Shown here: in pieces, positions 1-39,568 of the stretch | Layout of the letters: every line of letters begins with the position of its first letter | Numbering within the stretch: position 1 is the stretch's first letter | NCBI GenBank assembly: GCA_031549065.1 | Contig: JAVBQM010000073.1 | Location: 1 to 39,568, forward strand | Direction of reading: 5' to 3' | DNA from: Candidatus Gastranaerophilales bacterium | Lineage (GTDB): Bacteria > Cyanobacteriota > Vampirovibrionia > Gastranaerophilales > Gastranaerophilaceae | Length of the DNA stretch: 39,568 nt | The notes under the pieces: generated by a model | What the model saw: the letters and a program-made list of their open reading frames with translations, nothing else | Database searches by the model: none | What the model was told of the DNA's origin: nothing | Position numbers and translations under genes: made by a program

Positions 1-254
1 CTTGCCAATGTTCGCTTTTGCGCTTCGGCTAGTGGGATGTCTACCCATATAACCTTAATTTCAGGGTGCCGCGTTTCAAATTCAGCGATATTTTTGTTAA
101 TAATATCATTGCAAATCGGTTTTAATTGAATTGTCCAAAAAACAAATTCTTGCTTGCCTCCCTTAATTATATGGCCAAAAATTAAGCAACTTGCCCATAA
201 AATAAATAGGGGTCCCAAAATTACCGCAAAAACTACAAACACCTTTTTAGCCAT
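1..254 (-). CDS. ABC transporter extracellular solute-binding protein, N-terminal fragment (gene runs off the 5' window edge)
   Basis: My own translation of the complement from the ATG at 254-252 gives MAKKVFVVFAVILGPLFILWASC (signal anchor). It continues EFVFWTIQLKP...AEFETRHPEIKVIWVDIPLAEAQKRTLA, a typical start of sugar-type ABC substrate-binding proteins. It is absent from the ORF track because the window edge truncates it. Confidence 0.5.
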   Translation of the reverse strand, partial: MAKKVFVVFAVILGPLFILWASCLIFGHIIKGGKQEFVFWTIQLKPICNDIINKNIAEFETRHPEIKVIWVDIPLAEAQKRTLA

Positions 255-268
255 GGTAGAATTGTACC

Positions 269-1504
269 ATGAATCTTTTTAGCGAATTGGAAGAAAAAAA
301 TAAACAGGTGCCATTGGCTGAACTCTTGCGCCCTAAGACTTTAGAGGATTTTTTGGGCCAGGAAAATTTGATGAGTGAAAATTCCCCGATTCGCAACCTT
401 TTAAGCGCAAAAAGGCTCTTTTCTTTTATTTTATATGGCCCCCCGGGTTGTGGGAAAACCACGCTGGCAAGGTTAATCGCCAATTTTCACGGTGCGAATT
501 TTATTGAATTATCCGCCGTAACTTCAGGCGTTAAAGACGTGAAAGATGCTGTTGCACAAGCAAAAGAAGCGCTTCGCTCCGGCACGCTTACGGTTTTATT
601 TATAGATGAAATCCATCGCTATTCGAAAACCCAGCAAGACGCGCTTTTGCCCCATATTGAAAACGGAACGATTCACCTTATAGGTTCTACTACTGAAAAC
701 CCCTCATTCCAAGTAATTCCGGCTCTTTTATCTCGCTGCCAAATTGTTATATTAAACCCGATTAATGAAGAGGGGATGAAAAAAATTGTTCAAAAAGGTT
801 TTGATTATTTGGAAAATAAGTATCCTGATGTTGGCGCAGAACTTGAAACAGTTGAAGGTGGGGCCCTTGATACAATTGTGCAACTGGCTTTAGGAGACGC
901 ACGTTATGCTCTAAATTGTATAGAAAATTCATTTTTTGCAGTGGGACAGGATAAAAAAATTACAAAAACTTTAGTCCAAGAATTGCTTCAAAGAAGCACT
1001 TCAAGATATTCTTCCCAGGAGCATTATGATTGTGCAAGCGCTTTTCAAAAAAGTTTGCGCGGCTCTGACCCGGACGCTGCGATTTATTATATGGCGAAAA
1101 TGCTTTCTGCAGGCGAAGACCCGAGGTTTATCGCCAGAAGGCTTGTTGTTTGCGCGTCAGAAGATGTCGGCAATGCCGACTTTCGAGCCCTTTTAATAGC
1201 TCAAGCCGCTCTTGCTGTTGTGAAAGAAATCGGAATGCCCGAATGCCGTATCGCTTTATCGCAAGCGGTTGAATTTGTTGCGCGCGCGAAAAAAACCAAC
1301 CGCGCGGTTGTGTCTATAGATAAGGCCATGCGTGATGTTCAAAACGGTAAAGATTTCCCGCCCCCTCCGCATCTTCAAGATGCTCATTATAAAGATGCTT
1401 CAAAATACGGTGCGGGAATAGGGTACATCTATAGCCATTGCGACCCCTCTGCTGAACAGGAATTTATGCCCGATGAAATGCGTGGTACTAAGTATTTTGA
1501 TTAA
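269..1504 (+). CDS. rarA: Replication-associated recombination protein A (AAA+ ATPase, MgsA/RarA family)
   Basis: 411 aa. N-terminus PLAELLRPKTLEDFLGQENL, Walker A GPPGCGKTT, Walker B LFIDEIHR, and the MgsA C-terminal helical domain (DPDAAIYYMAKMLSAGEDPRFIARRL). Confidence 0.9.
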   Translation: MNLFSELEEKNKQVPLAELLRPKTLEDFLGQENLMSENSPIRNLLSAKRLFSFILYGPPGCGKTTLARLIANFHGANFIELSAVTSGVKDVKDAVAQAKEALRSGTLTVLFIDEIHRYSKTQQDALLPHIENGTIHLIGSTTENPSFQVIPALLSRCQIVILNPINEEGMKKIVQKGFDYLENKYPDVGAELETVEGGALDTIVQLALGDARYALNCIENSFFAVGQDKKITKTLVQELLQRSTSRYSSQEHYDCASAFQKSLRGSDPDAAIYYMAKMLSAGEDPRFIARRLVVCASEDVGNADFRALLIAQAALAVVKEIGMPECRIALSQAVEFVARAKKTNRAVVSIDKAMRDVQNGKDFPPPPHLQDAHYKDASKYGAGIGYIYSHCDPSAEQEFMPDEMRGTKYFD

Positions 1505-1664
1505 ATGTAACATTTTTTTAACAGTACGCAATTTTATAGCTAAAAAATACTTTTTTAATATGGAAGTGAACGAAAGAATTGAAATGTGTGCATTTTAATT
1601 TTTGAGTGAACGACATAAAAGCCCGAAGGGCTTATGTGTGTAGTTAGTTTAATAAGGAAGTATT

Positions 1665-2297
1665 ATGGGTGCTGTAACAACAGCTACTTTTGCGTTAAGA
1701 AATAGCGATAAAGCCATGCACGGTGAAGGCCTGCGTGGTGGTGTTGCTGCTGCACAGTTTGTCAATGTTACTGATATGCTCAGAGGCGGTTCCGGCCAAG
1801 TAGGCCAGTACGCTCAAAGTATTTTCGATAGCATAGATAATGTTGCTCAAGCAAGCCTTGGTGTTTCAAACGCTGCCACAAAACTCGCAAGTTTTACATC
1901 AAAAGCGGTTAATCCCTTGCTTTGTGTTGCAAGCGGGATGCGAGTTTTAAAAGATGAAGACAAAGACAAAGCCTTTACCGAAGAAGTTTGTGCTATGGGT
2001 GCGATGTTTGGGGCTGAAAAAATTGCTAAAATCGCGCGAAATGCGGCTGATAACGCTATAAAAACAGGAAGCCTGGACGATATTATAAAGAATCCGACCA
2101 TTAAAAACTTTGGTGAAAACTTAATAAGTAAAATAAATGGTATGTCGAAAGGCGGTAAGACAGCTTTGTTTATTGCAGCTGAATTGCTTTTTGTGGGAAT
2201 CTCGATTGCGGCGTTTAATAATGGCAAAAAACTGGGCCAATTGCTGACAGGCAGAAGCGAAACCGGACAAACCGAAAAACAGGCGGGTAAAACCTAG
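1665..2297 (+). CDS. Hypothetical protein, Gly/Ala-rich with a C-terminal transmembrane helix
   Basis: 210-aa ORF with a good SD (AAGGAAG, 6 nt before the ATG). It has a hydrophobic C-terminal segment (ALFIAAELLFVGISIAAF). No family recognised. Confidence 0.5.
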   Translation: MGAVTTATFALRNSDKAMHGEGLRGGVAAAQFVNVTDMLRGGSGQVGQYAQSIFDSIDNVAQASLGVSNAATKLASFTSKAVNPLLCVASGMRVLKDEDKDKAFTEEVCAMGAMFGAEKIAKIARNAADNAIKTGSLDDIIKNPTIKNFGENLISKINGMSKGGKTALFIAAELLFVGISIAAFNNGKKLGQLLTGRSETGQTEKQAGKT

Positions 2298-2405
2298 GCT
2301 TTTTTGCTCCTGTAGGCATTTCGGCCCGAGGCCTCAATTTGTCCTACGTCGCCATCGTAGTGCTATGTTCCACCGCCTCAACGGCGCTGTCACATTCGCA
2401 CCGGC

Positions 2406-4337
2406 TTACGCTTTTTTATACATTTTTGCAATCTCGTTTTTGTAAGCTTCGATTACAACGTTTTTCTTAACTTTCATGCTTTGTGTCATCATGCCATTAT
2501 CAATTGTGAACGGTTCTTTTACAAAATAAATGTCGTTTACACGTTCAAACGGTCTGAAAGCGGGACGAGATTTAATCTTTTGGTTCATCTCATTTAAAAG
2601 CATCGATTTAAAATCTTTAAGCGAATTAGGGTCAATGCCGGGTTTTTTATGCAATACGCGCCCAAGTTCGTCTTGATTGGCATAAACAAGAGCGGTTAAA
2701 CACACCATGTCTTGCCCTGTCATAACAATTTGGCTGATGTATGGAATTTGAAGGCAAGTATCTTCAAGTTCGTCCGCTTCAATGTTTTCCCCATTTTGAA
2801 GAACAATAATGTCTTTAAGCCTGCCGCAAAGCACAAGGCTGTTGCCATTTGTAAGCCAGCCTAAATCACCTGTCGAGAACCAGCCTTCAGAGTCAATAAC
2901 CGCGTCTGTTGCGGCTTGGTCGTGGTAATACCCGAGCATTAATTGCGGGCCTCTTACCATAACAAGGCCTTTTGCACCGTGCTTTAATATTTCACGAGTT
3001 GTCGGGTCAACAATTTTTACTTCTGTTTGAGGGAGCATCGGACCGACAGAATAAACTTTATTGTCCTCTTCTTTTCGAACAGCAAGAACAGGTGCAGTTT
3101 CGGTTAAACCGTAACCCACATAAAGGGCGACACCGATTGCTTCAAAAAAGTCTTCAACATGGTGCGGAAGTGCGCCGCCGCCTGAGATTCCTTTAATAAA
3201 TCTTCCGCCAAGCGCATTTTTGATTTTTTTGTAAACAAATTTCATTGCGAATTTATCAAGCGGTTTTAGTATGTTTGCAACAAAAAACGGTATAATTTTT
3301 TCCGCAGGTGCCGGTGTTGAGTTATAAACACATCTGTTTTCCAGAATTCGAAGCATTTTTTTAGTGGTTTTTGAAACATTCAATAATGTGTTAAAAATAA
3401 TCTGCGCTGCAATAGGCTTAGATTTAATTTCGGACATAATTGAATCGTAAATCGTTACCCAGATTCTTGGAACCGAAAAAAGGTAATTCGGGCGATATTT
3501 TGCCAAGTCTTTTTTAAAATTGCGTATATTGGTGTAGTGTTGTAAATTCACCCTTGAAAGCGCGTAATACTCACATGTGCGCTCATACATATGCCAAATT
3601 GGGAGAACACTGAGAACACTTTTGCCCACTTTAAGTTTAATAGCCGGGTGCACTTGGCTGATTTGAGCCAGAACATTACCGTGGCTTAACAAAATCCCCT
3701 TTGGCCTACCCGTTGTGCCTGATGAATAAACAATCGTGTACTCATCATTTTTATTGGTTTTAGGGCGCCAAAGCCTTTTATCTTTTGAAAATTCATCAAA
3801 ATCTTCAAAAGTGAAGCAAGGGATATTGATTAAATTTTTGTAACCTTTTACGTCTTCCCTGCTTCCGATGTAGATAATAAATTTCGGGTTTTTGTTTGTG
3901 AAGTTTTTAGAAAGTGCCGTGACAACCTTAACATCGTCTGTTACAAGCGCAACACTTTGCGAGTGCTCGTAGATATATTCTAATTCTGCTGCCGGTGCTG
4001 CCGAGCCTCTTACCGCGCTCACGGCGCCTGCTGCACAAATTGCCTGGTCGACCACCATCCATTTTGCGGAATTTTCGCTAAAAAGAGCGATTTTGTGGTC
4101 TTTTTTGATACCCAGTTTTTGTAAACCTGCCGCAAAAGAAATAACTTTATTGTAGAACTCTTTTGTAGTAAGGCTTAAACCGCAATATTCATCGTTTAAA
4201 AGTAAATTCTCCGGATATTTTTCTGCGATGTTTCGCCAAATATCTGTTAGCGATTCTGTCTCTTTCGCTTCATTTAAGAAGCCCAAATGCTTCTTTAAAA
4301 AATTTGGTAGCCCCAAATCATTTTTTAATAAACTCAA
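2406..4337 (-). CDS. Long-chain acyl-CoA / acyl-ACP synthetase (AMP-forming)
   Basis: 643 aa. AMP-binding signature YSSGTTGRPKG, GYGLTET motif and TGDLG motif. TTG start preceded by GGAG. Confidence 0.85.
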   Translation of the reverse strand: MSLLKNDLGLPNFLKKHLGFLNEAKETESLTDIWRNIAEKYPENLLLNDEYCGLSLTTKEFYNKVISFAAGLQKLGIKKDHKIALFSENSAKWMVVDQAICAAGAVSAVRGSAAPAAELEYIYEHSQSVALVTDDVKVVTALSKNFTNKNPKFIIYIGSREDVKGYKNLINIPCFTFEDFDEFSKDKRLWRPKTNKNDEYTIVYSSGTTGRPKGILLSHGNVLAQISQVHPAIKLKVGKSVLSVLPIWHMYERTCEYYALSRVNLQHYTNIRNFKKDLAKYRPNYLFSVPRIWVTIYDSIMSEIKSKPIAAQIIFNTLLNVSKTTKKMLRILENRCVYNSTPAPAEKIIPFFVANILKPLDKFAMKFVYKKIKNALGGRFIKGISGGGALPHHVEDFFEAIGVALYVGYGLTETAPVLAVRKEEDNKVYSVGPMLPQTEVKIVDPTTREILKHGAKGLVMVRGPQLMLGYYHDQAATDAVIDSEGWFSTGDLGWLTNGNSLVLCGRLKDIIVLQNGENIEADELEDTCLQIPYISQIVMTGQDMVCLTALVYANQDELGRVLHKKPGIDPNSLKDFKSMLLNEMNQKIKSRPAFRPFERVNDIYFVKEPFTIDNGMMTQSMKVKKNVVIEAYKNEIAKMYKKA

Positions 4338-4398
4338 TGTCTAAACTCCAAACAATACGATAATATTATAATATTATAATTTAATGGCGGCTGTCAAA

Positions 4399-5712
4399 TT
4401 ATACGCCTTCGGACAAAACTTCCACAAAGCGCTTCACAATTTCTTCTCTATATTTGCCCCCGGAGTCTTTTTTGATTTGTTCGATTGCTTCGGCTTCACT
4501 CAGCGCAGCGCGATATGGCCTGTCTGAAATCATGGCGAAATAACTGTCTGTTATTAAAATAATTTGCGAAATTAATGGGATTTCTTCCCCCTTCATATGG
4601 TTAGGGTAGCCTGTTCCGTCCCAATTTTCGTGGTGATGTTCGATTATCGGAATAATATCTGAAATTTTTGAAATGGGTTTTAAAATTTCCCGCGCTGCAA
4701 TAATCGGATGCGTGAAAACTTGCTCTCTTTCTTCGGGCGTTAATTCACCCGTTTTTTTCAAGATCTCGTTTGGAAGCATAGTATTTCCTATGTCATACAG
4801 AAGCATTGCAACTTTTAGTTTGTCGATTTCCGCTTTTGGAAGTTCAAACTTTTTAGCCAAAAGCGAAGCGAAATTTACTTTGTCTCGCGTAATGCCTTTT
4901 TCATGGTAGGGCGAATAAGATTTGTAAATTGTATCTACAACGCTGTAAAGAGTATCCTTTGTGGAAGCGCCCTGATTGAGCATCTCCTTTGATTGAAGTT
5001 TTTGACTGAGCGATTTTGCCGTTCTTGAATCGAAAGGAATACGGTGTTTTTCAAGAATTTCCACAAAAGTTTCGATTGCAACTTCTTGCCAGGACACTTC
5101 TTTTGCCGTTGTTGCCAACTTAACCTGGTTCCTGCCGGACTTTTTAGCCAGATACATTGCCCTGTCTGCAATTTCGATTAATTCGTCAATGTCGAGCGTG
5201 TGTTCAATAAACGTTGCGACACCTATACTTGCAGTGATTTTACCCACTTCATCGACCTGGCTGCTTTCAATCGATTGACGCAGCCTTTCTGCTGCAATCA
5301 TCCCGCCTGCAGCATCAATACCCGGTAAAATTACGCTGAATTCTTCCCCGCCTATTCTTGAAGCTATGTCAACAGAACGGGCGTTTTCACTAATAGCTTT
5401 TGCAATTGCGCTGATAGCTTTGTCACCCGCGGCATGCCCGTGTGTGTCGTTAATTCGTTTTAAGTGGTCTAAATCAAGCGAAATCAAAGTAAAAGGCTGG
5501 TTTAAACGCAAAGCACGACTGGCTTCCCTTGAAAGGGCGTCTTCGTAAAATCTTCTGTTGAAAAGTTCTGTGAGGGGGTCTGTTACTGCTTGTTTTTTAA
5601 CGGTTTCAAATAAGTTTGCAATTGTTATTGCAAGTTCGATTTGACGCCCAAAAAGATTCAGGAAATTAAGTTCATTTTCATTTGGCGCAATTCTTGGAGA
5701 AAACACAACCAA
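4399..5712 (-). CDS. GGDEF diguanylate cyclase plus HD-GYP phosphodiesterase; downstream part of a gene split by an in-frame stop
   Basis: GGDEF domain with active site GGEEF and an RxxD I-site (RSVD) 5 residues upstream. HD-GYP domain with HHHENWDGTGYP. The track start is a TTG. The ORF is in frame with 5731-6306 across a single TAA. Confidence 0.8.
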   Translation of the reverse strand: MVVFSPRIAPNENELNFLNLFGRQIELAITIANLFETVKKQAVTDPLTELFNRRFYEDALSREASRALRLNQPFTLISLDLDHLKRINDTHGHAAGDKAISAIAKAISENARSVDIASRIGGEEFSVILPGIDAAGGMIAAERLRQSIESSQVDEVGKITASIGVATFIEHTLDIDELIEIADRAMYLAKKSGRNQVKLATTAKEVSWQEVAIETFVEILEKHRIPFDSRTAKSLSQKLQSKEMLNQGASTKDTLYSVVDTIYKSYSPYHEKGITRDKVNFASLLAKKFELPKAEIDKLKVAMLLYDIGNTMLPNEILKKTGELTPEEREQVFTHPIIAAREILKPISKISDIIPIIEHHHENWDGTGYPNHMKGEEIPLISQIILITDSYFAMISDRPYRAALSEAEAIEQIKKDSGGKYREEIVKRFVEVLSEGV

Positions 5713-5730
5713 GCAGCCGAAAAATTCTTT

Positions 5731-6306
5731 TTAGCTAAACAGGGGTAAGAGAATTACGGATTTTGTGAGTATATTTTTTGTGGCTTCTTCGATTTTTTCT
5801 TTAGGTATATCGGGAAACGACTCGGACATGATTTTATCAACCTGGTTACACGAGGTTATTTTCCCGCTTGAAACCACTTCATCAACAATCCCGAAACGCT
5901 TGTAAGCAATTCTTAAGTCTAAAAATGATTGCCCCAGAACCGAGTTTAATCTTTCTGAAAATTCGTTATGCACAAATGTTCTGAAGGCAAAGAACTCGCC
6001 ATTTACATCTGTTTGTTTTTGAATAATACAGCTGTATAAGTACCCAAATTCGCCGTAAAGGCTTTCTGCGATTGTTTCTAAAACATTTGAAAGCGGACGC
6101 GAAGAGTTCATCATATCCCAAACATGCTCGAGTGTTAAAAGAGCTCTGTTTGCTTTGTGCAATTCCTCAGTGCGTTGGGTAATTTCTTTTTCAAGCGCCA
6201 TGTTGCGGTGGTATATCTCTATTACATCGCTTTTTGAGCTGTCTATTTTATCCTCAACTATTTTGAGGCCTTCTGTTGATTTTTTAAGCCATTCGAATAA
6301 ACCCAT
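5731..6306 (-). CDS. Coiled-coil plus N-terminal portion of a GAF domain; upstream part of the split GGDEF/HD-GYP gene
   Basis: 191 aa ending ...KSVILLPLFS*. The reading frame continues KEFFGCLVVFSP, a typical GAF core strand pair. TATAAT lies 7 nt upstream of the ATG. Confidence 0.65.
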   Translation of the reverse strand: MGLFEWLKKSTEGLKIVEDKIDSSKSDVIEIYHRNMALEKEITQRTEELHKANRALLTLEHVWDMMNSSRPLSNVLETIAESLYGEFGYLYSCIIQKQTDVNGEFFAFRTFVHNEFSERLNSVLGQSFLDLRIAYKRFGIVDEVVSSGKITSCNQVDKIMSESFPDIPKEKIEEATKNILTKSVILLPLFS

Positions 6307-6357
6307 AGCTTCTATTATATCATTTTTTCCGAATTTTGACAGGGTGTTATGATTTGG

Positions 6358-6828
6358 TTAATTTTTTAAAATACTATCTATCGGAGGTTTCTTAAAGAAG
6401 CTGGTTTTGTTTGCTTTTACCATCGCTTGTATTCCGGTGTTTTTTTGTCCTTCCATAGTTTTTATTGCAGCTTTTCTTTGCGCTGCTAATGCGTTTAGGT
6501 TTTTTTTCTCTGCTTTGGCTGCCGCCTTTGCTGCTTTTGCCGCTGCTTTCACAGCTTTTTTATCGGTTTTTTGAAAAACATCTCCGATTCGGGCATTTCC
6601 AACACCATTCTTTTTTGCTGTAAGCGCAAGAGCCGCAGTCAGCCCTAAAAGTAATACGGCTATAAAGCAATTTCTGATATTTTTCTGATTTTTTTCTTTA
6701 GCCCGATTATCGTAGTCCTCTTGCTTGTTGATGTTATTTATCGGGGCATAAAAATTTCTTTGCATCGGATGATTAAATGCTTGTCTTGTTCTGATTGGCA
6801 TATTATACATAAATAAAATCCACTTCAC
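6358..6828 (-). CDS. Hypothetical membrane-anchored protein with a Lys/Ala-rich repeat tail
   Basis: One TM helix (CFIAVLLLGLTAALALTA) followed by KAVKAAAKAAKAAAKAEKK low-complexity sequence. The start is uncertain: a GTG at 6828 or either of two ATGs just downstream. Confidence 0.45.
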   Translation of the reverse strand: MKWILFMYNMPIRTRQAFNHPMQRNFYAPINNINKQEDYDNRAKEKNQKNIRNCFIAVLLLGLTAALALTAKKNGVGNARIGDVFQKTDKKAVKAAAKAAKAAAKAEKKNLNALAAQRKAAIKTMEGQKNTGIQAMVKANKTSFFKKPPIDSILKN

Positions 6829-6969
6829 TTTCTGCCTATGTATATATAAACGTAATTAGTGTATAAAAATTGCTTCAATATTGGATAATACGGGGTTGTG
6901 TCAGCAACAAATTTTACTTTAAAGAAGGTTTGATATATAATTGTGCGCATCAAGACAGATGAGGTAAAA

Positions 6970-7305
6970 ATGGTTAATTCGGTTGTATTGGTAGGCAGAG
7001 TAGGGCAAGACCCTGAAACAAAATTTTTTGAAAGCGGCAAAGCAAAATGTACATTTTCGATTGCTGTAAACCGTTGGAACTCTAGAACCAAAGAGGAAAC
7101 AACCGATTGGTTTAACGTTGAAGTCTGGGATAAGCAAGCCGAAGTTGCGGGCCAGTGGGTAAAAAAAGGTTCGCTTGTCGGGGTTGAGGGCAGGCTGGCT
7201 GTTAATAAATGGACGGCGCCTGATGGAACACAGGCCGAAAGATTTATTATCAGGGGGCAAAACGTAAGACTTATGGGTTCAAAAAGGGATTCCGGCCAGG
7301 AATAA
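6970..7305 (+). CDS. ssb: Single-stranded DNA-binding protein, short form lacking the acidic C-terminal tip
   Basis: MVNSVVLVGRVGQDPETKFFESGKAKCTFSIAVNR...DWFNVEVWDKQAEVAGQWVKKGSLVGVEGRL is a canonical OB-fold SSB. GAGG lies 6 nt before the ATG at 6970, so the track start at 6943 is probably too early. The protein ends ...GSKRDSGQE with no DDDIPF-type tail. Confidence 0.85.
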   Translation: MVNSVVLVGRVGQDPETKFFESGKAKCTFSIAVNRWNSRTKEETTDWFNVEVWDKQAEVAGQWVKKGSLVGVEGRLAVNKWTAPDGTQAERFIIRGQNVRLMGSKRDSGQE

Positions 7306-7313
7306 GGTAGAGT

Positions 7314-8633
7314 ATGTTAATCGCTAACATAATCGGGATAATCGCAGATGACCTCACAGGCGCGAATGATACAGCTTTGCAATTCCATGCCAAGGGCTGC
7401 AACACGGAAATTCTTATTGATTACAAAGAAGTCAAAAAGTTGCGTTCAAATATCGGCGCTATTGCAGTTTCAACCGAAAGCCGCAACATTGATTCCCAAA
7501 CTGCTGCTGCAAAGACATATGAAGCTTGTGTTGCCCTGAGAGAAAATTTTGGCGTTGAACATTTTTATAAAAAAATTGATTCCACCCTTCGCGGTAATGT
7601 AGCGCTTGAAATTATTGCTGCGCTTGAAGCTACAGGGAAAGATGCTGCAATTGTGGCACCTGCTTTTATTCAAGAAGGAAGAATAACAATCGGTGGTTAC
7701 CAGCTTGTGAAAGGCGTTCCGATTGAGCGCACAGAAGCAGCTCGCGACCCGCATGTGCCGATTTACGAGTCTTCAATACCAAACATTTTAAAACGTCAGC
7801 TTGATGAAGCACAAAAAGAACAGGTGGGGCTTGTAGAACACGCTATTGTTACAAAAGGCGCCGGGCCACTTACTCTTAAAATAAATGAGCTTGTTGCAGC
7901 AGGTAAAAAGTTGATTGTTTGTGACGCAGTTTCTGTGACCGATATTGAACAAATTGTTATGGCCATGCGCAAGTGTTCTTATGATGTCTTGCCTTGCGGC
8001 TCTGCCGGTTTGGCGCAAGCGCTTTCAGACGGCTGGGTTGATGTTTACGAACAAAAACAGAACATAAACAAAAAATTTCCGCCTCTGCCGAAATTGGTGC
8101 TGTCGGGCTCTGCTACGCAGCTTTCGACTTTACAAATTAAAAAATTACAGTTTGATGATGATTTTGAAAATACCTACATTTTGAGTTTACACCTGAACGA
8201 TGTGCTTGACGGGCTTAACCCTGCGATTGTTCAGCGCGCGGCCAATAATTTAGCAAAAAATAATATTGTTGTGGTGCATGTGGGCGAACTTGAAACAGAA
8301 ATTGAAGACGAACATTCTCAGTCGCGCGAACGCTTAATTGATGAGGGTATTAGCCGTGATGACCTTGCACATAGAATAACAGATTATCTTTCGACCCTAT
8401 TGGGCGAGTTGAAAAAAGTCAAAGAGTTTATTTTGGTTACAATTGGCGGTGAAACCTCTTATAAATGCGCCAAAGCTCTTGGTGTGCAACATTTACAGGT
8501 TATCGACGCGGTGCTGCCCTCAATTCCTTTGTGTATGGATGATAATGCGCAATTAATTATTACAAAATCCGGAAATTTAGGCACCTCAACCACTTTAGTT
8601 GAAATTATGAAGTATTTTTCTGACCATGGGTAG
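7314..8633 (+). CDS. Four-carbon acid sugar kinase (DUF1537 family; threonate/erythronate-type kinase)
   Basis: 439 aa with the N-terminal GIIADDLTGANDTALQF motif characteristic of DUF1537 kinases. It overlaps the downstream PdxA-family gene by 8 nt. Confidence 0.75.
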   Translation: MLIANIIGIIADDLTGANDTALQFHAKGCNTEILIDYKEVKKLRSNIGAIAVSTESRNIDSQTAAAKTYEACVALRENFGVEHFYKKIDSTLRGNVALEIIAALEATGKDAAIVAPAFIQEGRITIGGYQLVKGVPIERTEAARDPHVPIYESSIPNILKRQLDEAQKEQVGLVEHAIVTKGAGPLTLKINELVAAGKKLIVCDAVSVTDIEQIVMAMRKCSYDVLPCGSAGLAQALSDGWVDVYEQKQNINKKFPPLPKLVLSGSATQLSTLQIKKLQFDDDFENTYILSLHLNDVLDGLNPAIVQRAANNLAKNNIVVVHVGELETEIEDEHSQSRERLIDEGISRDDLAHRITDYLSTLLGELKKVKEFILVTIGGETSYKCAKALGVQHLQVIDAVLPSIPLCMDDNAQLIITKSGNLGTSTTLVEIMKYFSDHG

Positions 8634-9507
8634 AATTGCAATTACAGTCGGCGATTTAAAGGGAATTGGCGAAGAGATTGTTACAAAGGCGCTTTTAGAG
8701 CTTAATTTGCCTCGAGATGAGGTTATAATTATCGGTAAAAAAATTGATGCACCATACGATTTTGTTGAAGTTGATAGTACCGATAATGGTAAGTTTTGCT
8801 ATAGTTGCCTTGAGACTGCCTGTGAAATGGCTAAGCGCAATGAAATAACGGCGCTTGTAACGGCGCCCGTTTCAAAAGAAGCGCTTTACAAATCAGGCTA
8901 TAAATTTAGCGGGCAGACAGAAATTTTAGCTAAACTTTTTGATGCCGAACCGGAAATGCTTTTTATTGCCCGCGATTTAAGAATTATGTTATTAACGAGG
9001 CACTTGCCTTTAGCGCAAGTGCCGAGTGTGATAAATAAGGAAATGGTTATTGAAAAAACTTTGCGTTTAAACGCTTTTTTGCGTGACAAATTAAAAATCG
9101 AAAACCCGAAGATAGCTTTTTGTGCGCTCAATCCCCACGCAGGTGAAGGCGGCATTTTGGGCAGAGAAGAAATTGAAATAATTAACCCGGCGCTTGAAAA
9201 ATTGCGCACCCAAGGGATTGATGTAATGAACACAATCAGCGCTGACGGGCTTTTTGCAAAGATCGGTAAAAAATATATTGCGGATGAAAAACAAGACTAT
9301 AACGCCATAATTTCAACTTTTCACGACCAGGCGCTAACTGCTGTTAAAGCCCTTGCATTTGATGAAGTTGTTAACACAACTATCGGCCTTAAAATAATTC
9401 GCACTTCACCCTCATCCGGCACGGCTTATGACATTGCAGGCAAAGGAATTGCCGATTCTAAAAGCATGGTCGAAGCGATTAAGCTTGCAGCTACCCTAAA
9501 CAGTTGA
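8626..9507 (+). CDS. PdxA-family NAD-dependent 4-phospho-hydroxy-acid dehydrogenase (PdxA2-like)
   Basis: 293 aa. Motifs LVTAPVSKEAL, FSGQTE, ALNPHAGEGG and TFHDQAL are typical of PdxA/PdxA2. It is shorter at the N-terminus than E. coli PdxA. Confidence 0.8.
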   Translation: MGRIAITVGDLKGIGEEIVTKALLELNLPRDEVIIIGKKIDAPYDFVEVDSTDNGKFCYSCLETACEMAKRNEITALVTAPVSKEALYKSGYKFSGQTEILAKLFDAEPEMLFIARDLRIMLLTRHLPLAQVPSVINKEMVIEKTLRLNAFLRDKLKIENPKIAFCALNPHAGEGGILGREEIEIINPALEKLRTQGIDVMNTISADGLFAKIGKKYIADEKQDYNAIISTFHDQALTAVKALAFDEVVNTTIGLKIIRTSPSSGTAYDIAGKGIADSKSMVEAIKLAATLNS

Positions 9508-9573
9508 TACAGCTAGAATTTCTTTATAAAAGATGCTATAATTGTAGCAGTGTAGCAACTGTGCGGTGCAATT

Positions 9574-9924
9574 ATGTCCTCCTTCAACATTAACGGCCCA
9601 CAAAATAAGCCCATGATTCAAGAATCGCAGAATATGAAAAACAACGGCGGCGGCGGAAACCTGGGGTATTTTCCGCGCGGTAAGAAGAAAAAGGACGATA
9701 AAACAGATGAAGAAATAAACGATTATTTCATCAAAGAAACCGACAACGAAGAAAAAGAAGACGGCAAGGGCAAAAAAGAAGGTCTTTTCGAAAAACTGAA
9801 AAGCAAAATCAAAGAAAAAGTTGAAGATATAGCAGAAACAACATCACAGGCAAGTAAAAAAGAAACACCGGCGCCCAAAAAAGACGGGTTTTTAAGTTTA
9901 TCTAAGAACGTTGAAAATACATAA
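9574..9924 (+). CDS. Hypothetical Lys/Glu-rich low-complexity protein
   Basis: 116-aa ORF preceded by a TATAAT-containing promoter-like stretch. Highly charged, with no recognisable domain. Confidence 0.4.
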   Translation: MSSFNINGPQNKPMIQESQNMKNNGGGGNLGYFPRGKKKKDDKTDEEINDYFIKETDNEEKEDGKGKKEGLFEKLKSKIKEKVEDIAETTSQASKKETPAPKKDGFLSLSKNVENT

Positions 9925-9926
9925 AT

Positions 9927-10145
9927 TTAAAAATTAAGCTTGTGTTGTATAGGTTCGCACTCAAACAAATCGCCCATTTGACAATTTAAAATATCGCAAA
10001 GTTTATCCATATTCTCGTAAGATGGCTGTGTGCGTCCGTTTGCCCAGGAATAAACCGTTTGCTGCGGCAGCCCGAGCTCCTTTGCAAGCTTGTAGAGGCT
10101 AAAATTTTTGTTATCCTTTGCTATTTCTTTAATTTTAATTATCAT
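9927..10145 (-). CDS. XRE-family helix-turn-helix transcriptional regulator
   Basis: HTH signature FSLYKLAKELGLPQQTVYSWANGRTQPSYENMDKLCDIL. The most likely start is MIIKIKEI (ATG at 10145), which is preceded by GGGGAAAG. The track ORF extends to 10193. Confidence 0.75.
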   Translation of the reverse strand: MIIKIKEIAKDNKNFSLYKLAKELGLPQQTVYSWANGRTQPSYENMDKLCDILNCQMGDLFECEPIQHKLNF

Positions 10146-10305
10146 CTTTCCCCACGTTATCATTATAATTGAACCGTAATCTTTATAAATCATATAAATA
10201 AAGCAGAAAAAAAAGCGAATTTGAGCATATAATAAGATTGTATAATATTTGCTTTTTTACCAGAAGATATTATAAAATAGTTATCAAACAAAATTGAGGA
10301 TAGAA

Positions 10306-11214
10306 ATGAAGAAGTTATCAGCACTATTTATTGCAATTTTTATGGGCATAAGCGCGTTTAATGCTGCTTGGGCGATTAAAACAATCGTAATTACGCCTTT
10401 AGTTCGAAGCGGAATCCAAAAATATAAGGTGGGTAATTATCTTGGCGCTAAACAAGACATCCAAGACGCGATTAGCAAAAACCCGAATGATCCAATAGCG
10501 AATTATTATTTGGGCAATGTTTACACAAAAATCGGTGATAAAGATAAGGCCGTAGGCGCTTATCAAAGAGTTATCGAAATAAATGAAAACAAAGGTCTTT
10601 CAACGTATGCCGGTGTTGCAATTATTTGCCTCAACGAGCCTGTGGCTAAGGCTGAATTTGTAAACCCGGTTGATGCGGCAGTTGGTAACCCGGTTCAAAA
10701 TGCAGAACAGGCAAGCGCATGTACAAATGCAAAAAATATGCTTAAAGGTTCAGAGGCCGAACAAGACATGAACGCATTTATTCGCTCGGGTCAATTTATG
10801 CATCAGGAAGCAAGAGACAAAATAAAAGAGAAATCTTTGCAAAATGTTCAACAAAAAATTAACAGCGATGAAAAGAATATAGATTTTTCAGAATTCAAAT
10901 ACTTAAATGATGCTTCAGGGGCTATGCCAAGCGACAAAGAAATTGCAGATGCCGTTAAAACGCTTGCGAAAGCCGGTTTTAACCCGCTTAACTATACAAC
11001 AACACAAGGTTTCAGTCCTCAATTGGCGCAATTGAATTACATGGTTCCAAATAACAATAATGCTAATTCGGGTTTTGAAATGCTGCCTTATTTAATGCAG
11101 CATGACGGTTATAAAGATGGTAAAGTCAGCCCGCAATTACTTCAAAATATGATGATGGGCCAATTGATGTCAAGCTATGACCTTGGCGGCACAAGCAACA
11201 ACAGGGGTTTTTAA
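10306..11214 (+). CDS. Secreted TPR-repeat protein
   Basis: Signal peptide MKKLSALFIAIFMGISAFNAAWA. TPR-like repeats (GNYLGAKQDIQDAISKNPNDPIANYYLGNVYTKIGDKDKAVGAYQRVIEI). GAGGA lies before the ATG at 10306; the track start at 10294 is a TTG. Confidence 0.7.
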   Translation: MKKLSALFIAIFMGISAFNAAWAIKTIVITPLVRSGIQKYKVGNYLGAKQDIQDAISKNPNDPIANYYLGNVYTKIGDKDKAVGAYQRVIEINENKGLSTYAGVAIICLNEPVAKAEFVNPVDAAVGNPVQNAEQASACTNAKNMLKGSEAEQDMNAFIRSGQFMHQEARDKIKEKSLQNVQQKINSDEKNIDFSEFKYLNDASGAMPSDKEIADAVKTLAKAGFNPLNYTTTQGFSPQLAQLNYMVPNNNNANSGFEMLPYLMQHDGYKDGKVSPQLLQNMMMGQLMSSYDLGGTSNNRGF

Positions 11215-11658
11215 GTGGCGCCAGATAGCAAAACAGTTATTTCATCAACAAGATTCGGGGATATAGAAATTGATAAGTCGCTGTTTTTTGAGTTTGTGGC
11301 GCCGATAATCGGTTATAACGGCCACAGGTTTTTTGCCCTTATCGATAATAAACCCGATTCGCCTTTTAAATGGCTTCAATCGGCTGAAGACCCGGAACTT
11401 GCTTTTCCTATAACGCTTCCCAGCTATTTCAACATTGACTACACTTTTACAATAGAAGATGCTGAAGCTGAATTACTCGGGGTAGAAAAAGCAGAAGATG
11501 TTATGGCAATTAACATTGTAAATATCCCCCATGATTATCCGCAAGAAGCTACAGTGAACCTTTCAGCGCCAATTGTTATTAATACGAATACAAACAGCGC
11601 AATGCAAATTATTTTGAAAAATACTGATTACAAAGTTAAACACTCCTTATTCTCTTGA
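11215..11658 (+). CDS. fliW: Flagellar assembly factor FliW
   Basis: 147 aa. FGDIEIDKSLFFEFVAPIIGY...FALIDNKPDSPFKWLQS...PITLPSYF...NLSAPIVINTNTNSAMQIIL matches the FliW family pattern. The GTG start directly abuts the upstream stop, and csrA follows. Confidence 0.85.
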   Translation: MAPDSKTVISSTRFGDIEIDKSLFFEFVAPIIGYNGHRFFALIDNKPDSPFKWLQSAEDPELAFPITLPSYFNIDYTFTIEDAEAELLGVEKAEDVMAINIVNIPHDYPQEATVNLSAPIVINTNTNSAMQIILKNTDYKVKHSLFS

Positions 11659-11664
11659 GGAAAA

Positions 11665-11925
11665 ATGTTAGTTTTAACAAGAAAAGTAAACGAAAAATTG
11701 ATTATCAATGGCAATATTGAAGTTGTTGTGCTTGATGTTACGAAAAATTCCGTACGGATTGGTGTAAAAGCGCCGAGTGATGTGCAAATTTACCGTGAGG
11801 AAATTTATCGGGAAATTCAAAAGGCTAATAACCTTGCTGTGAGCGCAAACCCTGAAGATATTGGCAAAATTGGGGTCGGGAGCGCGAAAAAATTTGACTT
11901 GATCTCGAAATTGAAAAATGATTAG
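11665..11925 (+). CDS. csrA: Carbon storage regulator CsrA (FliW-partnered type with C-terminal extension)
   Basis: MLVLTRKVNEKLIINGNIEVVVLDVTKNSVRIGVKAPSDVQIYREEIY is a canonical CsrA fold sequence. At 86 aa it has an extended C-terminus. Confidence 0.92.
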   Translation: MLVLTRKVNEKLIINGNIEVVVLDVTKNSVRIGVKAPSDVQIYREEIYREIQKANNLAVSANPEDIGKIGVGSAKKFDLISKLKND

Positions 11926-12517
11926 TGCAGATGCGAAAACCTTATTTTACGAAAAACGCTACAATGAGGCTTTTGAAATTTTTAAAAATAACAAAATGCC
12001 TTATGAGGCGGGACTTTGTAAGCTTTTAACCGGTGATATTGAGCGTGCAAAAAATATTTGGCAAAGTGTTGAAACTCCTTGTATAGCAACGAATTGGGGC
12101 CTAATTGTCCTTGATTTAATAAAATTAAAAAGTATTAAACCCCCCTGCTACTTTCAAATTCGTAGTTTTTTGGAGGTTTATCTTAACCTTTTTATTGAAA
12201 ACGGGCTTGTTGAGTATGCCGAAAATTTAATTAGCGCGTATGAAATTTTTTCACGTGTAAATTTTGAAAGTTGTAAATTCATTGCCCGAGCACTTTTTGC
12301 ACATAAATATTGGGAGCTTGCACTTGAATTTATTGAAAAATCGCGCGGTATTTGCTACCCCGACCCTGAGGCGCTTTTAATTGAAGCGCAATGCTTTCAT
12401 ATACTTTGCAGGCCGGATAAAGCACTAAAATCGCTCAACGAATTGCTTGAAATTCTGCCGGATTATGTTCCCGCAGTTGAACTTAAACGGGAAATCCAAA
12501 GCGTTCAATCTTTTTAA
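11918..12517 (+). CDS. Hypothetical helical-repeat (TPR-like) protein, translationally coupled to csrA
   Basis: 199-aa ORF whose ATG overlaps the csrA stop by 8 nt. The helical-repeat character is a visual impression (YNEAFEIFK..., ...DKALKSLNELLEILPDYVPA). No family recognised. Confidence 0.55.
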   Translation: MISADAKTLFYEKRYNEAFEIFKNNKMPYEAGLCKLLTGDIERAKNIWQSVETPCIATNWGLIVLDLIKLKSIKPPCYFQIRSFLEVYLNLFIENGLVEYAENLISAYEIFSRVNFESCKFIARALFAHKYWELALEFIEKSRGICYPDPEALLIEAQCFHILCRPDKALKSLNELLEILPDYVPAVELKREIQSVQSF

Positions 12518-13817
12518 TACTTCTTATTAAAAGTATTGCCGCGATAATACTTGCCACTAAAAGAGCTACCGTTAGGCCGCTCCAAAAGCCAAAGAGCACT
12601 ATATTGTATTTATAGGCCAAAATACAGCCGATTGGAATTGAGAAAACGAAGTACGAGAAAAGCATTGTGTACATAATCGCTTTGGTTTTTTTGAGCCCTT
12701 TTAGCGCGCCCGAAGCGGCGCATTGAACGCCGTCAAAAATTACAAAGCAAACCACAAGAAAAATAACGGGCAACCCCGCTTTAACAACCTCGGGGTCATT
12801 TGTAAAAATATGCATCAGTTGAGAAGGAAAAGCGCTATACAAAATAACGCAAGCCAACATAAAGGCAATAATAAGAACTGTTCCATGGGTTGAATATTTA
12901 ATAATATCCTTCAGGCACTTTTCACCATTGGCGAAACCGACTTTAATTGCTATAGCGTTTGAAATTGAAAGCGGCACCATATACGTAACAGAGGTCATTG
13001 TGATAATAACGTTGTGTGCGGCAGAATAAATAGCCGAAAATTTCCCGACTAAAACAGCGGTTATGTTAAAGCCCATAAACTCGCTGAAAAGCGCTATAGA
13101 AATAGGCCAGCCTGTTTTTATGAGGTCTTTAAGATAAATTTTAACTTCTTTTGCGCAGGTTTTTAAAAATCTTCTGCAATAAAAAAGTAAAATTATCCCC
13201 TCCAAAGTTCTTACAACCAAGGCTGCAATCGCAAGCCCTTTGGCTCCAAGCGACGGAATAGCACCAAAGCCGAACACCAAAACTACACTAAGAATAAGGT
13301 TCACAAAAATCGAAACGATTGAGATAACGTTTGGGAATACAACAATTTCATAAGCTTGCAAAAACTCTTTGCAAGCGACAAAAACAAACACCCCGAAAAC
13401 CGAAAAACTTGTGATTTGAAGGTACTCAACAACAAGCGGCGTCATATTTCCGGCCAAATGAATGTAAGGCACTAAAGCTACAATAAGCCAAATAAACAAG
13501 AAGGTGACAAAGCTGACTAAAAGCGAATACTGGAGCGACACCGTAAAAAGGTTTTTGCAAGGTTTTCTTGCGCCTCTGAGGTTTGCGATAACGGGCGAAA
13601 TGCTTGCCAAAAAACCGATACCGGCTATTAAAAATGTCATAAAAATTGCAGTTGCAACGCTGATTGCAGCAAGGGTTAGGGTTGAATGTCTCCCTGCTAC
13701 AATAACATTTCCCGCGCCAATTAAAATATTGCCTAAATTTCCCAGTACAATAGGAATTGATAGGCTGATTAAATCTTTATAATAATTGAAATTATTGTTA
13801 ACACAATTTGCTGCCAT
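12483..13817 (-). CDS. MATE-family multidrug/toxic compound efflux transporter
   Basis: 444 aa with about 12 hydrophobic segments. The N-terminus LISLSIPIVLGNLGNILIGAGNVIVAGR and the overall layout are typical of MATE/NorM-like exporters. Confidence 0.8.
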   Translation of the reverse strand: MAANCVNNNFNYYKDLISLSIPIVLGNLGNILIGAGNVIVAGRHSTLTLAAISVATAIFMTFLIAGIGFLASISPVIANLRGARKPCKNLFTVSLQYSLLVSFVTFLFIWLIVALVPYIHLAGNMTPLVVEYLQITSFSVFGVFVFVACKEFLQAYEIVVFPNVISIVSIFVNLILSVVLVFGFGAIPSLGAKGLAIAALVVRTLEGIILLFYCRRFLKTCAKEVKIYLKDLIKTGWPISIALFSEFMGFNITAVLVGKFSAIYSAAHNVIITMTSVTYMVPLSISNAIAIKVGFANGEKCLKDIIKYSTHGTVLIIAFMLACVILYSAFPSQLMHIFTNDPEVVKAGLPVIFLVVCFVIFDGVQCAASGALKGLKKTKAIMYTMLFSYFVFSIPIGCILAYKYNIVLFGFWSGLTVALLVASIIAAILLIRSIKKIERFGFPV

Positions 13818-13859
13818 TCCTTAAGAATAGCACGAAAAAAGCATGGGTTGTTTACGTTT

Positions 13860-14036
13860 TTAACTTGCGCGCTTCAACATCTGACTAAGAGTCATTTCTT
13901 GCTTTGAGGATTTTTTTGCCGGTGCTTCATCATGTAAGCTCATATCGTGATTTTCAAAATGTGCTAACCCAATCATACATTCCTGCGGGTCTTCAAAACC
14001 CAACAAATTCTTTATAAAATTAATTAAACCATTCAT
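13860..14036 (-). CDS. Small hypothetical protein (58 aa)
   Basis: Not in the track because it is under 60 aa. My translation: MNGLINFIKNLLGFEDPQECMIGLAHFENHDMSLHDEAPAKKSSKQEMTLSQMLKRAS. A strong SD (AAAGGAGAAAGAATA) lies directly upstream of the ATG. Confidence 0.45.
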   Translation of the reverse strand: MNGLINFIKNLLGFEDPQECMIGLAHFENHDMSLHDEAPAKKSSKQEMTLSQMLKRAS

Positions 14037-14143
14037 TATTCTTTCTCCTTTGGTATTATATTAAATTTTTTTACTTTGTTTATCATACATTTTCTCTATT
14101 TTGTGAAATTTTTTAATTCCCGCTTATGTTATATTAATTTCAT

Positions 14144-14797
14144 ATGAATAAAGAGCTTGAAATTAACTTTTCGTATAATAAAATTTTTGAAATTCTTAGC
14201 GGTTCGGATGATACCTTGAAAGCTTTTGCTGTTTTAGAATTGGACGAAATACGCTCTGGGGTTGACTTTGAGCTTTTAATTAAACATTTAACAAATTGCG
14301 ATGGCCGCCTTAGAGAAATTGTTTCTTCAAAATTGGTTGAATTAGCGCCTGGAAAGTGGCTTGAAGGGCATATTTCAACTCTTCTTGATGCCCTTTGTGA
14401 TGTTAACCCCAACGTTGCAAGAAATATTGTGGAATTAATTTCTGTGACAAGCCTTAAGCTTGAAGAGCCTCTTTTGGAGCGTATTGAAGATATTTTAATG
14501 ACGATTGAGAAAAATTCAAAACCAAAAAAGTGGCGCACTCAAAAAAACCATGTTCTTACAAAAATAATTTTCCACCTTTACTGGTGCCTGGAAGCTTTGG
14601 CGGTTTTTTCAGATACTTTGCCCCGTGAAAGAGTGATTAAAATTCTTAACACAACAAGCGATTTTGTGGATTATACTATTCGCGAGAAAACAGCAAAAAT
14701 ACTGGCGAAAATGCCAAACCCGCCCGAAGATTTGTTAAGTAAAATGCAAAATGATGATAATTTCTATGTCAGATTGAGTTTTTGTGATAAAATCTAA
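14144..14797 (+). CDS. Hypothetical HEAT/armadillo-like repeat protein
   Basis: 217-aa ORF. It has repeated helical hairpin-like segments (LLIKHLTNCDGRLREIVSSKLVELAP; LLDALCDVNPNVARNIVELI; DYTIREKTAKILAKM). No SD is visible. Confidence 0.5.
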   Translation: MNKELEINFSYNKIFEILSGSDDTLKAFAVLELDEIRSGVDFELLIKHLTNCDGRLREIVSSKLVELAPGKWLEGHISTLLDALCDVNPNVARNIVELISVTSLKLEEPLLERIEDILMTIEKNSKPKKWRTQKNHVLTKIIFHLYWCLEALAVFSDTLPRERVIKILNTTSDFVDYTIREKTAKILAKMPNPPEDLLSKMQNDDNFYVRLSFCDKI

Positions 14798-14820
14798 AAA
14801 ACAGATATTGGGGATAAACC

Positions 14821-15378
14821 ATGATTTCAACTAACGATTTAAAAACAGGTTTAACGCTTAAAATTGACGATAAACTCTGGTCCGTTCTTGAATTTTTGCA
14901 TGTGAAACCGGGCAAAGGTTCAGCGTTTGTGAAAACAAAAATCAAAAACGTTGAAACAGGCCAGGTGATTGAGCGTACCTTCCGCGCAGGCGAAAAAGTT
15001 GAGCGCGCTATGCTCGAGCGCTCTGAAATGCAATACCTTTACAAAGAAGGCGCAGATTACGTGATGATGAACACCGAAACCTACGAGCAAATGAACGTGC
15101 CTGAAAATGCCATAGGCGATGGCGTTAAATATTTAAAAGAGAATATGAACGTACAAATTTTGGTTCATGACGGAAGAATCATCGGTGTCGATCTTCCAAA
15201 CCAAGTTGAATTAGAAGTTGTAGACACTCCGCCTGCTGAAAGAGGCAACACCGCAAGCGGTTCTACAAAACCCGCAACGCTTGAAGGCGGCGCAACCGTT
15301 AACGTACCGTTCTTTATTGTGAATGGTGATATGGTAAAAGTTGACACAAGAACGAACGAGTATTTAAGTAAAGTATAG
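14821..15378 (+). CDS. efp: Translation elongation factor P
   Basis: 185 aa. MISTNDLKTGLTLKIDDKLWSVLEFLHVKPGKGSAFVKTKIKNVETG contains the conserved KPGKG loop. Confidence 0.95.
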   Translation: MISTNDLKTGLTLKIDDKLWSVLEFLHVKPGKGSAFVKTKIKNVETGQVIERTFRAGEKVERAMLERSEMQYLYKEGADYVMMNTETYEQMNVPENAIGDGVKYLKENMNVQILVHDGRIIGVDLPNQVELEVVDTPPAERGNTASGSTKPATLEGGATVNVPFFIVNGDMVKVDTRTNEYLSKV

Positions 15379-15421
15379 AACACACAAATTTCAGTATGAA
15401 ATTTGACAGGAGCAAAATAAA

Positions 15422-15871
15422 ATGAATTTTGAAGTTGAATATATTGATAAATTAGCCAAATTGATTAACAAAAACGAACTTAGCGAGATTTTTCTCGAAG
15501 ATGGCGACAAAGCAATTATGATTAAAAAGGGCGGCGAGTTTATTCAAACCGTTGCAGCCCCGGTAGCAGTGGCTCAAGCTCCTGTGGCGCCTGCGCCTCA
15601 AGCGGCTCCTGCTGAAGTTAAAGCTTGCGTACCGAAAGGGACAGCGATAACTTCCCCAATGGTAGGCTCGTTCTATCAAGCGCCGTCACCGGGCGCAAAA
15701 CCTTTTGTTAAAGTGGGCGACACGGTTGCTGTTGGCCAAGTTGTTTGTATAGTTGAAGCAATGAAATTAATGAACGAGATTGAGGCGGAAGTTTCAGGTA
15801 AAATTACTGAAATTTGTGTGGAGGACGGTCAGAGCGTGGAATACGGCCAAGTTCTGATGTATGTAGAGTAA
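15422..15871 (+). CDS. accB: Acetyl-CoA carboxylase biotin carboxyl carrier protein
   Basis: 149 aa. Pro/Ala-rich linker, then the biotinyl domain with the EAMKLMN biotinylation motif. AGGAG SD. Confidence 0.93.
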
Positions 15872-15874
15872 AAT

Positions 15875-17251
15875 ATGATTAAAAAAGTTTTGGTGGCTAA
15901 CAGGGGCGAAATTGCGCTCCGTGTTATAAGGGCTTGTAAGGAATTAGGCATAGCAACAGTAGCGATTTATTCGCAAGCAGACGCAGACAGTTTACACGTT
16001 TCGTTCGCGGATGAAGCTTATTGCATCGGCCCTGCGCCAAGTTCCAAAAGTTATTTGCACATTCCCGCGGTAATTTCTGTTGCGCTTACAACGGGCGCTG
16101 ACGCTATTCACCCCGGTTACGGGTTTATGGCTGAGAGGGCTGATTTTGTTGATATTTGCACCGAACACAACATTAAATTTATCGGGCCGAGTTCTGATGC
16201 TATGAGAAAAATGGGCGATAAAGCAACCGCAAGAGCTACAATGATAGCAAGCGGCGTGCCTGTAACACCCGGTACTGGGCTCATTCAAGACCCTAAAGAA
16301 ATAAAAGAATTTGCAAAAAAGGTGGGCTATCCTGTCATCATTAAAGCTACCGCAGGCGGTGGCGGCAAGGGCATGAGAGTTGTAAATTCGGAAGCCGAAG
16401 TTGAAGACAACTTTAATTTGTGCCGCCAAGAAGCGCAAAACGGTTTCGGTAACCCTGATGTTTATTGCGAAAAATATCTTTTAAACCCGCGCCATATTGA
16501 GGTTCAAATTTTAGCCGACAGTTATGGAAATGTAATTCACCTTGGCGAGAGAGATTGTTCAATTCAAAGACGCCATCAAAAATTAATCGAAGAAGCTCCA
16601 AGCCCGGCAATTACAGAAGATATGCGCAAAAAAATGGGCGAAGCTGCTGTAAATGCTGCGCAAGCCATCAATTATGAAGGTGCCGGCACAATAGAATTTT
16701 TGCTTGATGAAAACGTTCCAAAAACCGCTGAAAACCCGACAGGTAAAGCGTATTACTTTATGGAAATGAACACGCGTATTCAGGTTGAACATTGCGTTAG
16801 CGAAATGATTTCAGGTGTGGACATTGTAAAAGAACAGCTAAGAGTGGCTTCAGGCTTGCGTTTAAGCGTAAAACAAGAAGACATTGTTCTTCGCGGACAT
16901 GCTATTGAATGCAGAATTAACGCGGAAGACCCCGAGAAAAATTTCCGTCCTCACGCGGGTAAAATTGAAGGCTACATTGCTCCGGGCGGCTTTGGTGTAA
17001 GGGTAGATTCTCACGCTTATACCGGCTATTCAATTCCGCCGCATTATGATTCGATGATAGGTAAATTGATTTGCTGGGGCAAAGACCGCGAAGAAGCGCG
17101 CCTTCGCTCAATTAGGGCGCTTGGTGAATATATAGTTACAGGTATTAAAACCACAATTCCTTTCCACCGCGAAATTTTGGACAACGAAGTGTTTATAAGC
17201 GGCAAATTCGACACAAGTTTTATGGAAAAACATTTTAAAAGCCCGGAATAG
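15875..17251 (+). CDS. accC: Acetyl-CoA carboxylase biotin carboxylase subunit
   Basis: 458 aa. [26 protein letters not shown]-grasp GGGGKGMR and [10 protein letters not shown] motifs. Confidence 0.95.
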
Positions 17252-17259
17252 AGGCTCCA

Positions 17260-18267
17260 ATGGATTCTACGGAAACTATTATTAAAAATTTGGTCGACCA
17301 CGCGGCTCACACAGGCGTGAAAATTTATTATGTCGGCGGCATTGTGCGCGATATGCTTCTCGGGGTGCCTGTTAAAGATATCGACATTGTTGTTGAAGGC
17401 GACGCGATTGAGTTTTGCGGCAACCTTGAAGGTGCTCAAATTCTTTCCACTCATCCTGATTTTGGCACTTGCAAAGTGTGTTTCAAGGGTGTTGAAATAG
17501 ATTTTGCTTCAACGCGGCAAGAATCTTACCCCCAAAGCGGCTGTTTGCCCGTTGTTAAAAATATTGGCTGTGAGTTAAAACGCGATATTTTGAGACGAGA
17601 TTTCACGGTTAATTCGATTGCGCTTGATCTTGAAACGGGCGAAATTGTTGATTATTTGGGCGGTGTTGAAGATTTAAAAGCTAAAAAACTAAAAATTTTG
17701 CACCCTGAGAGCTTTATTGATGACCCTACGCGAATTTTGCGCGCGCTTGATTTTGAATTGCGCTTTGGGTTTAGACTTGCAGATGAAGTGGTATTCGCGC
17801 CATCGCGCGAAGGGCTTAGTTTTGCGCGCGTAGATTTAACCTTATGGAAACTTTTTTCCGGCCCGAAACCTCTTGAAGCTTATGAAAAAATTACAGAAAG
17901 AAAATTATATAAAATTTTTCAAGACGATGCGCCCGAAACCTCATCTGAGCGCCTAAAAGAGTGTATGGAAAAATTCGACGCAAACCCAAGGGCACTCTTG
18001 TTTAAAGCAGTCAAAAACGAACTGCCTTCACTATTAGCTGCGCAAACAGACTATGAAATTTATAAAGCCCTGAAATCGTATTTGAAGCACAATGAAATAA
18101 AGCAGATTACACCATTAATTACAGGCGATGACCTTATTGCGCTTGGTATCACTCAAGGCCCGAAAATTGGTGAAATTCTTGAAAAACTCTTAGAAATAAG
18201 ATTGAATGCCCCTGAAAGCGCGCCAAAAACACGCGAAGAAGAGTTAAAACTGGCTACCCGGCTATAA
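17260..18267 (+). CDS. tRNA nucleotidyltransferase / poly(A) polymerase family protein (CCA-adding type, short form)
   Basis: 335 aa. Head-domain motif GGIVRDMLLGVPVKDIDIVVEG and RRDFTVNSIA. No HD domain follows the body region. Confidence 0.75.
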   Translation: MDSTETIIKNLVDHAAHTGVKIYYVGGIVRDMLLGVPVKDIDIVVEGDAIEFCGNLEGAQILSTHPDFGTCKVCFKGVEIDFASTRQESYPQSGCLPVVKNIGCELKRDILRRDFTVNSIALDLETGEIVDYLGGVEDLKAKKLKILHPESFIDDPTRILRALDFELRFGFRLADEVVFAPSREGLSFARVDLTLWKLFSGPKPLEAYEKITERKLYKIFQDDAPETSSERLKECMEKFDANPRALLFKAVKNELPSLLAAQTDYEIYKALKSYLKHNEIKQITPLITGDDLIALGITQGPKIGEILEKLLEIRLNAPESAPKTREEELKLATRL

Positions 18268-18760
18268 ATTCCAAATACTTTTCCAGTGCTTTATATCCGT
18301 CAGAAAATTCATCTGTAGGAAAATATTTTGTCGTTTGAAGGTATTTTAGTTCCTTTACGCGAATTTCAAAAAGCTGTTCGGCGTGTTTTTTCAAAAATTC
18401 ATCTTTTGAATTTGCCCATTTTTTAATGCTCTCAAGCTCCTGATTAATATGGCGAATGCTTGTCTGCTCAAGAGTTGAAAAATTATAGTGCTTAAGAAGC
18501 GAAACTTCTGAATTGGTAGGCTTTACAGGTACTGCGCTAAAGCCGAAAACTTTTTTAATTATCATATAATTATCGGCAAGGCGTTTATGTGAAGCAGGAA
18601 TTTCACGCTTCGCAATTAAGCTCGACATCCCAAGCGTGTCGTAATAATCGGAATTTACCTCACCATATTGGGCATTTAGCCCATTTTTAACAAAGCTATA
18701 AATAATCCCTGTTCCAATCTGTATGTTCACAATAATACTACGTTCAAAATGATTTGTCAT
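18254..18760 (-). CDS. Hypothetical protein
   Basis: 168-aa ORF, convergent with the nucleotidyltransferase gene and overlapping its 3' end by 14 nt. No family recognised. Confidence 0.45.
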   Translation of the reverse strand: MTNHFERSIIVNIQIGTGIIYSFVKNGLNAQYGEVNSDYYDTLGMSSLIAKREIPASHKRLADNYMIIKKVFGFSAVPVKPTNSEVSLLKHYNFSTLEQTSIRHINQELESIKKWANSKDEFLKKHAEQLFEIRVKELKYLQTTKYFPTDEFSDGYKALEKYLEFIAG

Positions 18761-18815
18761 TAATTGTTTATTATTGTAAAATTAGTTAATGTAGATTTGC
18801 GGAGTATTATCAACT

Positions 18816-20425
<1,610 letters not shown>

Positions 20426-20437
20426 TATAATCCCATT

Positions 20438-20781
20438 GAAAGTAGGCGGATAATCGCGCCAATGTAAGTTGGTGAGGAAAGTCCGGGCATCCAAGGGCAG
20501 GCCTCTTGAGAAATCAAGTGCGTGTGAACGTGAGGACAGTGCCACAGAAAAGAAAACTACCGCAAGGTACAGGTGCAACGGTGGAGTAAAAGCCCACCAG
20601 CGGGTTTCGAGAGGAACTCGGCTCGGTAAACCCAGGCAGGATGCAAGTTTGAATGTGTGAAAGGGCTGCCCGTCCGCTTCCTTCAAGAAGGCGCACGAAG
20701 AAACGCTAGAGGTGTCCGCGCAAGCGGCATCCCAGACAGATGATTATCTTAAAAACAGAACCCGGCTTATTGCCTGCTTTC
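20438..20781 (+). ncRNA. rnpB: RNase P RNA, bacterial type A
   Basis: Contains the universally conserved P4 strands GAGGAAAGTCCGGGC (about 20472) and ACAGAACCCGGCTTA (about 20756). A P1 helix forms between GAAAGTAGGC (20438-20447) and GCCTGCTTTC (20772-20781). The track ORFs in this interval are spurious. Confidence 0.9.
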
Positions 20782-20786
20782 ATTAT

Positions 20787-22967
20787 TTATTGTTTCGTGC
20801 TGCTTTTTAAATAAGCCTTAAGCTCTGTGCTGCGTTTTTTAACGTAATCTATATAATCGTCTTTTTTCGCGCCCTCGGCCGCTCTTAAGGCAAGATATTT
20901 GTCATAATTGTCCACTGCTTCTTTGTAACTTTCGGAATTATCAAATGCGGTGGCAAGCCCGTAAACCGCAAGTGAAAACTTGGGGTCAATCTCGATAGCC
21001 TTTTTGTATTGCGCGATTGCTTCTTTGGGTTTTTTCTGTTCGTCAAAAATCAAGGCTTTGTAATAATAAGCGTATGAATTTTTGGGATCTGTCGCAATGA
21101 TTTTATCAAACGCGGCCAGTGCTTTTGGATAATCAGGTTTTTCAAAAAGCGCAATAGCATCATCAAGTGCTTTAGCGTCTTTACCCTGGCTTATAATATT
21201 AAGCGCATTTTTAGCTTCTGCATTGTTAGGGTTGAGCGCAAGAACTTTTTTGAGCCAAATTTCCGCTTGCGTATCATCATTTAAATCCATATAAGCGCCT
21301 GCTATGCCTTCAGTGGCGTCAATGTCTTTGGGGTTTTTGGCAAGAACTTTCTTGTAGTATTCAATAGCGTTTGTATGATCGTTCAATTCAGAATAACAAG
21401 CCGCAATTGCGCTCAAAACCTCGGGTGTTTGAATTGGTATTTTTTGGTAAGTTTCAAGAGCCATTTTATAGTTTTTAGCGTCCCAATATTGTGTTGCGGT
21501 TTTGTAAATGTCGCCTGCTTGTTCTTTTTCTAAATTTCCTTTGGCCTCAACCAATTTTGGGTTGTTTGGAAGCATGTTCAAACCCCAGTCGAGCGTTCCT
21601 TTGGCATTTTTGAAATCATTTTTGTTAGAGTATAAATTTGCAAGGTTAAGATACCCGTCCGTATATTTCGGGTTAAGGTTAAGCGCGTTTTTATAATATT
21701 GAATTGCTTTTTCGTGTTGACCTGCTTTGTGGGCCTGATAAGCAAAATCATATTGTGCGTTGAAATCTGTCGGGTTGTTTTGCGCTTCAACTTCAAGGTA
21801 AGACAATAATTCGCCGGGCGAGAAAGAACTTCCGGTAATTCTTGCTATGGCGGCTTTTGCGTCTTTTGTTTCGTTGTCATTCACACCGCCGAGCGCTGCG
21901 ATTTTTTTATAAGTTGCAATTGCGCCGTTGTAGTCTTTAATTTTTTCTTGCGTTTGGGCTTTATAAAAAAGTACATCCTTATTGGTAGGCTCTTTGAGTA
22001 AAATTTTATCGTATACGCTGATTGCACCCTGCGAATCGTTTTGGGCTTCATATAGTGAAGCGAGATTGTATAAAATATTTACATCGTTAGGCGATAAAGC
22101 AATTGCCCTTTGATATTGGCTTTGAGCACCCAAAAAATCACCTTTTTTTTGTAAAATTATAGCAAGGTTCATAAAAGCTTGAGCATCATTCGGGTTGACA
22201 TTTGTTCTTGAAACCCATAAATTTTCAAGCGTTTCAAGAAGTTCGGCGTTTTTCTCGCCGTATTTCAGCGCAAGGTTAAATTCTTCTGTGGCGGCTTCAA
22301 CGTTGCCGGCATCATCCAAAATTAAGGCATATTTATAGTGAACTTTTGCGTTTTTCTCGTCCATTTTCAAAAGTTTTCGATAACAATTTATGGCTTCAGC
22401 TTGATTGTTTAGGGATTTATAAATATCGCCTGCGTTTTCAAGAGCCTGTTTTGAGTAAGTTGAATTATTGAAAAGTTGGGCAAAATCATAACCTGCAGCA
22501 GATAATTCCCCTTGTGTGCGAAGAATTTTAGCCATTTCAAAGCGCTGGGCGACGGCTTGGTTTTCACCATACTTCGCCTCAAGCGAAGCCAGATTCGAAA
22601 CGGCCTGACTTACAACATTTGCGCCGATTTGGCTCTCGGGCAAGTCGCCCCAATATTTCATATAAAAAAGAGCGTTTTTAAAATCCACAATTGCTTTTTT
22701 GGGTTCATTGCTCTGGTTAACGTAAAAATCTGCGCGGGCTAAATAGCAATATATAAGCGCGTTTCGAACGGTATTATCATAAGGTTTCGCCCTTAAAACT
22801 TTTTTGAATTCCAAAATTGCGCTTGAATATTTGTTCGCCTTAAAAAGTGTTACGCCGTTATTATAATATTCATTGAAACGGGTGTAGTTGTCCATATCTG
22901 TTGCTGCGTAGACGTTTTGGGAAATGAGCGCCAGTGCGGCCGTTGAAATTAATATTTTCTTAAGCAT
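20787..22967 (-). CDS. Large secreted TPR-repeat protein
   Basis: Probable start MLKKILISTAALALISQNVYA (signal peptide; ATG at 22967 preceded by GGAG). The track ORF extends to 23075. Many TPR units follow (e.g. AIEYYKKVLAKNPKDIDA, AIAQYKKAIEIDPKFSLA). Confidence 0.8.
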   Translation of the reverse strand: MLKKILISTAALALISQNVYAATDMDNYTRFNEYYNNGVTLFKANKYSSAILEFKKVLRAKPYDNTVRNALIYCYLARADFYVNQSNEPKKAIVDFKNALFYMKYWGDLPESQIGANVVSQAVSNLASLEAKYGENQAVAQRFEMAKILRTQGELSAAGYDFAQLFNNSTYSKQALENAGDIYKSLNNQAEAINCYRKLLKMDEKNAKVHYKYALILDDAGNVEAATEEFNLALKYGEKNAELLETLENLWVSRTNVNPNDAQAFMNLAIILQKKGDFLGAQSQYQRAIALSPNDVNILYNLASLYEAQNDSQGAISVYDKILLKEPTNKDVLFYKAQTQEKIKDYNGAIATYKKIAALGGVNDNETKDAKAAIARITGSSFSPGELLSYLEVEAQNNPTDFNAQYDFAYQAHKAGQHEKAIQYYKNALNLNPKYTDGYLNLANLYSNKNDFKNAKGTLDWGLNMLPNNPKLVEAKGNLEKEQAGDIYKTATQYWDAKNYKMALETYQKIPIQTPEVLSAIAACYSELNDHTNAIEYYKKVLAKNPKDIDATEGIAGAYMDLNDDTQAEIWLKKVLALNPNNAEAKNALNIISQGKDAKALDDAIALFEKPDYPKALAAFDKIIATDPKNSYAYYYKALIFDEQKKPKEAIAQYKKAIEIDPKFSLAVYGLATAFDNSESYKEAVDNYDKYLALRAAEGAKKDDYIDYVKKRSTELKAYLKSSTKQ

Positions 22968-23049
22968 AATTTGACTCCGTTTTATAAAAGAATTATACAA
23001 TAAACTTAGCCCGTTTTTATACACAGGAGAGCAGTTTTTTTGAGATATA

Positions 23050-23700
23050 ATGAAAATTATGCAACTTACATACATTAATAATAATCAAAATAAACTTCTT
23101 ATTTTCTTTTGCGGTTTTTACACTGACGAAAACTGTTTTAAAGATTTTGACCATAAAACGCACGACATTTTACACGTGTATGATTATTCCACAATAGATT
23201 ATGATATTTTTGACGATTTTGATTTTTCACCATATACAGAAATTGACCTTATTGCTTACTCTTACGGCGTTTGGGCCACAGGTGTGATGAATTTGGCGCG
23301 CGCTTTACCCAAGATCGACAGAAGTTTAGCGATTTGTGGCACTTTTAAACCGATTGATGATGTTTACGGTGTGCCGTCTAAAATTTATGACATCATGTTA
23401 AAAAACTTGAACACTTCCACACTTTCTACTTTTGAAAGCAAGATGTTTCAGGGCGCGGAAATCAAAAAATCCGCGCGTACAATTGAAAATTTGCGTGAGG
23501 AGTTGGAAAACATTAAAGAAATGAGCGCGATGAAAACCCATTTTGATTTTGATTCTGTGATTTGTGCGAAAAATGACAGAATTATTCCGTTTTCTTCACA
23601 GGAAAACCACTGGGCGACCCACCCTAATAAGAAAATTTTAAATACGGGACATTTCCCTTTTTATGAATTTGGCGGGTTTGAAGAAATGTTAGCAATATGA
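23050..23700 (+). CDS. bioG: Pimeloyl-ACP methyl ester esterase BioG (DUF452)
   Basis: Aligns by eye with Haemophilus BioG as I recall it. LLIFFCGFY matches LILYFAGWG. HDILHVYDY...IDLIAYSYGVWA matches HDLLICYDY...IRLVAWSMGVWV, with the nucleophile Ser retained. ICGTFKPIDDVYGVP matches VNGTGLPCDDSFGIP. The true start may be the ATG at 23059 (TATAAT-N7-ATG). Confidence 0.8.
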   Translation: MKIMQLTYINNNQNKLLIFFCGFYTDENCFKDFDHKTHDILHVYDYSTIDYDIFDDFDFSPYTEIDLIAYSYGVWATGVMNLARALPKIDRSLAICGTFKPIDDVYGVPSKIYDIMLKNLNTSTLSTFESKMFQGAEIKKSARTIENLREELENIKEMSAMKTHFDFDSVICAKNDRIIPFSSQENHWATHPNKKILNTGHFPFYEFGGFEEMLAI

Positions 23701-24407
23701 ACTTTGCAAAAGCTCAAAAAACTTACAATCAAAATGCTATTGTGCAAAAAGAAATGGCAAAAAAATTATTCAAAGTGTTTGAAGGTTTTTCTCTTATGCC
23801 TTCTAAAATGCTTGAAATTGGTTCCGGCACGGGTTTTTTGACAAGTCATTTGCTTAAAGCTTTTCCCGAAGCACAAATTTTTCTAAACGACATTAACGCC
23901 AATCAAACGGGATTTTCAAGCCCTAAATTTCTACAGGGCAATATTTGCGAAGTTGAAATTCCGCAAGAACTTGATTTAGTGGTTTCAAATGCTGTTTTTC
24001 AATGGGTTGGCGATTTAGATGAACTTTTCCAAAAACTTTATTGCGCGCTTGCACCCGGCGGCTTGCTTGCCTTTAGTGCCTTTGGCCCTTTGAATTACAA
24101 GCAATTTGGCGAACAAGACATGCTCAACTACCCTTCATTGTCGGAACTTGAATATCTTTTGACTCGAAATTCTTTTGAAATTTTATATCTTGAACATGAA
24201 CTTAAAACCCTTTATTTCCAAGATGCACGTGAGGTTTTAGAGCATGTTCGAGCAACAGGGGTTACAACTTTTTCGACCACAAAAAGGGGCATGTGGACAA
24301 AAGAAACGCTAAAAACCTTTGAAGAAACCTATTTAGCACAAAATTCCAGCGCTAACGGTGTCGAGTTAACCTACCACCCCCTATATTGTTGTGCCAAAAA
24401 GATATAA
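23697..24407 (+). CDS. bioC: Malonyl-ACP O-methyltransferase BioC
   Basis: 236 aa. FAKAQKTYNQNAIVQKEMAKKL is a BioC-type N-terminus. SAM motif I is LEIGSGTGFLT. It overlaps the bioG stop by 4 nt. Confidence 0.8.
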   Translation: MNFAKAQKTYNQNAIVQKEMAKKLFKVFEGFSLMPSKMLEIGSGTGFLTSHLLKAFPEAQIFLNDINANQTGFSSPKFLQGNICEVEIPQELDLVVSNAVFQWVGDLDELFQKLYCALAPGGLLAFSAFGPLNYKQFGEQDMLNYPSLSELEYLLTRNSFEILYLEHELKTLYFQDAREVLEHVRATGVTTFSTTKRGMWTKETLKTFEETYLAQNSSANGVELTYHPLYCCAKKI

Positions 24408-24569
24408 ATTGTAAATATAAAAACTCCTTGCGGGAGTAATAATTCCCCAAATAATGTTAAGCTATGTTAACAAAAATTTAAAAAATATATACAAAGTAGT
24501 CAATTTTTTGCAGGGAATATTCTTTATATATATAAGGGAGAGATAACCACCGTATAAAGGAGAAAGAAG

Positions 24570-24758
24570 ATGGCCAGAGTACTTATTTCAATGCCTGAGA
24601 AATTTCTAGATGAGATTGATCACGTTGCAGACAACGAGAATCGTTCACGTTCGGAACTTATCAGAGAAGCTTTGAGAAGCTACATCCACAGAAACAAAGC
24701 GCGTGAAAATTCATTCGCAACCAAAAATGCAACAATCTTGGAAGCTTTGCTAGATTAA
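24570..24758 (+). CDS. Ribbon-helix-helix (CopG/Arc/MetJ superfamily) DNA-binding protein, orphan
   Basis: 62 aa. The RVLISMPEKFLDEIDHVADNENRSRSELIREALRSYI pattern (beta strand, then two helices) is typical of the RHH fold. Strong SD AAAGGAGAAAGAAG. No partner toxin-like ORF follows. Confidence 0.75.
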   Translation: MARVLISMPEKFLDEIDHVADNENRSRSELIREALRSYIHRNKARENSFATKNATILEALLD

Positions 24759-24764
24759 TTAAAG

Positions 24765-24960
24765 GCTACTGAGACCGGGAGTTAAGAGAGGATTTGTCAG
24801 GGGTGCCTGACATTAAAAAACACGAGACACAAGAGAGTAAAACCTAGCAATAGTACCTGAGAGACACTATTGCGACAGACACACAATGAGAGAGAACACT
24901 TCGACAGTTGAGAGCGTCGGGGTACACGAGAAAAAGCGAGAGAAACGAGCTTTAAATGTG
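24765..24960 (+). ncRNA. Candidate structured 3'UTR or sRNA: U-poor, GAGA-motif-rich RNA
   Basis: At least 10 non-overlapping GAGA cores lie on the + strand between 24771 and 24943. There is a 7-bp hairpin (24795-24812) and an 8-bp hairpin (24847-24873) whose 11-nt loop is ACCUGAGAGAC. A strong terminator follows. No credible ORF is present. Confidence 0.35.
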
Positions 24961-24961
24961 C

Positions 24962-24988
24962 AAGGGTGGCATGTCCACCCTTTTTATT
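24962..24988 (+). terminator. Rho-independent terminator
   Basis: GGGTGG (24964-24969), loop CATGT, CCACCC (24975-24980), then TTTTT-ATT. The T-run is on the + strand. The site lies 4 nt from the convergent argF stop. Confidence 0.75.
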
Positions 24989-24992
24989 ATGT

Positions 24993-25928
24993 TTACATAA
25001 TTTCGTTCATTATTGCTTTTTGCGCATGCAAGCGGTTTTCCGCCTGTTCAAAAATTATTGCAGCATGGCGTTCTAAAACCTCATTGGTGATTTCTTCGCC
25101 CCTGTGTGCCGGAAGACAGTGGAGCACTATGTGGTTTGGGTTTGCATGTTTAAGAAGTTCATCATTTACCTGATATGGCGCAAAAACAGTTTTCCTTTGA
25201 GCTGTTTCTCCTTCTTGCCCCATTGAAGCCCAAACATCAGTATAGACTATGTTTGCCCCTTGAACGCCGGTTGCCGGATTATTTGTAACATCTACTTTTG
25301 CACCTGTTTTTTCAGCAATTTCGCGCGCACGGTTCAGATAACTTACCAGAGGTTCATAACCCTGCGGGCACACAATAGTAACATCCATTCCGACATGCGC
25401 ACATCCCAGAAGCAAAGTGTTTGCGACGTTATTTCCATCGCCAACGTAGACTAATTTTAAACCTCTAAAATATTTCATATCTTTAAAATGTTCTTTAATA
25501 GTTAGCAAATCTGCCATAATCTGACAAGGGTGAGAATTATCTGTTAACCCGTTGATCACAGGTATGGTTGAATTTCTGGCGAATTCTTCAACGTCAGCGT
25601 GAGCAAAAGTGCGAATCATAACGCAATCGCCGTAGCGCGCGATTGTACGCGCCGTATCTGCAACAGTTTCGCGCACTCCGAGGTTTATTTCATCTTGCTT
25701 TAGGGTGACTGTGCTCATTCCGAGTTGATGCGCCCCCACTTCAAAGCTCACACGGGTTCTAAGACTTGGCTTAGAAAAAATCGATACCAACGTTTTGTGC
25801 TGGTGATTAAGGTGTTTTTGCCCCATTTTCGTTTGCCTTTTGAGTTCTTTTGCGCGCATAATAAGGAATTCTATTTCCTCGCTTGTAAAATCCCAAAGAT
25901 TAATAAAATGTTTACCTTTTAATTGCAT
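24993..25928 (-). CDS. argF: Ornithine carbamoyltransferase
   Basis: 311 aa. Carbamoyl-phosphate motif SLRTRVSFE, plus HPCQ and HCLPAHRGEE motifs. Confidence 0.93.
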   Translation of the reverse strand: MQLKGKHFINLWDFTSEEIEFLIMRAKELKRQTKMGQKHLNHQHKTLVSIFSKPSLRTRVSFEVGAHQLGMSTVTLKQDEINLGVRETVADTARTIARYGDCVMIRTFAHADVEEFARNSTIPVINGLTDNSHPCQIMADLLTIKEHFKDMKYFRGLKLVYVGDGNNVANTLLLGCAHVGMDVTIVCPQGYEPLVSYLNRAREIAEKTGAKVDVTNNPATGVQGANIVYTDVWASMGQEGETAQRKTVFAPYQVNDELLKHANPNHIVLHCLPAHRGEEITNEVLERHAAIIFEQAENRLHAQKAIMNEIM

Positions 25929-27309
25929 ATAAAAACCTTTCGTTTATTTCAATTACTTCCTTCACGGCGGTCGATGAGGGTGAGCCGGTTATTTCGCGTC
26001 TTTCAACGCAATTTTTAAGGTCAATTGCCTCATAAATATCTTTTTCAAAAAGCGGACTAAACTTATTATATTCTTCCAAAGTGATTTCGTCTAGTGTCAC
26101 GCCTTTTTGAATGCAATAGAAAACAATTTCACCGCTTATTTTATGGGTTTCGCGGAAAGGAACACCTTTTTTAACTAAATAATCTGCAACATCTGTGGCG
26201 TTAGTGTAACCGAGTTTTGCGCCCTTTTCCATGTTTTCTGTATTGAATTTTGTTGTGGCAAGCATTTTTTCAAAAATTTCTAGACAAGATTTTATATTAT
26301 CAACAGAATCAAAAACCGCTTCTTTATCTTCTTGCATGTCCTTATTGTAGGCGAGTGGAAGGCCTTTTAACATTGTGAGCGCTGCCATTAAATTTCCAAA
26401 GATTCTGCCTGATTTTCCGCGAATTAGTTCCGCTATATCGGGGTTTTTCTTTTGGGGCATTATGCTTGAACCCGTTGAAAAAGCATCATCAAGTTCAATA
26501 TAGCTGAATTCAGGCGTTGCCCAAAGAATAATCTCTTCGCAAAAACGGCTTAAATGCACACTGATAAGAGCTATTGCGCTTTCCAACTCTACGCAAAAAT
26601 CTCTGTCGCTCACGGCGTCCATCGAATTTAGCGTGACACTCGCAAAACCAAGTTCCTTCGCGACAAATTCCCTATCAAGGGGATATGTTGTACCCGCGAG
26701 GGCGCAAGAACCAAGCGGCATAACATTTGTGCGTTTATAAACATCGCCAAGGCGCTCATAATCGCGCTTAAACATCTCAAAGTAAGCGAGTAAATGGTGC
26801 GCGAGCGTTACAGGCTGGGCTTTTTGAAGATGTGTGCAACCGGCAATTAGCGTTTCTGTGTGGTTTTTGGCCAATTCAAGAAGTGTATTTAAAAGCAAGG
26901 CGAGTAAATTTTGAATATTGATAATTTCATCTTTTAAATACATCCTTAAATCAAGCGCAACCTGGTCGTTTCGGCTTCGCGCGGTGTGAAGTTTTTTGCC
27001 GACTTCACCGATGCGCTCAATCAAAATAGTTTCAATGTTCATGTGGATATCTTCCGCGCTAACACTGAATTCAACTTTGCCCGCTTCAATGTCAGATAGA
27101 ATTTGCGCAAGCGCCGCTTCAATTGCTGCGGCATCGCCTGTACCCACAATCTCTTGTTTTGCAAGCATTTTCACATGTGCGATCGAGCCTAAAATGTCAT
27201 ATTTATAAAGTCTTTTATCGAAGCGGATTGAAGAATTGAAATCATCAACGATTTCATCTGTTTTGGCGCAAAACCTTCCGCCCCAAAGCTTTTCGTTCCC
27301 TGTGCTCAT
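25912..27309 (-). CDS. argH: Argininosuccinate lyase
   Basis: 465 aa. LWGGRF N-terminus, fumarate-lyase signature GSSIMPQKKNPD, and TARSRNDQV. Confidence 0.95.
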   Translation of the reverse strand: MSTGNEKLWGGRFCAKTDEIVDDFNSSIRFDKRLYKYDILGSIAHVKMLAKQEIVGTGDAAAIEAALAQILSDIEAGKVEFSVSAEDIHMNIETILIERIGEVGKKLHTARSRNDQVALDLRMYLKDEIINIQNLLALLLNTLLELAKNHTETLIAGCTHLQKAQPVTLAHHLLAYFEMFKRDYERLGDVYKRTNVMPLGSCALAGTTYPLDREFVAKELGFASVTLNSMDAVSDRDFCVELESAIALISVHLSRFCEEIILWATPEFSYIELDDAFSTGSSIMPQKKNPDIAELIRGKSGRIFGNLMAALTMLKGLPLAYNKDMQEDKEAVFDSVDNIKSCLEIFEKMLATTKFNTENMEKGAKLGYTNATDVADYLVKKGVPFRETHKISGEIVFYCIQKGVTLDEITLEEYNKFSPLFEKDIYEAIDLKNCVERREITGSPSSTAVKEVIEINERFLYAIKR

Positions 27310-28512
27310 TTACTTTTTCCCTAATAACATTGCGCGAACCTTTAATGGCAAACCAAATAGGTTAATAAACCCTTCGGCATCCTTGTGGTTGTAGAGTTCG
27401 CCTGTTGTGAAGCTTGCTAAACTCTCTGAATACAAGGAATTAGGTGAAGTCACGCCCGCTAAAATGATGTTACCTTTGTACAATTTAAGTTTAACTTTGC
27501 CCGAAACCGTTTTTTGAGTTTCATCAATAAACGTTGAAAGTGCTTCCCTTAGTGGTGCAAACCATTCGCCGTTGTAAGTGAGTTGTGCGAATTTGTTTGC
27601 AACATCCAATTTGTAGTGGTAAGTTTGTTTGTCGAGACATAAATGCTCAAGGTGTTCAAGCGCTTCATAAAGCACTGTTGCGCCGGGTGTTTCATAAACC
27701 CCGCGGCTTTTCATTCCGACAAGGCGGTTTTCAACAATATCAACAATCCCGACGCCGTTTTCACCCGCGATTTTATTTAATTGGGTCAAAAGTTCAACCG
27801 GGCCGAGCAATTTGCCGTTTAGCGCAATCGGTACGCCGCGTCTGAATTCAATTTCAACAAGCGTATCTTTATCAGGCGCTTTTTGAGGGCTTACGCCAAG
27901 CTTTAAAAGTCTGTCATAGTTTGGTTCTTGGGCCGGGTCTTCAAGTTCCAAGCCTTCGTGCGAAATATGCCAAATGTTTCTGTCACGAGAATAGCTGTCG
28001 TCTTTTTTCATCGGCACTGGTATATTGCGTTTTTCCAGATAAGCAATCGCATCTTCACGCGATTGAATGTCCCAAATTCTCCATGGTGCAATGATTTTCA
28101 AATGAGGCGCAAGCGCTTTAATGGTAAGTTCAAATCGAACCTGATCATTTCCTTTGCCTGTCGCACCGTGGCAAATTGCCGTTGCACCCTCTTTTTTGGC
28201 AATATCTACAAGAACTTTTGCAATCAAAGGCCGCGCGATTGATGTGCCTAAAAGATAGCGGCTTTCGTATTTTGCGCCTGCTTTAAGGGTTGGAAATGCG
28301 TAATCTTCCAAAAATTCTTTTGTGACGTCCTTTAAATAGAATTTGCTTGCGCCTGAATTGATTGCGCGCTCTTTGAGGCCTTCGGTTTCACTGCCCTGGC
28401 CGACGTCGATACAAGCTGCGATAATTTCGCAATCGTAATTTTCTTTTAACCACGGTATTATAACTGTCGTGTCAAGCCCGCCGGAGTAAGCTAAAACAAC
28501 TTTTTCTTTCAT
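27310..28512 (-). CDS. argG: Argininosuccinate synthase
   Basis: 400 aa. [10 protein letters not shown]-loop-like motif and [13 protein letters not shown] motif. Confidence 0.95.
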
Positions 28513-29660
28513 ATTATCTCCTTTAAGATTTTAATTCCTTCGTCTATTTGTTCTTTTGTGATTGTTAATGGCGGCGCAAAACGCAAAACGTTTTCGCCCG
28601 CAGAAAGTATTAAAAGTCCCTTTTCAAGCGCCTTTTTTACATATTCTGCCGGTTTGCCTTCAACCTCTAAACCCAGCAATAGCCCTTGGCCTCTCAGCTT
28701 TGGTAACTGCGATTTAAAATATTCGCCCATTTTTTGAACATGCGCAAGAAATTCAGGCTTTGCAACTTTTTTTGCAACATAAAGCCCTGCCGCACAAGAA
28801 AGAGGGTTTCCGCCAAAAGTTGTACCGTGTGTAGCTGGCGTGAAAATTTCTGTAAATTCACCGCGCGCTAAAATTGCGCCGATTGGAATGCCGCCCCCCA
28901 AACCCTTCGCAAGGGTTAAAATATCAGGTATGACACTAAAATTTTCATAAGCAAAAAACTTGCCCGTGCGCCCGATTCCTGTTTGAACTTCGTCGAAAAT
29001 AAGGGCGATATTTTTCTCATCGCAAAGCTTGCGAATAGCCTCTAGAAAACTTTTTTCTGCGGGCACAACGCCGCCTTCACCTTGAACAGGTTCTAAAAAT
29101 ATAGCGCAAACGCTCTCATCGACGAGTTTTTTAACCGATTCAAAATTGTTGAATTCAGCAAACCTGACCTCTCCAATTAAAGGTTCAAAGCCTTGCTGAT
29201 ATTTGGTTTGGCCGGTTAGTGCCAAGGCGCCCGTGCTTCTTCCGTGGAAAGAATTTTTAAATGAAATGAAATTTGTGCAACTTTCTCCCTTAGTCTTTTT
29301 TGCCCTTAGGCGTGCAAGTTTCAGTGCACATTCGTTCGCTTCTGTGCCCGAATTACAGAAAAAAGCCCTATCAAAATCGTGCTTGCACAACTCTTGTGCC
29401 AAAAGTGTTTGCGGCTCGTTATAATAAAGGTTTGAGCAATGTAAAAGCTTATCAATCTGGCTCTTTAAAGTATCCTTAAACCCTTCGTCGTCATACCCGA
29501 GCGAATTTACGGCAATTCCCGCTGTAAAATCAAGGTATTTTTTGCCGTTTTTGTCGATAATATAACCGTCTTTAGCCCTATCAACTACAATTTTGTAGCG
29601 AGAGTAGGTGTTAAAGGTATATTTTTCGCTTATTTCAATAATTTCTTCTGTTGTTGTCAT
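28509..29660 (-). CDS. argD: Acetylornithine aminotransferase (class III PLP aminotransferase)
   Basis: 383 aa. [24 protein letters not shown] and the PLP-lysine context TLAKGLGGG. It lies within the arg operon. Confidence 0.88.
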
Positions 29661-30340
29661 TAATCTAATATGCCCAAATCTAGAACTTTTTTCACTTCTT
29701 TTTTGATAACTCTGTGAATTTCGACTGCTTCCATATCACCGTCAATCGCAATAAAACCGTGCTCTTTGTTGAATTTTTCATACTCCTTTAAACACTTTGT
29801 TTGATAAATTCCAAAACTATCGTAAATATCTCCTGATAGTCCTATATCGCGTCCGCTTTCAAAATAATCCAATCCGTCATTACCTATTAAGCGCTTAAGA
29901 AGCTTGTCTACGGGCATTTTCAAATAAAATACTAAATCAGGTTCAGGGGCGTAATCATAGAGGTTTTTCACCCAGTTAAGGTTGTGGCCGCGCACGCTGT
30001 CACGAACAAAAGCGGTATAGGTGTATCTGTCCATTAATACTACAAAACCTGCCTTAAGCGCGGGTATAATAACATTTTCCAGCCTGTCGGCATAATCTGC
30101 CGCGTAAAGAAGACTGAAAGTGATAGCGTTCAATAGGTTGTGTTCTTTTGCGTGTGTGATAACTTCTGAAACAAAACGCGAAGTTTTCCACTCTGAAATC
30201 AAGCAAGCGTAGCCCTGGCTTTGGACATAACTTTCAAGTAATTTTACCTGTGTTGATTTTCCTGCGCCGTCTGTACCTTCAATTACAATCAAAAGTCCGT
30301 CATAACCGTGTTTTTTATATGTTTTTACTTTATCAGCCAC
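29660..30340 (-). CDS. Thymidylate kinase-like P-loop kinase, paralogue A
   Basis: 226 aa. P-loop IVIEGTDGAGKSTQ and DRY motif (MDRYTYTAF). It diverges from canonical Tmk in the NMP-binding and AYQ regions. GTG start shares 1 nt with the upstream stop, and its stop shares 1 nt with the argD ATG. Confidence 0.65.
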   Translation of the reverse strand: MADKVKTYKKHGYDGLLIVIEGTDGAGKSTQVKLLESYVQSQGYACLISEWKTSRFVSEVITHAKEHNLLNAITFSLLYAADYADRLENVIIPALKAGFVVLMDRYTYTAFVRDSVRGHNLNWVKNLYDYAPEPDLVFYLKMPVDKLLKRLIGNDGLDYFESGRDIGLSGDIYDSFGIYQTKCLKEYEKFNKEHGFIAIDGDMEAVEIHRVIKKEVKKVLDLGILD

Positions 30341-31014
30341 TAGAATTCCACGCCTTTCTTGTTTAAAAGCTCGCGCACAATTTCCCTTAAATAAGTTTGT
30401 TTAGTATGAATATTTTCAAGCGCGTCAATTCTCACCAAACCATACTCGTCTACCATGTCTTTGTATTCTTCAATCACGCGGTTTTGAAATAGCAAATAGC
30501 TTTTATAAGGGTTATTTGAAAGATGTAAATCCATACCTGCTTCATAAAACTTTGGCTGGCGGTTTTGACAAATTCTATCGAGCGAAACTTTCGCACTAAC
30601 GTCAAAATAAAGTGCTAAATCAGGCTTAATGGCAAAACCGTACATATTACGCACCCATTTTTTGTCAACATTTCTTGCTACATCGCGCGCAAAAGCAGTA
30701 TAAACATAGCGGTCTGCAAGAACAATAAAACCTGCTTTAAGTGCGGGAACAATCACTTTTTCGTGTCTGTCCGCAAAATCAACCGCATGTAAAAGGCTAA
30801 ACGTACGGCCGGAGAGCGCGTTTTTCTTTTTAGCGCGCTTTGTGGTTTCTGCAATCAGGTTTGAAGAATTCCAGCTTGTTGAAATTACATCTATTTTTTT
30901 GGACTTTAACCAATTGTAGAGTAAATTAACCTGCGTGCTTTTTCCGCTTCCGTCAATTCCTTCTACGCAAATAAGAGTTCCGGGGAGCCCGTGATTATTA
31001 TTAAATCTTAACAT
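30340..31014 (-). CDS. Thymidylate kinase-like P-loop kinase, paralogue B
   Basis: 224 aa. P-loop ICVEGIDGSGKSTQ and ADRYVYTAF. Clearly paralogous to the downstream gene, sharing IPALKAGF(V/I)VL.DRY.YTAF.RD. Confidence 0.65.
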   Translation of the reverse strand: MLRFNNNHGLPGTLICVEGIDGSGKSTQVNLLYNWLKSKKIDVISTSWNSSNLIAETTKRAKKKNALSGRTFSLLHAVDFADRHEKVIVPALKAGFIVLADRYVYTAFARDVARNVDKKWVRNMYGFAIKPDLALYFDVSAKVSLDRICQNRQPKFYEAGMDLHLSNNPYKSYLLFQNRVIEEYKDMVDEYGLVRIDALENIHTKQTYLREIVRELLNKKGVEF

Positions 31015-31103
31015 TCTATGCCTTGTTTTATGATTATTTTAAGTCTAATATAACATGTTAGTTATACTTTAGTCCACCAATTCACAGTGATTATGGCGCA
31101 CAA

Positions 31104-31991
31104 ATGTTCGAAATAATAAAAAATTCTTTAGTGATTGTAAAAAATAACCCGTTTTTAACTTTGGGCTTTATACTTTATTTAATCGTGCTTTCTCTTGTGG
31201 CGCCCAGAATTTGGGCTTCGCAGTCCAGTTTCATAATACTTTTATTTTTGTTTGCAATTTTGTTGGTGAGCGCAGGGTTTTTATCCGGCTGGTTTGGCAT
31301 GATAAAAACTGCGATTGAAAATTCTTACAAAACTTACGCAAATGAAGAAGAGCGCATAGCGGAAGCCCAGGCTTCGAAAAATAAATTTTTTGAGAGTGTT
31401 AGCAGCTTTATTGTTCCTGTGGGAACAATGCTTGTGCTTTGCGATGTACTTCTTGAACTTTTGCTGAGATTTGGTAAACAAATTGCAACAAAATTCATCG
31501 GTAGTGTTGGCTTTTTAAAAGAGGCGTTTAATATCACGCAACCTGAACAAATGGCGGAATATCTTAAAAATTTGGGGCCGGAAAAAGAAATGATTTTGGG
31601 CGGCTGGGGACTCTTTTTTGTTACAGCTTTTGCTTTTTTTATCTTTTTGACTATTTTTTGGGCTCCCGCAATTTATTGGGGCAAAAATGGTTCAAAAAAT
31701 CCTTTTTTAGCATTCTGGTATTCGATTACTGCTGTTTTTAGAAAACCATTGGGAGTTATAGGGCTTAATTTGCTTATAGCTGCGCTTTTGGTGTTTTTGG
31801 CGCAAATTGGTGTGCTTTTTTCGCTTAACCCGATAACATCTTTTATTTATATGATTTTAACCATTTACACCTTTGTTTTTGTTGTTGTGCTAGTATTTAA
31901 CTACTATGAGCAAAGACTCAAACCCCGAGAAACAAAAATTGATAGTAGTGACAGGTCCGACAGCGTCGGGAAAGAGCAGCCTGGCGCTTAA
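31104..31991 (+). CDS. Hypothetical polytopic membrane protein
   Basis: 295 aa with about 6 hydrophobic segments. The C-terminal 86 nt overlap miaA in a different frame. Confidence 0.5.
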   Translation: MFEIIKNSLVIVKNNPFLTLGFILYLIVLSLVAPRIWASQSSFIILLFLFAILLVSAGFLSGWFGMIKTAIENSYKTYANEEERIAEAQASKNKFFESVSSFIVPVGTMLVLCDVLLELLLRFGKQIATKFIGSVGFLKEAFNITQPEQMAEYLKNLGPEKEMILGGWGLFFVTAFAFFIFLTIFWAPAIYWGKNGSKNPFLAFWYSITAVFRKPLGVIGLNLLIAALLVFLAQIGVLFSLNPITSFIYMILTIYTFVFVVVLVFNYYEQRLKPRETKIDSSDRSDSVGKEQPGA

Positions 31992-32802
31992 AATTGCGCG
32001 TGAGTGCAATGGGGAAATCATTTGTGCAGATTCAAGAAGCGTCTATAAAGATTTTGATATAGTTTCTGCCAAGTCCACAGTTGATGAGCAAAAAGAGGTT
32101 CCTCATCACTTGCTTGATGTTGTAATTCCGGGGGAAGACTTTAGTGTCGAAAACTTTAAAACTCTTGCTATTAAAGCAATTGAAGATATTTTTTCACGCG
32201 GGCACCAACCCATTATTTGTGGAGGAACGTGGTTTTATATAACATCGCTTTTGGGGCTTGTTTCAATTGCCAAAGTGCCTCCAAACGAGGCCTTGAGGGC
32301 TGAATTAGAAAAAAAATCGAGTCTTGTTTTGTTTGATATGTTACTTGAATTAAACGAACGACGTGCAAGGGAAATTGAACCAAATAACCGCGAAAGAGTT
32401 ATTCGCGCTATTGAAATAGCGCTTGGAGAAGCTAAAGATACGCATGATGAAAGACTTTGCGATAAATATGAAATCGAATTTATAATTAAGGACATGGAGC
32501 GCAAAGAACTTTACACGCGAATTGATGCGCGGGTTGATGAAATGGTTAAAATGGGGCTTGAGGCAGAGTATGAACGCAACAGGGCAAAATATGGGCCTTT
32601 GCCCATTTTTAGTTCGACAATAGGTTACGGAGAATTCGAGGAAAACCCTTCAAGGCTCGTAGCAATTGAAAAAATTAAGCAACATACGAGAAATTTTGCC
32701 AAAAGACAATTGACATGGCTAAATGGCTTTGAACGCTCAAAGCCCACTGGCTTGACACTTTGTCATGTCCGAACTAATATGAATAATAGCACTTTGGAGT
32801 AG
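31906..32802 (+). CDS. miaA: tRNA dimethylallyltransferase
   Basis: 298 aa. The P-loop LIVVTGPTASGKSSLALKIA near the N-terminus, HHLLDV and GGTWFY motifs are typical of MiaA. Confidence 0.88.
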   Translation: MSKDSNPEKQKLIVVTGPTASGKSSLALKIARECNGEIICADSRSVYKDFDIVSAKSTVDEQKEVPHHLLDVVIPGEDFSVENFKTLAIKAIEDIFSRGHQPIICGGTWFYITSLLGLVSIAKVPPNEALRAELEKKSSLVLFDMLLELNERRAREIEPNNRERVIRAIEIALGEAKDTHDERLCDKYEIEFIIKDMERKELYTRIDARVDEMVKMGLEAEYERNRAKYGPLPIFSSTIGYGEFEENPSRLVAIEKIKQHTRNFAKRQLTWLNGFERSKPTGLTLCHVRTNMNNSTLE

Positions 32803-32808
32803 TATTGC

Positions 32809-32880
32809 GCCGGTGTGGCTCAATGGTAGAGCAACGGTTTTGTAAACCGTAGGTTGGGGGTTCGATTCCCTCCACCGGCA
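32809..32880 (+). tRNA. tRNA-Thr (anticodon UGU)
   Basis: Folded by hand into a 72-nt cloverleaf. Acceptor GCCGGTG/CACCGGC, anticodon stem ACGGT/ACCGT with loop TTTGTAA, T-loop TTCGATT. No encoded CCA. Confidence 0.88.
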
Positions 32881-32903
32881 AATTTTTGAAAATTGAATAA
32901 CAG

Positions 32904-32975
32904 GCCCTTGTGGCGCAGGGGTAGCGCACTTCCTTGGTAAGGAAGGGGCCGCGAGTTCGAATCTCGCCAAGGGCA
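32904..32975 (+). tRNA. tRNA-Thr (anticodon GGU)
   Basis: Folded by hand into a 72-nt cloverleaf. Acceptor GCCCTTG/CAAGGGC, anticodon stem CTTCC/GGAAG with loop TTGGTAA, T-loop TTCGAAT. No encoded CCA. Confidence 0.88.
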
Positions 32976-33024
32976 AATTCCTAAAGGCAAATTCCCGCAA
33001 GCCACAAAAAGAGTTAAGTAATAT

Positions 33025-33107
33025 GGGTAGGTGCCCGAGTGGCTAAAGGGAGCAGACTGTAAATCTGCCGTCTAACGACTACGATGGTTCGAATCCGTCC
33101 CTGCCCA
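33025..33107 (+). tRNA. tRNA-Tyr (anticodon GUA), long variable arm
   Basis: 83 nt. CCCGAGTGGCTAAAGGGAGCAGACTGTAAATCTGCCG closely resembles E. coli tRNA-Tyr as I recall it. Acceptor GGGTAGG/CCTGCCC. No encoded CCA. Confidence 0.88.
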
Positions 33108-33157
33108 AACTTATATGAAAATAATAATAAACTCAATACAAAAAAGGAGAAATCAAA

Positions 33158-34366
33158 ATGGCAAGAGCTAAATTTGAAAGAAACAAACCTCACGTTAACG
33201 TGGGTACCGTAGGTCACGTTGACCACGGTAAAACAACCTTGACAGCTGCTATTACAGGTGTTATGGCTGCTGCAGGCGGAGCGGAAGCAAAAAAATTCGA
33301 TGAAATCGACGCTGCTCCTGAAGAAAAAGCACGTGGTATCACCATCTCAACTGCACACGTTGAGTATGAAACTACTAACCGCCATTACGCGCACGTTGAC
33401 TGCCCGGGCCACGCGGACTATGTTAAAAACATGATCACAGGTGCGGCGCAAATGGACGGTGCGATTATCGTTGTTGCGGCGACAGACGGTGCGATGCCGC
33501 AAACTCGTAAGCACATCCTTCTTGCTCGTCAAGTTGGTGTTCCTAACCTTGTTGTATTTATGAACAAATGCGATATGGTTGATGATGAAGAATTGCTTGA
33601 CTTGGTTGAAATGGAAGTTCGCGAATTGCTTTCAGCTTATGAATTCGATGGCGACAACATTCCAATCATTCGTGGTTCAGCGCTTAAAGCTTTAGAAGCT
33701 GTTCAAAAAGATTCAAAAGTTGCACGCGGCACAGACAAATGGGTAGACAAAATTTGGGAATTGATGGACGCTATCGACAGCTACATCCCAACTCCTGAAA
33801 GACAAACTGATCTTCCATTCTTAATGCCTGTTGAGGACGTGTTCTCAATCACAGGCCGTGGTACTGTTGCTACAGGTAGAATTGAACGTGGTAAAGTTAA
33901 AGTCGGCGAAGAAGTTGAAATCGTTGGTTTTGGCGCTACTAAGAAAACAACCGTTACAGGTGTTGAAATGTTCAGAAAATTCCTCGATGAAGGTATGGCT
34001 GGTGACAACATCGGCGCGCTTCTTCGCGGCGTTGACAAAACTGAAATCCAACGCGGTCAAGTTTTGGCAAAAACAGGCTCAATCAAACCACACACAAAAT
34101 TCACAGCTAACGTTTACGTTTTGAAAAAAGAAGAAGGCGGACGTCACACTCCATTCTTCCCTGGCTACAGACCTCAGTTCTACATCAGAACAACTGACGT
34201 AACAGGTTCAATCAAATTCAAAGGCGAAATGGTTATGCCTGGTGACAACGTGGAAATGGAAGTTGAACTTATTGCTCCAGTTGCGATTGAACAAGGTATG
34301 AGATTCGCGATTCGCGAAGGCGGCAGAACAGTTGGTGCCGGTCTTGTTGACAAAATTATTGAATAA
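33158..34366 (+). CDS. tuf: Translation elongation factor Tu
   Basis: 402 aa. [18 protein letters not shown] and NKCD GTPase motifs. AAGGAG SD. Confidence 0.97.
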
Positions 34367-34390
34367 TTTCAATTAATAAAACATTAAAAA

Positions 34391-34416
34391 GCCTTTGGGA
34401 AACCAAGGGCTTTTTT
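34391..34416 (+). terminator. Rho-independent terminator of tuf
   Basis: GCCTTTGG, loop GAAA, CCAAGGGC, followed by TTTTTT. Confidence 0.8.
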
Positions 34417-34452
34417 GTTGTGCCAAAAGTTTACTCGTGCTAGAATCTAAAA

Positions 34453-35910
34453 ATGTACAAGGGTTCAAGACAAGAATTTTGCATAAAAACCTGTCCAAGC
34501 GAGGATGTTCAAAAGCTTGAAAATACCCTCAATGGTATGTCAAAACAAGGGTGGGAGCTTTATTCGCTTCATGAAAGTGAAGGAACAAGCGGCATGCAAT
34601 ATAATTGCATTTTCGTTAAAGACGTTCTCACGGCGGATGATTTTGAAGATTTTGAAGACATTTCAGGCTTCAAAAGCAGAATGGAAAAAATGCTTTATTC
34701 AAAAGAAGAGCCTTACGAACTTTGTTTGGGATTGCAAAAGAAAATACGCGAAAAGCGCTGTAAAATTGAAGATATTAAACACTTTCTTGAAACTGCAAAA
34801 GATGACGAGCGTTCTGTTTTAAATGAAGAAATTTCAAAAGAACTAGATTTATTAAATTCTCTTAAAAAACAGTTAAAAAGTCTTCTAAATCCTTCTAAAA
34901 TGGTATCAAACCTTGGTGAAGAAAGACTTTCGATTCATCTGAGTGAGGAAATTTATTGTCTTAATAATCCCGATGTTGAAAAAAACTTGCTCTCGCAAAC
35001 TGTGAAAACCCGTCAGGAATTGACAAACGAGCTTGGCTATATTATCCCTAAGGTAATTTTTGTTGAAAACTCTTCATTAAGACAGTATGAATTTACAATT
35101 AATGTTCACTCAATTCCTGTGACACATTCGTTTGCCTACCCCGAACATTTAATGTATTTTGAGGACGAACTGAATATTAAAAAACTTCCAAAGGGTTCTG
35201 TTCGTGTGCAAGATTTTATCACAAATAGAAGCGTAGTGTGGGTTCCGCGCGAACTTACGCAAGATTTCTGGGTTCAAGGGATAGAGCCGAACGAATACAT
35301 TGCAATGTATCTTAAGTATTTTTCAGTTCGCCATGTTTCAGAAATTTTCAACTACTCGGATGTTAACCGCTATCTTGAAATTGTGAGCGAAAATAACGCT
35401 TTTCTTGTGGACAGCATTTTGGGTGAATATATAAGCATATCTGAATTGAAGTACATTTTCAGCCAGCTTATTCGTGAGCGCGTGAGCATAAAAGACATTA
35501 TCTATATTTTTGAAAAAATTAATGATTTTTCCGATGATTCAACCAAAGTCGATTTGCTCGATAAGCTAAGAATGGCACTATCAAGGCAAATTAGCCACTC
35601 TCTTGCAAATGAAGATAAAGAAATTTTGGGTTATGAAATCGATCAAGACACAATTTCAAAAATCGAAAAACAAATTCAAAGTTTTGAAGATGAAGAGTGC
35701 GCGGTTGTAAAAGTTGATGGCTCAAAATTCGACAAATTAATTAAATCCATTGAAAAACTTTCTGACGCCGAAGGTGTCGTTCTTGTTGCGCCGCAACACT
35801 TAAGACAAGTGCTTTTTGCCCTTGTCTCACAGCTTTTTATAGATATACCGATAATTTGCCCCGAAGAGATTTCCTTAGAATATAACCTTAAAATTGTCGG
35901 CAAGATTTAA
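34453..35910 (+). CDS. Soluble FlhA/SctV (FHIPEP) cytoplasmic-domain-like protein with an N-terminal DUF4177-like domain and a coiled coil
   Basis: 485 aa with no hydrophobic segments. Residues 1-55 resemble DUF4177 (LNGMSKQGWELYSLHE). Residues of about 75-150 are a charged coiled coil. From about residue 155 the sequence aligns by eye with FlhA_C. ELGYIIPKVIFVENSSLRQYEFTINVHSIPV resembles EMGFLPPVVHIRDNMDLQPARYRILMKGVEIG, and RVSIKDIIYIFEKI resembles KVPIRDMRTILETL. Confidence 0.7.
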   Translation: MYKGSRQEFCIKTCPSEDVQKLENTLNGMSKQGWELYSLHESEGTSGMQYNCIFVKDVLTADDFEDFEDISGFKSRMEKMLYSKEEPYELCLGLQKKIREKRCKIEDIKHFLETAKDDERSVLNEEISKELDLLNSLKKQLKSLLNPSKMVSNLGEERLSIHLSEEIYCLNNPDVEKNLLSQTVKTRQELTNELGYIIPKVIFVENSSLRQYEFTINVHSIPVTHSFAYPEHLMYFEDELNIKKLPKGSVRVQDFITNRSVVWVPRELTQDFWVQGIEPNEYIAMYLKYFSVRHVSEIFNYSDVNRYLEIVSENNAFLVDSILGEYISISELKYIFSQLIRERVSIKDIIYIFEKINDFSDDSTKVDLLDKLRMALSRQISHSLANEDKEILGYEIDQDTISKIEKQIQSFEDEECAVVKVDGSKFDKLIKSIEKLSDAEGVVLVAPQHLRQVLFALVSQLFIDIPIICPEEISLEYNLKIVGKI

Positions 35911-36026
35911 TTTTCGCTGAATTTTATATTTTTACAAATTTTAATATTCCCTATGGCAAATTTTTTTCTTTAGCTTACTTGTTAGAAAAGCTCCACAAAG
36001 TAGATTTAACAGGAAATGAGAGAAAG

Positions 36027-36290
36027 ATGATTACGAAAATACAAAACAGCGCAATTGGTTTTAGTGCCAATATTCAGCTTGCGCAGAGTGTAAAAAGGGA
36101 AGTCGGCAATAGGCTTGATGACACAAGATTTAAAAATCAAGTTACAGGTTGCACAAAATTTGACACATTTAAGGTCGGAAAAAATCTCAAAGGTGATACG
36201 CTTGTGGTCGAAGGAGTTAAGGGTAAAGCCAGAACCGTAAAGAATTGCTCAATTGGTGAATTAAAAGCTACAATTCAAAAAATGATGTAG
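36027..36290 (+). CDS. Hypothetical small protein
   Basis: The track ORF starts at a TTG at 35979. The ATG at 36027 (MITKIQNSAIGFSANIQ...) is preceded by a purine-rich GAGAGAAAG. No family recognised. Confidence 0.4.
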   Translation: MITKIQNSAIGFSANIQLAQSVKREVGNRLDDTRFKNQVTGCTKFDTFKVGKNLKGDTLVVEGVKGKARTVKNCSIGELKATIQKMM

Positions 36291-36446
36291 TTATTTAACC
36301 ACACTTATATTAACACCCATTCCCATATCGGTGTTCAAGTTTTTAACAGCTGCAATTGCATAAGAACGGCGTTTTTTAGCACCTTTTAAAATCATATTAA
36401 CGCTGTTTGAAATATTGTCGCTCGCTTTAGTTTCTTTCCTCAACAT
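36291..36446 (-). CDS. Possible small protein (51 aa)
   Basis: Not in the track. My translation: MLRKETKASDNISNSVNMILKGAKKRRSYAIAAVKNLNTDMGMGVNISVVK. A weak AGGA lies 8 nt upstream. Its stop codon abuts the stop of the convergent ORF. Confidence 0.2.
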   Translation of the reverse strand: MLRKETKASDNISNSVNMILKGAKKRRSYAIAAVKNLNTDMGMGVNISVVK

Positions 36447-36554
36447 CTTTACCGTCCTTGTTATCTTGTATAAGGTTTATCGGTTCGTTTGAGGCTGACC
36501 TTTAGTGAAATCTGCTATTTGTTACAAATGTTAACACTAAATTTATACAGGAAA

Positions 36555-36875
36555 TTATGCGTTGAACTCTTTAAGTCTATTTTGCAAACTGCTTCCGCTG
36601 TTTTCCAAGAAACCCAGTTGGCTGTAAGCAGCGACAAGATTTTCTTTTCCGTTGCTTACTGCATTTTGTACCCTAACTGACGTTACTTTTTTGTGTGCGT
36701 CAAACCCCAAACTAACGGTAACACTTGGGTCAAGTTTTTCGCTCACAAAGCTATCAAGATTGCTTAGGGCTTTTGAGAAATTTTTGTCACCCGCAACAAA
36801 CTCTTGCCACTCTTTTGTTCCCGGTGTGCGAAGTGTCCCACAAAAATTTACAGGGCTTATTTTAGATATATTCAT
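36555..36875 (-). CDS. Hypothetical small protein
   Basis: 106-aa ORF with a strong SD (GAAAGGAGAGATAA before the ATG). It begins MNISKISPVNFCGTL. No family recognised. Confidence 0.5.
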   Translation of the reverse strand: MNISKISPVNFCGTLRTPGTKEWQEFVAGDKNFSKALSNLDSFVSEKLDPSVTVSLGFDAHKKVTSVRVQNAVSNGKENLVAAYSQLGFLENSGSSLQNRLKEFNA

Positions 36876-36996
36876 TTATCTCTCCTTTCTCAACACGATA
36901 TATTATAAATACCATGAAAAATTTGATTTGCCAGTTAAAAAATAATAAAACTTTTGAAGGAAAAAAGTTATGAAAAATTGATGTATAATATTTAAT

Positions 36997-38112
36997 ATGG
37001 GGATGAATTTAAAAAAGATTTTTGTAAGTTTTTTACTTATGGCGTTCTTGGCGCCAACGCAGTTGGTTTTGGCAGAAGAGTTTAAAGGCCACGTTGAACA
37101 AAACCAAAACGCGCCCGAGCTTGACCAGAAGCTTTTTACGGGTGATGTGGATACGCTTGATAAGAAGAATGTTGTAAAAATGACCGTTTCGCAGGTGTTG
37201 AGCTCTGGCTACACCATTGAGGGAGATGAGTTTTTTGCAGAAATTACTGATGATGTTAGAAGCGACAAAGGAATTTTAGTTCCGTCGGGAACGATTGTAC
37301 ACGGCACTGTCGGAAAAATTGCTGACCCTAAAAATATGGGCCGTGACGGTTATGTTATTTTGAATTTCGATTATATTCTGACTCCTGACGGCCGTGAAAT
37401 TCCTATTCAGGGCGAATTAACAACAAAAGACGGGAAAATCAAAGGCGCAGCCAAAACCGTTGCAGAACACACGGGCTACACGCTTTTAGGCGGTGTTGCG
37501 GGCGGCTTTGCGGCTCTTAACTTGCTTGGAATTGAAGCCGCTATAGCTTCGCACGGTTATACAATTGCAGGCGGAGCGGCAATTGGTGGTGTTATTGGCC
37601 TTACTGCTGCTGTTATGCGCAAAGGGGACGGCGTTTTAATCAAGCCCGGTGATGAACTTAAAATAACTATGCTGTCTCAAACCAACCTGCCAGTTTTCAG
37701 AAAAGACGCGTTTAAACAGGAAGAACTGCTTTTTGACGGTCTGGACGTAAGAATCAATAAAGTTCTTTATGAAAAAGACCCGTTTGGCGAGGATAATGTA
37801 ATAACACTTTCATTGGGTATAAATAATAATAGTGTGAAAACTTTTACATCGTTTGATATTGCTCTTGTAAGCGATACAAAAAACGTTTTCTACCCTTCTC
37901 CTTTTGGCGATACTTCTCTTTGGCTTAGAACAATTGCGCCCGGAGACAGGGTTGTGGGCAAACTTTCATTTAGTGTTAACGACCGTAAACGCAAACACTG
38001 GTTGGTTTTTTACGACAAAATGACTAAAAAACCTGTTGCAAAATTCTCGGTTGATAATGTCTATAATGATTTAAAAGATGCCACTGAACAAAAAAAGAAA
38101 AAAAGAGCATAA
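36997..38112 (+). CDS. Secreted or membrane protein with a Gly-zipper segment and a C-terminal DUF4352-like beta-sandwich
   Basis: Signal peptide KIFVSFLLMAFLAPTQLVLA. Gly-zipper GGVAGGFAALNLLGIEAAIASHGYTIAGGAAIGGVIGL. C-terminal pattern ITLSLGINNNSVKTFTSFDIALVSD...IAPGDRVVGKLSFSV. TATAAT lies 7 nt upstream of the ATG and no SD is visible. Confidence 0.6.
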   Translation: MGMNLKKIFVSFLLMAFLAPTQLVLAEEFKGHVEQNQNAPELDQKLFTGDVDTLDKKNVVKMTVSQVLSSGYTIEGDEFFAEITDDVRSDKGILVPSGTIVHGTVGKIADPKNMGRDGYVILNFDYILTPDGREIPIQGELTTKDGKIKGAAKTVAEHTGYTLLGGVAGGFAALNLLGIEAAIASHGYTIAGGAAIGGVIGLTAAVMRKGDGVLIKPGDELKITMLSQTNLPVFRKDAFKQEELLFDGLDVRINKVLYEKDPFGEDNVITLSLGINNNSVKTFTSFDIALVSDTKNVFYPSPFGDTSLWLRTIAPGDRVVGKLSFSVNDRKRKHWLVFYDKMTKKPVAKFSVDNVYNDLKDATEQKKKKRA

Positions 38113-38253
38113 GGAAATAAGCCGCAAATCCTTTTATATACTGCATATATATAAAGTATGTAAAGTTATGTAACAAAATATATAAAGTTTGAAATCGGAC
38201 TTTTTATTTTTACTTTATATAGGAGTAAGCAGTACGAATAAGAGGTCAAAACA

Positions 38254-38796
38254 ATGAGTGTACATTTCGAAGGTATCAACCTAGACAAAGTAAATGACGA
38301 CAAAAGAAATTTCTTGCAAGCTAACGAACTTGGCATGAATACAATTGTTTCTCAAATGAAAACTGACGGCAGTCTTTTCGGAGAAAACTTGTCATTGACA
38401 GATAAAACCGCAGCAACTCGCGAAGTTGAAAAGCTTGAAGAAAAACAAGAAGAAATTCAAGCCAACATCAAAGCTTATGTAGAAAAAGAACAAGCAAAGC
38501 TTGAAAGAGAAATCGAACAAGCAAAAGCTAAAGCAAGAGCCGCATACGATAAAGACCGTCACGGTAATGACGAAGAAGCATTCGTTCAAAGCGAAGTTGC
38601 AAGAAATCAAAACTTGCAAAGAACAATTGAAGTTCCTGAAAAAATGCAATCTGAACTTAACACAAACAAAGAATTAACAAGAATGGCCAGAAACAAAGAA
38701 AATACCCAAATGGAAAACAAAGTTCTTCTTGGAAATATGATGGAAGCTTGTTTGGAAAAAGCTCCTGAAATCAAAAATATCGACATTAGTGCTTAA
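38254..38796 (+). CDS. Hypothetical acidic coiled-coil protein
   Basis: 180-aa ORF with an AGAGG SD. It has a long charged helix (EVEKLEEKQEEIQANIKAYVEKEQAKLEREIEQAKAKARAAY). A terminator follows it. Confidence 0.55.
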   Translation: MSVHFEGINLDKVNDDKRNFLQANELGMNTIVSQMKTDGSLFGENLSLTDKTAATREVEKLEEKQEEIQANIKAYVEKEQAKLEREIEQAKAKARAAYDKDRHGNDEEAFVQSEVARNQNLQRTIEVPEKMQSELNTNKELTRMARNKENTQMENKVLLGNMMEACLEKAPEIKNIDISA

Positions 38797-38818
38797 TAAG
38801 CAAAAAAATATCGAAAAT

Positions 38819-38845
38819 GGCGCCCGAAAAGGCGCCTTTTCATTT
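38819..38845 (+). terminator. Rho-independent terminator
   Basis: GGCGCC, loop CGAAAA, GGCGCC, followed by TTTTCATTT. Confidence 0.8.
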
Positions 38846-38914
38846 ATATATACGATGTCAATTACTCGAAATTGAACGAAAATATTGGTGTAATACGCTT
38901 GGGGATATCTGTCC

Positions 38915-39568
38915 ATGGCATACGAAACTGACGTAGATTCGTATAAGAAAATAGTCCGTTTATCAGATGATGAAATTACTGCCCTCTGGGAGCGGTATTT
39001 CCAAAATCGCGAAAACAAGGCCGTTCGCGATGAATTGATTATGCAATATATTTACCTCACGCGTTATGTAATAGGCCGTATTAAAGTTAATTTACCCCCG
39101 AGTTTTTCTTATGAAGATATTGCAAGTTATGGCATTGAAGGCTTGATTGACGCCATTGAAAAATATGCGCCCGGCAAAGGCGCAAAGTTTGAAACTTACG
39201 CCCTGATGAGAATTCGTGGCTCGATTATCGACAAAGTTCGAGCGCAAGACTTTTTGCCGCGTTCAATTCGTAAAAAAATTAAAGAAATTAAAAATGCAAC
39301 GGAAAAACTCAAGCAACAGCTCGGCCGTGCCCCTACAAGCGCTGAAGTGGCCCAAATATTAGGGATTGAAAAAGAAAAGGTTGAAGAGATTTTATCACAC
39401 GATACGGGAATCGATTCAATATATGATAAAAAAGGCAATTCGGAGGACGGAGCCGAGATTATCGACACCATTGCCGATGAGCGCACTCAAGCGCCGGATG
39501 AAGTGCTTGAAATGAAAGACTCTAAACATGAACTTGAAATTGCTCTTAAAAAGCTTCCCGAGCGAGAG
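38915..39568 (+). CDS. fliA: Flagellar-type alternative sigma factor (FliA/WhiG, sigma-28 family), 3'-truncated by the window edge
   Basis: My translation from the ATG at 38915 begins MAYETDVDSYKKIVRLSDDEITALWERYFQNRENKAVRDELIMQYIYLTRYVIGRI. Region 2 follows: YGIEGLIDAIEKYAPGKGAKFETYALMRIRGSIIDKVRAQDFLPRS. The frame stays open to the end of the window. Confidence 0.8.
   Translation, partial: MAYETDVDSYKKIVRLSDDEITALWERYFQNRENKAVRDELIMQYIYLTRYVIGRIKVNLPPSFSYEDIASYGIEGLIDAIEKYAPGKGAKFETYALMRIRGSIIDKVRAQDFLPRSIRKKIKEIKNATEKLKQQLGRAPTSAEVAQILGIEKEKVEEILSHDTGIDSIYDKKGNSEDGAEIIDTIADERTQAPDEVLEMKDSKHELEIALKKLPERE

What the first reader, a model, noticed from the sequence alone, without database searches (positions are those of the whole stretch)
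24570..24988. Orphan RHH gene followed by a terminated, U-poor RNA packed with GAGA motifs
A segment of about 190 nt lies between the RHH gene's stop (24758) and a strong + strand intrinsic terminator (24962-24988). It has no credible ORF and a very skewed composition, being A/G/C-rich and T-poor.

I count at least 10 non-overlapping GAGA cores on the + strand, starting at 24771, 24786, 24824, 24833, 24859, 24888, 24892, 24910, 24928 and 24938. A rough hand estimate from base composition predicts fewer than one. They recur in extended forms:
- UGAGAG x3
- CGAGA x3
- AAGAGAG x2
- ACACGAGA x2

The motifs often alternate with ACAC. At least one core sits in the 11-nt loop of a clean 8-bp hairpin (stem 24847-24854 / 24866-73, loop ACCUGAGAGAC). 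Another sits in a weaker 4-bp hairpin (24902-24919).

The gene's own leader also carries GGGAGAGA (24536-24543), and its SD is AGGAGAAAGAAG. Repeated short purine motifs displayed in loops are the hallmark of protein-sponge RNAs such as CsrB and RsmZ, where the motif is GGA. A CsrA gene lies in this window, but the motif here is GAGA rather than GGA. The binding partner, if any, is therefore unknown.
Basis: partly seen in the sequence, partly recalled or inferred. Interest (0 to 1): 0.62.

Follow-up and report, generated by a model that had tools for sequence, protein, structure and literature searches.

The report
Structured GAGAG-displaying 3'UTR of RHH gene
The stretch after this small regulator gene is a real, conserved, folded RNA tail that holds out about ten copies of the short motif GAGAG, most likely as landing sites for a still unknown RNA-binding factor. 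It matches no described RNA family.

Summary
The cluster (13 overlapping GAGA in 203 nt) is unique in the window.

The organism is a termite-gut member of the Gastranaerophilales (non-photosynthetic Melainabacteria). The RHH gene is a very conserved, free-standing, single-gene unit with no toxin partner and no conserved neighbours.

Nine relatives from the same clade carry a homologous 3'UTR of about 200-230 nt. An unbiased consensus fold gives four hairpins plus the terminator:
- 93.7% of cells are paired, against 34-52% in slid controls.
- 23 of 36 pairs show compensatory double changes.
- Stems differ between species, but loops keep (A/G)G(G/U)UGAGAGC.
- GAGA cores are predicted unpaired and are better conserved than the linkers.

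Across the order, GAGAG and ACACGAG(G/A) motifs pile up only on the + strand in this gene's 5' or 3' UTR.

There is no Rfam match. The motif is not CsrA's GGA, and this order's flagellin leader uses canonical GGA sites.

Best reading: a multivalent RNA platform for a GAGAG-reading factor, acting on the RHH mRNA and possibly as a sponge. The partner is unknown.

The parts
24485..24536 (+). Conserved promoter block of the RHH gene: ATATATACAAAGTAGTCAATTTTTT, a spacer, then CTTTATATATATAAG
   Evidence: The same block (ATATATAC(A/T)AA(A/T)AGTCAATTTTT ... CTTTATATA(A/T)GTAC) lies upstream of the RHH gene in nearly all related loci. The -10-like box was found in 148 of 149 distinct loci. Promoter function is inferred.
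24536..24569 (+). Presumed 5'UTR, with GGGAGAGA (24536-24543) near the transcript start and the SD AAGGAGAA
   Evidence: Across 81 loci, GAGAG occurs 32 times in the 100 nt before the start codon on the + strand, against about 3 per 100-nt bin in the background. ACGAGAG lies just after the -10 box in 22 of 149 loci. The transcription start site is not mapped.
24570..24758 (+). Orphan ribbon-helix-helix (CopG-type) gene, 62 aa
   Evidence: PF01402, E 4.8e-10. More than 2400 homologue clusters were found; the 120 listed are 81-94% identical and 98-100% covered. All 165 related loci encode exactly 62 aa. The closest solved structure is B. subtilis EndoAI, 4me7, E 6.7e-7.
24759..24961 (+). Structured 3'UTR: 203 nt, 13 GAGA, 16.7% U
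   Evidence: It is homologous to the 3'UTRs of nine relatives (L085, L171-174, L176, L081, L165, L083).
24764..24783 (+). Hairpin P1 (GGCU.CU / GG.AGUU) with loop GAGACC, which holds the first GAGA
   Evidence: This is helix 1 of the RNAalifold consensus on 10 sequences. 93.3% of cells are paired, and 2 of 6 pairs show double changes. It is the weakest of the helices.
24795..24812 (+). Hairpin HP0 (UGUCAG / CUGACA), loop GGGUGC
   Evidence: This is helix 2. Four pairs show double changes. In L174 and L083 the hairpin at this position carries a GGUGAGAGC loop.
24847..24873 (+). Hairpin HP1: 8-bp stem, loop ACCUGAGAGAC
   Evidence: The hairpin model R1 scores it 27.3 bits, E 3e-6. It is helix 3, with 100% of cells paired and 5 of 8 pairs showing double changes.
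24898..24923 (+). Hairpin HP2: 8-bp stem with two U.G pairs, loop AGUUGAGAGC
   Evidence: The hairpin model R1 scores it 32.3 bits, E 6e-8. It is helix 4, with 92.9% of cells paired and 6 of 7 pairs showing double changes. The G.U pairs fit the + strand RNA only.
24933..24953 (+). Hairpin HP3 (AAAGC / GCUUU), loop GAGAGAAACGA
   Evidence: It appears in the single-sequence fold. The sequence is conserved in most relatives but without covariation, so the fold is not proven. A rival long-range pairing with AAGGCU at 24762-24767 was predicted from 4 sequences only.
24816..24841 (+). Single-stranded linker AAACACGAGACACAAGAGAGUAAAAC with two motif copies
   Evidence: The A(A/C)GAGAGUAAA block and ACACGAGA are conserved in the 10-sequence alignment. 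They are predicted unpaired.
24884..24897 (+). Linker AAUGAGAGAGAACA
   Evidence: the core is kept while the flanks change (UGAGAGAGAA in the window, CGAGAGAGAA in L085).
24924..24932 (+). Linker ACACGAGAA
   Evidence: ACACGAGAAA is almost invariant in the 10-sequence alignment.
24962..24988 (+). Intrinsic terminator
   Evidence: It is helix 5, with 96% of cells paired and 6 of 8 pairs showing double changes.

Best explanation
The segment is the folded 3'UTR of the mRNA of a conserved, free-standing RHH regulator in a termite-gut clade of the Gastranaerophilales.

**Shown.**
- It forms four hairpins (P1, HP0, HP1, HP2), probably a fifth (HP3), and then an intrinsic terminator.
- The stems change by compensatory substitutions between species.
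- The hairpin loops ((A/G)G(G/U)UGAGAGC) and the A/C-rich linkers (ACACGAGA, AAGAGAGUAAA, GAGAGAGAA) keep about ten unpaired GAGAG-type motifs.

**Inferred.**
- These motifs are binding sites for one trans-acting factor that reads single-stranded GAGAG. This is most likely an RNA-binding protein: possibly the RHH protein itself, possibly an Hfq-like (AG)n reader or an unknown protein.
- A further GAGAG copy often lies at the very 5' end of the same mRNA, and the SD is GGAGA. The factor would therefore control the translation or stability of the RHH mRNA in cis.
- With about ten sites per molecule, the transcript could also titrate the factor as a sponge.
- It is not a CsrA sponge.
For: **Motif cluster.** It is real and unique in the window.

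**Conservation in ten sequences**.
- The RNAalifold consensus was computed on a plain MAFFT alignment. It has 36 pairs, 23 of them with double changes.
- 93.7% of cells are paired, against 34-52% when partners are slid.
- No shuffle out of 500 reaches the observed number of pairs or cells with double changes, or the covariation score.
- For the ten UGAGAG hairpins, 96% of cells are paired and all 8 pairs show double changes.
- G.U pairs in the stems fit only the + strand RNA.

**Motif display and selection.**
- GAGA cores are predicted unpaired: P(paired) is 0.16-0.23, against 0.44-0.59 for other positions, in all five RNAs folded.
- Cores are better conserved than the rest: 98% against 84% (window vs L085) and 95% against 70% (window vs L081).

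**Pattern across the order.**
- GAGAG is enriched on the + strand only, in the RHH 5'UTR (32 hits) and 3'UTR (36 + 11 hits), against about 3 per bin in the background.
- 20 of the 28 + strand ACACGAG hits lie in or just before the 3'UTR.
- Clusters of 5 or more GAGA per 150 nt lie on the RHH transcript in about 30 of 81 loci. Only six lie elsewhere in about 400 kb (five + strand, one - strand). Most of these are in coding or SD sequence (L058 is unclear), and none resembles the RHH UTR platform.
- Some clades carry the motifs in a long 5'UTR instead (L003, L012, L013).

**Not coding, not a known family.**
- Indels between relatives are not multiples of three, and there is no tandem array.
- No Rfam family matches the window or the relatives.

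**Precedent for an (AG)n reader.** B. subtilis Hfq binds (AG)3A on its distal face (PMC3287200).
Against: - No binding partner is identified.
- No transcript data cover the 3'UTR. The RNA runs gave only short contigs of relatives' coding sequence.
- The hairpin form is restricted to one clade. The hairpin model finds no other instance in 166 loci scanned or in the window, apart from one likely chance hit inside a flagellin coding sequence.
- Many relatives have a 3'UTR of only 17-50 nt.
- Motif identity drifts between lineages: GAGAG, ACACGAGGAA, GACUAAUAGRGAAA / UUUGGGGAAA, GGAAAA. This is unexpected for a partner of fixed specificity. It would also fit a looser requirement for purine-rich, U-poor, unstructured RNA.
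There is no hfq in the window.
Confidence: 0.45

Rival explanations
1. Cis-acting stability or insulation module with no specific partner. A U-poor, purine-rich tail with hairpins protects a very short mRNA from AU-directed endonucleases and 3' exonucleases, or spaces it from the convergent neighbour.
For: - Long RHH 3'UTRs across the order are all purine-rich (55-78%) and U-poor (4-30%, against 31.5% overall), whatever the motif.
- Motif identity varies between lineages.
- The downstream gene is convergent in 50 of 78 loci.
Against: - GAGA cores are more conserved than the linkers.
- The loops are conserved while the stems vary.
- Many relatives manage with a 17-50 nt 3'UTR.
- The same motif recurs at the 5' end of the mRNA.
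Confidence: 0.2
2. Base-pairing sponge or target. The purine motifs pair with a pyrimidine-rich (CUCUC) small RNA, or with antisense read-through from the convergent argF gene.
For: - The motifs are unpaired and repeated.
- The argF stop (24993) lies next to a terminator that is poor on the - strand. HP1 also scores as a - strand terminator-like site.
Against: - There is no CUCUC-rich element on either strand of the window: at most 3 GAGA per 203 nt on the - strand.
- The downstream gene differs among clade members, yet the RNA is kept. In L165 the next gene is a + strand carboxyltransferase. In L081 the next gene is about 560 nt away. In L085 the convergent gene ends about 150 nt beyond the terminator.
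- G.U pairs show that the + strand fold is what is selected.
Confidence: 0.08
3. DNA-level array of operator sites for the RHH protein, like the heptad arrays bound by the omega or ParG RHH proteins. The sites would flank its own gene.
For: - RHH proteins commonly bind short repeated DNA sites and autoregulate (general knowledge).
- ACGAGAG overlaps the presumed transcription start in many loci.
- The motif is tied to this gene alone.
Against: - The motifs are confined between promoter and terminator on one strand.
- Hairpin stems covary, including G.U pairs, with the motif centred in the loops.
- Motif spacing is irregular: 15, 38, 9, 26, 29, 22, 18, 10 nt.
- The N-terminal half of the protein, MARVLISMPE, which includes the strand that RHH proteins usually use to contact DNA, is almost invariant. 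The UTR motifs change between lineages.
Confidence: 0.07
4. CsrA-sequestering RNA of the CsrB/RsmZ kind, acting on the fliW-csrA system in this window.
For: - A csrA gene lies at 11665-11925.
- The architecture matches: many short purine motifs in loops and linkers.
- In other lineages the RHH 3'UTR motif is ACACGAGGAA or GGGGAAA, which do contain GGA.
- An mRNA that titrates a FliW-type CsrA is known: C. jejuni flaA (PMC4894983).
Against: - The window's 3'UTR has only 2 GGA against 13 GAGA.
- The window's CsrA is canonical.
- A flagellin leader from this order has ordinary GCAGGAAU, ACAGGAAU and ACAAGGAAC sites.
- There is no match to any Csr/Rsm family in Rfam.
Confidence: 0.05
5. Neutral low-complexity expansion by slippage or duplication, with no function.
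For: - Some relatives look like recent local duplications. L006 has four ACGAGAGAGAAAC units and L162 has four AACACGAGGAA units.
- Length and presence vary widely.
Against: - There is no tandem array in the window.
- Compensatory changes occur in four hairpins across ten sequences.
- Cores are conserved above linkers.
- The pattern is specific to one strand and one transcript across an order.
Confidence: 0.05

Closest known systems
CsrB / RsmZ / RsmY (CsrA-sequestering small RNAs)
   Same: Several hairpins and single-stranded linkers each display the same short purine motif. An intrinsic terminator follows. The sequence evolves fast while the motif is retained.
   Different: - The motif is GAGAG / UGAGAGC, not A(N)GGA.
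- It is not a stand-alone gene but the 3'UTR of a protein-coding mRNA.
- There is no Rfam match.
- The lineage uses the FliW type of CsrA control.
C. jejuni flaA mRNA, a dual-function mRNA that titrates CsrA (PMC4894983)
   Same: A protein-coding mRNA whose untranslated part doubles as a binding sink for an RNA-binding regulator, in an organism without known sponge small RNAs.
   Different: - There the sites are GGA motifs in the 5'UTR and the partner is known.
- Here there are about ten GAGAG sites, mostly in the 3'UTR, and the partner is unknown.
(AG)3A aptamer bound by the distal face of B. subtilis Hfq (PMC3287200), and Hfq sponges such as CrcZ (the latter from my own knowledge)
   Same: Short runs of alternating A and G in unpaired RNA, repeated along the molecule. 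AGAGAG, GAGAGA and GAGAGAGA occur in the window.
   Different: - It could not be checked whether this genome has an Hfq.
- Most runs are only 2-3.5 AG units and sit in a fixed context (ACGAGAG, UGAGAGC). That context is not known to be needed for Hfq.
3'UTR-derived regulatory RNAs of enterobacteria (for example CpxQ, SroC; from my own knowledge)
   Same: A terminated 3' end of an mRNA that carries conserved structure and could be released by processing.
   Different: - Those act by base pairing with Hfq through one seed region.
- Here there is no seed-like unique region, only a repeated motif. Processing is not shown.
Type III toxin-antitoxin RNA (ToxI)
   Same: A repetitive non-coding RNA next to a small gene.
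   Different: - ToxI is a perfect tandem array followed by its toxin gene.
- Here there is no tandem array and no downstream partner gene.

Membership tests
CsrB/RsmZ-type CsrA sponge RNA | Many A(N)GGA / GGA motifs in loops and linkers | tested here: not met
   There are 2 GGA against 13 GAGA in 24759-24961. The loops read UGAGAG.
CsrB/RsmZ-type CsrA sponge RNA | Match to a Csr/Rsm covariance model | tested here: not met
   Rfam 15 scans at gathering and at E up to 10 on the window, and at E up to 1 on six relatives, gave no such hit.
CsrB/RsmZ-type CsrA sponge RNA | Independent small-RNA gene with its own promoter | tested here: inconclusive
   The consensus scan found no promoter-like site between 24759 and 24961. 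A U-poor strand can hardly hold a -10 box. No 5'-end data are available.
CsrB/RsmZ-type CsrA sponge RNA | Binds and sequesters CsrA | not testable with these tools
   This needs EMSA or co-immunoprecipitation.
Multi-hairpin, motif-displaying RNA (works like a sponge or platform) | Conserved secondary structure supported by covariation | tested here: met
   93.7% of cells paired; 23 pairs with double changes against 2-6 in slid controls and 9.0 +/- 2.1 in shuffles.
Multi-hairpin, motif-displaying RNA (works like a sponge or platform) | Repeated motif kept unpaired and conserved above background | tested here: met
Multi-hairpin, motif-displaying RNA (works like a sponge or platform) | Accumulates as RNA in the cell | tested here: inconclusive
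   The RNA runs held only low-depth contigs of relatives' coding sequence. One contig runs on into ..AAAGGCUACUGAGA...
RHH_1 / CopG family (the protein) | Match to PF01402 above the curated cut-off | tested here: met
   39.5 bits against a cut-off of 20.5.
Type II toxin-antitoxin antitoxin (VapB / MazE-EndoAI type RHH) | Adjacent, co-transcribed toxin gene | tested here: not met
   A terminator follows the gene in most of the related loci scanned (68 of 81; 128 of about 150 distinct loci). The 135 flanking ORFs fall into 147 Pfam families, none recurrent beyond GcvH in 9.
Hfq distal-face (AG)n ligand | Unpaired runs of three or more AG units | tested here: met
   AGAGAG and GAGAGAGA occur at 24785-24790, 24832-24837, 24860-24864 and 24888-24895. 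They are predicted unpaired.
Hfq distal-face (AG)n ligand | An hfq gene in the genome | not testable with these tools
tblastn found none in the window or in the loci held.
Type III TA antitoxin RNA (ToxI-like) | Tandem direct repeats followed by a toxin gene | tested here: not met
   TRF found no array at score 30 or above. There is no downstream co-directional gene.

The most novel reading that the evidence does not exclude
A small DNA-binding regulator would then also bind single-stranded motifs on its own mRNA, so that its UTRs feed back on its translation and buffer the free protein. This would be the first RNA-binding RHH, and a transcription factor titrated by its own transcript.

This reading explains why, across a whole order and in ever-changing neighbourhoods, motif pile-ups occur only on this one mRNA, sometimes in the 5'UTR and sometimes in the 3'UTR.

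A still more remote reading, about 3%, is that ACGAGAG / AGKUGAGAGC mimic the GAGA loop of the 23S sarcin-ricin loop and act as decoys for a loop-cutting toxin.
Probability: 0.12. Interest if true: 0.85.

Novelty: new variant of a known kind. Interest (0 to 1): 0.6.

Why it matters
Regulatory RNAs of the non-photosynthetic cyanobacterial relatives that live in animal guts (Melainabacteria) appear to be largely undescribed. Full-text searches pairing the group's names with 'small RNA', 'RNA-binding' or 'Hfq' found nothing relevant.

This locus gives a covariation-supported, unnamed RNA structure with a clear, testable feature: about ten displayed GAGAG sites. It is tied to one of the most conserved small regulators of the order.

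If a protein reads these sites, it defines a new RNA-protein pair, comparable in logic to CsrA and CsrB but with a different code. The RNA could serve directly as bait to find that protein.

Tried and rejected
- **Rfam.** Only sub-threshold chance hits turned up: nrdJ RNA at 16.3 bits against a gathering score of 40.3, and STnc390 on the terminator.
- **CsrA sponge.** The motif lacks GGA, CsrA is canonical, and the order's flagellin leader has normal GGA sites.
- **Toxin-antitoxin pair.** There is no partner gene and no conserved neighbour.
- **Tandem repeat or microsatellite.** None was found.
- **Small protein in the 3'UTR.** The ATG at 24886 is not conserved (GGC in L085), and indels are not in threes. 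U-poor RNA lacks stop codons, which explains spurious ORF calls in relatives.
- **HP1 as the terminator of convergent argF.** The hairpin is kept where the neighbour differs.
- **SD-like 'ribosome landing' motifs.** Only two GGAG/GAGG sites lie in the window's 3'UTR. GAGAG pairs with at most 3 nt of the anti-SD (read from the sequence).
- **tRNA 3'-end pairing by GGUGAGAGC loops.** GGU is not conserved; the window has CCU and GUU.
- **Other GAGA clusters in 540 kb of related loci.** Most lie in coding or SD regions, and none resembles the RHH UTR platform.
- **Hairpin model elsewhere.** The only extra hit lies inside a flagellin coding sequence.
- **RNA-seq.** Two run searches for the window and one for L085 were made, and two read layings. 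None covers the 3'UTR.
- **Hfq.** There is none in the window or in the loci held. A literature search for Hfq in Melainabacteria was empty.
Full report
**Observation**

The 62-aa ORF at 24570-24758 is a CopG-type ribbon-helix-helix protein (PF01402, E 4.8e-10). A + strand intrinsic terminator lies at 24962-24988.

How much this exceeds chance:
- The window-wide rate gives about 0.4 per 203 nt.
- The region's own base composition gives 2.0.
- Dinucleotide-preserving shuffles give 4.4 +/- 1.4. Two of 5000 reach 10, and none reach 13 overlapping.
- Outside this locus, almost no 203-nt window on the + strand holds more than 4 GAGA, and none on the - strand holds more than 3.
- The stretch is in the lowest 0.9% of windows for T. 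It is not the most purine-rich stretch in the window; that is a K/E-rich coding region at 9574-9924, which has no GAGA cluster.

There is no tandem array. No promoter-like site lies inside the segment. Rfam gives no match at gathering or at E up to 10.

**Organism and gene**

Homologues of the protein carry names such as Candidatus Gastranaerophilales, Gastranaerophilaceae and 'ex Termes propinquus'. The best DNA run holding the window is an invertebrate gut metagenome.

The protein is strikingly conserved. More than 2400 clusters were found; the 120 listed are 81-94% identical over essentially the full length. All 165 loci collected encode exactly 62 aa.

The gene is a free-standing unit:
- A conserved promoter block precedes it.
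- A terminator follows it in most loci.
- The 135 flanking ORFs of 80 species-representative genomes fall into 147 Pfam families, the commonest (GcvH) in only 9.

There is no toxin partner, so 'orphan' is right. The closest solved relative is the RHH antitoxin EndoAI of B. subtilis (E 6.7e-7). Sub-threshold NCBIfam hits include NikR and the archaeal cell-cycle RHH regulators aCcr1 and CdrS.

**The 3'UTR is a conserved, folded RNA in one clade**

The closest relatives of the gene (90-95% identical protein, mostly from termite-gut data sets) carry a homologous 3'UTR of 200-230 nt with 9-15 GAGA. They are L085, L171, L172, L173, L174, L176, L081, L165 and L083.

A plain MAFFT alignment of the ten sequences was folded with RNAalifold. 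It gives five helices:
- P1 (24764-24783)
- HP0 (24795-12)
- HP1 (24847-73)
- HP2 (24898-24923)
- the terminator

The pair counts support the fold:
- Of 36 pairs, 23 keep pairing through changes on both sides.
- 93.7% of cells are paired, against 34-52% when the 3' partners are slid by 1-3 columns.
- Pairs with double changes number 23, against 2-6 in slid controls and 9.0 +/- 2.1 in shuffles (0 of 500 reach 23).

Ten hairpins with a UGAGAG loop, taken from five of these genomes, have entirely different stems but the same loop, (A/G)G(G/U)UGAGAGC. In them 96% of cells pair and all eight pairs show double changes. I picked these hairpins by eye, so the unbiased 10-sequence consensus is the stronger test.

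G.U pairs occur in several stems. On the other strand they would be C.A mismatches, so the selected fold is that of the + strand RNA, the RHH transcript.

A fifth hairpin, HP3 (24933-24953, loop GAGAGAAACGA), is conserved in sequence but shows no covariation.

**The motifs are displayed and conserved**

In all five RNAs folded, GAGA cores have a mean pairing probability of 0.16-0.23, against 0.44-0.59 for other positions.

In pairwise alignments the cores are 98% identical against 84% for the rest (window vs L085). For window vs L081 the figures are 95% against 70%. Repeated motifs help anchor such alignments, so this contrast is somewhat inflated.

Motif variants interconvert while the core stays. 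AAGAGAG in the window is ACGAGAG in L085, and UGAGAGAGAA is CGAGAGAGAA.

In the window, four cores sit in hairpin loops (P1, HP1, HP2, HP3). The others sit in A/C-rich linkers: UUAAGAGAGG, ACACGAGAC, AAGAGAGUAAA, UGAGAGAGAA and ACACGAGAA.

The segment is not coding. The one ATG (24886) is not conserved, and indels are of 1, 2 or 8 nt. U-poor RNA simply lacks stop codons, which explains spurious gene calls in relatives.

**The wider family**

Outside this clade the 3'UTR is not alignable. Its length runs from 17 to more than 300 nt. Even so, a pattern holds across 81 loci:
- GAGAG is enriched only on the + strand, and only in the 100 nt before the start codon (32 hits) and the 200 nt after the stop (36 + 11 hits). 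The background is about 3 per 100-nt bin.
- 20 of the 28 + strand ACACGAG hits lie in or just before the 3'UTR.
- Clusters of five or more GAGA per 150 nt lie on the RHH transcript in about 30 loci. Only six lie elsewhere; most are coding or SD sequence and none resembles the RHH UTR platform.
- One clade (L003, L012, L013) carries 7-9 copies in a 160-170 nt 5'UTR instead.
- Many loci start the transcript with (GU)ACGAGAG right after the -10 box (22 of 149).

Long 3'UTRs (90 nt or more; 51 of 128 loci) are all purine-rich and U-poor. They are built from lineage-specific repeats: AACACGAG(G/A)AA, GACUAAUAGRGAAA / GAUUUGGGGAAA, GGAAAA and AAGCGA.

The hairpin covariance model finds nothing beyond its ten training hairpins in the window and 166 loci, except one hit inside a flagellin coding sequence.

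So the order shares a tendency to load this one mRNA with purine motifs. The termite clade has turned this into a defined, folded RNA.

**Mechanism**

*Shown:* a conserved + strand RNA fold that presents about ten unpaired GAGAG-type motifs, physically joined to the RHH mRNA.

*Inferred:* the motifs are binding sites for one trans-acting reader of single-stranded GAGAG. A copy often lies at the mRNA's 5' end and the SD is GGAGA.

Candidate readers:
- **The RHH protein itself.** This is attractive because the pile-ups occur only on this mRNA, wherever the gene sits. There is no precedent for an RNA-binding RHH that I can cite. The almost invariant N-terminal half of the protein, which includes the DNA-contacting strand of RHH proteins, also contrasts with the drifting motif.
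- **An Hfq-like protein.** B. subtilis Hfq binds (AG)3A on its distal face (PMC3287200). None is present in the window.
- **An unknown protein.**

CsrA is unlikely:
- The 3'UTR has only two GGA.
- The window's CsrA is canonical.
- In L127, a flagellin gene next to an RHH gene has a leader with ordinary GCAGGAAU, ACAGGAAU and UACAAGGAAC sites before its SD.

Rival readings and my odds for each are listed separately: a partner-less stability module, a base-pairing sponge, a DNA operator array, a CsrA sponge and neutral expansion. The covariation argues most strongly against the last two DNA-level or neutral readings.

**Transcript data**

The window's DNA is in one metagenome run. The RNA runs of that study, and two termite-gut and one chicken-gut metatranscriptome, contain only short low-depth contigs of relatives' RHH coding sequence.

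One of those contigs continues past the stop codon into ..UCCAAAGGCUACUGAGAACUU. This shows that relatives are transcribed. It says nothing about a discrete 3' RNA.

**Comparison and novelty**

In how it is built, the RNA resembles CsrB/RsmZ. In being part of an mRNA, it resembles the CsrA-titrating flaA mRNA of C. jejuni (PMC4894983).

It is not a member of those families: the defining GGA motif and the covariance models were tested and not met. It matches no Rfam family.

I rate it a new variant of a known kind: a multi-hairpin, motif-displaying RNA with a new motif and an unknown partner, in a phylum where regulatory RNAs seem to be largely unstudied.

It is very likely a real, selected RNA structure (about 0.85). 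It is moderately likely a binding platform (0.45). That it acts as a true sponge in trans is unproven.

Noticed in passing
window 24454-24536; all related loci upstream of the RHH gene: The promoter region is conserved across the order: a TTAAG-N4-6-TGTAACA-like element, then ATATATAC(A/T)AA(A/T)AGTCAATTTTT, about 20 nt, then CTTTATATA(A/T)GTAC. TAGTCAA read on the other strand is TTGACTA, which the scan scores as a - strand -35 box.
   Followed up: partly
L026 and L028, just after the -10 box; window-clade hairpin loops: The start of the RHH mRNA reads AGUACGAGAGGA in L026 and L028. This is identical over 12 nt to the core of the 23S sarcin-ricin loop as I recall it. GUACGAGAG occurs in 14 of 149 loci. 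The loops AG(G/U)UGAGAGC have a similar AG..GAGAG.C layout. This is probably coincidence. Toxins that cut that loop exist (VapC20, PMC5175351).
   Followed up: partly
L127:629-760 (- strand): A flagellin gene lies divergent from the RHH gene. Its leader has a sigma-28-like -10 (GCCGTCAT) and three canonical CsrA-type sites (GCAGGAAU, ACAGGAAU, UACAAGGAAC) before the SD AUAGGAG.
   Followed up: partly
L114, about 30-150 nt after the RHH stop codon: Right after the terminator there are three AATGAGG heptamers and then about twelve CCTCATT heptamers on the same strand. Together they form a long inverted array of 7-nt repeats.
   Followed up: no
L029, L030, L093-L095, RHH 3'UTR: A GC-rich element of about 110 nt (AAGCG(T/C)AAGCCGGAGTGA ... 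GGATAATCGAGCGCATTGGCGCGAGATACCCACAGGAGC) is inserted one to three times in the 3'UTR. It looks like a small mobile or repeated element.
   Followed up: no
L012/L036/L060; L004/L076; L037/L077; L089/L123: Several assemblies hold two or three RHH genes on different contigs (77-89% identical to the query), each with its own UTR type. They are either true paralogues or mixed bins.
   Followed up: no
window 9574-9924 (+): The most purine-rich, T-poor 203 nt of the window lie in a 116-aa K/E/D-rich ORF with a Gly run (NNGGGGN) near its N-terminus. No family was assigned here.
   Followed up: no
window 24747-24756 and 24841-24850: The last codons of the RHH gene (UUGCUAGAUU) are 90% complementary to AACCUAGCAA, just before hairpin HP1. 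The conservation of this pairing was not checked.
   Followed up: no
L174:985-1194, L084:1432-1662: Gene callers placed 69- and 76-aa ORFs inside the U-poor 3'UTR of relatives. These are almost certainly artefacts of a sequence that lacks stop codons.
   Followed up: partly

Follow-up and report, generated by a model that had tools for sequence, protein, structure and literature searches.

The locus and its surroundings

The window, i.e., the whole stretch of 39,568 nucleotides that was analysed, carries at 34453..35910 (+ strand) a gene with an ATG start that encodes a soluble FlhA_C paralogue of 485 aa plus stop, hereafter called S. Immediately upstream are tuf (33158-34366) and its intrinsic terminator (34386..34415, + strand), with a 13-bp stem, a GAAA-type loop and a U run. 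The terminator hairpin folds with -18.3 kcal/mol and a z-score of -5.04, and none of 200 shuffled sequences folds as well. It isolates the S gene from upstream transcription, in agreement with an earlier note on this DNA, written from the letters alone, which had described S as a unit of its own behind tuf.

Downstream of the terminator, a sigma-70-type promoter is predicted at 34418..34446 (+ strand), composed of a weak -35 element, TTGTGC (34418-34423, + strand), a 17-nt spacer and an extended -10 element, TGcTAGAAT (34438-34446, + strand), whose TAGAAT box (34441-34446) lies 6 nt before the ATG. Because the -10 element is so close to the start codon and no Shine-Dalgarno (SD) sequence is present, the mRNA is predicted to be leaderless, starting at or near A34453. 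The promoter was not listed by a consensus promoter scan, since its -35 element matches at only three of six positions, and the case for it comes from conservation across orthologues. TGnTAnAAT, or a close variant, recurs exactly 6 nt from the ATG at ten further loci (L001, L002, L004, L026, L046, L060, L064, L111, L131 and L132), so the -10 box without SD that had been picked out in the earlier note is more than a by-eye match. A conserved leaderless promoter is thus predicted for one S subfamily, the window included. In a second subfamily, S is co-oriented behind a PNP_UDP gene and has an SD.

Elsewhere in the window, fliW (11215-11658, + strand; Pfam FliW E 1.9e-37) is followed by an ORF at 11665-11925 (+ strand) which we take to be csrA, as recognised from its sequence (MLVLTRKVNEKLIINGNIEVVVLDV...) and not by HMM. 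The two form a flagellin-homeostasis pair and suggest that the organism makes flagellin. Of the three flagellar genes first reported here, FliW and CsrA stand, but FliA is present only as the 5' part of a sigma-28 (FliA/SigD)-like gene (38915..39568, + strand) that runs off the window end. Its counterpart in the relative L131 encodes 274 aa with Sigma70_r2, r3 and r4, and the order of S, a 371-aa protein, a 180-aa protein and the sigma factor is the same in both. Neighbourhoods were read in nine assembly loci (the window, L001-L005 and L131-L133) and 15 genome tiles; the neighbours are of housekeeping type, and no conserved flagellar neighbour of S was found among them. The only conserved row is Omp85-OmpH-PNP_UDP-S-GH77, in the second subfamily. 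Genomic context therefore links S to the export apparatus solely via the sigma-28-like gene about 3 kb away in the window's clade.

Architecture and conservation of S

In the Pfam search, residues 139-475 of S matched positions 321-654 of the 657-position FHIPEP profile with an E-value of 2.7e-41, and positions 1-320, which represent the N-terminal membrane domain of about eight transmembrane (TM) helices, had no match, meaning that S carries the cytoplasmic half only. The scores of S against TIGR01398 FlhA (131 bits, cutoff 772) and TIGR01399 SctV (94 bits, cutoff 692, E 6.9e-27) are both below equivalog level. The closest PDB sequence match is B. subtilis FlhA_C, 3mix (E 7e-17). Using Foldseek, the AlphaFold2 (AF2) model of S was matched to FlhA_C and SctV_C structures, including 6ch2, 3a5i, 3mix, 7amy and 7qij, over about 340 columns with E-values down to 5.8e-20. 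From FHIPEP, Foldseek and alignment, residues 147-485 (34891..35907, + strand) were assigned to an FlhA linker (FlhA_L-like, NPSKM..LG) and the four-subdomain FlhA_C fold, D1-D4. The full-length model has a pTM of 0.47 and does not fix the arrangement of the domains.

No TM segment was found N-terminal of the FlhA_C part in a Kyte-Doolittle scan (19-residue window, threshold 1.6). The sole segment above 1.6, residues 450-471, aligns to the D4 core, which is also present in soluble B. subtilis FlhA_C. Fifteen representatives of the S family were all predicted to have zero TM segments. These profile, TM and structure searches confirm the membrane-less FlhA_C ORF first seen by eye and the architecture claimed for it, an FlhA_C without membrane domain, preceded by a small head and a helical stretch. 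S is a real and conserved protein of the cytosol, paralogous to the C-terminal domain of FlhA, the flagellar export-gate protein.

The head (residues 1-60; 34453..34632, + strand) carries the motif LNxMSKxGWELYS and, modelled alone with AF2, adopts a beta-alpha-beta-beta fold with a pLDDT of 91. Its proposed likeness to DUF4177 (PF13783) is weakly supported: the family gives a non-significant 12.8 bits (E 0.14) on full-length S and 16.9 bits on the window's head alone, against a gathering threshold of 25 bits, and it is the top family in 22 of 22 S-family heads, with a best E of 7.9e-5 and every score sub-threshold. Foldseek against the PDB returned no fold match to the head at E<0.02 and no solved DUF4177 structure among the matches; the nearest, non-significant folds are the KCTD5 C-terminal domain and dodecins, both of which form oligomers. 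The head is followed by an acidic linker (residues 61-85; 34633..34707, + strand) with pLDDT below 50, probably disordered, whose length is kept across the family. Residues 86-146 (34708..34890, + strand), described earlier as a coiled coil, are indeed helical but are modelled as a hairpin of helices 87-112 and 117-145. The hairpin is highly conserved, with invariant Y88, C91, Q95, K97, K109, F111, E119, R120, L123, N124, E126, L134, L137, K138 and L141, and in its last 25 or so residues it is homologous to a helix of the lineage FlhA, the cytoplasmic one behind the last TM helix. The fold neighbours of the head and the conservation of the hairpin hint, weakly, that this N-terminal module may oligomerise. 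When an HMM of residues 1-150 was run against all ORFs of 130 loci, S proteins alone matched, so the module was not borrowed from a flagellar-cluster gene.

The survey of relatives for the same fusion returned more than 100 full-length homologues with a conserved N-terminus. The 120 homologues listed among 729 matches are 478-500 aa long with coverage of 99-100%, and the family comprises about 15 full-length clusters at 50% identity. Conservation spans head, acidic linker, hairpin and FlhA_C; dN/dS is 0.056 for S as a whole, 0.054 for the head, 0.043 for the acidic linker, and below 0.1 in every segment. Among the matches listed, all named sources are Gastranaerophilales or Melainabacteria, and as far as sampled S is confined to Gastranaerophilales (class Vampirovibrionia/Melainabacteria). 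Frameshifts do occur in some canonical flhA genes of the lineage in public assemblies, which would favour reading S as a 5'-truncated flhA pseudogene or as an assembly or gene-calling error. This reading, of a kind that the earlier note had named as refuting its claim, has a negligible chance of being right and was rejected: the start, the length and the N-terminal 150 residues are shared by over 100 proteins of independent assemblies, the dN/dS is that of a constrained gene, the promoter is conserved, and tuf with its terminator directly upstream leaves no room for TM-coding sequence.

Probable origin from the lineage's own FlhA and remodelling of its surfaces

At least 92 loci of canonical FlhA were found in GTDB genomes; those uncut by a tile or contig edge encode about 692-739 aa with 6-9 predicted TM segments. 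The canonical gene belongs to a fliE-fliF-X-fliH-flhA cluster. S and canonical FlhA occur together in at least two MAGs, CASFXY01 (L042, L100) and JAVBOC01 (L122, L088), so that the flagellar-type export apparatus presumed in the earlier note does exist in the lineage. Two flhA genes are common to all four Melainabacteria genomes described by Di Rienzi (2013). An initial search of proteins for membrane FlhA of the lineage gave only sequences of at most 580 aa, all ending at one spot. A split FlhA, with S supplying the missing part, was rejected as a general feature because the uncut canonical genes in GTDB genomes are intact at about 700 aa.

In BLASTP, S is 31-32% identical to lineage FlhA (E ~1e-45) and 21% identical to E. 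coli FlhA (E 1e-14), which makes it probably an in-lineage duplicate. In a search of 1.84 billion proteins, the canonical FlhA that matched best was P0147, of Vampirovibrionia type. The alignments with full-length canonical FlhA (L013, L016, P0147) begin at S residues 121-123, corresponding to FlhA residues ~318-326. S is thus probably an old duplicate that was severed directly behind the last TM helix; the lineage would have duplicated its own flhA and exchanged the eight-helix membrane domain for a module of about 120 residues, consisting of head, acidic linker and hairpin.

S has retained FlhA's linker motif and D1/D3 core. The linker motif NP[NS][RK]M..LG and the D3 motif LIRE[KR]VSIKDI..IFE are common to S and lineage FlhA. 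Within the S family the linker reads [SN]P[SD]xM..LG, with P147 and G155 invariant and M150 nearly so. In flagellar FlhA_C the FlhA_L linker touches the adjacent subunit; E351, W354 and D356 of Salmonella FlhA_L are conserved neither in S nor in lineage FlhA. The chaperone-binding dimple of Salmonella FlhA is defined by Asp456, Phe459 and Thr490 (PMC8166844). Of these, only the Asp456 equivalent is kept in the S family (D254, invariant); in the alignment Phe459 has become Thr or Ser, and Thr490 has become Met, Gln, Arg or Lys. The window S has Met there, the same change as T490M at that chaperone-binding residue. Lineage membrane FlhA keeps all three positions (D, Y/F and T/S/A). The GYXLI motif (residues 368-372), which is reported to govern FlhA_C domain motions (PMC9431611), is not kept either, the aligned residues being S-E-E-[IL]-x with invariant S164 and E166. 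By subdomain, identity between S and lineage FlhA is 0.33 in D1, 0.37 in D3, 0.17 in D2 and 0.18 in D4, D2 being the least conserved. The better conservation of D1 and D3 is only suggestive of a nonameric ring.

Compared with the solved FlhA_C structures (Salmonella 3A5I/6AI0, B. subtilis 3MIX and the Vibrio 7AMY nonamer), S shares the four-subdomain fold and linker, the D3 motif L(I/L)xE(K/R)VS(I/V)(K/R)D and the Asp456 equivalent. It differs in having no membrane attachment, in its own head and hairpin, in the loss of Phe459, Thr490 and GYXLI, in the divergence of D2/D4 and in its place outside the flagellar operon. The closest relatives of its FlhA_C part are the canonical FlhA proteins of Gastranaerophilales/Vampirovibrionia (L013-L016, P0147), which, unlike S, are membrane-spanning proteins of about 700 aa, are encoded in the fliE-fliF-X-fliH-flhA cluster and retain the chaperone dimple. 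The injectisome SctV_C domains (MxiA, YscV, EscV, SsaV, CdsV) have the same fold, with weaker sequence homology to S than FlhA; S lacks their membrane domain, and its context contains no injectisome genes.

FlhA_C has been detached from the eight-helix gate in other proteins too. The FDYK family combines a soluble N-domain, 0-4 TM helices and FlhA_C; P0197 is an FlhA_C-FliI fusion and P0146/P0285 a double FlhA_C plus HEAT protein, all uncharacterised. Gastranaerophilales FlhA is the nearest relative of the FlhA_C part in the FDYK family and P0197, with 39-60% identity. Their N-terminal modules and those of P0146/P0285 differ from that of S, and most FDYK proteins have at least one TM helix. 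The N-domain of the FDYK proteins has a homologue in ORF X of the flagellar cluster, but for the N-terminus of S no match outside its own family was found in the 130 loci. A conceptual analogue is given by SctQ_C/SpaO_C, soluble C-terminal copies of type III secretion proteins made from internal translation starts, and by the similar relationship of FliM and FliN, in which a free cytoplasmic domain copy assembles with the machine. SctQ_C/SpaO_C share a gene with their parent domain and have its exact sequence; S has a gene of its own, is highly diverged and carries extra domains.

Possible roles of S

The reading we prefer, tentatively and at somewhat under an even chance, is that S self-oligomerises and serves the flagellar-type export apparatus as an accessory or regulatory partner. 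The new N-terminal module would replace membrane anchoring in gathering FlhA_C copies, by putative self-oligomerisation. With the linker and the D1/D3 core kept, S might form an FlhA_C-type ring of its own; alternatively, it might dock on, or intercalate into, the membrane FlhA ring. As the chaperone pocket (Phe459, Thr490), the GYXLI hinge and the D2/D4 surfaces appear remodelled, S would not be a second copy of the normal docking site for late substrates. It might, for instance, present its linker helix to the dimple conserved in membrane FlhA, or attract partners specific to the lineage. Expression in the window's subfamily would start from a sigma-70-type promoter and give a leaderless mRNA, outside the flagellar operon.

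The loss of dimple and GYXLI could equally mean that the S domain has left flagellar export altogether. In that case the FlhA_C fold would have been exapted as a cytosolic scaffold to which proteins dock in some process outside flagellar or type III export, with head and hairpin specifying its partners; we consider this rather unlikely, yet several observations argue for it. Flagellar neighbours are absent from all S loci read, expression is of housekeeping type (a sigma-70 leaderless promoter, or linkage to PNP_UDP with an SD), Phe459, Thr490 and GYXLI are lost with D2 and D4 strongly diverged, and S is abundant (729 matches) even though a complete flagellar gene set is missing in about 75% of Gastranaerophilales genomes. 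However, the linker motif and the D1/D3 core are kept in their lineage-specific form, and S co-occurs with FlhA in the MAGs named above. Gastranaerophilales called 'non-flagellated' retain FlhA, FlhB, FliP, FliR, FliI, FliJ, FliE and rod genes, which means that the machine presumed to be its partner has not been lost. We also know of no function of FlhA_C outside type III export. The role suggested in the earlier note, in which S would be a decoy or holding platform in the cytosol and bind complexes of export chaperone and substrate (FliS-flagellin, FlgN-FlgK/L, FliT-FliD) as FlhA_C does, fares worse and is quite improbable. The complete four-subdomain fold, the invariant D254 and a flagellin pathway indicated by FliW, CsrA and the sigma-28-like gene agree with it, as does the reported binding of a FliS/flagellin/FliW complex by B. 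subtilis FlhA_C (PMC6070490). Against it, two of the three dimple residues are replaced family-wide, with a T490M-like Met in the window S, although they are kept in the lineage's membrane FlhA, and D2/D4, the chaperone and FliJ contact surfaces of canonical FlhA, are the least conserved parts of S, D2 above all, which speaks against S as a simple decoy of the canonical chaperones of export.

A bolder reading is that S, the FDYK family and the FlhA_C-FliI fusion constitute an FlhA_C toolkit which re-wires flagellum-derived export, with S as a trans-acting ring subunit or cap that sets which substrates are exported. The linker of S would then plug the dimple of membrane FlhA, or S would build a second ring tier. 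This is unlikely, but if true, S may admit non-flagellar cargo in the roughly 75% of gut species that keep only export core and rod.

Substrate sorting in all type III export machines centres on the FlhA_C/SctV_C ring, which, to our knowledge, has been studied only as part of the membrane gate. Literature searches on a membrane-less FHIPEP/FlhA paralogue or on DUF4177 function returned nothing relevant, and no paper describing the architecture of S was found, in line with the earlier impression that no such protein has been characterised. Database labels for S read 'FlhA' or 'FHIPEP family type III secretion protein'; such labels can inflate flagellar-gene counts in genome surveys. With ring core and linker retained and the ligand-binding surfaces rebuilt, S amounts to a natural experiment on the separate contributions of ring core and docking surfaces, and it may reveal a new control layer of the export hierarchy or a new way of using the fold. 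Its host lineage is abundant and uncultured in the guts of humans and animals, with flagellar gene sets often reduced to the export core, and S therefore bears on whether these remnants are secretion systems.

Identity, architecture and conservation of the soluble paralogue

The ORF at 34453-35910 (+) encodes a 485-aa protein, here called S, which an earlier note had described as a membrane-less FlhA/SctV cytoplasmic domain. Pfam, AlphaFold2 and Foldseek analyses support this description. Residues 139-475 match positions 321-654 of the 657-position FHIPEP profile (E 2.7e-41), so S corresponds to the cytoplasmic half alone, and among solved structures B. subtilis FlhA_C (3mix, E 7e-17) is nearest in sequence. 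An AlphaFold2 model (mean pLDDT 74), based on 40 aligned family sequences, resembles FlhA_C and SctV_C structures over ∼340 columns, with a best Foldseek E of 5.8e-20. A Kyte-Doolittle scan found no hydrophobic window ahead of residue 450, and the sole stretch above 1.6, residues 450-471, is aligned to the D4 core of the soluble B. subtilis domain. Against the NCBIfam FlhA equivalog S scores 131 bits, far under the cutoff of 772, indicating a relative, not an FlhA orthologue.

The N-terminal head (residues 1-60) is modelled as beta-alpha-beta-beta, with a pLDDT of 91 when modelled by itself. DUF4177, proposed for it in the earlier note, is the top Pfam family in 22 of 22 S-family heads but never reaches the gathering score (best E 7.9e-5); from sequence comparison, 'DUF4177-like' is a reasonable but unproven label. 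Foldseek gave no significant PDB match to the head, the nearest folds being the KCTD5 C-terminal domain and dodecins (E 0.02-0.06). Both form oligomers, which is only a hint for S. A charged coiled coil of ∼75 residues had also been suggested; a helical region does follow the head, but it is modelled as a hairpin (residues 87-112 and 117-145), and residues 61-85 form an acidic linker of low model confidence. An HMM of residues 1-150 matched S proteins only among all ORFs of 130 fetched loci.

Searching 5.8 billion clustered proteins returned 729 hits, the best 120 of which are all 478-500 aa, with query coverage of 99-100% and identity of 55-92%. Names are attached to a few; their sources are Candidatus Gastranaerophilales, 'Cyanobacteria bacterium SIG30' or unclassified bacteria, and their annotation reads 'FHIPEP family type III secretion protein' or 'FlhA'. 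When 1.84 billion representatives were searched exhaustively with a profile, the fusion of head and FlhA_C recurred in ∼15 clusters of full-length proteins (50% identity, 476-507 aa), which all open with the same head and have no predicted TM segment. The family alignment is conserved over its whole length: the head bears the motif LNxMSKxGWELYS, the acidic linker does not vary in length and the helical region is rich in invariant residues. Compared with the orthologue in locus L131 (86% identical), dN/dS is 0.056 overall and below 0.1 in every segment, including head and hairpin, these values being approximate because dS is near saturation.

S is directly preceded by tuf (33158-34366) and its terminator at 34386-34415, a strong hairpin (-18.3 kcal/mol, z -5), so that no space is left for lost TM-coding sequence. 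Together with the low dN/dS and end-to-end family conservation, this excludes an artefact or a remnant of flhA. The FHIPEP domain family is already known, as are S proteins under generic FlhA/FHIPEP names in databases; as the earlier note anticipated, a literature search found no paper describing the head-hairpin-FlhA_C architecture without a membrane domain.

Expression and gene neighbourhood

An extended -10 box (TGnTAnAAT or close, in the 34438-34455 region), noted earlier as TAGAAT, stops exactly 6 nt short of the ATG, and there is no SD; this arrangement is conserved in ten other loci (L001, L002, L004, L026, L046, L060, L064, L111, L131 and L132). For the window's subfamily this predicts transcription from a sigma-70-type promoter into a leaderless mRNA; a simple consensus promoter scan did not report this promoter because its -35 is weak. 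The second subfamily (head MQYVIKTCS...) has an SD and lies in a conserved row of Omp85/BamA, OmpH/Skp, PNP_UDP phosphorylase, S and GH77 4-alpha-glucanotransferase genes (tiles L011, L031, L035, L051, L056, L075, L076, L081, L083, L106, L113 and L124). A GH77 gene is also present in L004, 2.5 kb upstream of S.

No flagellar neighbours of S were found in any locus read. FliW, CsrA and FliA had been reported from the window; the first two are present, as adjacent genes (11215-11925) with TPR proteins on either side (10294-11214, 11918-12517), but FliA appears only as a partial sigma-28 (FliA/SigD)-like gene (38915-39568) that begins ∼3 kb downstream of S and is cut by the end of the window. The gene order leading to it is the same in L131 (gene at 5643-6467). 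In the window, the partial gene is preceded by one for a secreted protein of 371 aa (36997-38112), which has a weak TrbI-like match, and then by a 180-aa ORF. There is no flagellin gene within the window; the organism probably makes flagellin.

Just downstream of S, two ∼100-aa ORFs, 35979-36290 (+) and 36555-36875 (-), have no family match, and small unannotated ORFs occupy this position in L131 as well. Cyclic-di-GMP-type signalling genes (GGDEF + HD_5/HD-GYP, GAF-GGDEF-HD_5, response regulator-HD_5, CHASE2-GGDEF) occur beside or near S in the window (4399-5712), L001 (11449-13386), L132 (6198-8129), L002 (7979-9082) and L131 (8081-9877), which may be chance since such genes are common in these genomes. 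At 29660-31014 (-), two adjoining thymidylate-kinase/deoxynucleoside-kinase-like genes (226 and 224 aa) lie upstream of arginine-biosynthesis genes.

Coexistence with membrane FlhA and origin of S

The TM half of P0147, the closest canonical FlhA (708 aa, 7 predicted TM), was used as query and retrieved membrane FlhAs named Gastranaerophilus and 'Cya...'; in L009 the gene sits in an SLT-fliE-fliF-X-fliH-flhA cluster. A D3 motif common to both paralogues, LIRE[KR]VSIKDI..IFE[KR], was written as one DNA pattern and scanned in one genome per GTDB species. It hit at least 120 loci; the matches listed comprise 92 canonical flhA and 28 S genes, nearly all in records titled Gastranaerophilales, Melainabacteria or Vampirovibrio, with the listed S genes confined to Gastranaerophilales-type MAGs. 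Those of the 92 canonical genes that no tile or contig edge truncates have products of ∼692-739 aa, in which 6-9 TM segments are predicted. At least two MAGs, CASFXY01 (L042, L100) and JAVBOC01 (L122, L088), carry both genes. The data show S to be a conserved, soluble paralogue of FlhA_C that carries a new N-terminal module and coexists with canonical FlhA.

Two 'flhA' were counted among 13 flagellar genes common to all four Melainabacteria genomes, one outside the flagellar cluster, the paralogue being given by the 'flhA' label alone (Di Rienzi et al., 2013). According to published surveys, only ∼1/4 of Gastranaerophilales genomes have complete flagellar sets, and the remainder retain FlhA, FlhB, FliP/R, FliI/J, FliE and rod genes.

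S is 31-32% identical to lineage FlhA_C (E ∼1e-45) and 21% to E. coli FlhA (E 1e-14), with lineage FlhA_C being 29% identical to the latter (E 1.6e-45). BLASTP alignments of S with membrane FlhA start at S residues 121-123, FlhA residues ∼318-326 in full-length proteins, indicating that homology begins in the cytoplasmic helix right behind the last TM helix, where the duplicate would have been cut. A lineage-specific linker motif, NP[NS][RK]M..LG, is found in S and lineage FlhA and is absent from E. coli. The best reading of these comparisons is that S would be an old duplicate within Vampirovibrionia that then diverged fast.

In one Gastranaerophilales clade, canonical flhA is broken in many ENA assemblies within the same ∼40-nt stretch after ...ERLCDYARFSK (L009 11600-11800; proteins P0289-P0348). 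The indels vary by assembly: L009 has lost 10 nt, and the tails of P0289 and P0292 are frameshifted in different ways; D4 resumes in another frame. In GTDB genomes, every canonical gene whose tile reaches this site is unbroken there. The break may reflect an indel-prone site, a heterogeneous population or faulty assembly.

Remodelled surfaces, possible role and other detached FlhA_C proteins

E. coli FlhA, of the same length as Salmonella FlhA, served as ruler, with D456, F459 and T490 verified in the E. coli protein; the subdomain boundaries are as reported for 3A5I. Mean pairwise identity between S and lineage FlhA is 0.37 in D3, 0.33 in D1, 0.24 in the linker, 0.18 in D4 and 0.17 in D2. In the FlhA ring, neighbouring subunits touch through D1, D3 and the linker, D2 and the D1-D2 dimple bind chaperones, and the D4 cleft binds FliJ/CdsO (PMC8166844). 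Set against this map, the conservation pattern suggests that S has kept a core able to form a ring, while its ligand surfaces would have been re-specified. For residue roles taken from the same source, Asp456 is kept in lineage membrane FlhA and invariant in the S family (D254). Phe459, Y/F in membrane FlhA, is T/S in S; Thr490 (T/S/A) is M/Q/R/K, the window protein having Met, as in the T490M mutation; and the GYXLI motif (G-x-G-L-L) is S-E-E-[IL]-x.

Tentatively, we favor a role beside the export gate. The head and hairpin would stand in for the membrane domain as an assembly device, and S would form its own FlhA_C-type ring or enter an existing one. Rather than offering chaperones a second docking site, it would act as an accessory or regulator of a flagellar-type export apparatus. 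The main rival, exaptation of the FlhA_C fold for a process unrelated to export, is less likely. The decoy or holding platform for export chaperones suggested in the earlier note appears quite improbable, being weakened by loss of the dimple through the Phe459 and Thr490 replacements.

Besides S, three other kinds of detached FlhA_C protein were found. The FDYK family (P0149-P0223, e.g., P0153 and P0175/P0271; loci L006/L007 10001-12079) has 480-780 aa, with a ∼160-aa soluble N-domain (M..FDYK.FA...QA..L.P.D.S), 0-4 TM helices and then an FlhA_C that has 41-60% identity to Gastranaerophilales FlhA. The FDYK N-domain shares 31-49% identity (26% for the weakest full-length match) with the N-terminal part of ORF X, an unannotated gene without Pfam match between fliF and fliH, the fliG position; homologues of this domain occur at L009 8111-9160 and in ∼50 canonical flhA tiles. 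In P0197 (1139 aa), an FlhA_C domain with 39% identity to Gastranaerophilales FlhA is joined to a FliI/SctN-type ATPase (ATP-synt_ab + T3SS_ATPase_C). P0146/P0285 (895/952 aa) carry two FlhA_C domains, nearer E. coli-type FlhA, and HEAT repeats, with no TM segment ahead of the first FlhA_C match. The FDYK family and the FlhA_C-FliI fusion both have Gastranaerophilales FlhA as the closest relative of their FlhA_C part. The detached FlhA_C proteins suggest a lineage-specific expansion of the sorting-ring domain.
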